A stretch of 64,000 bases of DNA. Origin: Dicyema japonicum. Lineage: Eukaryota > Animalia > Dicyemida. How positions within the stretch are numbered: position 1 is the stretch's first letter; every line of letters begins with the position of its first letter. The notes under the pieces are model-generated. The model did no database searches. It had not been told where the DNA came from and saw nothing but the letters and a program-made list of their open reading frames with translations. The translations under genes were made by a program, and so were the position numbers. The stretch is taken from contig RDEW01000012.1 of assembly GCA_011109175.1 (NCBI GenBank), positions 532,228 through 596,227 on the forward strand, read 5' to 3'. Positions 1-64,000 of the stretch are shown here, in pieces.

Positions 1-479
1 TTGTGTCAAAAAACGATATTGAAAAAACAATTTTTTAGGTGGTTTTCTGAAAATATTGTTTTATACTAAAAATAGTACGGGTTTACTTCAATCCATGATA
101 TTATAAAATCTTCCAAGAGTAATTACACCAGACTCAGGCTAATAACAGATTATTGGTAACTGGAAAGGAATGCGTCAGTGGAAAAAATGCATAAGGAATT
201 AGACATTTATTATGGAATTGTGTTTATTCTTCTAAAATTCCCGTTGGTGAGGTGAAGTCCTAGTATAAGACGCAACATGCATCTACTCCCTATCTCTTAT
301 CAGCATCATCTATAGCGTGGTAAAGGAATGATCCCGGCCTCTAAATTCAGGTAAAATTTTCTACGGAATCACTCCAAATAATGAGCTATTTTATAAATAT
401 AAAAATTTAAAATTGGGGGAGGATTGTCCTTCGATAAATCAGTTTAAAGCAATACTTCCACAAGCCTGCAATGAGAACT

Positions 480-1200
480 GACTAGTCCTCTCCTACGCCG
501 ACAATGTATTCTTGCCTCCAAGGACAAAAGCATTCAATCAGGTAGTCAGTCCGCTCAACAAATGTTGGAATAAATGGAACTGTGACTCTCGAAGCAGAGG
601 CTCGACACATCAGCAGCGAAACCCTTTGTCCACTGTTTTTCCAAGTAAAAAGACAGCTCTGTGTAGAACCAAGAACGAGGCTATTCCTATTAACAAAACA
701 CCTAAGATTCTTGGGGGTCACCTTTGATTAGGGACTCTCTTTTGCAAAATACTTTGAAACTCTATATTGGCTGCGACGAGGGAAATGGAGGCATTAAATC
801 GTCGCTAGGTGTTTAGAAAGAAAAACGGGATCATTAAAAACTATCTTCCGATAATAGATTAGGTCAACGATACTATATGCCAGCCCCTCCTGGACAATGT
901 CTATCTCCCGGATATCCTACTGAAAATGTCAGCCATTTAAGCGACCGTGGCAAGAGTGGTGGGACCAGAGATAGGCTCTATATCTCATTGAAGACCAAAT
1001 CTAGAGAAACATAAAAAGGCCCTAAGGGCAGCCAAAAGTCCAGACAACCCCTGAATGAAGCACTATCAAGATACATGATCTAAACTAAGCACCTAAACTA
1101 AGAGAAGAAACCGTCCCCGTCGGAATCGACAACTTCCTTAGTTGAAAACTTTATCCTTTTATTTCACTAGGTGATTCTGGAGTAATAAATAATAATAAAT
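480..1200 (+). mobile_element. Decayed 3' part of a non-LTR retrotransposon (RT C-terminus plus TAA-rich tail)
   Basis: Broken frames read YADN (YADD-like), KTPKILG-VTFD-LSF and IRSTILYASPSW; ends in taataaataataataaat near 1183-1200. Confidence 0.7.
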
Positions 1201-1249
1201 CCATACTTCTAAGATCAAAGAGGTATTCCCCTTTGAATTTTATAGAACT

Positions 1250-2230
1250 TCATCGAGGATAACAATCGACTGGGAAATCTTTTCAAGATACATTGACTGC
1301 TCCGAGACAAGAATGCGAATGAGGAATTTCAATAGCAGACGTAGGATCTTCCGGATAATAAGAGTGATTTTTCACTCCTCAACAAGGAATAGACAAATCT
1401 CAAGTCACCTGAGTAGTTTGAGTATGTCTGGTATACCTCCACTGTGGTCATCACCCCGCATGCATGCTTACATGAGAAATGAGCATATAACTTGACAACT
1501 TTATTAGAACAACAGCAGTAGGAGTTAGATATAAGGGTTTTAATTAGTCCGCCTTTGCGGCCTGGACACTTCCGACGTCCCCATCTCCGTTATTAATTTG
1601 CTTCAATTGTTTTTAGTGGCCTGGGCTCTGCATCGAAAATCCATCTTTCTTAAATCACACCGATGATTTTGCTCAGTTCTTTTAGCCTCGAGATTATATC
1701 TCCCAGTTCTTTTAAGATCTTTTCGGGCATATCACTTCGGGCTTGCCAAGCCGATTCTCGTGCCTGTCGAACCGGTTTATTGTTAATAGTTCAAGGGCCG
1801 ATTATTCTTCTTCTCTTTGTCGGTTTCACCGATTCGGTGATTATTCTTGGTGGAGTCCTCTTATTGATTTCAGTTTTGGTATTATCTGTCTCGGTTCCCT
1901 TTTGTTGTTGCGAACATCAAGTTTTGTTTGGTTTTCAATAACACGGGGCATCCTCCATATCTCACTCCTCAACGAGCATATAATAAGTCATCTCTTCCCT
2001 TACTCATACCCACCTTTGACTTCTCTGCCTAACTGATCCGATTGAAGGACCTCTAGAAACGCCGGTTTCCAAATATTACTTTTTTAGCCATCGGTTTTCT
2101 TCGGTTGAAAGGTTCGAGGGTAATTATTATTTGACCCCGAAAAAGGGAACACTAAGAAAAAAGTTAAGCCGTCTAATTAAGTGATCCTGATAGTTCACAA
2201 CAGGCACACGAGGTTTTATGCAAAACTTCC
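1250..2230 (-). mobile_element. Possible decayed LINE 5' part (ORF1 / APE endonuclease start)
   Basis: Only weak motifs (RKGGLIKTLIS, endonuclease-like) and many stops. Confidence 0.3.
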
Positions 2231-2234
2231 CATT

Positions 2235-3760
2235 TTATTTATTCATTTTAAAACCCCACGACCACCAAAAAAATATTAATTCGCTAATTACGCGATCCCA
2301 GCCACTCCAACGATCTTCTGGATTCGCCGTATAAAGAATAGGAATGTTTCCGAGGAATATCTCAAATCCACCTTTAAATCTGCTGTTCCATAACATGGTG
2401 TCCTGATCTTTGGTAGTAAGTAAATTGTGTAGAAATAAGTTAAATAGGAGAGGAGACAAAGAGGAACCTGTGTGACCCATTAGGGAGTAGTCTTGATTTT
2501 GAAGTAATTTTTCAAAATCCGGACTCTCACATAGACAGTTAAAAAATTTTCCAGCCATAGCATGATGTTCCGATGTAAGTTTGAATTAAGATCTTTTCTG
2601 ATAGGAGTATCCTCGAAACAGAATCGAAGGCTCTCTGTATATCATAGAAACCAGAGCCATGCGTAAATGTGTCTTCATGCTAAAGCCGTTTGTGATGAAC
2701 TGTCGTTGTAGGACGGCCTTCTCTGAGGCCACGTTGAAATTCGAAGCAATTGTAGAACAGGGGAGATTAACATTAATACAGCTTCTCCAACACTTTGGAC
2801 AGGGCAGTAAGAGGATGATTTTCCAGGCTTGAGAATTAGTGTAATCAGTGAACTCTTCCATATATTTGGTATTATATGGGAATTAATATAATAGTCGTAT
2901 AGCTTCGATAACACGATGTGTGTATGAGGTCCTAGGTGTCTAAGGTGAATAGCACAGACACCGTCGGGGGACACACATCGGGTGGGTCGTAGAAATTTGA
3001 TAGACCTGTCCACGTTGTTAGTAAAGAAAAGAAAGAGTCTATTGTGGACCACATCGTTTGACATGAAGAGAGCCTGAGAAATTTTTGTGGTTGATCGACA
3101 CATAACATTTCATAAGATTATTTGCAAGTTTCCGTGCAGGTTCCGAGACAATATGGGTAGCAGCTTCTACTCCATCGCCATCTTCGATATAAGACTGTTG
3201 GTACTTCTCAGTGTCTTCCAGATTGTGCTACATTAGTTTTTGTGGCATTATTGACCAACAAGTCGGCTCCACTTATTTCTGTGGTTAGCACAAATTATTT
3301 GGGAAATTCTGTAATTGAGGGAGCGTATGGACGATATCCGAAGGCATCTCGTTTCTTGATGAGTGCCAGGATTCCCGAAGATAGTTTCGGATTGAATGTT
3401 TTTTATGCCGACCGGGGGATAAAATTCTGTTGGCTCTTTAGGATTATTGAGGTTAATATCTGAGCTGCCTCGTCAATAGGAAGGTCCTCAAAACCCCAAG
3501 CCAAATAAACATCTGTCCACAAACGTGCTGAAACCAATCCAGTCTGCTTTCGAATATTTCTTGAACTTCGTAGAACATCCTGGCAAACAAATAGATCTTG
3601 TGAGTCTCAAAACAATTGTGTTATGGTCGTTTGAAAAACCACAACGAACATCCCAAAAAATATCTAGCAAGAAAGGAGTACATAAACAAGTCCGGGAAGT
3701 TGGGTTCGGATTGGGTCCTAGTATGTTTAGAAATTTTTCCAATCATACATTTAGCTCCAT
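2235..3760 (-). mobile_element. Decayed LINE ORF2 (endonuclease end, RT) with 3' terminus
   Basis: SNDHNTI and KADW linker, WKSSLITLILKPGK, GSSLSPLLFNLF. The 3' terminal ~55 nt match 56066-56124. Confidence 0.8.
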
Positions 3761-3789
3761 CGCTACAAACATCCGACATTTATTCCAAT

Positions 3790-4661
3790 TTATGTTTTTT
3801 GCAATAAAATAATTTTTAATAGTGTTGAAAATATTTTCCTCAGTACAATTACTCTCCAACGATTCGCACATTAACATGTCTTCTTAATAATATCGTCAAA
3901 AGGGTATCGAACGAAAACCAATAAAACTGCCAATCCTTCAACATCAGTAGACTCGTCAATTTGAATGACAAAACCATTAGAATTATTCAAACGAATTAGT
4001 AACTGCGTTTCACTATTTTCCCAAAGTTCCTGAATTCGCATTGAAATTATTTGACAAAGAAACAAGATCCAGTTTCTCAGACATTTGTTCGCCATACACT
4101 CGATGATTTTTTTGAACATGACTTTATAAGATTTTCGGCAATTGTATGTGCCTCACCACAACGTGCTGCAAGATAACTCACCTGTTTGATTAAAATAATT
4201 ATATACTTCATAGGATGCTCTGGTCGATTTTAAGTGTCGTCTTTCGCAAAATTGGACATTTCCAACTTGCACCTTGTAGATTTTAATTTGATTTGAAAAA
4301 GGAAATATCTTATCCTTTAAGTGAGGATGCTTCATCAATAAATGTCTTGATAGTTTGGCAGGAATTCTGCCGTATGTGGTAAAGTAGATCCATTCAAACC
4401 CATATGAGAGGTAACTTTCATCATATTTTTTTCTATAATTATAATTATAAAAAAACCTTTTTTGAATATTTTTTGGAATCTCTTATGCAATTATTGTTTC
4501 TCATTAAAAATCTAAAAATTGACTAACTAACCCAAAAGAGAAACAAGATTTAAGCGTGGATGTTTAATATATTTTAATAATTAAAAACTATTATTAATAA
4601 ATATAATTAATTTCGCGGAACACTAAAACTGGCTCCACGGATCCCAGGTTGGGAACCACTG
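3790..4661 (-). mobile_element. Truncated hAT (Charlie/Buster-type) DNA transposon
   Basis: QIDESTDVEGLAVLLVFVRY and KHPHLKDK motifs; terminus reads CAGTGGTTCCCAACCTGG on the minus strand from 4661, a Charlie-type TIR. Confidence 0.85.
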
Positions 4662-4984
4662 ATCTATGGAATACAGGGTTGCTCCGTGAACTAGCCTCCT
4701 TTAAGAGATTCTGTTGTAATTTGATTAATAAATTTTCAATGGGGTGTTTTTAAATTTACCAGTTGTATTGACGTTAAATGTCATGTGACTCGCCAACGAC
4801 GTGGTGGCATTTGGAAGAACAGAACCACACTTTCTCCTATCTTCACGGGTGGAGCAATAAGGAAGGCCTGCGCCGTTGCAGAGACGTTAAGCCAAACGGT
4901 CATTATTAGATTATTTTAATTGAATTAGTTTAATTTAATATTTTAAATTTGGAAAATTAATATTTAAATAATTCAAATTTGTTG

Positions 4985-5734
4985 ATGTTCAAGTTCGGTT
5001 TCAGATTATTTTCAAGATTTCTCTGTAGTCTTCCAGAAAAAAGTAATTGTTTTAAAAATATTAGATGTGTCGAATAAGGTTTCCGATCTTCTCAACTATG
5101 GAAACTACGTCAAGAACTGTCTTCCAAAATACGTACAACTCGTACAGATCGCAGCTCAAAATGAACTCGAAATCTGCGTCCATCCCCTCGGAGTTATTCC
5201 AATCCTTCATTTCCTCAGAGACAACCATAACTCACAGTTTATGAGCCTCTCCGATCTTTGTGCCTGTGATGTCCCCACTCGTCAGTATCGCTTTGAAGTA
5301 TCCATTTCGATCATTTCAGATCGTTTACAACCTTCTGTCCCTTCGCTACAACCAGAGAGTTCGTGTGAGGACATACACTGATGAATTGACCCCCATTGAC
5401 TCTGTCTGTCGGATTTACCCGGCCGCAAACTGGTACGAGCGGGAGATCTGGGATATGTACGGAGTTTTTTTCAACAACCACCCTGATTTGCGGAGGATCC
5501 TTACAGACTATGGATTCGAGGGGTACCCACTAAGGAAGGACTTTCCATTGTCAGGGTACACAGAGGTAGTGGATTGGGTGAGTTTAGGTGAGGTATGATG
5601 ATGAACTGAAACGGATTGTGTATGATCCTGTTGAATTTGAACAGGAATTCAGAAAGTTTGAGTTGAAGAGTCCTGTTGAGGGATTGTATGAGTATAATGA
5701 GGCTGTTGGGAGGATTGAGAAGGGTGAGGACTAA
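4985..5734 (+). CDS. NDUFS3: NADH dehydrogenase (ubiquinone) Fe-S protein 3
   Basis: ATG 4985; three 22-nt GT-AG introns (5043-5064, 5298-5319, 5566-5587). Spliced product contains [43 protein letters not shown] and [11 protein letters not shown]; TAA at 5732-5734. Confidence 0.97.
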
Positions 5735-6239
5735 TAATCATATTAACTACTAGTTTGTTTTTAATAAACTTATTTAAATCTAATTTTTGTAGGTTTTTCT
5801 CCTTCATCTGGGTTTAGGATGCCTGCATTCCTTCTGGCCGCCAAGCTTCTGTGCACTCTGTTTCATTGGTCGATGGTTCGGTAGGGAGATTAAGGATCAT
5901 CTTGTCAAATGGTTGGTTGAGTATAGAGAGGAGAGGAATGTGAGGCGTGCTGGGGAACAAATGCCAATATCGCCGAAGCGGACGTGTAGGGTTGCCTGGT
6001 TTCTGCCTTGATCGTCGAACTTTCGTTGGCGAGACGTTCGGTGGTAGAACGGGAATGTGTCTCAGTAAACAAGATGCACCACCAAGTACGTGGTTCATTT
6101 TTGTAGAATGTGGTAGTCACGTGGTTAGTTGGAAAGTAGATGTAGTTCTACGTTAATCAAGTGGAAGGTCGGGCAAGTATATTTTAATCATAAAGTTTTA
6201 TTTTGAAGTAGACAGATTAATCACGAGTATTTGAACTTA

Positions 6240-7450
6240 GGGATGACCCAGACATCGATTGTTTATTCCTTAGAGTCAAGGAAACCGGTTACGAATAGAA
6301 ACGGACGTTCCCGGAGATCGGTCAGATGGATCTGGTACGGTGAAGAAATTGAAGGTGGACCCGGACAAGAAGTGGTTCTAAACTCATCTTTTATTAGAAA
6401 GCTAATATTTAGAGGGACGGAGGACCAGTTTCTCTAGAAAACGTGAAAACGCACAGACGATTGAGAAGGATTTATTCCATTTATCCGCGACATACAACCC
6501 TTCCTTTACCACTTGTTAGATAGGTTACTTTTTGAGCTCCTTTATCGATTTCCATACGTTTTGCGTGGTTTTCTCAGAACTGCTTCCCAGTGTTTTTGGA
6601 TCATCCTGCAATTTTCCCCATGGCTTTTTAGTTGTGAAATCTTTTCACTCAGTAATTGTCTAAGTAGTAATTGTTTCTTTTGTATGGAAACTCGTGTTTT
6701 GTGTTAAAGGATTAATCTTTTGTAGCTCGGAGTAATCCTTCATCGGAAATAGGTAAATCTCAACAAAGGATGTGAAGGTGAGCCAGACAACATGCGAAAG
6801 TTTTGATTGATTCTTCGTTTATGAATTAATTTCCGTTTTTTCAATTCCCCACAACTTTGATTTCAGAAGGACTAGTCTTCTGTTAAATACGTCAAGTTAC
6901 CCCAGCCTCTCTATAGGAGAGAGCGATATTAAGTATTAGGCCGCAAATACTGATTCCTCCCATAAATCGGTCACTTTCGGTGTGGTAGATGGACATTGTT
7001 AAGTCCTGTACATTCGAAAAGGTGATTTGGTGCAAACGCAGAGAGGTTGCAAAGAGAACAAAGACATCATATTCTAGTTTATAGATGAGCCGTGATACTC
7101 GAATATTCCTCACTAGAGAATATTCTGATTGGCAGATTATAGAAAAGGGTCGACGTGGTATTTTGGCATAATCAAGTCTTCGGAGGATCTTGTGCTAACA
7201 CGACCACGGTCATGGAGAGAATACATGATGGAGGATAGCATTCAAGTTGTCAAAATGATTTTTGTTTTGTCTATTATTATAAGCAACAACAAATCATATA
7301 TCCCATGATCCTCTATAATAGTCTCTTTCCAGACTCCGCAGACTAATCTTCACCTTCTCTTGTGTTCTGTTCACTGGTCTCAAGTTACCATTCAGGACTT
7401 AGATAAGAACTTTCTCAAAACTTTTCCCCAAATTTTTCTAAGAATTCTTC
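6240..7450 (-). mobile_element. Possible decayed retroviral-type integrase (Gypsy/Ginger-like)
   Basis: Fragmentary HHCC-like YSLHDRGRVST...KYH and a CQ remnant; heavily interrupted. Confidence 0.3.
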
Positions 7451-7760
7451 TATGACGATGTTTGCTGGAGTGTCCCAATTCTTAGAATATGACCAAACAG
7501 TTTCCAGCCCGTCTCCATGATCAGGGTGCTCAGAAGTTTAGGGAACGTGTTTTGTGTGCCAGAGTTGTACGTAAGTATCAGTTTCACGAAAGCCTCACAC
7601 AACCTGAGGCGGAGAGATGGGGACACTATAATTATTTTGTCATTTGTAAAGAACAGGAAATAATTTCAGTTGACCTCAAGGTTATTCAAATAAATAAAAA
7701 ATGTGTTGAATATACATTTATTAGTAAAATGAAATAAAATGAAAACTCGGTTATTTGTGT

Positions 7761-9090
7761 TCATTCGTGGCTCTCTTCAATGATTTCCTCCTCTATGATT
7801 GATGTCTCCGTTGATTCTGATGAGACTCGGTTAGATTCCATCCAAATGATGCAGTCCAGGTAAGACGGGGGAAGTTCCTGAATGTCCCAGATGTTGTATT
7901 TCAAGTTTTTTTCGTAAATTTCCTCGCCGATATCCCTCAGTTGGGGGACTATGTCCATGATCTTCTCGAACTTTTCCTCCGTTTTTCTGAAAATCTCATA
8001 TTTCCTGAATAGATGGCAGACCTGTTCAAATTCTATGGGGATCCTCTGCAGCACGTGGCAGTACTGGTCGTCTAAAACTGATAACCTTAGTTTACTTCTC
8101 TGATAAATCAGAATCATTATCATAAGAGCTCTTTCCACGTTGTTTAAGCTTAAATCTCTGAAGATTGAAGCCAGGCTGAATAATCTGTGAATAATGTTCG
8201 CATCCTCCGGGTCGGTCATGCAGTTTATTAAAACTCCGAGACCGTCGGGGAAGATGATGACTCCTTCCTGATGGTTACAGTTCTGAAAGACGCATAAAAT
8301 GATGGACTCCAAAACAGAATTTTTGATTACTTCAATTTGGTCGGAGAAATTCAGCTAAAACTGAGGCCAATTTTTACATTAAAGAAAATTTTAATTTGGC
8401 GCCAAAATTGTACAAAATATTTGCTTATGTAAATCAGGGACTTTGAGATTTCGCTCCATTTTTTGATGTCCTCTCTAGCCCGAACCACCATTGGGAGAAA
8501 ATTGATCGGAATCTTTGTCTCCTCATTGCACAAAATCCTTTTGACCTCATTATTCTCAAATATGGGGGCAATAAAGTTATTGTATCCGTGACTTATGGAC
8601 TTTAAGATGTTTATCTCCCCTTCGTAAAATCTGACTTGGTCGGTTTTGTGGTCTCCGTTTTGCATTTGGTTCCTTCTTTGTCGGTTCTCCTCGATAAGCT
8701 TTCGTTTTTCCGTTCTCTGGTATTCCGTGAGAACGCCTAAAATAACCGAATCGCTCACATTTGCTATTCATCCCCACTTGGACACATCTTTTGAATCTGC
8801 AAGCCTGGCATTTGTTCCTACTTTCCTTGTTTATCACACATTTGAAGTCATTCTTGCAAACATAGGTGGAATTCCGTTGAATAGTCCGACGGAAGAAGCC
8901 CTAACCCTGAGAAAAGGTCAGTACCTTACAGCCCTCACAAGTCATGATCTTATAGTGCAGCCCAGTTGCAAAGTCACCACAGACTTCGCATTGTGCGGAT
9001 GGCTTCATATAGCTTGGGATGTAATTGTTGCCTATAATAATGGTTACAAATACTTATAAAGACCGACCGCTTAGTCCTGGCCAGTGCCAT
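7761..9090 (-). CDS. THR: Thyroid hormone receptor-like nuclear receptor (NR1A), DBD plus divergent LBD
   Basis: ATG 9090; introns 9032-9053 (22), 8901-8924 (24), 8737-8758 (22), 8355-8377 (23) and probably 8072-8095 (24). Spliced [33 protein letters not shown]...[14 protein letters not shown]; TR-typical hinge [12 protein letters not shown]; LBD signature [24 protein letters not shown]; AF-2-like LPPSYLDC. Confidence 0.9.
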
Positions 9091-9218
9091 TATCACAAAA
9101 AACAACAAAAACAGCTATTTATCTTAAATTGTTGGTGTCAGACCAACGCTCATATTATTGAAAATCAATTGTTTTTGTCTGTACAATTCAATGTAACAGA
9201 TTTAAGTGCAAATGCAAG

Positions 9219-9578
9219 TTAAAACAAGCCTGTGCAGGGCCAGTATGGGACACGTGTTTGGTGTTTAGGCTGAGGGACTGAGCGAATGAATGGGAAGATT
9301 TGGGAATAGTCAGCACAATAGAGGTCATAGCATTTGACCTCGACCGCATATAGAATTTTACATTTGTAGGAATTTCCGTTCATACTCAGTTTTCTGGTTC
9401 TTCTCTGACGGGGTGAATTTTCGGGGCATTCGTCTGCCGGGGTCAGTTTCACGGAACTTGTGTCAGTGTTCGCAGGATCGTTCATCCTTATGATTAACGA
9501 AGGAACCTCTATTAATAAGCTGTGGCGTATTATTTTATATGATCTCAGACAATCCTGATAATTCGATAATAAATTCAT
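9219..9578 (-). other. Unassigned 119-codon ORF directly upstream of the TR-like gene (uORF, small gene or alternative 5' exon)
   Basis: Open frame with non-transposon composition. I could not splice it in frame to the receptor. Confidence 0.3.
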
Positions 9579-10249
9579 TACAATCTGGTTAAATTGAAAA
9601 CTGAAGGCGGGTTACCACCTAAAAATGACTTCCCCCAAGATTTCAGTCCCACTGTCCGAGTGTCCTCACCCCAAAAACTAATGGGTGGACAACCCTACCA
9701 CAGAAGACCCATTAATCCCCATAACCAATATATGTGATTTATCCGAGGAATTAAATCTGTCACTAAGTAATTGTCAAATTATGCAATCAATTACTACTAG
9801 ACAAATTCCCCCATGAATAATACACTTAATTCCCCATAATTATGCGCATTATAGTTTTCCTTTGGCAGTAATTCATTGATTACAATCAATCAGTATTTCA
9901 ACGTCTGGGGGTTGCTCCATTCTAATTATCGATTATGCACACGTGGACTCAATGTGCACTGTTATTTGTGGTGAGACATCATTGTTTACTGTGAAAGGAC
10001 ACAGCTGCTGATACAAGTGCGTACTTGATTAAATTAAAATTAATTCCGTGATAGTTCGAGCATCACCTTCACCGACCCCCACCGATTAGTCACTATATTA
10101 TTGAGCACGTGTTCACAATAATGATAGGTTCATGTACTCTAAATCTGAGGTTGAGTGGTTTTGTGATAATTGCAAGTAAATAAATAACTGATATTATCGT
10201 CCTCACATCACCAATGTCCTCCCCCATTGAGAATACCACTGAGTAGGCC

Positions 10250-11250
10250 TAAAAATCTTTGTCGATGAGTTCATAAAAGCCACTAGGGTGGGCGAACTAC
10301 GGATTGGGTCAATAAATATACGGCATGCTGGAATTCTGTTGTAATAGAATATTCTCAATTTCTCTGGTGGAATCAATAATTGATCCAGAACGTTGGCATC
10401 TGACATAAAACGATAAGTTAATTACAGCTAGTCTAAGCATGTATTTGACTTAACTTTGTAGTTTTAATCTCCCGTCTTTCTGCCTCATTCAGTTAAGTCA
10501 TTTATGCATAGAATAATAATATCAATAGGCTTAACTCCCCCAAGCTTAATTTGATGGGAATTAAGGCACTTTTTTAAAACCAGGCAATCTAACGACATGA
10601 TTGTTAATCCATGTCTCTAAAAGATTAATAATGGTGATCAATGTCCACCAGGCTGTTGATCCCCACCAAGGCAGACGGGATTCAATTTAGACCTTGGTGC
10701 GTTAGATGTTTCTTATGTTAAAAAGGGTTTCCGATGTTTCCCAAGTCCACTAAAATGGGAATGAAATATCCACCTTGAAGAAAAGCAGACATATAGAGTA
10801 CTATATTGCACCAGACCTACACCACCAGCTCAACCTTTGGACTATGGGTAACCGTTCTGGGTGATCGAAATCTCTATAATATTAAAAGATGGGATTCATC
10901 CGACTGGTCTCCAGCCTGGTGGACATATTAGAAATTTCGTCATTACCAAAGAGAGCCGGTTCATGATTATGCTGGAGCTTAAAAAATCTCAATAATAAAG
11001 CGTTAGTCTGATAAACCCTAATAGTGGAGATTCGGACGATGAGACTAGTCGTTGTGCCCCCTGAACAACAACCTATCTCCCATATAGGTCCACCAGCCTG
11101 ATTGATCTCCTCATATGTCCACATAGTTCTATTTCTTTTAACCCCAGCCTCACTAAATTGTGTTCCTTTAGTTGCCAGATAAAAACTTCCCCGCGTGAAT
11201 GTGAACAACATGGAAAATTATTTAAAGAGTGGGGGGTAAAAAAACGTTTA
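10250..11250 (+). mobile_element. Possible decayed APE endonuclease of a CR1/L2-like LINE
   Basis: LRIGSINIR, LGDRNLYNIKRWD (GDFN...W-like) and IDLLIC fragments. Confidence 0.35.
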
Positions 11251-11302
11251 ATTACTAGTAAAATGAGATATTCAAACAGGTACCACAAATAAATAATAAA
11301 AT

Positions 11303-11984
11303 TCAATAATAGTCATCTCTAAACTTAACGAAGGGTAACTGAATGGGAAGGAGCCCACGATCCTGCGCCAAGGCCAGATGTATCTCCAATTCCTTGTACT
11401 GCTTCAAACAAAGTCCTACGAATTAAAGGCAAACTCACCCACTTTGCGGATCGGCAACAAACGGAGTGAGTTTGGGCATATAAACTCTTCCAAAAGCCGC
11501 CAATTCTAAAATAAGTAAGAAAGAGACTTCAAAGTGAACAACGAGTTTGTTATCGCGACAAAGAGGACATGGGAATCCAGTATTGTACTTTCCAAGTCTC
11601 TTAAGGGTCACCCAAAGGATTACAACGCATGAGATGGATGGGAGTCTCATATTGGGGTTATTTCGTCTGTAGTAGAACCAGATAGGCTTTCCCATGTAGT
11701 TGTCCTCGAATTCTGTAAAATATTTAAAGTAGAAAACCTTCACTGTCGAGGTAAAGTTGAGAATCTATCAAAGAAACGGGGACATATGGCTTCTTTTTTA
11801 CATTGGGCCATTTTAATGAGAGATTTAGGTTGAATTTATCGACTTGGCTGGTCATGGCAGCTACAGACCGTTGTTTGTTGAATAATTCCTTTCGGGCTCT
11901 ATCATTTTCCAATTGGACAGAATCCACTATTATGCTCGATTTTGGAAGGATTGAGACACGTTGAGACAACCTAAGGAGTCCCAT
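11303..11984 (-). CDS. MRPS18B: Mitochondrial ribosomal protein S18B (mS40)
   Basis: ATG 11984; introns 11713-11737 (25), 11600-11623 (24), 11506-11527 (22), 11416-11438 (23). Product YLDSEEFEDNYMGKPIWFYYRRN...FPCPLCRDNKLVVHFENWRLLEEF...GLCLKQYKEL...AQDRGLL matches the MRPS18B motif order; TGA at 11303. Confidence 0.92.
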
Positions 11985-12049
11985 TTTAAATTAAATATAT
12001 TATTATTAAATAAAATCAATGTATTTAATTAATCTTTTATTGTTAGCCG

Positions 12050-12850
12050 GTTGAAGATTTCTCTTGTGGTTGCTTGGTTGAAGATTTCTCTTGCTTTCTT
12101 TTGTTCTTATAAGATGCCGTCATATGATCAACTTGTCTCAGGTGGCTCCAGTGCCAGGATAATTTTTCCCACAGTTCATTGGAAGTGTTCCCACAACAGC
12201 GAGACTTTTACGTTTATCTCCTTTCTGTTGATTATGGGTGTACTTGTGTGGCATTTGAAGGACTCTGCTTATACGGGGGCTATATGAAAAGAAGACATAG
12301 AATTAGCGTACGAGTAGTACATCGAGCCATGCATTTCTTAGGCATGCATTTCATGGGGACCTTCTGGACAAATACCTAGAAGACAGCATCAATCAGAAAA
12401 AGGGAGTACAGAATGACTGAGCGGTGTATTTTTGGAAAGAATTGCCATTAAACAATTCTTCTGGGATTTCTGATTCGTAAAAACCGTGAGATCTATCATC
12501 AACACGACTTTATTTCGGTTTTTCGGCCAGTATGGGATTTTGTGTACTCGAGGGAACAACGGGCCAAGATGAGGGCGTTACTCAAATGAGTTCGGTCACA
12601 TGACTAGTTAGCTTGCTTTGTCCCATTTTTTTTATTTCCTTCATTCCATGGAGAGGGTTCACGAGTCCTGTACACGATTCTCCTTGTAAGTTTAGGACAT
12701 TTTTCAAAGTTAATATTGAATCACCTATATTTTTTCTCAGTAGGCTAATGTCAAAGAAAGTGATTATTTTCTTCCATCCTCAGGCACGTTTAAATGATAC
12801 AAGACTCCCAATTTTGAACCGACAACTTCTAAAATGTGTGAAATTATAAA
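12050..12850 (-). mobile_element. Possible decayed integrase-type element
   Basis: IDLTVFTNQKSQKNCLMAILSK resembles a degenerate integrase core; weak. Confidence 0.25.
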
Positions 12851-13349
12851 AATCAATCATAAATATGAGATCTTGCATGCTAGAGTTTGCAATGCTATCT
12901 TATTGATAAATTCATTAAAATGACTTTGAATGCTGAGCTATTTTTCTAATGACTTTTTCTGTAAGTTCTCCAATTTAGCAAAATATTGTTTTTTTTATGT
13001 GGAACTGTTAACAGTTTATCCCTGTTAACATTAAAAAAATCGATGGATAATGAAAGCATATTATCCAAAAGTGACGGTCACAGAGATCAGTCAGATAGAT
13101 CTGATGCGACAGGAAGGAGAAGGGGCAGGAAGGGCACAGCGACGGCCCGGTTGTCAGGATCAACTTAAAAATAAATCTCTCTAATAAAGGTCACGTGGGT
13201 CAGTAAGGATATATTAATAATAATTTTATTTAAATTTATGGTTTTTTAAATATTCCCCATTAATATTAGAATGTCCCCCTAGACTACCACCATAGTAGTA
13301 AACAGGGACAGTACTAACCACGTGACAATTTCTTCAATTACACCATTAC

Positions 13350-14089
13350 TTACTTTTTTACTGTCTCCAAGGTCTGTCGGAGTTCCAACAGGTCTAGGAT
13401 AACTCGAGGATCAACCTCTGATGGGAGTTTCCGAAGAAACATCGGCTTCGAGTGGCCGTGAAAACACAAGCAAAAAGTCGTTGATTTCACGGATTTCATT
13501 TTGCAAGTATTTCAGCTCGTTTATCAGCAAATCTCTTAAAAATGATCCCACAGGATACCGAATGAGTTCCACGTTGTTAGAAGGATCGACTGTTTTACTG
13601 AGGGCAATCTCGCAGCTTTCATAGACCATTCTTAAATTTGCCAAATTTGTACTTGTTCCTGTCATTTTCAAGGTTTTCGTAGAATTTGAGCCATTCTGAG
13701 TTGTGTCTTTTAGTTTCTGCATAGCAAAAATCACTACCACGTGCTATTAAAAGGGACTCAATGATTGCCACGTGTTTTTGCTGAAGGTACATGTAGAATC
13801 TAAAATTCCGACAGCCTCCAACCCAATTCCATGGAAGGAAAGGTCGTCATTCAAGTGGAGAATATCGGTCTTTAAATTTTCGACATTTTCCTGATCAGGC
13901 CATAAACTATCCACGTAGGACTGACCAAGGAAGATTTCCTTGTATCCGTTTAACTAGAATAAGTATAAATGAGACCTCTTCAGTTAGGTCCTTGCACTGA
14001 TCAAATAAGTATAAACCCACTAGAGATTCAATTTTTTCCACCAAATGGTTTGGTAAAAAAGGAGATATTCTGTCCCAAATATTTGACAT
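13350..14089 (-). CDS. CCDC24: CCDC24-like coiled-coil protein
   Basis: ATG 14089; 22-nt introns at 13954-13975 and 13394-13415. Segments IWDRISPFLP...VGLYLFDQCKDLTEEL, LRDLLINELKYLQNEI and PIRDLLELRQTLE follow the CCDC24 pattern. Middle splicing is ambiguous. Confidence 0.65.
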
Positions 14090-14269
14090 TTTGATAACAA
14101 GAATTTAAAATTTTTCCCGCCATAGAAATAAATATTTTATTTTTTTAATTAAAATTATTCCAAAGTAAAACCAAACTAAATAACTCCTTGATCCTGCCGC
14201 GTTCCAGCGATTTCAGAACTTGTCTTCAGGTAACGAAATTGTTTCCTGATGGAAAGATAGTTGGATCCT

Positions 14270-15430
14270 TTTGATGCCACCAAGCGTTGGACGTCTCCAT
14301 AGTAAGGTGGATCAAATTTGTGATTTATTAATTATTTTTATAATTTGATCAAGAACTTACTTCAGCTCTGGTAATCCTCTAGAAGAGAATATGGAGTACA
14401 CAACGTTCCGGCTCCGATAAGTTTGTTGTTAGACCATATCTGCTTCAATTTGTTCAAGGCGGTTGAGGATAGCCTTTTTCTGTTTTTCAAGTCTTCGGCG
14501 TCCCCAAACAACAACCCAATTTTCTTACTTTCGGACAGGTCTCGTCTTTTGGGGCATATTTTACTTGTAAACAGGTTTTTGTGTATTCATGTTTAAAAAC
14601 CATTCAGAGAATACATTTGTCAGTACTTCTAATATGTCTTCACAAATATAGTCTATATAATAGATAATATCTGTTGCATTCGGCTGGAGTTTCTTTAAGA
14701 CAGCCTCCTAATTTATTATGAACAGGATTGGAAACAGTTAATCTTTGGGAAACGTGAAAATATTGGATATAGAGGCGGGTCCAGCAACTTGGTTTAGAAT
14801 CTTTTCGAGAACCTTCATCAGTTTGTTCTTATTAACCTCGAAATGTCTATAATATTTGCGTTCTGTATTTTTGGCACATCGTTGTACACAAGAATTGAGA
14901 CTCCGTTTAGGAATTTTTGGGTCGAGAGAAAAAAGCTCACATTGTTGATAGGCTTTGTGGTTTTTTTGGCAAAAAACAACACACTGCTCACAAGTTGTTT
15001 AAAAATTGAGGGGATCCAAACGTGACGTAAAATATATTTACTGCGTTCCTGCAAGGAATTTTTCGTTATTCCTGCGTTCTTGCAGAAAAGAAATACGATG
15101 AGTTCCTCGGTGACATTATCCACTGTCAGAATAATAGTAAGGGTTGACTGAAGCGAATTCAATACTTTCCTTATCGACAATCCCACATTTACAAACTGAA
15201 ATCACTAAAAATTGCCTTAAATCGAATATTTTTCTTACTAGTCTATTGTCCGAAATGAATAAAGAGGTGATAGACTTTTCGAGCTCTTGACCACTCACGT
15301 AGTCAACCCAAGTGTTTATCCATCTAGTCGGGGATTATGTCCAGATCGCTTGAAGTCAGGATGATATCATCGGTGTATGCATTAATGTAGCAAGGTCAAT
15401 TGGGAGAGCATTGATCGCTGGCGCACCATT
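14270..15430 (-). mobile_element. Decayed non-LTR fragments, including an RTE-like piece related to 18290-20830
   Basis: YINAYTDDIIL, LMKVLEKIL and RKLGCCLGDAEDLKNRKRL (compare KKLGSFLGDTEDTARRK near 18900). Confidence 0.6.
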
Positions 15431-15592
15431 AGAGAGAAACCGTAAAGTTGACGCTAATTTTAACGGCAAACGCGTCCCCCGACCGCTACGGAACAAAAAC
15501 TCTTAAATTTTTTGGTTCAAAAGGAAGACAGGGACTTTCACCTCCTCAGCAAATTAAGTAATTTTATTGTTAATTCATGTTAATACCAATTA

Positions 15593-16823
15593 TTACTTCT
15601 TTTTTCCTTTTCTTTTGGCGCCTTTTTTATTTTTGATTTCAATGGTCTTCCCAATCTTATATGCTCTCCAAAATGCCTGAATCACGGTGGCCGCTTCCAC
15701 CTTCAACTTCATTTCCCGTTCCTTCGCCTGTGCTTCTTCTTTTAGCCTCTCTTGAATGTCTGCTATTGGATTATATTCTATCCTCAGTTCATCAAGCGTA
15801 TTCTGAAGACTGTCATGTTCCTTCTTTTCCAGCCTATAGACCTCGTCAATTTCATCAATTTGGTCCTTTAATCCTAAAGCACCCACAAACCTGCAATTCA
15901 GTCATCTTTTCGTCATATTCCTGAATCAATGCCTCAATCTCACTCTCAACTTTGTACTTTTTCTATAATAATCGGAAATCAAAACCGATCTGCATTCCTG
16001 CTCTGTTACCCTGTGTTCCTTCAGTGACTGAGCCAAAATGTGATTTTCAGTTTCCAATTCTTTCTCCAATTTTTCTGTCTTTTTTGACATATCCGACTTT
16101 TCGACGTCGCACTGCATCTCCGAGTCGACTGTTATCTTCCGAATGTACTCGTCAGATGTTTTCTGAATATTTTCCAGATTAGCTTGGAGATGTCTTATTG
16201 TCATGTCTTTCTTCTTCAACTACAAACTAATACTTTTCATCAAACCTCATTTTCCTTTTCGCTTTTCAAATATTCGACTTCTTTTCGCAGCCTTCCCAAC
16301 AACTGCTTGTCAGTCTCCATTTTGTTTTCTAGTTTTGTCAGAGTCGACGTTCTCCGACTTTCCTCTGAGGCAGAAAGGAGAAGTCTTTCCACCATAAATT
16401 CCAAAAAGTGTTCGAAATTTGTGATGAATTTAGATTTTGTCGAGTTTTTGTCAAGAAATAGTAGAATTTCTTTATTATTCAAGACCTCCCGAATAATGCT
16501 TTTATAGGAAAATGAAATGGCCTCAGTCATTGGTGGAGAGTTTTCTGTGGGCCCTCCTTTGTAGTGATCCAAGAGTTGTAGGTGGTTGTTTAATAGAGAG
16601 GCCAGTTTCTCTGGGAGGTCCAACTTACGTAAAAGATCTAAATTCTCGGCAATCTTGCATTTTTGGATGAGACTTTGTAGTATTTCTACCACTTTTTGTG
16701 ATCCAATAAAATCCATCTTCCGCTGTCCAATATTCAAAATAGATTTAAGGAATAAAATATCTTTAACATCATCATTCAAGTAAGGATATCCACATCCATT
16801 GAGGTATTACCCAACTGAGCCAT
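15593..16823 (-). CDS. IQCD: IQ domain-containing protein D / dynein regulatory complex subunit 10
   Basis: Introns 16220-16245 (26), 15963-15985 (23), 15866-15890 (25); long coiled coil, KYKVESEIEALIQEYDEKM, C-terminal IQ motif AATVIQAFWRAYK and Lys-rich tail. Start codon uncertain. Confidence 0.85.
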
Positions 16824-17099
16824 ATATTACGATAATGGTTGCTAGGACACAAAACCATTACAAGTTATAAGGTTCCTTTCTTTTGTTGTTCACAGTCTTA
16901 TAAATCGTCATTTACAAAACACAACTAAATTGTCTAAAATTAAAAATCTACACATTAATAAATAATGTCACAGTCCATACATGCGAGATTCATCACAAAA
17001 TATAAAAAAAATTTCTTAGTAAAACTATCATTGGAAAAAAATATTAATAATATTAAAATTACATGTAGTACATATTTTTATTTAAAATATTAATTATAA

Positions 17100-18240
17100 A
17101 ACATGTATCCAGTGAACCTAACACGCGATAACTTGGAAAAAATTAGGATCTACTATGTAACTGGTAAGATCGGCCTGACTGAAGAGAACGGGCAAAAATT
17201 AAAAGATGTGCCGAACAATTCATTTTCAAAGATTTGAAACCCTACATTATAAAAATGGTATAGAACTGAGATACTTTTGTCTTGAAGAAGCAGAACATAA
17301 AGAAAAATACATTGAAGTTTTATATCATCCAATTTATATTAGGCTCAACATAATCACTTTGGACGAGATAATTGTATAGTAATTTTAGTCAAAACGATTG
17401 CTTGCAACTAAACCTGAAATTACGCCAATCATTGCTTATGCTCCAAGAGATCGGTACATTGTAGATCTTGTTGATTTACGTCGATATTATTCTCATAATG
17501 AAAACTATTCTCGGGTAATAAGTTTGCAATATATTTATCAGATTATGGTTCTTATAGACCCATTTTCTAAATTTGCTGTTGCTGAAAGTGCCTCACCAAA
17601 TCTGGAATTGAGATATCCAGAATTATAAAGAATATTTTTTTATTGGACCGCCTATTATCCTACATACGGATAATGGCAAAGGATTCAAAAATTAGCACAT
17701 GCAGAGATTGCAATAAATTTGCCATTTCGCATGTTACAGGACGTCCACGAGCGCCTTGGATTCAAGTACAAGTAGAACGATTTTTGTTTTTTTATCTAAT
17801 AGATTTAACCAATCAATTAAAAAATGGGTTTCTTCCACGAGTTCATCCAAGGGAAAATTTTGAAAGTTATATTGACTTCATAAAAGACATTGTACGGTAT
17901 TATAATAGATCAAACCATCATAGAACAGAACAGCGTTTTTAGAGATTTTCTACAGCGTCAATCTGGATAAAAAATACGATCAGGAAAAAATAGAATCGTT
18001 ATTGAATTTTTCCGGCGAAGATGAAGAGCCAATAGAATTTTCATCCTTGCATAATTTAGAAGAAGAACGAAAAATTGCTCTTGAAAATCTAATAAAGTCA
18101 GACGAAAGATGAAATAACGCCGAAGATGGAAATACGATGAACTGAATTCAGGAGATGAAATTCTATTTTTATTGAAAATTATGAATCTCGCATGTAGGGC
18201 TTCTAGCATGTATGGACTGTGACAAATAATATACATCTCC
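17100..18240 (+). mobile_element. Decayed integrase-type DNA transposon (Ginger2/KRBA2-like DDE)
   Basis: RDRYIVDLVDLRRY, VLIDPFSKFA, a DNGK-like region, HPRENFESY...YNRSNHH and a C-terminal RKIALENL...GDEILF; frameshifted. Confidence 0.75.
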
Positions 18241-18289
18241 AGCTAATAGTTAGCTAAAAGGAGTTTGTTGTCCTTCACATAAACAACAT

Positions 18290-20830
18290 CTTCGTTATTA
18301 TTATTATAGGGACGTACGCGATGCCAAGATCATGACAAAGCATGTCCAACACGAAAAGTTTACAATCTAATTAACGTCCCCCATCTTTTTCGATCCGTTG
18401 CTATGTTCTGTAGTATATCTAGATCATCCCTATCTTTAAGGCACTTTCCAATCCTCCTGAGATCCTCATCTAGAATAACCGGCAGTGTTGTCCTCGGTCG
18501 GCCACGGAAGCGAGAAGCTTCTAAGACAAAATACTCCTCCATTGCTATGTTGGCAGGGGTCCCCATATCGTGGCGGATTATGTGTCCAAAGAGCCTCCAT
18601 CTTGAATCAGTAATATCACATGATGTTGGCTCAGTTCCTGTTCTCTTGTATAAGAATTTGGACGGCATTTTGAAAAAGCTTCGAGAAGAAAGGAGTGCTC
18701 GGAGATGTTTTCTGTGAAAAGAATTCAACTTTTCGAGTTCCTGCCCTGTACATGACCATGTACCGGCATTATATAATAGGATTGGCCTCACTAGGGCATT
18801 GTATAGTCTCATTTGAGGTTTAGGGTCAAGCCCTTTGTGCAGAAGTCAGGTCTTCTTCATTTTGTTGAAAGCGACATTAGTTAGTGCCTTCCTTCGTGCT
18901 GTATCCTCGGTGTCACCGAGAAAGGATCCTAGCTTTTTGATCTAAGCCAGTCCTCCTCGGTCCTTTCCTCACTTTTTTTAGCTCCGTGATTTCGGTTTTG
19001 TTTTTATTTACTTTTAATGACCATTCAGCCACTTTATGAGGCAATTTCTCCAAAAATGCAATTAACTCTTCTTTGTTATTCGAAATAAAGTCCACGTCAT
19101 CCGCATATGCTCGTTCCTTCTCCGATATGAGGCTTCAAGTCTCGTAGAGCTGCCTCCAAATAAATAATAAACAAAATCGGTGATAATGGATCTTTTTGAG
19201 GGGTACCAATTGTCGTTTCAAATGTCCTCGATAAAGCTTTCCCAGTCCTGACCATCAAACTTGTGTCCGTCAGGAGTGTCCTGACTATCCTAATCGTTGA
19301 GCCCTCCAAGAAGTGCTCCAGTATTTGCAGCAGCTTGTTCCTATTGACGGAATCAAAGGCCTTTGACACATCAATCCCCAGAATGGTTGTCGTTATTTTA
19401 AATTTTTGAACAGTCGCACTTCTCCATTAGTGGCTCCATATAACATCTGACGTAGATCTCCCTTTGCGGAAGCCACTTCGATAAGCCACATGTACGAGTC
19501 TAGGCGTTGTTTTCTTTCTTCATCTCGAACAGTCAGTGTTTTCCTTGGTAGTTTTCTGATTTGTCCGACAGTTTCATAAAACTTCGTATTGTCTTTAAGG
19601 CCTTCGATTTATTCTATTTTTGTTATTGTTTCGTTCTTTAATATCCGACGTGCAGCTTTTCTTATTTTCTTTTTGATGACTGTTCTTTCCTTTGTAGCCG
19701 ATGTTTCGTATTTTAGTCATCTGCATTTGTTATTTTTTCAGTGGGTGTATTAGTTACGTAGTCCTCTATTAGATATCCGCAGCAATCATGATCTTCTGTT
19801 TGACCAAGGTCCACGCAATTTGCGGTGCCAAATCTACTGATATTTCTTCCAATCCCTCATCCAGGTATTTTTTGAATTCCTCTCCCTGGATAGTATTGTT
19901 CTTTAGATGGTCTATAACGTATCCCTTCCCTCGGAGTTCCGTGTGTCCATTGCACTTTCTTTTTATTCCTTGCAAACCCATAAGTTTCTTTAAGGACATT
20001 TTGGCAATAACCATCTTGTGATCGCTGTCAATTATAGACCCTTCATAAGCACAGGCATCAGTGACAACACTGCGGTCTTTTTGTCTGCAAATAATGTAGT
20101 CTATTTGATTGTAGATTTTCGCAATGCTTCCGTCAGACTTAGATCTATTGCCTGACCAAGTTGTCATGTGTCTTGCCGAGTGCATAAAGGCTGTGTTACA
20201 ATTGAATAGATTATTTCATTGACAAAAGCTAGCTAACAAGGTTCCTGCAATGTTCCTTTTTCCCTTCCATGTCTTCCAATGAATGATTCTTTTATAGTGA
20301 TTCGATTTCCAACTTTTTCATTAAGATCACCGGCAATCAATATTAATGTGGAATTTGCATAATTGGAATAAACATCAGACAGATTCGCATAAAAGTCGTC
20401 AATCTCCTCGGGTTTCTTTGATCCATCCACTATGTGGAGCATATGCGTTAATAATAGTAAGATAACTCTTCGGAGAGTTATGATCGTCCAATGTTATTTG
20501 TAAAATCCCAATCCTTTCATTGATAGTCCAGTAACGGTATATGCGCCGGAGTAGGTCCTTTCTTAAACGAATCCAAGTCCGTAATGTTTTGATCCCCCAG
20601 AGAGAAAGATTAACTGAAACTTTCCGTGTTGTTCTTCAAACTCCTTCGATACTTTTGTCTCTTAGAGACATCCGATTGATATTTATATTTTGAAAGGTTC
20701 TCACAAAGTTCTTTTCTTTTCCATGAACTAGAGTCCTCTGACATCGAACGTTAAAAAAGTCAGTTAGATTGAGTTTTCGTGTTTTTCAGACATACTTTTC
20801 AAGAGGGACGTCACCACCTCAACCCATCCT
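18290..20830 (-). mobile_element. Near full-length decayed RTE-type retrotransposon (APE + RT, single ORF) with (TAA)n tail
   Basis: TFNV start, IAGDLNEKVG, NQIDYII...DSDHKMV, SKAFDSVNR, GTPQKDPLSPILF, YADD, RLYNALVRPILLYNAGTW; ataataataataa tail near 18296-18308. Confidence 0.92.
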
Positions 20831-22430
20831 AGTTAAAAAAACGTAAAACTATTATTTAAAAATTCTCTGGAGGCTAAACCACGCAGAGGAAATGCGTGGA
20901 ATGTCCCGTACAGCGCCGCTCTTTTCTTGGCGGAATCTTGCGGAATTTTCGATTTTTTTGTTCACCAGAGCCTGTTCCTTAGCACCTTGGTATCTTCTCC
21001 TAGTGCCCATTTGGTTTTCAGTGAGTAGATCAAATGCTTCCGTATAGTCAGTTAGCTTCATCTTAATGTATTTCGTCATGAGTTTATATAACGATGGCAT
21101 GAATGTAATCGGGCGGAAATCTTTTGGAGACTCAGGGGCAGTACATTTTGCAATCAAGTAAGTGAGTCCAGTGAAAAACCACTCTCCAGGCACACATTCT
21201 CCTTCTATAAGTTCACTCATCACATTAAATATTGAGTCGTGCAAAGACTTGAACTTTTAATAAAAAAGTTGAAAACTCCATCGCAGCCTGGGTCTTTCCA
21301 GTTAGGCAGATATTTAATTGTTTCATTAAACTCATTTCTATTAAATCCAACACGTACATTCTCGACGCCGGTTATTCTTTTTTCAATATTGACCCTCTCT
21401 AAACATGCACATCTTTCTTTTTCCAAAGTCTTCCCAAAAGTCTGCACATTTTTAAAATCAATAGACTCAGTAGCATTATTTGTCGTAGGGGTTAAGTTTC
21501 TGTAAAATGATCTTCTATTTAATTCGAAGTTTAGATTATCAAGACGGAATTTTTGCGGGACTCAGATACACACAATTTCTTTTCGATAATTTTATCTTCA
21601 ATGTACGAAATAATCCTCCTTCTTTCATTATGATTTTTTTGCATCCCACTAAGGATACGCGTGGCAGGCATAGGTTTTTCCTCTGATGACAACGTCTTCA
21701 TAAAAAACTTTTTTAATTAGCAAAAAAAAGGATTTCCACTTTTCGACTTTTCTACATATATTCTCATTCCATTTTGATGGCTCATTTTTTTCACTGAATA
21801 ATCTGATATGTAGCTTGACCAGCATAAATAAGAGTAGAAATTTGATCCATAGAAATTATGGAGTTCTTTTTAACCCATTGGCTAATGACACAGTTCAAAC
21901 ACTCCAATAAGTTATTGTCAATCTTGACATAGGGAATCTTTTTGGATCGGGTCTCGAGCTTTGTTCAATTTGCTCGGCAATTATCAATTGTTCCATAAAT
22001 GTGCGTCGGCAGTGATCGTAAAATTTAGGATCCAGGGACGGTGAAGACATATCAGGCTTAGAATCTGGGGTAACCTTCGAATCAAGTTCATTGCGTGATA
22101 ATTGTATGCGTTCCTGGACGTATATCAGTTTTTTGAACTCAGGCATTGTTATTTCCTCTCCAAACTTAGTCTTGAACCCCTCCAAGAGAATAGCCCATCC
22201 ACTTCTGGGGAACGACCCAGTCTAAAGCGCGTGCTTTCAATAACTTAGGTAGCCTATTGTTTTCGACAATCAGCTGTTGAGGAAGACATTATTGCTCGTA
22301 GAACCGGAAATTTCGTGTTGTTTTGCTGAGGACGAATCCTAGAAGCATCCGCGTCGGAAACATGTTGACAAGCTCGGTGGCCGTTCGATTTGGGTTTTCT
22401 TTACTCAATTCGGCGCAGAAGTCCGCATAA
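20830..22430 (-). mobile_element. 5' half of an R4/Dong-like (REL) non-LTR retrotransposon
   Basis: NWKDPGCDGV, DFRPITFMPSLYKL, ENQMG...QGAKEQAL; the N-terminal region continues to about 22430. Confidence 0.8.
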
Positions 22431-22519
22431 TTCGATGAATATAGAATATCAACAACCATTAACCAGCAACGTGTATTTATATCGAAATATTTTAATGAAT
22501 CGTTTATGATAATATAAAT

Positions 22520-22652
22520 TTTTTCCCCAGTTTATTTTTTTAAAATCATCGTATTTTATAAGAATTGCGAAAATATTTCCCCAAAAGCAAGGTTTTCCCC
22601 AAAAAAGGGTTTCCCCGCTAATCAGGTTTCCCCAATTCGAAGTCGCACTGTA
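22520..22652 (-). mobile_element. Solo terminus of a Tc1/pogo-type element with 17-bp-period TTTCCCC subrepeats
   Basis: Minus strand reads TA|CAGTGCGACTTCGAATTGGGGAAAC; TTTCCCC recurs near 22576, 22593, 22610 and 22627. Confidence 0.55.
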
Positions 22653-22887
22653 TAATAATAATTTTGAAATTTGTACAAGACGCATTTCAGCACGCTTAAA
22701 AAAATTAAACGCCAGGTATACAAAAATTAAACACGGCTACGCTAATTTACTTAATTTTAAGGACATATCTTTTCCCAATTAATAATATTTTTTAATTCAA
22801 TCTGTGAAAAGTAACGATTTATCAGACTGTGACATCTTGTCTCCTCAAAATGAGAATGAAATCAAATTAAAAAATCAAAAATTAAAA

Positions 22888-25495
22888 TCATCCGCTCTTA
22901 GCAATCTCCTCCTCATTCTTCCTAATCGCCTCCTCAATAGAATGTGTAGAGGGGACATTCGCCACACAGGTTGAATTATAAAACGCCTGAACCGATCTCT
23001 TCACTCTCAACAACTCCCTAATAGTGTCCTCATTCCCATGCTGCAACTCAAACTGAGACCACAGATTCCAGAACACCTCGTCGCACTTAAATAAACACAA
23101 TCCATACCGCTGGGTCACAAAACTGAGAACAGTGACTCAATATCACCCTCGCTCTGTCTATCTCGCCCAATTTCTGCTCCAGTCTAGCAAAGGCCAGACA
23201 CATCTCCCTGTACGTAACCAATCCTCTACCTGGCGTCCTTATCCGGCAATTCCTGAATCGCCTTCTCGTAAATCGGCCGTACACTAGTCACCCCATACCA
23301 CTCAGAGGCTCTTTCAATGTAATGCTTAAACATCTGGATCTTATTCTCCGTTGGAACAGATTCCACCCCACGTGCGTAAACCGCCATAGCATGCCGGGAC
23401 ATACCGTACTTCTCCTCCATTTCCCCGTAGAGAGTATAAAAATCTACATATCACCCACACCGTACGATGACAGTACTTTGGAGGACAGTCTTCTAGACAT
23501 TGCTCGAACAGGTCACGTGATCTCTCCAATTTGTCTTTCCCCTACAGTAACCCCAATTGCTACAAATCTCTTCACAAATTTTGTCAGGTAAGAATTCCAC
23601 AAGTCCACCACAACAGGCCAACGAAACAGAGCTATCCCCGCTCGTACACCTGGAAGGACTGTTCAAAGTAGTTCGCCTCTTCCAGAAACAAAGCGTAGTT
23701 GGCTATGATCTGAGGGTTGGCGATTCTCAAATCGATGACACTGTCGTAGACGGCCTTACAACTCTACAATGAGACTAAGAGGACCTCGAACGTGCCGAAA
23801 CTTTCCTCCAGGTCTGCGTAGAGGCTCCACAGTTTGAGTGACTTGTGAACCCGTGACTGCACTGACTGGGATCGGTCAAAATACGACACGTGGGCTTTGT
23901 TCTTATGGGGAGTTGTCGCTCGTTGTAGTACAAATCGTGCTTGGTCGATATTTCTGGGTTAATGACATTTGTACTGGTTTCTAATCTCCATTTCGACCCA
24001 TTCAGTCCACACACACGCCAAATCATCTGGGGATTGGAACTCTACCTCCACAGCCCGGTCAAAAAGCATTCTGGCATCCTCCATTTGACCCGCCTTCTCG
24101 TAGTGCTGGGCAAAAGCCACCCAAAGACAGTGAGGTTTGCCCACAGCCAATTCCGTACTGACCCTGCTTAGAGCCTCGTTGTACACAGACACCACATCCA
24201 GTCCACTCTCAGCAGCCAGAAGAGCACGTTGCTGCCAGTTCTCAACGTTGTGGGGGTTCTGGCGAATTTTCACACTACAGTAAATTCAATAGCCACCTAT
24301 TCAACAAAATTGCCCGCCTTTCTATCAAGTACTCATATCTGGCTGTACAGAACTCCACGTGGAGAACATCTGAATTATAAATACTCTCACCTCCAAGGTT
24401 GTCCTCGAGTCCGTCGATGGCTGCCGATGCCATTGACTCCTCAAAGTGGGCGTACCCTTCGAAGATCTGAGTAAAGTCACATACCGTCTTCACACTCACC
24501 ATGGCTTCCTCATAAATGTCTCGCCTAAGTAAATGGACTCACTAACCTTGTCGAATCGTCCATTTCTGACATAATACTCAACGAGAGAGCTCCACAGCAG
24601 TCCTGACTGGTCATGGTACTGGTCTATCCCTTGTCTGATGATTGCTTCTACGTTCACGGATGTCACTTCTGTGTGCTTCACCATGAGGTCACATAGGTCA
24701 CACCACAACTGAAAATAACGAAAAAGCCAGACAAACCTGAAATTTGGTCTTCCCCTTTTTGGAGACATATTTATGGTCATTCAGGACATCTACCAACAAT
24801 TTTGCAGCCTCATCATAGTACCCCAACTCTTTGAAGTACTCAACCACGTCCTCCGCCGCCTCCCATTTGATCTGGGACTCATAACAAAGAAAACTTGAAG
24901 ATAGCGTTTCAGGACTCTTAGAGAAGTCAAAGGGACCCCACATTCCTTAATAAACGGGACATAGAGGTTCCAGATCCGTTTATGTTGAGTAACTGGGAGG
25001 GCAACTAGCGCTCGGTCGAAGGTCCGACGCGTCTTCGTGATGAAGCCTTCATGAATAAGGAGGCCAAGGTAGTTCAGCCATATTCTGGGCATCTGGGTTT
25101 AACTAGAAGGAAGACCTTCCCCATAAAGACTAAGGCCCGTTCATACACGTGGTTTAGCTCAATAAACTCGGGATGGGTCACACAGAGCAGTTTCGTACGA
25201 TCAGTACGAAATTTCAGGTACAGACTCCACAATTTGTAACTGAAATATGAGCAGAGGTTACCTGCCTGGAAGTTCTTTGAGAGCACGTTCATAGAGAACG
25301 TAGATGATGTGTGGATCTGACCCTTCTTTGTGCTCAATGTAGCGCAACCACGTTTTTACAGAAAATGGGTTTCTTATGAGTTCTTCTTCGTATGAAATGT
25401 CAGAATCATCCTGTATTTGTTAGCAATTCATATACGAATAGCAAACCCAACTTCATGAGGGCCTCTTCTTTCATAAAGATCAATTCAGACTCCAT
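22888..25495 (-). CDS. XAB2: Pre-mRNA splicing factor SYF1 (HAT repeats)
   Basis: SYEEELIRNPFSVKTWLRYIE, MPRIWLNYL, ITKTRRTFDRAL, LNSVKIRQNPHNV, LWSLYADLEES, IDRARVILSHCSQ; about 14 introns of 21-28 nt. Two apparent frame lesions (23636-23639 and about 24519-24524). Confidence 0.95.
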
Positions 25496-25589
25496 TTTTG
25501 TGCACCACCTGAAAGAGAATACTTAAATTTATTTGTATTATAAATTTAATTTTATTAATAAAATAAAATTAATGTAAGTTAATTTGATG

Positions 25590-26550
25590 AGGATGCTTAG
25601 AGGAAGGCGACAAAAACGAGAATGATACTCCAACAAGTTGCAAGATATGCTCGACAGACTTAACATGTGGTTGGAAACTATCTCAAAGTATAAATCCACG
25701 GAGAAATCCAAGACTCTTTATGTCAAGTAGATGAATGGTGAATTATTTCTCCCCAACTATTTTTGAAGCAAGTAATCAGTAAACAATTTCGGAGAAACCT
25801 TGTACACATTGATGACTTTCTGCAAACATGTGATAAATGTAATCAGCGAGTCTGCCAAAAATGAACTTTGTTAAAATGTTACTCTCAAAATTCAAACGAT
25901 AATTCAATTCAACGCTAGATCCTGTATACCTAATTTATTGACCCAACCATCTGTCATGGTTGTGCCGCTTGGGGGACAAACATAGCCAGATCAAATGTTA
26001 AGAAGATTAATTGTACTCATCTATTATCTCTCGTGGGTTTCGACTAAGACAACTCCGTTCGATGACCTCTTCAGTTAGTCGGGTGACACATTCGCCTGAT
26101 GCAAAAAAATCGCTCATAAAACGACCTTACAAGGATTGAGTCGGTTCCAGAGAGAAACACCGGAAAAAAAACTGGGATCGATATTGATGGAGGCTGATGG
26201 CCTCTTCGCTGAATTAGTTAATTGTCACTGATTTTTGGATAAATAATATGTCACATGGCCCACCACCTACGGATGGGGACTGGTTACATTTTGTGGTTAC
26301 CTATCCTTGAATTTAATTTATTAATTTATCAAGTCACCTGCACCGACATATTTGCCCCTTGCAACCTACTCCAGAGTACCTTTGGAGCCTGTTCTGAAGG
26401 CCGAGAGGTTGAAACTGGCAAAGTACAGGGTTCTATCAAATGGTTTTTGTTCGTTCCACTTTCCGTTGAGACGTCTGGTCCCTTGCGCCTGCGAGGCAGG
26501 AATTCTTGAGTCGTCTAGGGTAGGGGTCACAACCGTGGTTCTTTGAGTTT
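25590..26550 (+). mobile_element. Mixed, heavily decayed retroelement fragments
   Basis: LQDMLDRLNMWL (RT-like) and HIDDFLQTCDKC (integrase zinc-finger-like) remnants. Confidence 0.3.
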
Positions 26551-26637
26551 TTTATGTGGCTCTTTCAATTATCGCAAATAATTACTTACATCTTTAATAA
26601 AAACATTTTCAAAATTGAGTTCTTCCAAAATGTTATA

Positions 26638-26900
26638 CAGTAAACTCTCTTAAAAAGAAATTTTTCAATTTTAGTGGAAATTTTCCAGAATTTTTTAAAG
26701 TCTTTAAAAAATTTAATGAAAATTAAAACAATAAAACTTTATTCGAGTAGCATGCTTTGTTGTGATTCTATTGGTCAAATATTGCGTTATAAGGAAGACA
26801 ACAATTATTATCATGCCCGTTTTTGTTATTTTAACGTGTCCATTTAAAATGGCCTCTAACTAATATTTTCAGGTTTTGGATAAGTTCATCAATAGACATC
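26638..26900 (-). mobile_element. Left terminus of a pogo/Tigger element, probable partner of the end at 33565
   Basis: TA|CAGTAAACTCTCT at 26636-26650; the same 13-mer occurs inverted at 33553-33565 followed by TA. Confidence 0.6.
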
Positions 26901-27859
26901 ACGAGATATTAGCGAAACGACATCTTTAGGTAAAAAAAGTCATTTTTTAATCTTATAAAAATTGATTTTAACGGGTCCTATGGGTAAGTGGAACATTTTA
27001 CAAAGGTCCTCGACATCTTTAGGTAAAAAAGTTATCTTTTTTAAATATTATAAAAATTGATTTTAACGGGTCCTATGGTAAGTAAAACATTTTACTAAGG
27101 TCCTCTAAACCCTATGATTTTTAGATACTAAGTGACTTCGGAATAAAAATTAATTATATTTATCAAAACTAAATTTAATGAGTTATTATCTCTTTTAATT
27201 TCTTTATTATAATAAAAATTTTGAATAATTTAATTAATCAATTGATTCACTATTGCATGCCCTTTCTCGTTAACCAAAAGGGAAATAGAAGTTTAGAACA
27301 TGATGGAAATCTGTACCATTTAAAATACAAGAAGGGACAAAGCACATATTGAAGGTGCCTCAGGTTGTACCTGTCTTGGATCTGTAAAAACCATTCAATC
27401 GTGTGATGAAGTTTGGAGTCTGAAGCAACATAATCATCTTCCAAAAAGTGAATTTGTCAAGAAAGCCTTAATATGGAAAACATAAAGCTTTCTTGGAAGC
27501 AGTTATTTACAATATCGGTAATAATTGTCGTATAGTATGAGAACACGGGGCCATCTTCGTGTCCAGGCTGATAAGTCAAACTTATCAGTCCAAAACATAT
27601 GGTTACAGGAGCCTTAATGAAACCAAAGGAATCACAATATATCCATGATGACCACAAATTTTGAACAATTGCACATTATTTCAAAAGGATTGAAAACGTA
27701 ACAAAGGCAATAGTTCAAAAATCGTTTGCTTGCAACACAGAAAGCCTAAAAATTCATATTTGAATTATGCATAATAAAATTTAGGTTGCTTTTAACTAAA
27801 GATTTATTTGTAGTAATAATATATTAACCTAACCCTTGAATAAAATAACGTTGAGCCAA

Positions 27860-30200
27860 CAACGTTCACGTGTGGTCTTGTTGTGAGTAATTGTATCATC
27901 ATTGGAACGTCGTTCATACAATGGAGCAACACACATTACACCCAAGAGACTGGACACTACATGCTTTACATGCGGTTTTGCCAATGCACGCAAATATGGA
28001 CTTTTCTGCTCGTCTTGCCGTGACTTTTTCCACCTTGGATGCATAAAGATGTCTCAGCGGGATGCGTGCTCGCTCTGCCTGTGGAACTGCAGTGTCTGCA
28101 TGGGAACTGGTTGGAAATCCCAGAGGATCATTCAAACGAGCCCTCTAGACTTCAATGATATGGACAACCTCTTGCTCTTCTTGTCGGATCTAAGAAAGCC
28201 AAGGAAGATCCCAATCAGGATCCCAAGACCCGTCCGGATCCCCGCGGCTACATGCCTGGCTTCTGCAATTGACGATGCTCTCACGTCGACGACCTGGAGG
28301 CCTGGCTATTTCAGAACTATTTTAGAAGACTGACAGCGAAAATCGCATGCAGCATTGTCTGTCCGAGAATATCTGAAGAATTTTCCCCTTCCAACTGGGG
28401 GTTGGTGTAAGGAACGGATGCGAGGCGGCAGTACATGCTGCGAGGTGTTTTTTTGGACAGAAGACGAACAAAACCCACACATTGGGGTCATGCTGGACAT
28501 CTGCAATGCCTTCAATTCATTGAGGAGGGATCAAATTTTCGAAACTACAAGTAAACGAGCTCCGGAACTTATTCCATTTGTCTTCCTCCCTTACGGAACC
28601 AATTCTTCACTGGTTTTCGGGGACAAGATTATCTGTTCGGAGACCGGAGTTCAACAAGGGACCCACTTGGTCCACTACTCTTCGCTCTGGCCATCGATGA
28701 AATTGTCCGCTCTATAAACACACAACTAAACCTTTGGTATCTCGATGACGCCACAATTGGGCCGTGGAGAAAAGTACACGACGTTCTGTCACATGCCGTG
28801 CCGGCACTACGAAACCTCGGACTTGAGATAAACATAAAGAAATCGGAGCTAATAAATATCACATACTCGGAGAGTGATTTCATCAACGTGGTCGAGTCTT
28901 TCAACTCGGTACTACCTGGAATTACTGTCGTACCCAGGGAGCGGACATACTTTCTTGGGTGCCCACTTGACGAAAAGGAACTGCGGAGCCATCTACAAAC
29001 AAAAGAGGATGAACTCTCCAGAGTCACGGAGAAACTCTCCTTACTCGATGGTCATACAGCGTTCTTCCTTTTGAAGAATAGCATCGGCTTGCCCAAACTC
29101 CTATATGCTCTCCGATGTTCTCCCTGCTTCAAACATCGTGACATCCTCCTGTCACTGGATAGGACATTGAGAAAATCAGCTGAATTGCTTCTAAACATCC
29201 ACTTTGATGCGCCGAGTTGGAACCAATGCAAGCTTCCTACACGCCTCGGAGGAACGGGTCTCAGGTCGGCGCTGGAGATCGCCTATCCAGCATATGTGTC
29301 ATCGCTCTCAAGTGGAAGCCTTTTGGTCCAAGAAATCCTACGTATTACAACCGGACTCTCTTGGAAAAAATTCTTCGACGAAGCTCGTTGCGAATGGTGT
29401 GAAACTGGTTTGGATATGCCGAACGATCCTTCGAGGTAACGTGACTGGGATGATATTTACTCCAAGAATATCTACGACGTGCTAAAGTCTGAGGCCAACC
29501 AGCATTGTCTTGCATGCCTCGTGTCCGCCGCCAACCAGCGGAGCGTGGCTAGATGCACTCCCGTGTTCTTTCCTGGGGACCCTATTGGACGATGACTGTA
29601 TTCGGATTGGGATCGCACAACGCCTGGGAGCTGATGTTTGCGTCGAACACCAATGTCGCTGTGGAGGGATCGTCTATGCCAAAGGGCTGCACCGCAAAAA
29701 GAGCGCGGGCAGAGCACCCCGCAATGCTACTATAACAACATTGTCTTGCGAGCTCTTGAAGCGGCAGGCTTCCCGGCAGTACTGGAGCCTGTGGGATTGG
29801 ACCGCGGAGATGGGAAAAGATCGGATAGGTTAACTATCTTTCCTTTCACTGAGGGAAAATCGCTGTTGTGGATACTTTCTCGAACTCGATGATGCTCAGC
29901 TCGGCGCAGTCTGCTGGATCGGCAGCCGATTTGGCCGAGAAAATCAAGATTAAAAAATATGGCGAAATTGGAGACCGCTACCGTTTTGTACTGGTAGCAA
30001 TCGAGACGTCTGGTGCGGTCGGAAGTATTACAGCCTCTTTCCTAAAGGAAATCGGGGGAAAATTGGCCCACCGTAAGAAAGACGTGCGGGAAGTGGTCTG
30101 GCTGAAGCAAAGAATTGGTATCGCAGTTGTTCGCGGAAACGCTTACTCCGTGATGTCAGCAGCCGCTCTCCCCCATAGTTAATAAAAAATATTTTATTGT
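27860..30200 (+). mobile_element. CRE/SLACS-clade non-LTR retrotransposon (PHD finger, RT, CCHC, restriction-like endonuclease), frameshifted and internally deleted
   Basis: PHD CFTC...CSSCRDFFHLGC...WNCSVC; RT NAFNSLRR, GVQQGDPLGP, WYLDD; QCKLPTRLGGTGL; SGAWL; DGKRSD; KIKKY...FVLVAIETSG; QRIGIAVVRGNA. Confidence 0.88.
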
Positions 30201-30358
30201 TAATAAATTTGAGTTGGCTAATAATATATTAATATTAAAAATTAAAAAGAGAATTTATGGATAAAAATTACAAGTCAATATAATTAGAGTTCGAACATCG
30301 TATTCTGTCAATAAAATAAACTTTATGAATGTATAGAAACAACTGATGCTCTATTTCA

Positions 30359-30600
30359 CCCTAACCCATTATTTAATTCACCCTAACACATTTTCTAATT
30401 CAAACTAACTGCTAATTAGTCTAATCCATTCTCTAATACAACATAATTCATTCTCTTATTTACCCTAACGCATTCTCTAATACATCCTAATCCATTCTCT
30501 AATACATCCGAACACATCTTCTAATTCACCTTAACCCATTCTCTAATACAACCAAATTCATTCTCTAATATACCTTAACTCCTTCTCAAATAGACCCTAA
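30359..30600 (+). repeat. 22-bp minisatellite, about 11 degenerate units, consensus CCCTAACCCATTCTCTAATACA
   Basis: Units read directly, e.g. ccctaacgcattctctaataca, tcctaatccattctctaataca, ccttaacccattctctaataca. Confidence 0.85.
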
Positions 30601-30614
30601 TTAATCAGAAAATA

Positions 30615-30757
30615 GGGGACCGATGTCAAGGTCACCCATTTTTGTCCCATACTACGTTGAACATGTTTTTGGACGAAATTAAAAAAAATCGTTTTTCCTT
30701 TAAAATCGGGGACCGATGTCAAGGTCTCTCATTTTTGTCCCATACTACGTCGAACAT
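30615..30757 (+). repeat. Two direct repeats of about 50 bp spaced 93 bp apart
   Basis: ggggaccgatgtcaaggtc...tttgtcccatactacgt.gaacat starts at 30615 and 30708. Confidence 0.85.
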
Positions 30758-31892
30758 TTCTTCAAAAAAAAGCCGGTAACCATTTGTTTTAGAATGATGA
30801 GTAAGACTTATCAGCCCGGACGTGATACTATACGACAATAATTAATCACCATGTAATTCCAATAATATTCTGTCTTTTAACATCAAAACTGAAAATGAAT
30901 ATGACACAATGCTTCAATAATTAAACGTCTCATTCCGGATTTAGAACCAAGAGTTATTGTCTCAGATTTTGAAGTAGGAGCAAAAAACTCTTTTCAAAGT
31001 CATTTCCAAACGCACGGATAAATTGCTGCATGTTTCATATAGGACAAAATATTAACAAAAAAATATTGGAATTAGGAATTTTAAACGACATAAATAATGA
31101 AGATATAAATAGGTTAAATGTGATTTAAAATTAACGATAGATTTGTAAAACTGTTGAATTGCCTCTCCTTTATTCCTAACATACTGTAAAAACACTTTTG
31201 ATTAGATAGAGTCGAGATCAGATTTTCCTGCGATTCTAAAATCCATTATATCAATATTTTTTATCAATTATATCGGTAATCAAGAAAATTGATTAATTCC
31301 AAGATTTCCAATTAACTATTGGAATAATCTGGATAATTTATATATGATGACTTACAACGGACAAATAACTCCATTGAAGGCTGGCACAAACGTTTTTAGA
31401 AGTACATTTGGACACTAAACAAGACTCCAAGAAATTTTGTAAAGAAATTGATAAAAGAAGAAAAAGGCATAATTGATAAAATTCTTAAGATTACAAAATG
31501 GAAAAAAAATTCTTAGAAAAACTAAATATATCGCTTTATCTGAGAATATATTGAGATTTGTTATAGAACAAATGTTACTTAAAATGGATCCGGTAGAATA
31601 TGTATTCTAATAACATTTATAATTATTTTCTTTTTTTCCTTTTGAAAATAAGTCTTTCATTTTTAAGTTAAATAAAAATTTAAAAAAAAATAACATTTTT
31701 ACCTAAAGATGTCGAGGACCTTGGCAAAAAGTTCCACTTACCCATAGAATCCGTTAAAATCAATTTTTATAAGATTTAAAAAAGATGACTTTTTTACCTA
31801 AAGATGTCGAGGACCTAGGCAAAATGTTCCACTTAGCCATAAGACCCGTTAAAATCAATTTTTATAAGATTTAAAGAAGATGACTTTTTTAC

Positions 31893-33565
31893 CTAAAGAT
31901 CTCGAGGACCTTGGTAATGCTCAATTCCCAATTTCCTCTTATTAGAATTTTTAATATTTTCTTTATATCTTCTTATAGAAGTAGTGAATTCTGCATCATT
32001 GTCATTTTCAATGTTTTCTAGAAGATAATTTTCAATCTCTCTTGATTTTAAAAGCATTTCAGTCTTATTTAATGACTTATGTACTACCGGATTCATCTTG
32101 TTCCTAATAGCAATTAATTTCTCCTCTTTATCAATTGCCTCTTGTTCACTGTAATAAATTGAAATAAATTCTTCTAATTCAATAGGATTATAAATCTGTT
32201 CTGGATGCGATTTCATCGGTCACATTTTAGTTCTGATTCGCATTCTGCATGTTCTAGACGTCTAAAACAATTTGAAATTGTTTGAGATTTCACATCTTAC
32301 CATGCCATTTTTACAAACAGTACAGTATCCTTAAGATTTATCTTCTTGTTGATTCATATACTGAGCTCTTCTCGCATTCCAATATATCCGTTAAATATAG
32401 TAATTTGTGCCTTGTAAAATGAACTTTGAAAGATTTGATGATTTCCAGATCCATGGGTCGAATAAGTCCTGTACTTTGGAATAAACATAATTTTGATATT
32501 TTCCAGATAAAGAAGTGGGCAATGGGATGGCAATTATCCATTAATGACAAAATTGATCTTTTTCAATTGATTGTCAAAATTCGTAATCCCAGTCGTGAAA
32601 AAATGATAAAGTCAACCATGCCCTTTTAGAATTGTGACAAGAAACTAAGGAATTATAATCATATTTCTTGAATCATCCGGGCATCGTTGGTTTCCCGATC
32701 AATAGTGGTTTTAACTTATGTATCCATGACATATTGCCGCAAAGAATGACTGAAACTCAATCCTTGAAATTTTTATATCCGCCGAAAGGTAATTTGCAAA
32801 TACTTCGAGAAGGAATCGATTTATAAAATATTCCTGTCTCATCCAAATTATAAATATTTTCAGTAACTCTTTGAAACTACTTCAAATTCTTTTAAAAAGC
32901 CATCAATATCCACATGATTTTCAGTCGCCGTGTAATTTACGCATTCGAAATCCATGTCTTTTTTTTATTTTTCCAAAAACGCGTAAGAAGTTTTAAAGTT
33001 ATATAACGAAAGTTCTTTAGCAAAAAATTCTGCCTTATGTAATATTAGAGAATCGTTCAATAAAGCACCTTAAGTGATAGAGTTAATAGTGTACCTTTTG
33101 ATTCCATTGAATTCAATCTACTAGATATTCATCAAGCTCCGGGTATTTTAAATTTTTTGCAAGTTTTTATTTTAAAATTTCTGTTCTTGAACTGAAACAA
33201 AAGCGATTCTGCATTCATTAATATTGCATTGACTGCCCTTCATGAGATTCTCTTTTTAAAAATAGAAGAAAATCTGTTGCATATCGTCTGACATGAAACT
33301 GATTTATTGGTTTCTTTATACCGCAATATTTCCACTTTTTCAGCAATTGAAATTCTGGTGTAGCCTCCAACAGGAACATTGAGACACATGCTTGCTTTAA
33401 ATAATTTACATTTTTAAAAATATTTTTAAAAAAATAAAAATAATTTTAAAAATGTTGGCAAATTTCAGAATTGGCAAATGTCATTGAAAAATAGAAAAAA
33501 TCGATAAAAATGGCAAATTTTAGAATTGGCAAATTTAAGAGTGGCATATTTGAGAGAGTTTACTG
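31893..33565 (-). mobile_element. pogo/Tigger transposase pseudogene with right TIR
   Basis: ATG 33389; CENP-B-type HTH (KYPELDEYL, KAEFFA), NIYNLDETGIFYK DDE motif and acidic C-terminal region; TIR CAGTAAACTCTCT with TA and repeated TTGGCAAATTT subterminal motifs. Confidence 0.88.
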
Positions 33566-33861
33566 TATTTAAGTTGGTAAGTTGGTGCTACTCAAAAGTA
33601 CCACAATTTTAATTTTTCAAAATTTTTTGAATGTAGGTATTTTGTAAATGCTCGGCCTCTAATTTCGCGGTTGAATATTTAACCATAGAAAGAAAATATA
33701 TTCCCAAACTGTCTACGATCAAATAAAGGAGGATAGTCTAATATATTTAAAAATAGCAACTATAAAATTTCTATACAAGTCAGAATATCCCTCATTTTTA
33801 ATCGTAAAATATTTCCTTTTATAGTCAAAGATAAATAAAATATTCGTAAATATATCCATAA

Positions 33862-36800
33862 ATGTCTTCAGTCTTCAATAGAATTTCTAGTGCTCCCACA
33901 AGTTTGAAACTTCACGAATTGGTATTTTCTTATGACCATTCGAGAATAAACCACAACCCAAAGTGAACAATAACCAAAGAAAGTGCCAGGTTTGTTTTGA
34001 TAGCTTAAATACAAAACAGCCAACATTCAGTACCAATCGATATTCTAATCGACGAAATATCTGTCATTTTGCACAAAGTATAAACCGTTACGATTTCAGA
34101 ATTGCAAGTTCCACGCATTGTTGGACAATTTGAAGGCAATGGACCTCCTCGTGAGAAACAACGTAAATTTGTAAGTTGTTGTTGTAACTCAGATTTATTT
34201 ATGACTTTATTTCCGCTAAGGTGAACGGGATTTACTTTCTCTCCAAGATTGTCGGATTTTTGCTCATCGAATTGTATTTCGATATTTTACGTAAGTGACA
34301 AATTCAAGGATAGCAGGCAAAACTCAAAATCTCTTAAAAGGGGAGAAGGCATCGTCGACTGCACATGTCTTCTTGTCGACATATTTAGTGAAATGGCCGA
34401 TAATTCCGTAATTTGTTGGTTCCATTTCAGGTTGGTGTTTCTCAAATCAGAAAAATTGAAAATCTCCTACAAATTTTTCTGAAGCTTTTATTCGCCGGAA
34501 ATACCCGGTTTGCTCCAAAAATGAAAATTTAGAATAACAATTTCTGTTCTGAGATTTTTGACAAGACTCTGCCTCCAGAATGAAGTAAACTATGTAACCT
34601 GTGGAATCATTAACTTATATGAGGTCACGAATCTTTTTATTCAAGGAAAACTGTGACAAGTACAATTTCAGAAAAATTTACGAAACCGCTGATGAATCAA
34701 ATGAGAGTTTATCAGTAATTTTCACTTTAATTTGAGATTTCATTAATAAAATTGGTCGAAATACTGGTGGACCGACAGGAGGTTCACTCCACTCGAGTGA
34801 AGTTGAAGCATCACATAAACTACGGTCTATACGAACATACCTTGAATGTGAGTCTGAACCGTAATTTTAGAAACTGAAGAAGACTTTGAATGAAAATATA
34901 AAAATATCAGAATTAATCAATAAAAGTGAAAAATTCAGAATCGAAAATATCCCAATCGACCGATTACAGAATGAACTCCTAAGCCTCGAGAGGGAGTACT
35001 CTAAGGTTTGATTACACCTAATTTAAGTCTTTGTGTGTCATTGATGAGATTAAAGGCTCCATCAGGCATTACAATTCTGCCAAGATCCATATTTTTCATA
35101 ACTTTGTAGTTTTTGTAAATTACATAGGCAAAACCGAAACTCCCGAAAACGATTGAATTGAGTATCTCAGACTACCAATCTAAGGAATCAAACCAAGACG
35201 AGTCACAGAACAAATGTCGGAACATAAATTCAGACATTTTAACCACAAATGACGAAATTTCAAATTTTATAGAAGCTCCGCTAACAATGGAACCTTCTAC
35301 TTCCGTTGTTGAAGGTTCTCTCAATATTGCAAAATCTGAAACTATCAAAGAAATCAATACAATCCCAGAAAATTATACTTCTGAAGATATCGACACCACC
35401 CTCATAAAATCCAATGCCTCCAAAGAGATCACTTCCAATGGATTGAATCACACCAACGATACAATTCAAAACATAACCAACAACATACAACAGAATATCA
35501 GTGATGTCACGAATGATAAAACATCCCCACAAGAAGAAAATATAAAAATTAAAGAACAGCTGGTTCTACCAAACCTTAAATTTACCCCTCCCCCACCTCC
35601 TTTGTTAGGGAAAACCTTCAAAAGGTGGAAAGCAATCACAAAATCCCGACTCCTTTCAAGTCAATGAAATTATTCCATTGGACGTCAATTGGTTCCGGAG
35701 AAATCAAAGACAGCATCTTCAACAACTATAATGAGGATACGCTCTATAAAGTTCAAATTAGATTTTATCTAGAAAATTGATCTAAAGTCGTTCACGGACA
35801 GTTTTTACACCCAAGTCAACACCATTGGAAAAGAATCAAAGAGAGATTTCAGTGTAAAGAAAATGTCTCTTCTTTCTGCAGACAGACTCCGTAGCATTGG
35901 TTTTGTCTGTTAAGCAATTTAAAGCGATCGCCAAACGAACTGTAAGCAACCACCTACTCCGAGACCTTGAAGCAATCAACAAATATGATTGGAACTACAG
36001 CCGAATTGGTGATCTCGAAGTTCTCAAACAAATCATCCGACAGAAGAAGAGGTCATAATATGACCTGATCCCTAGAGAGCTCTTTACAAGGACTATATAG
36101 GAAAACCAGTGCTCATAGAGACACTTTCTGATGAAGACAAGTTTTTCATTCTAGTAATTTTCCATTGGATTACTTAGCTTGTCGAAATTAATGACTTTGA
36201 AGCTAAACTGAAGTGTTTGTTCTTTATGGTGTACTTTGATGATTCCTACGGCTCTCTACTAAAGGTACCGCAGTAAAGTCATCTCAAGGAAACTGAAACA
36301 ATGAAGAACGTTCTCGATAGTTTAATCAGGTCTGAGAAACTCCCGGAAGTTATGAAGGTAGTCTTTGTGCTAAATTAGATAATCCTGGCTTTGGGGAATT
36401 TCATGAACTACGGGAAAAAGGAACCAATCTCGGGATTCTGTATGAAATGCCTAGAAAAGGTGACACTTCCCCTTAATATCTCTAGATGGTCACGATCAAG
36501 TCTCCGGATCAAAAAACAACTTTTTTGGATTATCTAGTGAAGCTCATCAATGGATCATTCAACCACCTATATGAGTTTTGTGATGAATTTTCTGAGTTAT
36601 CGAAAATGCTGGCTACTGGCTGTATGCATTTGTTCTTATTGCAGTGACGGTCGAAAATATTTCTGTTAATTTTCAGGAAATGAAAAGTTTTTATGAAGTT
36701 ATAAAAAATAAACATATGGGGGACCAATACTCAGCGAATTTGCACACCTTTGTAGCAGCCAATCAAGACTTGATGTCTTCTTTAGCCGTAAAAGTGGCCG

Positions 36801-37021
36801 AAGTAAAGGTAGATTGGCTATAATTTTGTAGAACTTATCGAACCAAGTAATTATATATTTTGGGGAATCTCCCACGAAAACAAAACTGACTGAGATTTTA
36901 CAGAGTCTAGATATTTTTATTCAGCAATTTAAAGTTTTAACTGTAATGATTGTAGCAATCTCAAGTCAGATTTAGAAACGACTCAACCTCAAAAAATAAA
37001 GTATTTCATAAATTAAATTAA
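33862..37021 (+). CDS. Diaphanous-related formin (GBD/FH3, minimal FH1, FH2)
   Basis: FH2 pieces MKLFHW, SLLSADRLRSIAI, PTEEE, ILALGNFMN, GFCMKCLEKMVTIKSPDQKTTFLDYLVK, YFGESP joined by 21-26 nt introns; FH3-like segments at 34100-34830. N-terminal splicing unresolved; two apparent 1-nt lesions. Confidence 0.85.
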
Positions 37022-38035
37022 TTATAATAATTCTGTGATTTTTAAATTAATTTTTTACTAAACTTGCTTTATTGATGATTTATGTATGGACCATAATACC
37101 ATACTTCTGTATTATGTGGACACCAACTATCAGATTTTCATGAGGTTGCGATGATCTTCAAATTTGGAACATAACATGGCGGGGTGAATATACATATTGG
37201 CGAGGTCACTATGGTAAGTACATAGAGTTTTACTACCGTTTTCCTCCCCATAAAAATGAAAGGCCTGCTACTTCATTAAAAAGGCAAAGCAGGTCTTAGA
37301 CAAGGATGTCAATCTAAAAAGACGGCTACTCTTTGTACCCCTAGAACACCTGAGTACTGTGATTGATGAGGTAGTTATCTCAGGTTTTCACCCCGATTGT
37401 CGTTAGCAAAAGAAACTTAAAAATGTGGCTCAAAGTGGAGGCAGATGACAGTTGCAAATATTTCAAGGACTTGAAAGATGAGATATTCATCGTCTCGGGC
37501 GGATCAAAGGAAAAACTCTTCTTCCTATGCCATCTTTGATGATCTCTAAAATATCGGAAAGGCCAGAGTTCATCCTTTGGGAATAACCCACATTGCACTG
37601 ACCAACGTCTCTTGGTCACATAATGTTGACTGGTATTTACGTACAATGTTGTAAAATTAGTCCCCCATGATTGATATAAGTTGTAAATTATGGAATGTCC
37701 CCAACATAAACGCTCAGTACCATATTTGAAAGGAAATCTATATTGGCCCAATCAGGATCCAGTCATAAGCTTTCCCAACGGACTCTATCAAAGACTCTGA
37801 AAAGTTATAAACATGTGAATGGCATTTCGAAGTCTTGTTATACTCCAAAAGACGTGGATCCGTTATGGGGGTAGTAATTAATACATAGATTCATTACGAT
37901 TCTCTGTCCATCAACTGAAGCACCAGTCGAAATCACTTCCCAATCTTAGTTTAATGTTGTAAGATCATTTTCGAGGTCTTCGGACAGCATAGAGGTTGTT
38001 GTTGGAAGATTAAGTAATTTTATTAAAATAACAAT

Positions 38036-38607
38036 TTAATCATCACAGAGTAAATAAACCTGACCAGTATATTCCACGTTGTTGTCTGAATATACAAAAA
38101 ATACTGGGTTTAAGGACTTTGCATGCTCTCGTGATGTTATTATATAGTTTCCAACTCCAAATCTTCCAACCATTTTGGGATTGGTCCCCAGGTAATATAA
38201 GACTGTCCCCTCGTCAATGTATTCGACCCATCCGTCCTTTTCGAAGCTAAGGAAGTCAATCTTCCACGAAATTCCCAGGTTCTTTGACTTGACTGTCATC
38301 GATTTACAGACAGTCATCTGGTTGACACTCTGGGAATATTTCATTCCACCAAAAAACGCCACAGGAACTGAAATTTATAAGCTAAATACTCAAAATCGAT
38401 AAGAAGACCAAAATCATTATTATATTTGCTGAATTGCCCCCATTTGGATTATTTGCAGGCACATTGTAACAAGATAATGATGTCGATGCTTCTGATCCAC
38501 AGACTGAAGTACTGTCCTGTCAATAATGGACTAAATTCTACCATGAATGTGTTATATCTGTGTGTCAGTGAGTTATAGGAATTCGAGTTATCTGGACGAA
38601 TGCCCAT
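38036..38607 (-). CDS. Orphan putative single-pass membrane protein (may extend further 3')
   Basis: Introns 38517-38541 (25) and 38368-38389 (22) join frames into a product with one hydrophobic run, IIMILVFLSILIPVAFFGGM. No family recognised. Confidence 0.45.
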
Positions 38608-38879
38608 TTCTTGTTTATGCTTAAATTGTGTTTAAATTAGCAGACTCACCGTAATTTGTATACTAGTTTTTATATTTGTATACTTATTTGGCGATTTGGT
38701 GGAAAATGGAAATTTACCAAACCAGCTTTGAATAAAGATTAAATGTCGCGCTCCATGCAGGTTACACCAATTTTAGGCATTACACTTTGACCTTGGATTT
38801 TTTTGGATATTGACATCTAAAATCAATTAACCACAAGTAATTCACTATTTATTCATAAATCGAATTATCAGTGTTAGAA

Positions 38880-41120
38880 AAATGCATATTAAAAGTATGA
38901 TCAGGACTAGCCAAGAGTACAGTGATATTGTTTCTTCTTTAGCATGTTCGACATTTCGTCCCTAGATGCGACAACTATGTCATCGGCATAGGAATTATTA
39001 TTCATAGGTACGGGGAATCATCAAAAACAAATTAAAGAGGATTGGTGATAAAGGAGATCCCTAGGGTACACCATTGGGTAATAATCTCGATCTGGAACTC
39101 ATGTTTCCGAGGGACACTTTCCCTCGGCGTCCACTTAAGAAATTTGCTAACCATAACTTTAGTGGTGCATCAATTTTTGTCAAAAATATTTTTTGTATGA
39201 GGATCTTCCTTGGGACAGAGTCGAATGCTTTTTGAATGTCGATCGTACATATGACCGATTTTTCCTGTTTTGGCTTGTTCTTGTGTCCTTCAGTTATGAA
39301 CTTCATTAATGTCGTTAGGAAGGAGGTTGTTGATAATCCTTCCTTGAAGCCATGTTGGAATGTAGGTTGTGGGAGAGAAGGGCGAATAACTTTTAGGACC
39401 AGTTTCTCCAGGATCCTCGACAAAACACATATAAGGGAAACTGGTCTGTAAGAGCCGGGATCGTTCTTCGGTCTTCCCGGTTTCAATATTGGACGAATTT
39501 TTGATAGTTTCCATAAAGTCGGTATGGTATTTATGTTTAGCGATGTGTTGTAGATGATTGTCAATGCATTTATTGATGCTGGGTCCAAGTGTTTCAGCAG
39601 AATAAGAGGAATTCCGTCTGGGCCACATGAGTTTGTTTTTTTCTGATTTGATATTGCTTTGGATACATCTTTAGGGAGAAAATAAATCAGCGGGGCAAAT
39701 TTGGATGGCTTTCTCTTTATTTTCGGTTGTGTGTTAATTTTTTATAAAGAATGTGACTGATTCGGATACAATGTTTCATAAATTTATTCAGATTGAGCTG
39801 GCATTGTTTTTTGTTATCTTCGTATTCTGAGTTTTTCAGACGCCTCAACATTTTCCACATGTTGGAAATTGAGGTCTGATTATTCATAGCAAAAGAGACT
39901 CGCATGAATTTCTTCCTTCGGGTGTTGTTCGTGCTTATCGTGATAAGAATGTTTAGTGACCTGATTTGATTAATGACCTCTCGTGAACGATGTATCATTC
40001 TCTTAAGGTTGTTTTTTCCATAATTATTTTCTTGTTTTTGAGTCGTATTTCAATTTTTTTTTTATATATGCTTTTCTGATAAAAATTTTTCTCCTGTGAA
40101 TGATTGTTTTGTTGAAATAGTATACAGCTTTGTCTATGGAGGAGAAATTTTCAGGTTGGAAATGTTGCAGTTTTGAATCAACGAAATTTGTAAAGCCAGT
40201 CCAATTTGCATTTTTGTAATCATAGAAATGAATAGGCTTCGGTACAAAGCGTGGCTCGCAGTTCAGCTTCATTAACATTGAATGGTGGTCGCTTCGGAGG
40301 TCATAACGGACCGTCCAATTAATGATCGGGGAAAGACGAGGTGAGCAGACGGATAAGTCCGGAGATGTCACCATGTCCTTCGTGTTGTATGGTGTCCTAG
40401 TGTTCTTTTTCGGGTTGTTGATGATTATTAAGTTTTGCATTTATGATAATAGCAGGTTTCCTCTGTTATCAGTGGATTGGTAGCGGAACCAAGAAGGGTG
40501 CTTCGCATTAGGTCTCCACATAAAAGCAAGTTCTCCAGTTTGTCCAAGGTAGATAAGTCAAAGAAGAAATTTTTCTTGCAGGAGCCAGGAGGAGGAACAT
40601 AAACATTCGCAATTTCAATTTTTCCAATGGAAGTTATAACAGAGATTCCAATTATCTCCGTGTTCGAGTCTTCCATTAAGCTCTTGTAAAGAGGGTTCTC
40701 GAGGTATTTTATTACTTTTCTTACAAGAGTCAGTAGACCCCCTTCTTGGCCAGATGGGCGGTCGAATCTTACTGTGTTGTATCCGTTAAAGAGAGGAATA
40801 GGAATGCTATTTGAAAACTTCGTTTCCTGGAGAAGGCAGATGTCCACTCTGTTTCTCTCCTAGAATAAGGAAAATTTGGCAATCTTTCCTCTGATCCCGT
40901 TTATGTTTAAGCTTTGGATTGTTAACTTCTTTGGGCCTGGATTTTGTTTCACGTCTCCTGAGGTCAACAGTCTCAATCGATAGAATGTTCCAACAGTGAG
41001 AGAATGCCGTCCAGTTGGAAGTCCTCATGTTGGTAGAGAGCAAATAGTTCTTTTTAGATATAGTTTAGGACTATATCCGACGCCACCAGAAACGGTGAAC
41101 CACATGACACACGCTAAATA
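38880..41120 (-). mobile_element. Decayed LINE ORF2 (APE + RT), 3'-truncated
   Basis: DICLLQETK, NVYVPP, SDHH, YRPVSLICVLSRILEKL, DIQKAFDSV, GVP, SYADDIVV. Confidence 0.92.
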
Positions 41121-41384
41121 AATAATAATCATGGGTGGATTAGGGTCAAGATAGGGGTTTTAATGAATAATTTCTATTTTTATAAGTTTACCCAATAATA
41201 AATTATAGTTTCATTTTTGAACAATTACTATGTGGCGTTATATTCCTCAACACTTACTTAAATACGATATTTGAAATTGAGATTTCGATTTTTATGATAC
41301 GTCACCTGTAAAAATCAACTGTCAAAGTACAACGTCTAAAATTGGTGTAACCTGCATGGGCGACACATTAAATAATTAATTATT

Positions 41385-42490
41385 TTAATTATAAAACAAA
41401 CAAAAAGAGTAGTTAACAACAAATTCCATTTTCATTCCGACAAGTTTAAGGACGATCTTCAGACACACCGACATGCAAACGTGACCGCCCAAAAGGCTCT
41501 CCATCGTTTTTTTGATCGTTACAGTCTGCATGTAGGCTCCTACATGGCATTCCAATTTTAAATGACTCAAGTGGTGTTTATAGTATTTTCTCACGACTCC
41601 ATCCCAAGTAAGGACTACTGGGACCACGTGCACTTTCGTTTTGTGTATTATCAGCTCACTTGCGAGAAGATCGTACTTGCGGTTTTTCTCAACTTCGACA
41701 TGTTTCAAAGAATCCTGGGAGGTTATTCCCACTTCTATTAGCGTTATTATGTTCTTAATTTTGTTATACACGAAAATATCCGGCTTTTTATTCTCTATTC
41801 TCGTATAGCTATTGTTGTATCAACGCGAATTTCTACAGTTACAACCGTTGTTTGTACTGAATGAGTCTTTTCGATTTCTTTATTCCATACTGCCTGCACA
41901 GGTGTAAGTGTATGATGACCTCATTATGACGACGTAGGTAGTCACTATTGAGCATTCTTCCACACCTTGTCGCCAGATGATCAACTGTTTTTTTTTCGCT
42001 GAATTGCAATGACTGCATTTTGCTCCATTTTCCTCGAAGAAAACATTACGACCCTGGACATAACATAGCATTCCCTTCGTCCTTGGAAAGTTGTCCCGGT
42101 AACTAGTTATTGGCTAGACTGTTAATATCAACAATTAGATCTTCTGTTGAATTGAGCATCATAGCATGTAAAGGTCTTCTTTTTATCTTTTCTAATAGCT
42201 CCATTTGTTGTGCATCCTTCAGCTGTTTTATATTAAAATCCCTTGTCTCTATGCGATATTTTCCAGTTATAAATCCTACGATTGTGGCCATATGATTTTT
42301 CTTTGCATTCAAGAACCGTAGGATTCCTGCTCTCCTCATGCATTTGCTGGCTTTGTGTTGCAGGTCGTTGTAAAATGTAGTATTCGTTCACTTTATATAC
42401 AACAAAAGTCAATCCCTTTCCAAGAAAATCTCGCTGTAAATACAATCTTTCTTTATTTGCTGGTTTGGAAAGTCGGATCCTATTAAACAT
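41385..42490 (-). mobile_element. 3' half of an R4/Dong-like REL retrotransposon (RT end, CCHC, endonuclease)
   Basis: ERLYLQRDFLGKGL, CSHCNSAK zinc knuckle, LIEVGITSQDSLKHVEVEKNRKYDLLASEL, VVLTWDGVV. Confidence 0.85.
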
Positions 42491-42850
42491 GGAAAGTCGA
42501 GGAAGAATCCTATTAGTTATAGGCCAAATAAGCCTTATATGTCTACATCAAAGATTATGGAACGGATTGTATTCAAAAGATTGAATCGGTAATATAGAAG
42601 AGAGTAACTTTCTACGACCTTACCAATGGGGTTTCCGTCCGGGAAGATCGTGCGGAAATTGTATTCACTCACTAAACTACGAAATTACAAATACATTTGA
42701 GAAGAAAAGCCAGTTGAGCCTTATTTGCCTTGACATATCAAAGGCGTTCAACAGTGTATGGTACAAAGCCTTATTTTGTCAACTTGTACGATCTAAGATA
42801 TCTAAACAAATGTTCCTATGGTTGAAGGACTATTTGACTGGGAGGATATC
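42490..42850 (+). mobile_element. LINE RT fragment
   Basis: SKIMERIV, QWGFRPGRSC, LDISKAFNSVW, WLKDYLTGR. Confidence 0.85.
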
Positions 42851-43076
42851 TCACGTGGTAGTTTATTAAAAACGAAGAGACAGCCACTCAACCTTCCTAC
42901 CAATTAACCACTGGTTAGGGACACCCAATAATTTAAAAATATAATTCCTAGATAATTTCCCAGATAAATCCCCACTGATTTTGAAAACAATCTCCGCGCC
43001 ACAGACTACCCCCGAAAGAGTTAAACACATTGATACAAAAAGAATAAAGTAAGTATATCACAAAATGTTACAAAAT

Positions 43077-43768
43077 CTAATTTAATCTCGAATTCCTCAA
43101 GATAGCCCGGAGTCGTCCTTGAAGAATCGAAATGTCCTCATTTGAGGGAACGACATATCCCCTTCTGGCCCTCTTTATTTTTCCAATATGACGTCTTCTC
43201 AGCCCAATCGACGAACGGATAGTTCTCATCATAGTGGCAATACGGTACTCGTATTCCAACCTATCATTTCTCGACATACTGATTATCTTCTGGTCATAAA
43301 TCCCCTTCAAATCAGGAACGTAGCGTTTTTGGACGACATCTCCCCCATGCATGTGCTCATAGTAGTCCGACAGCATCCCAGTCCATCCACAAGGATACTC
43401 TGGGCAGCTAACACATAAGCTGTCCAGCTCCGTCTTGATTTTCTGGTCAGGCTCGAAGTATCCGATCACTCTGCAGAAAGGACAGCTCAGGCATTGGGAG
43501 TTATTAGACATAATCCAGTTATAAATGCAACTTTTACAGCACACGTGGTTGTTCTGACATTTTACAGGATCGCGGAGAACAAGAAAACTAAATATTAGCA
43601 TATATGATATGAATTTAGAGTGTTAACAACAGACCAACCATATAAAACAGTTGTATCTGTCAAAATTAGAGGGAGATATCGACGGGGTAAAAAAATCCCA
43701 TTGTAGCCACCCGATAGCACTTCAATGTGTCTCTGATTCTGATAATTAACGCTTTCTGAAATGTCCAT
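43077..43768 (-). CDS. RING finger plus TRAF-type zinc finger protein (RNF41/RNF151/PDZRN-like architecture, no MATH domain)
   Basis: A 51-nt intron splits the second Cys codon (TG|T), giving YNCFICFLVLRDPVKCQNNHVCCKSCIYNW...CPFCR, then LCVSCPEYPCGWTGMLSDYYEH. Linking ATG 43768 requires one extra T at 43689-43695. Confidence 0.75.
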
Positions 43769-46299
43769 AAAAGAAGAAACACAAAAATCAATTATTTAAA
43801 TACTTCAGATTTTAAATTAATTTTATATTAAATAATTTGTAATTTTTTTCCATTTTTTTTAAAATTACAAAAATGAATTTTCCTCATTTTTGTAAATTAA
43901 TAGCAGAAGAAATATCATTAACATCAATTTCAAGAAAGACACATTTAATATCAGAAGAAACATCTATAACCTCAATTTGAGGAAGGACAGAATTAATAGC
44001 AGAATAAGTACCACATTGATTGAAAACGTAGTACAGTTTTGGGGAAACTTAAATTGGGGGGAAATCCTCGATTATGGGAGATTTAATCATTTTAATAGAA
44101 AGTTTAGAAGAGGTATGAGCAGGAAGTTAAAACAAAATGAAAAAATTAGAAAATGTAAGGAAATACAGTCAGATTGGCTCGTATTAATAAAGAAATGATG
44201 GAAAAGAAGAAAAATAACATTACTGATAGATTATGTAATTTGTCTACTTGTATGCAGCATTCAAACATCGACATAATATTCCGAAAATACGACTTCTTTA
44301 ATACAAAAATGTCATCAAGGGATAAATGTTTCAAAATCATTTATTGTATAAAAAATTATAAAAATCTTTTAGCTCAAATAGATGAAGCTATAAAGGAATC
44401 ACAAAATGGCCTGGAAAGAGATAAATAAATCAGAATACGGATTTGGAACACAACCTTCAGATTCGATCAACTTACGTTGAGCCAGAAGACCCATTTAAAG
44501 TAGATATTTTTACATTAACTATGGAAAAAAGAACAAAAAGCATGAAAATGACAGATTTACTTATCAAAATAAAAATCTAATAATAATTATTTTTATTATA
44601 AAAGTAATTTTTCACATTTTTATTAGGCTTTTTACAAAAATCCTCATTTTTGGAGAAAACCTCAAAATTGAGGAATTTTTTGCCCATTTCGGCGTTGGGC
44701 TGTAGAATATTTTGATTGATTATTTGGTCGGTCAATTGCCGACTCTTTAAACTGACCATGCAAACCTCAATACTCTCCACAAAAAAACAACGATTAGACA
44801 TCACAGATTCCTCTCAAAGCCATAAATCCTATTGTACACTTCTCCCTTCAGTATTATATACGACTCTTCAAATTCACCGTGGCAAACGTCAACCCTATTG
44901 CATTGTTTCTAAACCTCGTTTTTGTATCGCCGCTGTCATTAGTGAATACATGACTACGGACTTAACGTAGCTATAGATAATTTGGCTTTTTATTTTTGTT
45001 AAATCTACATGTCCCTCGCACATACTCAAATTGCTACGTTTGTTATTTATCAAATCAAGTAGTCTGAAACACATTGAAGACATATTTTTCCATAAATCCG
45101 GTATTCGTAGTTTAATAACATTCGACGCAAATATCTTTAAAATGTTATCGCATATGCCACCAAATGCAACCGATTCAAGTTTTACTGAAAATTTTGTTTT
45201 TCTAATAGAAATAAGAATTGGTCGATCTCGTCAATTCTTTAGTTTTTAATAATTTGGAAAATTCGTTAGTTTTTAGTTTCACCCGCCTTTATTCTACACA
45301 AGGAAGTACAAAATTTTCGTCAATAAGGCATTGGAAGTAATTTCTGTCCTATATGAGTGAATTATCCTCTTGGGAGAAGAGTTTTGCCTTAGGTTTTTAA
45401 TTTAATGTCTTTTCCTAGTGAATGAGGATGCTTGCGTGTTTTATTAAGCGTGATGGAATAATCACTTAGAGAAGAGGAACAGACAAACAAAACAGAAACG
45501 TCAATCAAATAGCCACGAAGCACCACATAGCGCCATAGCGCCATGCGGCTCATTGAAAACATAAGGATCGATTGGATTTTTGGAATTTAAATAAAACCAA
45601 AAAATATCTTTATATTCTCTTACTCTTTTAAATTTAACTCCAGAACCACAAGAAATAAAAAGAGTTACTCTCTAAATTAAGTGACCCTAGTGTCAATACC
45701 AAGCTTCTCTTGTGGTTAGTTAAAGAATCATGGGTAATTACAAGGTTTCTTATTTATTCATTAACCCCATGCTTACATTATTTGATAAGCTCTGCACAAC
45801 AGTCACAACTAATTAATCAAAGGAAGCTACCCAAGAGACAACGTCTGCTTGTCCCGACAAAATCTATTCTCCAATAGTCCATTACAAACTTCCGATTCAG
45901 AAGAGAGGTGGAGAAGTAGATCCACCCTCTTTCATTTTCATCACATGTCCTACTTAGGCAGAAAAGTTTTTATAATTAATTTCTTACTTCTCTTTCCTCT
46001 CCCACCTCTCTGTCTTTCATTGCATCGTAATTATAATGCTTTGGTTCTTATCGCCATTTTCCGATTTCTTTGAATTCAACTATTCTGTGTTTATGACACT
46101 TTCCGGAAAAAGGACTGCCAGAACTTCAAATATAGAATCTTTGGGTATTTGAATAGTATCAGTAGCTCGGGGTACTGGATAATGGTAAGAGGACATGAAC
46201 TAGTACTAAAAAAGCCAATGAGGTTACATTGAGACCCAGATCGGATGATAGGAGTGACTTTTAATATTTGAAAAAATATTTATAGCATTACTTCATTCG

Positions 46300-47090
46300 G
46301 AGACTTAATTATCTTACCTCAATTGGATCCCAAAAATATTTTTCACACCTCAATAAATTTTCGACTTCTCTAACTCAAGGACCGATCTTTCATTTTATAC
46401 AGCTTGGTATCCTTCGGAGCAACTGAAAAGAGGGGATGTGTAACTGAAAAGAGAAAAAAAACTCTTCAATTGGATTAAGTTGAGCTCAAATAGAGAAATT
46501 TTTCTCTCTTATGTTTCTAATACATTTTTTTGGAGTGACTCCTTGTATAGATCTTCCAAATTTGGATCTCATCGAACAATTGACTCCCATTTCGTCTATA
46601 AAAATAATCCGTTGATTATCAATTTCAATTATTTTTCTGGCATATCTATATTCCACATCTATTGTAGAATTTCTCGCCATAGGTACAAATTGAATCTTTA
46701 TAAAACTATATCCAAATGTCTCCAGCGTCCTATTTATTGTCGATATTTTTGCTTTGCACATCAAATAAAGAATTTTGTAATTTCTTCAGCGTAAATGAAG
46801 CATCTTCTTTAATTCTTCTAGTCAAAAATAAGATGTCCGATGAATTAAGTTTTTTTCATCCACAATTATTTCTTGTTGAAGCAAAACTTCCTGTATTTTT
46901 GTATTTTTTGACGATAGAAACAACTGTCTGGTAGTTAATACAGATGTCTTCGCTTATTTTTGAATAAGCCAACACTGCTTCATATTTATTTATAATAAGT
47001 TTTCGGTTATCCTCGGATACATTAGTATTTTTGTTTTTGTAACTATTCATTTAATTCATTTTTTGCTAAAATTTGTTTTCATAGGGACTT
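46300..47090 (-). mobile_element. Tc1/IS630-type transposase pseudogene with internal deletion
   Basis: N-terminal HTH (RKLIINKY...TVVSIVKKYKNTG), RIIFIDEMGVN and QLNPIEEFFS. Confidence 0.8.
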
Positions 47091-47380
47091 AATAATCCAA
47101 TAAATATAAATAATGATTCAATAAATATTTGACAAAATTATTAAATTTTATGACAAAGTTATTTTTTTGAAATCAATTAGGTGATCTTGACAATCCTGAA
47201 GAGCTTTCTCAACTTCTCCCGATACTAGACTTTCAAATTATTTGCCAGTTTTTTATTTTTATGACAAAGTTATTAAATAAATAGGAAAACTCTGTAAATA
47301 AAGAATATAGTTTTTATATAAACAATTTTAATTATAAAATTAATAATAATAATTTTAAAAATTAAAAAATTTGAACTTTG

Positions 47381-50300
47381 ATGGATGTTGACTATTTTGC
47401 CTCTGGTCGTGTTTATTATTATTACATTTAAGGAGTCGATTTTTCTGATAATAAGGAGGATTACGATGAAATAACATCAGAAATATGGCAAGAAGCTTGC
47501 TGGATTGTTATCAGCGCCTATTTTGAGGAGAAAGGACTCGTTCGCCAGCAGCTCGACTCCTTCGACGAGTTTATCCAAATGTCTGTCCAACGAATCGTTG
47601 AGGAAACCCCACCAATTGAATTAAAAGCAGAATCAAAGCATAATCCCGATCAGGATGAGACCCAAGTACTTATAATGGCTAACTAAGATAAAATACGTGA
47701 TAAGATTCGGCCAAATTTACCTTTCCCGGCCAACCCATTGGGAAAAGGAGGGCAACGCAGTCCAAATGTTGCCAAACGAGGCCCGACTTCGTAATCTGAC
47801 ATATTCTGCCCCCATTTACGTAGACATCACCAAAACGTGCTTTCAGGACGACGTGGAGATCAGTAGTAATACCCACACCAAAGTCTTCATCGGGAGGGTC
47901 CCCATAATGCTCCGAAGTGCTTATTGTCTGCTCAACAACCTTTCAGCACGTGACTTGATTGAGCTGAAGGAGTGTCCCCTGGACCCTGGGGGCTACTTTA
48001 TCGTGAATGGTTCTGAGAAGGTGATCATTGCCCAGGAAAAGATGGCCTCCAATAACGGTGAGGGTTCTTTTTTACCAAAGTTTACGTTTTCCAGCAGAAG
48101 GATTCTAAGTACAGCTACAAGGCTGAGGTACGGTGTGCCATGGAGAACTCGAGTCGCCCTACGTCGACTCTGTGGGTTAATATGCTGGCACGTGGAGGAC
48201 AGGGGACCAAGAAGAGTGTTATAGGACAGAGGATAGTGGCCACGTTACCATATATTAAACAGGAGATCCCAATCATGGTGGTCTTCCGTGCTCTGGGATT
48301 TGTTTCAGATCGTGACATCCTCGAACACATCATCTATGACTTTGACGATCCCGAAATGATGGAGATGGTAATTCCATGATTTATCGCAGCTCAAACCTTC
48401 CCTGGACGAAGCATTCGTCATACAACATCAAAGTGTTGCTCTTAACTTTATTGGAACACGTGGGGCCCACCCAGGGGTCACTAAGGAGAAGAGGATCAAA
48501 TACGCACGTGAGATATTACAGAAAGAAGTGCTTCCACACGCGGGGATCTCTGATTTTTGTGAGACAAAGAAGGCTTACTTTTTGGGGTTTTTTGATTCCA
48601 TGATTTTAGATATATCGTCCATCGACTGTTGATGTGTGCTCTTGGGAGAAGACTGTGTGATGACAGGGACCACATGGCTTTCAAGAGACTGGACATGGCC
48701 GGTCCCCTTTTGGCTTTTCTGTTCCGTGGACTATTCCGTAATCTTGTCAAAGAGGTGAGAATGTACGCCCAGAAGATCATTGATGGTGGAAAGGACTTCA
48801 ACGTGGAGCTGTCTGTCAGAACACGTGTCATCACAGACGGACTACGATATTCTCTGGCCACAGGCAATTGGGGGGACCAGAAGAAAGCCCATATGTCCAG
48901 AGCGGGGGTATCGCAGGTCATTTAGCATGTATAATATCCTTAGGTTTTGAACAGACTTACTTACGTCTCGACCCTCTCACATTTGCGACGACTGAATTCA
49001 CCTATTGGGAGGGATGGCAAACTGGCACGGCCACGACAACTCCATAACACGCAGTGGGGGTATCTCTGTCCCGCAGAGACTCCAGAAGGGACCGCCGTTG
49101 GTTTGGTGAAGAACCTGGCTCTTATGGCTTACATTTCTGTGGGATCCCAACCGTATCCCATACTAGAGTTCCTGGAGGAGTGGGGGATGGAGAACTTGGA
49201 GGAAGTGTCCTCACCGACTATTGTGGGGAGGTTGATAGTGTTTTGTATGCAGTACTACTAAAATATTTGTAAATGGATGTTGGGTGGGTATTCACCGTGA
49301 TCCTGAACAGTTGATGGTGATTTTGCGGAAACTTAGGAGACAGACTGGGGACGTGGTTGTCTCTGAGGTAGGATTTTCTTAATCCCAGGTTTCTATACTA
49401 CGGGACATCGAGGACCGGGAGATCAAGATTTTTTGTGACGCTGGGAGAGCCTGCCGTCCACTCCTGATTGTAGAGAATCAAAAGCTGCTGTTGAAAATGC
49501 GTCACGTGGAAGGACTGAAGCGTCAGTATGATCCCATCGGGTAGTTATTTAATGTGACTTAGATGGCGGGATTTGGTTTCCGAGGGAGTGGTGGAGTACA
49601 TAGACTCGATTGAGGAACAGATGACCATGATAGCCATGCATCCTGACGATCTATCTGAAGTAAGTTCTTACTGTTCGACCTATACTCATTGTGAGATTCA
49701 CCCTTCTATGATCTTGGGTGTCTGTGCTTCCTTGATTCCTTTCCCTGATCACAATCAGTCCCCACGGAACACCTATCAAGCTGCTATGGGAAAACAGGCC
49801 ATGGGAGTTTATGTCACCAACTTTCACGTGCGTATGGACTCGTTGTCCTTCTGTCTTTACTATCCACAGAAACCGCTCACTACGACGAGAGCCATGGAAT
49901 TCCTTAAATTCCGTGAACTTCCATCTGGTAAGCTCTTGATTTATGTTAGGGATCAACACCATCGTGGCTATAGCCGCTTATACGGGATATAATCAAGAAG
50001 ACTCCATTATTATGAACCAGTCAGCCGTGGATAGGGGGCTATTCAGGTTTTTCCATACTTTTTATTCCAGAGCTGTGTTTTATCGTTGCTACAGAGATCA
50101 AGAAACTAAGAAACCACCGTATGAGGAAGACTTTTTCGAGAAGCCTAACAGAAAGGAAGTGGTTGGGATGAGACATGCCTTGTATGATAAACTTGACGAG
50201 GATGGAGTCATTGCTCCTGGAACACGTGTCTCTGGTGATGACGTCATCATTGGGAAGACATGTATGCTCAATGAGAGTGAGGACGAGAAGGAAGGGGAAG

Positions 50301-51285
50301 TAAAGAAGTATACAAAGCGAGATGTGTCTACGTTTTTACGGAAAACGGAGAACGGGATTGTTGACCAGGTAATACCAGTCTCTTAGTGGAGGTGATGATG
50401 ACTGTGAGTCAGGAAGGCTACAAGTTCTGTAAAGTGAGGGTGAGGACCTGCAAGATTCCCCAGATTGGTGACAAGTTTGCTTCTCGTCACGGTCAGAAAG
50501 GGACTTGCGGAATTCTGTACCGACAGGAGGTTTTTGTGATTCCCAATTAAAGGATCTTCCGTTTACCGGGGAAGGAATAACTCCGGACCTGATAATAAAT
50601 CCCCACGCTATTCCCAGTCGAATGACCATTGGGCACCTGATTGAGTGTCTCTTGGGGAAGTTATCTGCATGTAAGGGTGAGATTGGGGATGCCACCCCTT
50701 TCAACGACACAATCAACGTGCAGAAGATATCAAACATGCTAAAGGACTATGGGTACCATTTGCGAGGGAATGAGGTATTGGTCATGTGACGGGTAGGTTA
50801 TGTACTGTGGGTTCACTGGAAGGAAGATTAACACTCAGATTTTCATAGGTCCTACCTATTATCAGAGGTTGAAACATATGGTGGACGATAAAATTCATGC
50901 CAGAGCACGTGGGCCTGTTCAAATATTGACTAGACAACCATTGGAGGGGCGATCACGGTGATTGGTGATGGTTATTAAAGTGACGGTGGTCTTCGGTTTG
51001 GGGAGATGGAGAGGGACTGTCAGATCTCCCACGGAGCCTCCCAGTTTTTGCGGGAACGTCTGTTTGAAGTTTCTGATCCATATTATGTGGTTGTGTGTAA
51101 CCACTGTGGGTTCATCGCCATATTCTCAAAGTCAAAGAAGTCTTTAGAGTGCAAGGCCTGCAAGAATAAGACACAGGTGATGTGATTTGCTATGTTAGAT
51201 GTCCCTTGTTGGGATTCCATATGCCTGTAAGCTGTTGTTTCAGGAGTTGATGTCGATGTCTATTGCCCCCAGGATGTTTGTATAA
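47381..51285 (+). CDS. POLR2B: RNA polymerase II second-largest subunit
   Basis: Intact after removing 16 GT-AG introns of 27,22,23,22,23,27,22,21,22,22,24,23,23,22,23,22 nt; motifs [44 protein letters not shown]; TAA at 51283-51285. Confidence 0.99.
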
Positions 51286-51939
51286 TTTATCTTTTTAATG
51301 AGATTGTGTTATTTTGTTTTAGTGAATGATAGTTTTTTGAGATACTCTAATGTTATGTAGTGCTTGGAGTTGGAGCCAATTATATTGTTTTTTATAACAA
51401 CGTGGGTTCTCATATGACCATCATGTGAATCATTGTTATGAGTTTAGTATTTGGTGACTAAATCTCGTGTAGATAGTAAAAACTGGATATTCCCTGTCAT
51501 ACGTAGTTGTATAAGTAGTAATATGCCTACAGATAATCACTCCTCCAATACGTACTCTTGCTTCATCATTAGGGCGATTTTTTGACTTTATATATGCGAA
51601 ATTTTTACCTTTCTTGATTTTATTTTTTAATATACAAAAAACTAATAAAAATCTTTGTTAAAATGCAGAATAATGTAATTTAAAACGTTTTTGGGTTTAA
51701 CATTTTGGTTTTTGTTTAACAGCGTCTTTTGTGAAAAGGGCTTCTTCTGCCTTCTTTATCAATTCACATATACCACCATATTGGCATAATATTGCTGATG
51801 TACGTAGTTTGTATGACAAACCGCTACATCTTTAGACTAAATCCCTTCTAAATCAAATTTCACTTGAATTACGAGGAGATTAACACAATTTGATTGATTC
51901 TAAAAGAATAATGTTTTCAAGCGATACGAAAAAATGTTG

Positions 51940-52460
51940 AGAAACACTGGTCTAGATGACCCAGCGCTACCTCAAGTAGACACCGGAGTGTTTCTAAGTC
52001 GTTCGAGACAAAATCCAGGTCGTCAGTGTACACTCTTTGGATTAATTTGATTAACCTATACATACCGGTAGAAGGATCCTACCCAAACCTATCCAGCCTC
52101 TTAGCACCAAAGAACGTTCTAGTACCTAAATGCACCCCGTTTGGCTTGCTTAACAGTCCTCTGACAGCCGAGGCGAACTCATTGCAAATGGTCTCATTGA
52201 TATGATTGTCCTGAATGAACCTAAATTACACACAAAAACCCCATTAAGGAGCACTGATAGCTGCACTTCTTTCGATTTAACCTTATGTTCACCCTTTTTA
52301 GCATGTCTTGCTACATTGTGGTTCTTCTAGCGATCATAATCCCATCCTTCTTGTGTTAAGAGGATTTCGGAAACGCCGGATTCGTTGACATGGAATTGGT
52401 CAAAGGACTCTCATCACAGTTTGGCCATTCAAAAGGCTGACAACATATTTATTCCTCTCT
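51940..52460 (+). mobile_element. Decayed LINE APE endonuclease
   Basis: INLYIP, IVLNEP, FDLTLCSP and SDHNPIL fragments. Confidence 0.65.
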
Positions 52461-52479
52461 CATCATACACAAATTATAT

Positions 52480-52990
52480 ATCATCAATTCCCCGACACTT
52501 ACACTCATAAAATGAAGAATCCTTCTTTTGTGTCTGTATACGATTTTTTAGGAGTACATCTTTTATATAGTAGATCTGAATGGTTTCTTACCTCCTTGCA
52601 GACACGTAAGAAGACCAGCCCATTTCTTAACGTCACCGACTCTGAAAGGAGACGAGGGATAAATATGGTGTCTGATTGCATATGCCGCATAATTTCATAC
52701 GCTCGACCCTCGAAGATGAAAGAGCGGAAAAACATGCATAATCGATTGTCGGCACAATAACTTGAAGATATAATTTGCTTATATAAACTGTAGGTGGAAA
52801 AGGAATTTTCTTTATGATAGTTTTTGGGACTTTCGAAGCTCTTTAACAAACATTTCCTCTGTGTGATTAGAGAACGTCATTAAACCTGGTTGAAATGTTA
52901 CTGGAAGAGTTATCCACCCCCTGGGAGAGTCATTATTATCATGGCACTTTCACGAAAGCCATAATGTTTATAGCCCGCATGTGCAACACT
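52480..52990 (-). mobile_element. Possible decayed LINE RT C-terminal fragment
   Basis: IVPTIDYAC resembles VLPSIEYA in the LINE fragment at 56150-56800. Confidence 0.4.
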
Positions 52991-53470
52991 CAAAGAAACA
53001 ATATTTATAGTTAGTCTTTTCCATCTTCCTCTGTCGAATGCGAGTGATCTTCAATTCGTCCAGGTCGTCCCCCGTCTTTAGATTTTTTCTCACACGATTT
53101 AGGTCTTTGTTTAAGGCAGTCGGAAGTGTCGATCTAGGTCGTCAGCGGAAGGGTTTTTCGCAACTGTCAAAGTAATCTTCCATCGCTTTGTTAGCGGGTG
53201 CGTCCAAGTTCATTCTTAGTATATGTCCAAATAGCCTTCACCGGGCATCTATCACATCCTTGCTGATGTATGAACACATACACTTGTTGTAGATACCAGT
53301 GGTTGATATTCTACGCGGCCACTCCATTCCGAGTAAGCTTCTTAGTTGCCTTCTATACGAATCCAGTTTCAATAGTTCGTTGAAGGAGCTTCCCCATGTG
53401 CCAGCGTTGTATAGTGGTTTCACAAACGCGTTGTAAAGCCTGCATCTGATGTCAATTCCACAATCCAAAT
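52990..53470 (-). mobile_element. 3' fragment of the RTE family seen at 18290
   Basis: RLYNAFVKPLYNAGTW, RLFGHILR, PANKAMEDYF, RPRSTLP...DLDEL. Confidence 0.85.
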
Positions 53471-53575
53471 TTATAATAAATCTATATAATTAATAAATTG
53501 GCAAGAAATCGATGATAGCATATTGTATTGATATAAATTTTTAATAATATTAAGAATTACTATTAAATAAATTAT

Positions 53576-55559
53576 ATGAGCTATAAAGATCTTGTTGACA
53601 GTAAAAAGGCTAAACTTGAAGCTTTAAAGTCATCACGACTGCAAAGAGAAGAAGCTAAGAGGAAGACCCATGAGGTAATTCTTTATTAATATCAGGCCTC
53701 TCAGTCATTATCAACACTTTCAGATATTTCAGATCTTAAAGATGAGGCTACCAAACTCCTCACCGGTCTTGGAGTTCCAATGACTAACGTTTCAAGAAAT
53801 ATTTTCCATTCCAATTCAAGCAGTACTCTCACTATGAGAGACTCATCAGACTTTACTGATAAGACATCGTTAGATCCTTTCTTATTATAGAACACCTGTA
53901 AAGGCTACCAAGTCTGTGGAAACCGCAGATAAGGCTACAGAATGTCTACTTTTTAACCCTTTAACCGACAGATACAGCAAATCTACGCAAACTACTTATA
54001 TTGAAGGGAATGATTTGGTTGACTCTGAAACCACTAAGGTCGAACCAAAAGTTGATAAAAGTCCTGAAAATATATTACAAGAAAAATCTGTTTATAAGAC
54101 TACAGAGATGTGTTTGTCTGAGGAGGAACTAGAAAACATCCTGATGGACCATAAATTTATAAGTTTTGCATATCAGGCTTTGAATATTGTGGAGAGAGTG
54201 TTGGCTGAAGAAGTGAAGGATGTATTAGTGGACTACTCACTAGACATAACTGAAACTGATGAAAAAGACCGCCAAGATCAATTAACTTGCAGACGTATAT
54301 TCGTAGATAATAAATGTAATCGGGCATGCCTTTCTCTCGATTGGTCCCCTTCTGTATTTGTCTATCTAATTCTCAGTATCCAGAACTTTTGATTTCTGGT
54401 TATGGAGGTCGTAGTAATGATACTTCTGGGGTCGTATATGTATGGAATCTTAACTTTAGTAAGAAAACCCCAGAATATAGTTTTATATCATCTGTAAGTT
54501 AATATAGTGATTAAAGTCTTCGATATCGTCAGTTTTGGCTCCCAAATATAATCCTAATTACATATTGGCTGGCACCATCTCTGGTCAGGTGCTACTTTGG
54601 GACAAAAGAGTTTGCAAACAGACGCCTTCTCAGAGAACTCAGATTAGTCAGAAAGGTCATGCTGTAAGTTTTATTTTCATTTTTAGCACAGTGTTCACCA
54701 TTTAAGTATTTCTGGAACATCTAACGCCCACAATCTTGTGACTGCTTCTAATGATGGTAGATTTTGTACGTGGAGCTTGGATATGTTGACTCAGCCAATT
54801 GTTGTTATATATGTAATACTAGGATTCTTATGATATTTTTGCATCTTCTAATAAACTGATGCTTAGTTCTTTAGCCTTCCAACCTGGGGATATCTCTAAT
54901 TTCATAAGTGGAACAAGTGAGGGATACCTATACGGACATTTGAGAGATGATAAGTTTGTTATTATGTCATTGTAGTTTATTAAGTCTTTCTAACAAATAT
55001 GATGGACATTCTAGTCTTATTACTGCAATATCTGGGAATTATACTAAAGGACATGTTGACTTTTCTGGTTATTTTTTGACATCCTCCATGGACTGGACTG
55101 TTAAATTGTGGAGAGTTAATGTTCTTATTCTTTTAATGGTAGGAATCCAGGCCTGTTCATACATTCGAGTGGGGCATTAATTGTGTTTATGGGGTCGAGT
55201 GGTCCCCGGTTCATCCTGGACTCTTCTGCTCTGTGGATGGGGAGGGAAGATTGAACTTGTGGAATCTTCTGAGAGATGCTGAGGTAGTGAATCACATAAT
55301 TGCAGTTTCCTAGTTCTGTGGGGGAGGTGTTTGAGGATAGGCAGAACTCATTGGCGATGTGTTCGTGCAGGTGGAATGCTTTTGGGAACATATTGGCTGC
55401 CGGAGATTCTGGAGGGAGGACATATGTGTATGATGTTAGTGAGGTTAGATTTTTATTATTTTAGTTTGCCCCAAAATGGATGATTGGTGTTCTGTTAACA
55501 GGGTTTTCAATGACATGAGGACTAATTCTATGGAGGATAATCAGATTGCTTTTATTTAA
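53576..55559 (+). CDS. DYNC1I: Cytoplasmic dynein 1 intermediate chain
   Basis: N-terminal coiled coil, YSKSTQT, SEEELENIL...IVERVLAE, WD40 motifs (DWSPSYPELL, SSMDWTVKLW, WSPVHPGLFCSVDGEGRLNLWNL); introns mostly 21-23 nt. Last junction has a frame ambiguity at 55469-55472. Confidence 0.95.
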
Positions 55560-55849
55560 TATATATTATTTGTTTCCTTATTTTTCACTATTATATAAGT
55601 TTTTTAAACATTAATTTCACTCATACATTCATCGACGATCATCATCAATCCCATTAACATAGTAAGATAATAGTACTCCTAGTTGCCTCATATGGTTCAC
55701 CAGTTGCGAAATTTATTGAGGCGATCAGGGTGCACTTAATTCTCGGAGAAAAAGCGCTCAGGTCACTCTACCACGGGTATAACATCTCGCATCCGGTAAA
55801 AATTTCTTGCCTGACCGCGGCTTATCGTATCCTTTTTTCTAACCGATGT

Positions 55850-56124
55850 AAATTAAATGATCGAATTTCTGCTATTCAACTGCAAGTTAACGGAATTAAA
55901 GAAAAAATTATAAAACTTTGAGCACATTTTAAAATTCAGGATTGACTTTTTCATCATTTATGAATTAGACCATAACCTTAATTTGAAGAGACACTTAGAA
56001 ATGCAGGTGGTTTATTGTCGGACCATTCGAAGAGAATTTGAGAGATGTTGGAGGCTGTGATCACTTAATTAGCGAGTTAATACTTTCTTGGTGGTCTTGA
56101 GGCTTTAAAATAAATAATAAATAA
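55850..56124 (+). mobile_element. LINE 3' terminus of the same family as 2235-2400
   Basis: taattagcgagttaatactttcttggtggtcttgaggctttaaaataaataa matches the reverse complement of 2235-2290. Confidence 0.7.
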
Positions 56125-56149
56125 GAGTCGAGGACGTGACACTGTTCGT

Positions 56150-56800
56150 GCAAGAGATATCAAACCTTAGGGTCTTTGGTTCTTAAAGAACCGTCTAAAT
56201 ATTTCACCAGGAAAGTCACATGTAACGACGTTTACCTCATCACGAAAAGAAATACGGGTAAAGGCAGAAATAAAATTTTATCCCCCATTATGAAGACCCT
56301 TTCAATCCTTGGAGTCTCCTGGATCCTTTCCTTTCATGCACTCATCAAGTGGATTTGGTAACCGCAAGAATCCTAAAGAAAATTGGAATTCTCAAGGCTT
56401 TTGCTCACACCCCAATATCTTCCCGCCCATCGTTAGAGCTTCTATACAAACAATTTGTTCTACCGAGTATCGAGTATGCCTATGCTGCATGGATTACACG
56501 AGCAAGCTGGAAGTTTTACAAAACCGATGTCTCAGAATATTATTGAGATTGTCGAAAAAGACGTTTACTTTTCGTTACTACAGAACACTAAACGTCCTCC
56601 CAATTATGGAATACCTTACGGAACGCCACCGAAACTTCCTCATGGTAAAGTCCCCTGACCATCCCCTTGAGCCGGACATCAAACTATATCTGGACGCCTG
56701 CCCGATATACAAAAGAAACCTTCTCCATTGTGGAGATTAATCCAGTTTTCATAAGACACGTCCTAGATTTGTAAACTAAACTGAAGAGATGCGTAGATTC
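56150..56800 (+). mobile_element. LINE RT C-terminal fragment
   Basis: TLSILGV, LYKQFVLPSIEYA, KLEVLQNRCLRI. Confidence 0.8.
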
Positions 56801-56964
56801 ACAGGACCACTTAGCCTTGTCTCACAAAATAGGCGAACTACAAAAGCAATTGTCGGAACAATTCATAAGTTGGAATGAGAATAAGCGGAACTCTCACTAC
56901 GGAACCTAAACAAACACAATCCCTTTTACTGGAAAGTATACGGAAGAGTGAGGAACCCAGAGTC

Positions 56965-57138
56965 AATCGCAAACAAGATTGTGCTCAAGAAACCGGATGG
57001 CACCTACTAAGCTGAAGAAATACCTCTAGTTTTTGAGACACAGCTTAAAAAGATATTTGATGTGGACGATGATGTCATCGCAGAGAAGACTTGTTACGAA
57101 CCATTGTCAGAGAAAACAGCATTTATAGAGATCTCTCT
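56965..57138 (+). repeat. Near-identical ~170 bp copy of 59117-59286 (LINE ORF2 linker segment)
   Basis: Both read caagattgtgctcaagaaaccggatggcacctac...ttgttacgaaccattgtcagagaaaacagcattta. Confidence 0.9.
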
Positions 57139-57449
57139 AGAAGAGCTGAAGATATGATCTTAATTTTAAATTAATAAAAAAACTTTTTTCCCAATATCTT
57201 TTTAAGAAGCGTTTGCAGCTCTGGGAAATACCCAATAAACCTCATTTCAAAATCGGCCAGATTATTCTCGTAGTTTTTTAGTTTGGACTTAACTTGAAAA
57301 CTCTGGCAGAAGCACTTAGAATTGTTTGTATATAGTAAAAACAATAAGTTTTTTTTATTTATATAGTTATATATTAAAGCAAGTTCTTATCAATTATAAT
57401 TGTAACAAATTATAAAATTTCATTAAAAATTATTACTATTTGCACTTAA

Positions 57450-59880
57450 AAAATGGAGAGGTTTTAAAAAAGAGTAGTATTGAAAGCATTAAGGATCTGT
57501 CTCTGGAACCGTTAACTGTGAAAGACAAACCCAAATCAGTGTCCGAGTGGATCGACAGATCATTGGTTGACAGTTGAACTCTCGCTATAGACAAGAGCAT
57601 GGGGAGTATTAAACTTGCAAACCTGTATGTGATTGAAATCACTGAAAAACGCCAGAGTGACTGAAAAGCCCCGGATTTTCCGATTAAAGTTTAAAGAAAG
57701 AGTCAGATAAAATTCATTCGTTGAAGAGACTAATCTATTTTCTCCTTTCAGGAAGGGAATCCACAAGGCGATCGAACTCAAGAGAGGCTTTCGTAAATTG
57801 TTCTAAAGAATGTCCTAACATGGATTGAAGAAGACGAACTTATGACTTACATGAAAGAAATTGCTCCAACCACTGAGTCGGTGAAACGTATTATTAGGAA
57901 TGGAAGAAAATCCCTGTTGTGAAGATGAGCTTAAAGTCAAGGGCAGAAGCTACGTCCTTGATACGCCTGGGTTTTGTCATTGAATGGATGGAAATCGATT
58001 GTTAGTGGGCCAGAAACCTCCCAAGATGCTTTAATTGTCAATATTTCGGACACATTGCAAGACATTACATGGGGCAAAGAGATGATTCTTATGTGGAGGA
58101 CCAATAGTTTCCCGAGTGCCCAGAACCGAAACATAGAAGATCCTGTATCAACTGCGGGTCTGATGATCACAGAACAAGTTATGGTGGTTGTCCGGTTGCC
58201 AGGGAAACCGTGGCCTCCACAGGAAAAGGAACCGAATGTCATGTGCTAGGAACATTGAGGAGAAGGAGAAAATCCTCCTCCGCCACATTACCAAAGTCTA
58301 GTGAAAACAAGCAGGACGCATAATCAAAAATCGACCTCTAAAATACGATGTTATGAATCCAACACAGAAAAAGCCAATTGTGGATATAGAATACCTGGAG
58401 GAGAAGCTAAAAAGATTTTGCTGGGAATCTATTTCGGGGGCATCTGAAAGACAATCGAGAGAACTTACATATGTGATTAACCGTCTAAATGAAGAGTGTG
58501 ATAAGGTAAACTTGGATTTACTGCAAGTGGTGGCTCTGGTCTGAAGAGATCAGGCCGCCAAGACCAGTGAATCAAAACATAATGATCATGCTCGTGAATG
58601 CCCGATCAATCTTGAGGAGTCATCACGAGTTAGCTTCCCTGGCGAATACCGAGGAAGCTGATATAATAATTGTTAACGAAACGAAGATGAAGTCAAATGA
58701 GAATACAGTACTCCCGGGTTTCGAATCGATATCTTTATACTGGAAAGAAGGGGCTATACCAGGGACTGGAACATCAATTTTTATCAGTGTCATTTAAAAA
58801 CAAGGAATCCCAGAATTGTTTCATCAATTTGTGTGAGTTTGTCGCCATTGATGTTCGTTGTGTCGACTGATGGCTCGCAATTGGCAGTATGCATTCCAAA
58901 TCCTTGAGGGAATGTATTGGAGATATCTCCCAGTTCTTCAGTGAAAACCCGATGGCCATAATGGGAGGTGATCTCAACTCCAAGAGCACATCCTTTGGCT
59001 GCAAGAAGAGTAACAGGGATGGCAAGCTCCTGATGAAGCTATATCTAAAGGCCTAGGAGTAAAAGTCTTACATCGAAAAAGGATAACCATTTCTCTCCCT
59101 ACGGGAGTGACATACGAATCGCAATCAAGATTGTGCTCAAGAAACCGGATGGCACCTACTATGCTGAAGAAGAAATACCTCTAGTTTTTGAGACACAGCA
59201 AGATATTTGATGTGGACGATAATGTCATCGCAGAGAACTTGTTACGAACCATTGTCAGAGAAAACAGCATTTATTGAGATCTCTCTTATCCTGCAACTAC
59301 CGTCCGATCAGCCAGATTCGGTCAATTTCAAAAATTATGGAAAAATTGTCTTCTGGAGGCTTACAAATCAGCTGGAAAAAGAAGACTACTTCAGAAATGA
59401 TCAATTTTGTTTTAGCCCAGGACGGTCATGCGGTGATTGCTTATTTCATTTCAACTCCGAGTTATGCAAAGCCAGAGAATCCAAATGTCTCCTAAATGTC
59501 ATATGTCTCGACATATCAAAAGCATTTGACAGTGTTAACCACAGATCCATAATCGGTCAGTTATCTCTGACTGGGAGCCAAAGGAACTAGTGAATTGGGT
59601 GAAAGTGTACCTAAAAGGAAGAAAATCTAATGTTGGATGCGGACGCTATTTTTCAAATATGATATTATTGAAGAGAGGAGTCCCACAAGGATCAATTTTA
59701 AGCCCTCTATTGTTTAATGTTCTAATGGCCGGTTTCCTGCCTGGTCTACACCAAGTACGAGATCTCTGATTTTTTGGAGTCACAAAAAGGACTATTCGCT
59801 CACTCCCATCCAAATAAAGACTTTTCGGACGACATCCTCTTTTACTCATAGTCCGCCTAGGCCACATGTGATTCTAATGA
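57450..59880 (+). mobile_element. Decayed two-ORF LINE (Jockey/I-like): Gag-like ORF1 with CCHC knuckles, APE, RT
   Basis: PRCFNCQYFGHIAR...CINCGSDDHRTSYGGCP; LVNARSI, DIIIVNETK; NYRPISQIRSISKIMEKL; LDISKAFDSVNH; GVPQGSILSPLLFN. Confidence 0.88.
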
Positions 59881-60019
59881 TAGCAGTTGAAATTGACATT
59901 TTAAACTTCCAAGATACTTTGACTCATTCCGAAAGGGAACAAAAATAGTCATTAACTTTCCCCCATCACATGGAGGTGATTCCATCATTTTAAGGTTATT
60001 AATGTATTAAAGCAATTTA

Positions 60020-60460
60020 TTAACTTTCATGTAAAAGATTTTCCTTAATTAGAAACTCAATTTTAATAGAAATTCTTTTAATATGCAGTTGAATCTCATT
60101 TTGAATATTTTGAGCATAAATTTTATACAAATTTGTTACAATATCGACAATTTCCTAATATTAATAAAATAATAACTTTACGAATGTCATTCTTATTAAA
60201 TTCTATAATATTTTTTATATTTGATTGAATCTGCGAGGACATTTCAAGTTTCAATTTATCCAATTCGTCTTCAATATTATTAACACGTGTATTTAGCTCG
60301 GTCTGAATTGATTTCAAGTTCTGTTCATTTTGCCAACTTTGTAATGACATTGATTCACTCAACTGTGGATGTTCTTGACTGTATTCACATACAAGTTTAT
60401 ATTTTGAGTATTTAACATTCGCTCATTGTCTCTTATATATTCAACCAGCTTTGTAATCAT
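60020..60460 (-). CDS. Orphan short coiled-coil gene candidate
   Basis: A 22-nt GT-AG intron (about 60155-60176) extends the 60123-60362 ORF in frame (IRK|EIVDIVTNLYK...LLHES*). 5' junction unresolved. Confidence 0.4.
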
Positions 60461-60589
60461 ACTACTAAGCAACTATTTATAATTTTATTAATATTATTAT
60501 AGCTTTACAATTTTTACATTTTTTGCATATGTTGAGATGGTGATGTGCCTATTGAACAGTATGTCTTGAAACCGAGAATTCAACGACTT

Positions 60590-60760
60590 CTCCCTCTTGA
60601 CGTTCAGGGAGAACGTACCCATGGAGGATTACTTTTTCATGAACGTTTCCGTCATCGACCGAGGACAACCCTACCGACCGTCCTTGATGAAGACCTTAAA
60701 ATAAATCTGTAGACACCTCAGGGGTGTTGAGTACCTAAGAGTCGCCAAAAATGGAAGATA
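60590..60760 (+). mobile_element. Short 3' fragment of the RTE family
   Basis: MEDYFF and RPRTTLPTVLDEDLK, as at 18480-18540. Confidence 0.7.
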
Positions 60761-62100
60761 ACTAGTAACTTGATTTTCCATATTCATATGTTTTGTCACC
60801 TATGGGATAATAATCCACCAAATGGAAAATATAAATCCCGAACATCTATTTGTTCCAATCTAGATTATCCACAATGAATTGATCCATAGTCTACTTATAT
60901 CCTTTATCTAAATTGGATGATGTCTTGATCCCAAAAGATATAAACGCCAAACACCTGTAGTCAACCCGCCGATTCGAGAGGAAAATTGTTGCTATACATA
61001 AACGGTCATCGATGATCTTTTGAAAAAAAGAACGCTATACAGAACCTAGGATCAATTTACATTACTGGATGTCAATCTCTGTTACATCTTAATGTCTTGA
61101 TTCACTACCAACCACTTACAAAAAGTTACATCTCTATACTATTGAAGGGAAGATCTCATGATATTACTAACTTGACTACCGCCTAGAAAATCTTTACATA
61201 TATGGTTTTACTTCCTTTATTGCCTATATTAACCGGCCTTATAAATAATATCAATATGAGAGCCGAGCTAATGTCGGCTATCAGGGAGATCTCATAATGA
61301 GTCACTACGCAAAAGTGGGTACATAAACCGTGGATGCAAATTTACAAACGTTTAAACTCATCAAGGAAAACCTACTGTAATCAGCACGACTGATGTAGAA
61401 AATCTTATCAAAAACTCAAAAAATCACAAGCAAACTAGTTAGACCTAATCTGCTTTCTCCATTTGAAGCACCTGGGAATACATGGCTCTAAAATAATCAC
61501 AAACATCATTTATCTTCAATGACTGCGAATTCCAACTTTATGGAATAAATCAAAATAATTAAGACTTTGAAGCCCAAAATCCTTCCCACCGATATCTCTA
61601 CTATCTTTAGTTTACAAAATTGTTAAACATGTTGTATCTTTCCTTCCAAAATTCTCAATATGGTTATTGTCCACAATATTCAACATCAACAAATCTCTCT
61701 ACCCTAACTCAGTATATGATCGGTTAATTAAAATCAGCCCAACCGTACTATCCTCGCTCGATTGACCTAACCAAGGCGTTTGATCGTACATCAAGGTTGT
61801 TTCTCATTAACAAAAGTCTTGCATCTCGAATTCCTCCACGTCTTCAGAATTGGCTAACAAATTTCCTCTCTGGAAGACTTGGTGAGTCTGAAATTATATC
61901 TTGTTTATCTCAACTACCGATTCCTTCCAAACGGAGTCCCCAATGCTCAGGATGTCTCTTACCTATAAAATTTGCACCTAAGTGATATTCCAACCAATTA
62001 TAAGACACTTATCATATATGGATGACCTTATTATTCCTTTTTTTGCACCCTCTCCGAGTTGACAGCCATTGAATGTCTTGAATTAGTACACTGTTTGCCT
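60760..62100 (+). mobile_element. Decayed LINE ORF2 related to 38880-41120
   Basis: IPTLWNKSK, NWLTNFLSGR, GVP and SYMDDL fragments. Confidence 0.65.
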
Positions 62101-62615
62101 GCACTGCAAAGACTGAGAGATTTATGGGAACGACCGGCATTTGCTGCGTCCTACTTAATAGACGCTGGTTTCTTACAAGTTGGTGAGGCCGGGGTTATTT
62201 AACTAATATCTAGCTTTATCTAGGTTATAATGTCCTCACTTTCTCCTAGAAGAGAATCGAGAATTCAGATGGTACTAGGTTCGAATCTTGTTGCTGCCAT
62301 TAGTCTACGATGCTTCATAACTTGACACGTGACGTCTCATTAGTAATACTTACTGCGGAACCAGATTGCCACGAAAAAAAGAAGTTAGAATATCCACGAT
62401 GCCTAGATCCCCTTAATTAACATGACTATTTGTAACCTTTCAAAAATTATGTAAATTTAAGAAACTATTTCAATATACATGTGGTTATGGACAAACTTAG
62501 AAAATGTGGAATTAGTTTTGTGAGATTAGGTTAAATTTCAGGAAATAAAAATTGTAACGCATAATTTGAATGAAATTAGTCTAATTATTAATATTACTGG
62601 CGTGATTGAGATAAT

Positions 62616-64000
62616 ATGCTTCTGGTGATAGTTGGTTTCATATTAATTTGTTTGAATGATGGAGATCACTGTGTAGTTTTTCCACAAAAGGATAAGACAT
62701 TGATAGTCGGTGATTATGAAAATAGAGTAAAAATTGAATATTATGGTAAAAAAAGATATGGAAGAAGTATATTTAAGAAATTAATAGATAATATAGTTAG
62801 TGATTATTCACTTAAATTGAGTTTCGAGATAATATATGATTACAATGGATCAATTGTTAGATCAGAGATTAAGGAATATGTTAACACAGAGTTGGATACT
62901 AAATATTCACGAAATCAAGATATATTGCAAATTAAAAGTTGTACCAGAACTTTAATCAATTTTGTTATTCAGATGTTTGATTATGGCATTGAAATAAAAA
63001 CTACAAAATTTGACCGACTTTTTGATTATGAAAGTGATGAATCAAAATTCAGATTAAAATTGTCATATTTTGTGTTTACAGAAAAATTGATAGAATCTCT
63101 CGAAATACTCTTCAAACCAATTAATGGAAATATAGTCAGATTATTTGCGAATAGAGTTAATCAGAATGAACTAAATGATTTTATTAGAAAATTAAATAAT
63201 AGAAACATGTGTGTAGCAAAAAAAATGAATATAAGTAGTGATGAGAATACTATTATAATCGGAAGTCAGAGATATGTCATCAAAGTATTGAATCATTTTA
63301 AAGATAAAGTGTTTGAAAATATTATTGTCGCTATTCCCATTGGACATTTTGAGAAAAAACATTTTCCTAATATTCCGAACTTGTACATTATTTCAAATAA
63401 CTTCCCAAATTTTGAGTATCAAAAAATGAATAAATATATCAAAATTTTGAACAAAGCTGATAATGATATTTACGAGTTGAACTTGGCTACGGCTATCATT
63501 CTTGTAGCTGATTTACATGAACGGTGTTTTAATAATTCAACTTGTTCAAATATTACGGCAGAAATGATGAAAGGAGCAAATAGAATAAATCCACATTTTA
63601 TTTTTTTAAATAACGGAAAAATAAATAATCCACAGAAAATCATCCTTCCTCAGGGTAAATCTGAAAATCAAGCTGTGTACGATTTATTTGAAATTGGATG
63701 GACTAAAAAAATATCAGGAGGTAAAAAAGATTGTGATTATGGATATAAAAAGTTACTTGTTTCGGCTTCGTGTTTTCTTTGCAAAAAATGTGATAATTTT
63801 GAATATTTGGACGGCAAAACAAAAAGTTGTATTAAATGTCCATCGGAAATGATTCCTCTTAGTAAATATTTAAATCAGTAATTATTATTTTAATGTAGGT
63901 GTGTTAAAATCCAGCCGACAACCTACATTCTTGAAAAAAATGTTAAAATAATAATATTGTATGTAATGACAGCGGATATTGTTGTGATTTTTATATTTAC
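62616..64000 (+). CDS. Divergent class C GPCR-like protein (large ectodomain, Cys-rich domain, start of TM1), incomplete at window edge
   Basis: Signal-peptide-like N-terminus; KDCDYGYKKLLVSASCFLCKKCDNFEYLDGKTKSCIKCPSEMIP fits NCD3G cysteine spacing; removing the 21-nt intron 63878-63898 gives LNQ|CVKIQPTTYILEKNVKIIILYVMTADIVVIFIF. Confidence 0.7.

Follow-up and report, generated by a model that had tools for sequence, protein, structure and literature searches.

How does the sense strand of a 750-nt housekeeping gene come to turn from C-rich to G-rich between its start and stop codons? The question is raised by a gene of the dicyemid Dicyema japonicum (assembly of 67.5 Mb in 377 scaffolds, PMC6736024) located at positions 4985-5734 of the 64-kb window, the whole stretch of DNA analyzed here. 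The first-pass annotation of the window read the change as the work of a strand-asymmetric mutational process at the scale of single genes. The flip is real, and the analysis places this gene at the far end of a weak strand bias that runs from the start to the end of genes and that yeasts share; it does not show that each gene is a replicating unit of its own.

Structure and base composition of the NDUFS3 gene

The gene encodes NDUFS3, the complex I 30-kDa subunit, on the + strand. The coding unit (4985-5734) comprises four exons (4985-5042, 5065-5297, 5320-5565 and 5588-5734) with the ATG at 4985 and the TAA at 5732-5734, and the joined frame of 227 codons plus TAA is open with a single terminal stop. 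The three introns are each 22 nt long with GT..AG ends. Intron 1 (5043-5064) is nearly all A/T with an interior of G1/C0, intron 2 (5298-5319) is C-biased and intron 3 (5566-5587) is G-biased. The exons were submitted to the searches one by one, and the joined coding sequence (CDS) served only for base counting. The gene was identified as NDUFS3 because exon 3, searched singly in Pfam, matches PF00329 (Complex1_30kDa, E 1.5e-35) and because single-exon alignments place exons 2 and 4 on residues 15-84 (E 3e-25) and 174-211 (E 3e-9) of mammalian NDUFS3. The protein sequence is largely conserved with mammals, and NDUFS3 is an ordinary nuclear gene. An AATAAA hexamer at 5763-5768 (+), 29 nt past the stop codon, is likely the poly(A) signal of the gene, judging from its sequence. 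The tail past the stop codon is A/T-rich and has no G excess.

Base counting along the sense strand reproduced the hand counts of the first-pass annotation exactly, with C35/G18 at 5101-5220 and C8/G36 at 5581-5700. The GC skew in 120-nt sliding windows runs from -0.36 to +0.64, and the G/(G+C) is 0.40 to the left of position 5400 vs. 0.69 to the right (Fisher p 2.6e-7). A three-part model gives a G/(G+C) of 0.38 for the C-biased 5' segment (4985-5350, +), 0.54 up to 5560 for the intermediate segment (5351-5560, +), which holds most of the conserved Complex1_30kDa domain, and 0.85 thereafter; the G-biased 3' segment itself (5566-5734, +), composed of intron 3 and exon 4, has a value of ~0.85. 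The best single change-point is located at 5565, the boundary of exon 3 and intron 3, where the G/(G+C) changes from 0.45 to 0.86. A step at this position fits better than a linear trend (log-likelihood of -202.2 vs. -209.4), and the profile has the shape of a late step at the last intron rather than a symmetric, central V. Third codon positions in the successive quarters of the CDS have G7/C17, G7/C23, G16/C20 and G22/C3, and the 4-fold sites have C12/G2 in the second quarter but C0/G6 in the fourth. The introns join the flip, as had been claimed for them, with G1/C5 in the interior of intron 2 vs. G8/C0 in that of intron 3. The G bias does not extend past the stop codon to the AATAAA. A and T do not flip with G and C, the T/(A+T) being 0.53 vs. 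0.51 (p 0.77).

The share of the gradient owed to the protein was estimated by a synonymous shuffle, in which codons are permuted among synonymous positions within the gene while the protein and the overall codon usage remain fixed. The slope of the all-site skew against relative position is 1.00 in NDUFS3, compared with 0.53 expected from the protein only (z 3.9). About half of the all-site gradient thus comes from the amino-acid sequence and the other half is synonymous. Leu/Pro/Gln/His-type codons abound in the N-terminal part of the protein and Asp/Glu/Gly/Val/Lys-type codons in its C-terminal part. The earlier claim that protein composition alone is insufficient agrees with the shuffle, the 4-fold sites and the flip of the introns, but it overstated the silent component. 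As to an effect of the skew on amino-acid usage along genes, the protein-only expected slope has a mean of 0.054 (p 0.19) and a correlation with the synonymous excess of rho 0.30 (p 0.09).

Recurrence of the gradient in other genes

The sample covers 264 kb, consisting of the 64-kb window and 200 kb of another scaffold (C1:200001-400000). Genes were predicted by our own dynamic programming, which joins open frames by GT..AG introns of 18-40 nt and was iteratively trained; a simple listing of all GT..AG pairs that could connect long open frames gave too much noise, and dynamic programming was used instead. The finder recovers NDUFS3 and yields 65 non-redundant predicted genes of at least 120 codons, all of them our own models. 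The longest exon of 50 predicted genes was scanned with Pfam, one exon per gene. The transposon set consists of 13 open reading frames (ORFs), 12 of which have reverse-transcriptase, endonuclease or DDE-transposase matches, and the 13th (40428-40859), which lacks a Pfam match, was added because it lies in a retroelement segment. The host-like set consists of 33 intron-bearing non-transposon genes. Host genes identified by Pfam are SYF1, an RPB2-type subunit, a DUF2046 protein, a CBP/p300-like protein and a giant CEMIP/TIG/PA14 protein. Silent sites were defined as third codon positions plus intron interiors. Two comparisons were set aside: the skews of the two halves of raw ORFs (≥100 codons) gave no information, and pooling all 65 genes diluted the signal because many of them are reverse-transcriptase or DDE transposon ORFs. 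The lengths of the predicted introns of the window and the C1 block have a sharp maximum at 22-23 nt, far short of the 38 bp published as the mean, and the intron interiors have more T than A on the sense strand all along the genes (+0.11 to +0.18).

The slope of NDUFS3 is the steepest of all 65 predicted genes. NDUFS3 is therefore a picked extreme, yet it lies well beyond sampling noise. The SYF1 gene (22888-25498, -; PF23231 and PF23220) is a second example with a synonymous z of 4.6. Its GC3 skew changes from -0.04 to +0.54, and its introns have G/C counts of 1/6 and 1/7 in the early part of the gene and of 10/2, 8/1 and 4/0 in the late part. The gene of the RNA polymerase second-largest subunit (RPB2 type; 47432-51285, +; PF00562) is a third, with a z of 3.4 and a GC3 skew changing from -0.14 to +0.32. 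A like gradient is seen in an unnamed gene of 583 codons and 10 introns (53585-55559, +), in which the z is 3.0 and the GC3 skew changes from -0.11 to +0.40.

Comparison of the two gene sets showed that the transposon ORFs behave as a null set in the synonymous shuffle (mean z -0.08, SD 0.99), whereas the intron-bearing host-like genes have a mean z of 0.47 and an SD of 1.88. Over the 33 host-like genes, the silent-site slope has a random-effects mean of 0.168 ± 0.089 (p 0.059), and the SD between genes is 0.43. The slope is individually positive (t > 1.645) in nine of these genes (binomial p 2.5e-5) and negative (t < -1.645) in three, compared with 1.65 expected each way. None of the 13 transposon ORFs has a positive silent-site gradient (mean -0.01, SD 0.10). 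The end-window shuffle of McLean & Tirosh, which uses all sites, is significant in 6 of 33 host-like genes and 2 of 13 transposon ORFs, which is no clear difference. Depending on the test used, 18-27% of the host genes have the gradient.

The introns show the same direction as the codons. Introns in the first fifth of the genes have a skew of -0.03 and those in the last fifth one of +0.22 (Spearman p 0.02 for the rise), and intron sites shift at least as much as third codon positions in the 264-kb sample. In anchored profiles of the pooled host genes, the first 300 nt have a skew of -0.05 and the last 150 nt one of +0.10, both with wide confidence intervals that touch zero. The flanks of the predicted coding sequences show no skew in these profiles, with values of -0.03 to +0.04 and approximately +0.03 downstream. 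The pooled TA slope is flat (0.03 ± 0.06). The gradient is symmetric under reverse complement and can therefore be tested on islands without gene models. Such a strand-blind test on 76 GC-rich islands gave a mean slope of +0.075 (p 0.028), with t > 2 in eight islands and t < -2 in two. The saw-tooth asymmetry, measured as the skewness of the skew increments, was not significant.

The crossover lies at 0.09-0.81 of the CDS length across the nine positive genes. From start to end of the gradient-positive genes, the C/(C+T) falls from 0.46 to 0.34 and the G/(G+A) rises from 0.44 to 0.58, and at their 4-fold sites T goes up and A goes down toward the 3' end. These genes were chosen on their G/C slope, so that independent information is limited to the direction in which A and T change at 4-fold sites.

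Several genes depart from the pattern. A CBP/p300-like gene with ZZ and TAZ zinc fingers (G000:C1:250994-253751, -) is strongly reversed, its GC3 skew changing from approximately +0.6 to -0.45 (z -3.0); the prediction may cover only a portion of a longer gene, or the gene may truly break the 5'-C/3'-G polarity. CEMIP beta-helix, IPT/TIG and PA14 domains occur in three adjacent predictions (G000:C1:265806-279145, -) that are probably one fibrocystin/PKHD1-like gene of >3,600 codons and ~70 micro-introns. This giant gene has no gradient, and its sense strand is mildly C-biased throughout. The predicted gene at 7761-9114, whose scanned exon has no Pfam match, has no gradient either. The gradient is thus tied to gene orientation, but only a minority of genes show it strongly, its average strength is low, and it is not found in every gene. 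Strand-asymmetric bias at single-gene scale, as originally proposed, does recur (SYF1, the RPB2-type gene, nine of 33 host-like genes vs. none of 13 transposon ORFs); however, the borderline pooled slope and the three reversed genes show that it is no general rule.

Comparison with known skews and weighing of causes

That there is a bias, and that it runs with the orientation of the gene, is shown by the data. Genes of unicellular fungi are described as having GC skews of opposite sign at their two ends, with three regimes along the gene (McLean & Tirosh 2011, PMC3315797). The fungal skews continue into the promoter and both UTRs, and the C bias is strongest in the promoter and 5' UTR. The fungal G bias peaks at the stop codon, 4-fold sites are affected and the AT skew is flat; the skew is significant in 33% of C. 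albicans, 14% of S. cerevisiae and 7.5% of S. pombe genes (PMC3315797). NDUFS3 shares with the fungal genes the succession of a C-biased 5' part, an intermediate part and a G-biased 3' part (0.38, 0.54 and 0.85). As in the fungi, the dicyemid G bias is strongest at the stop codon and not past it, 4-fold sites are involved (z 3.9 in NDUFS3), the average AT skew is flat, and the pattern is present in many genes though not in every one (18-27% here). However, the dicyemid skews do not reach the flanks; the NDUFS3 tail is A/T-rich and both flanks of the gene are repeats. The dicyemid also differs in being an animal, in having 22-nt introns that take part as non-coding sites inside the gene, and in its gradient-positive genes, in which T rises and A falls at silent sites toward the 3' end. 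The average dicyemid effect in the 264-kb sample is weak. On this comparison, the dicyemid gradient has most of the defining features of fungal-type opposite GC skews. A literature search found no paper on the GC skew of nuclear genes in dicyemids, and the D. japonicum genome paper is silent on skew and codon usage (PMC6736024).

With somewhat more confidence than doubt, we attribute the gradient to mutation or repair that is linked to transcription and acts unequally on the two strands depending on position, the effect having accumulated in old host genes. The part of the gradient remaining after subtraction of the protein share sits at silent sites and in 22-nt introns, indicating that this part acts on DNA or pre-mRNA and not via translation. 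We infer that transcription is the cause. The gradient would be bound to the transcription unit, with a sense strand that is C-biased near the start, neutral in mid-gene and G-biased up to the stop codon. The balance of mutation and repair bias would shift between the initiation-proximal and termination-proximal parts, and the bias would build up in old, steadily transcribed genes. Sense-strand changes of C to T and of A to G toward the 3' end would be expected from a growing exposure of the non-template strand. The authors of the fungal study left the cause of the fungal skew open between mutation, biased differently in the successive phases of transcription, and an adaptive avoidance of C (PMC3315797).

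A fluctuation in one gene combined with protein composition, which would make NDUFS3 the tail of a broad distribution of local skews with no orientation-tied process, is an unlikely account. The first rank of NDUFS3 among the 65 genes, the half of its slope that is due to the protein, the p of 0.059 for the pooled host genes, the existence of reversed genes and the non-significant saw-tooth test are all in keeping with it. However, nine positive against three negative genes is hard to reconcile with 1.65 expected each way, the transposon control is null-like (SD of z 0.99 vs. 1.88 in the host-like genes), the introns run in the same direction, and all three of the well-conserved housekeeping genes in the window are positive with a z of 3.4 or more. 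Selection instead of mutation is judged just as unlikely as such a fluctuation. Here G-rich, C-poor 3' parts would aid termination via R-loops in a compact genome, or avoidance of C would tune the flow of polymerases. In human genes, terminal (3') GC skew is tied to R-loops and to close, mostly tandem neighbors (Ginno et al. 2013, Genome Res 23:1590, PMC3787257), and adaptive C-avoidance has been proposed for the fungi (PMC3315797). The genes of the present sample are tightly packed, and most gradient-positive genes have tandem downstream neighbors. By sequence alone, the dicyemid and human genes are alike in the excess of G on the non-template strand near 3' ends, in the gene-dense DNA and in the mostly tandem neighbors, but the human genes are G-skewed at both ends with a 3' peak straddling the transcript end, whereas the dicyemid genes are C-biased at the 5' end and their G bias ends at the stop codon. 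The 3' polarity fits the terminator or R-loop selection put forward in the first-pass annotation. Against such selection stand the G bias of NDUFS3 ending ahead of the AATAAA and an A/T-rich tail, downstream flanks that average approximately +0.03, and a mean z that is equal for genes with tandem and with convergent neighbors (0.47 vs. 0.46); the C bias at the 5' end is left unexplained.

The same comparison of neighbor classes (Mann-Whitney p 0.79) counts against convergent antisense transcription, also put forward earlier, in which transcription from the 3' end would impose the opposite transcription-linked bias on the 3' half. Such transcription would give opposite skews in the two halves of a gene, and the nearest real gene 3' of NDUFS3 is indeed convergent at a distance of ~2 kb. 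However, the A/T skew does not invert, and the interpretation of the two halves as one bias on opposite strands was dropped for this reason. The DNA directly 3' of NDUFS3 is a dispersed repeat, and the SYF1, RPB2-type, 583-codon and 379-codon genes all have tandem downstream neighbors, making this cause quite improbable. Still less probable is that each gene sits on its own small replicon, with a mid-gene origin or as a gene-sized circle or amplicon, and that the leading/lagging bias switches inside the gene. The + strand does have an origin-like polarity, being C-rich and then G-rich whichever the direction of the gene, and the background given for this idea is correct in that extrachromosomal circles and selective DNA amplification have been reported in dicyemids (PMC6543705). 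A replicon of this kind would be expected to invert the G/C and T/A skews jointly and to affect all classes of sequence alike. In NDUFS3, however, G and C flip (G fraction 0.40 vs. 0.69) without A and T (T fraction 0.53 vs. 0.51), the main change comes late, at the last intron, and the gene lacks flanking direct repeats of note. The crossovers are scattered and neither central nor scaled with gene length, contrary to what a gene-centered origin or amplicon would produce, and the idea thus fails on its own predictions. Moreover, the pattern is missing from the transposon ORFs of this same DNA, the intergenic flanks are unskewed, and fungi share the pattern without such replicons (PMC3315797).

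Replication-linked switches, such as those at bacterial origins and in human N-domains, affect G/C and T/A together, extend over kilobases to megabases and are independent of gene structure. The dicyemid gradient resembles them in its sign along one strand, C-rich and then G-rich. It differs in affecting G/C only, over a few hundred bases, in some genes, and in being absent from transposons and spacers. The gradient could also be the footprint of a dicyemid-specific process distinct from the fungal-type bias, such as gene-sized DNA units of the germ line (circles or selectively amplified segments) replicated on their own or a 3'-anchored RNA-templated conversion; the evidence counts against it, and we regard it as just as far-fetched as the gene-sized replicon.

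The transcription-linked asymmetry that we favor bears on a pattern for which both a mutational and an adaptive explanation have been offered in fungi. If an animal shows the same 5'-C/3'-G skew, it is no mere fungal oddity. The very short introns of dicyemids place sites that are free of translational selection in every part of the gene, and the D. japonicum genome, together with its published annotation and transcriptomes, could help to separate mutation, transcription-level selection and translation. Intragenic skew flips are to be expected in this genome and should not be taken for origins, breakpoints or amplicon borders.

Repeats around NDUFS3 and other features of the sample

A high-copy element of ~122 bp (4776-4897) lies directly 5' of NDUFS3, outside the gradient. 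The first look gave 325 candidate copies, 40 of which were scored, with ~90% identity and in both orientations. The element ends roughly 90 bp before the start codon and resembles a MITE or SINE family. Rfam gave no match in 4300-6700, which includes the element. On the 3' side, a dispersed repeat (5785-6060) has at least 12 copies of 69-81% identity on both strands, and a second dispersed repeat segment (6265-6375) has at least four copies of 69-81% identity. A G-rich domain running ~700 nt beyond NDUFS3, to approximately 6420, was considered and dropped as the DNA there is dispersed repeat. The dispersed repeats are G-rich themselves, which accounts for the G-richness of the + strand 3' of NDUFS3 without any extension of the gene skew. 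A search for direct repeats bracketing NDUFS3 found none of note.

Three further loci of the sample were noted. On the + strand at G000:C1:392411-394975, a micro-intron gene of ~180 codons without a Pfam match is present in three tandem copies ~980 bp apart, with identical prediction scores in two of the three. A long reverse-transcriptase ORF (RVT_1, E 2.8e-29) on the - strand at G000:C1:217055-221458 has ~10 predicted micro-introns, which may result from over-splicing of degraded elements by the finder or may mean that retroelements of this genome truly have host-style introns. Within the window, the segment 62652-63881 holds an intron-free frame of 409 codons with a weak match, below the Pfam cut-off, to NCD3G (family-3 GPCR cysteine-rich), and the gene probably extends toward the window end.
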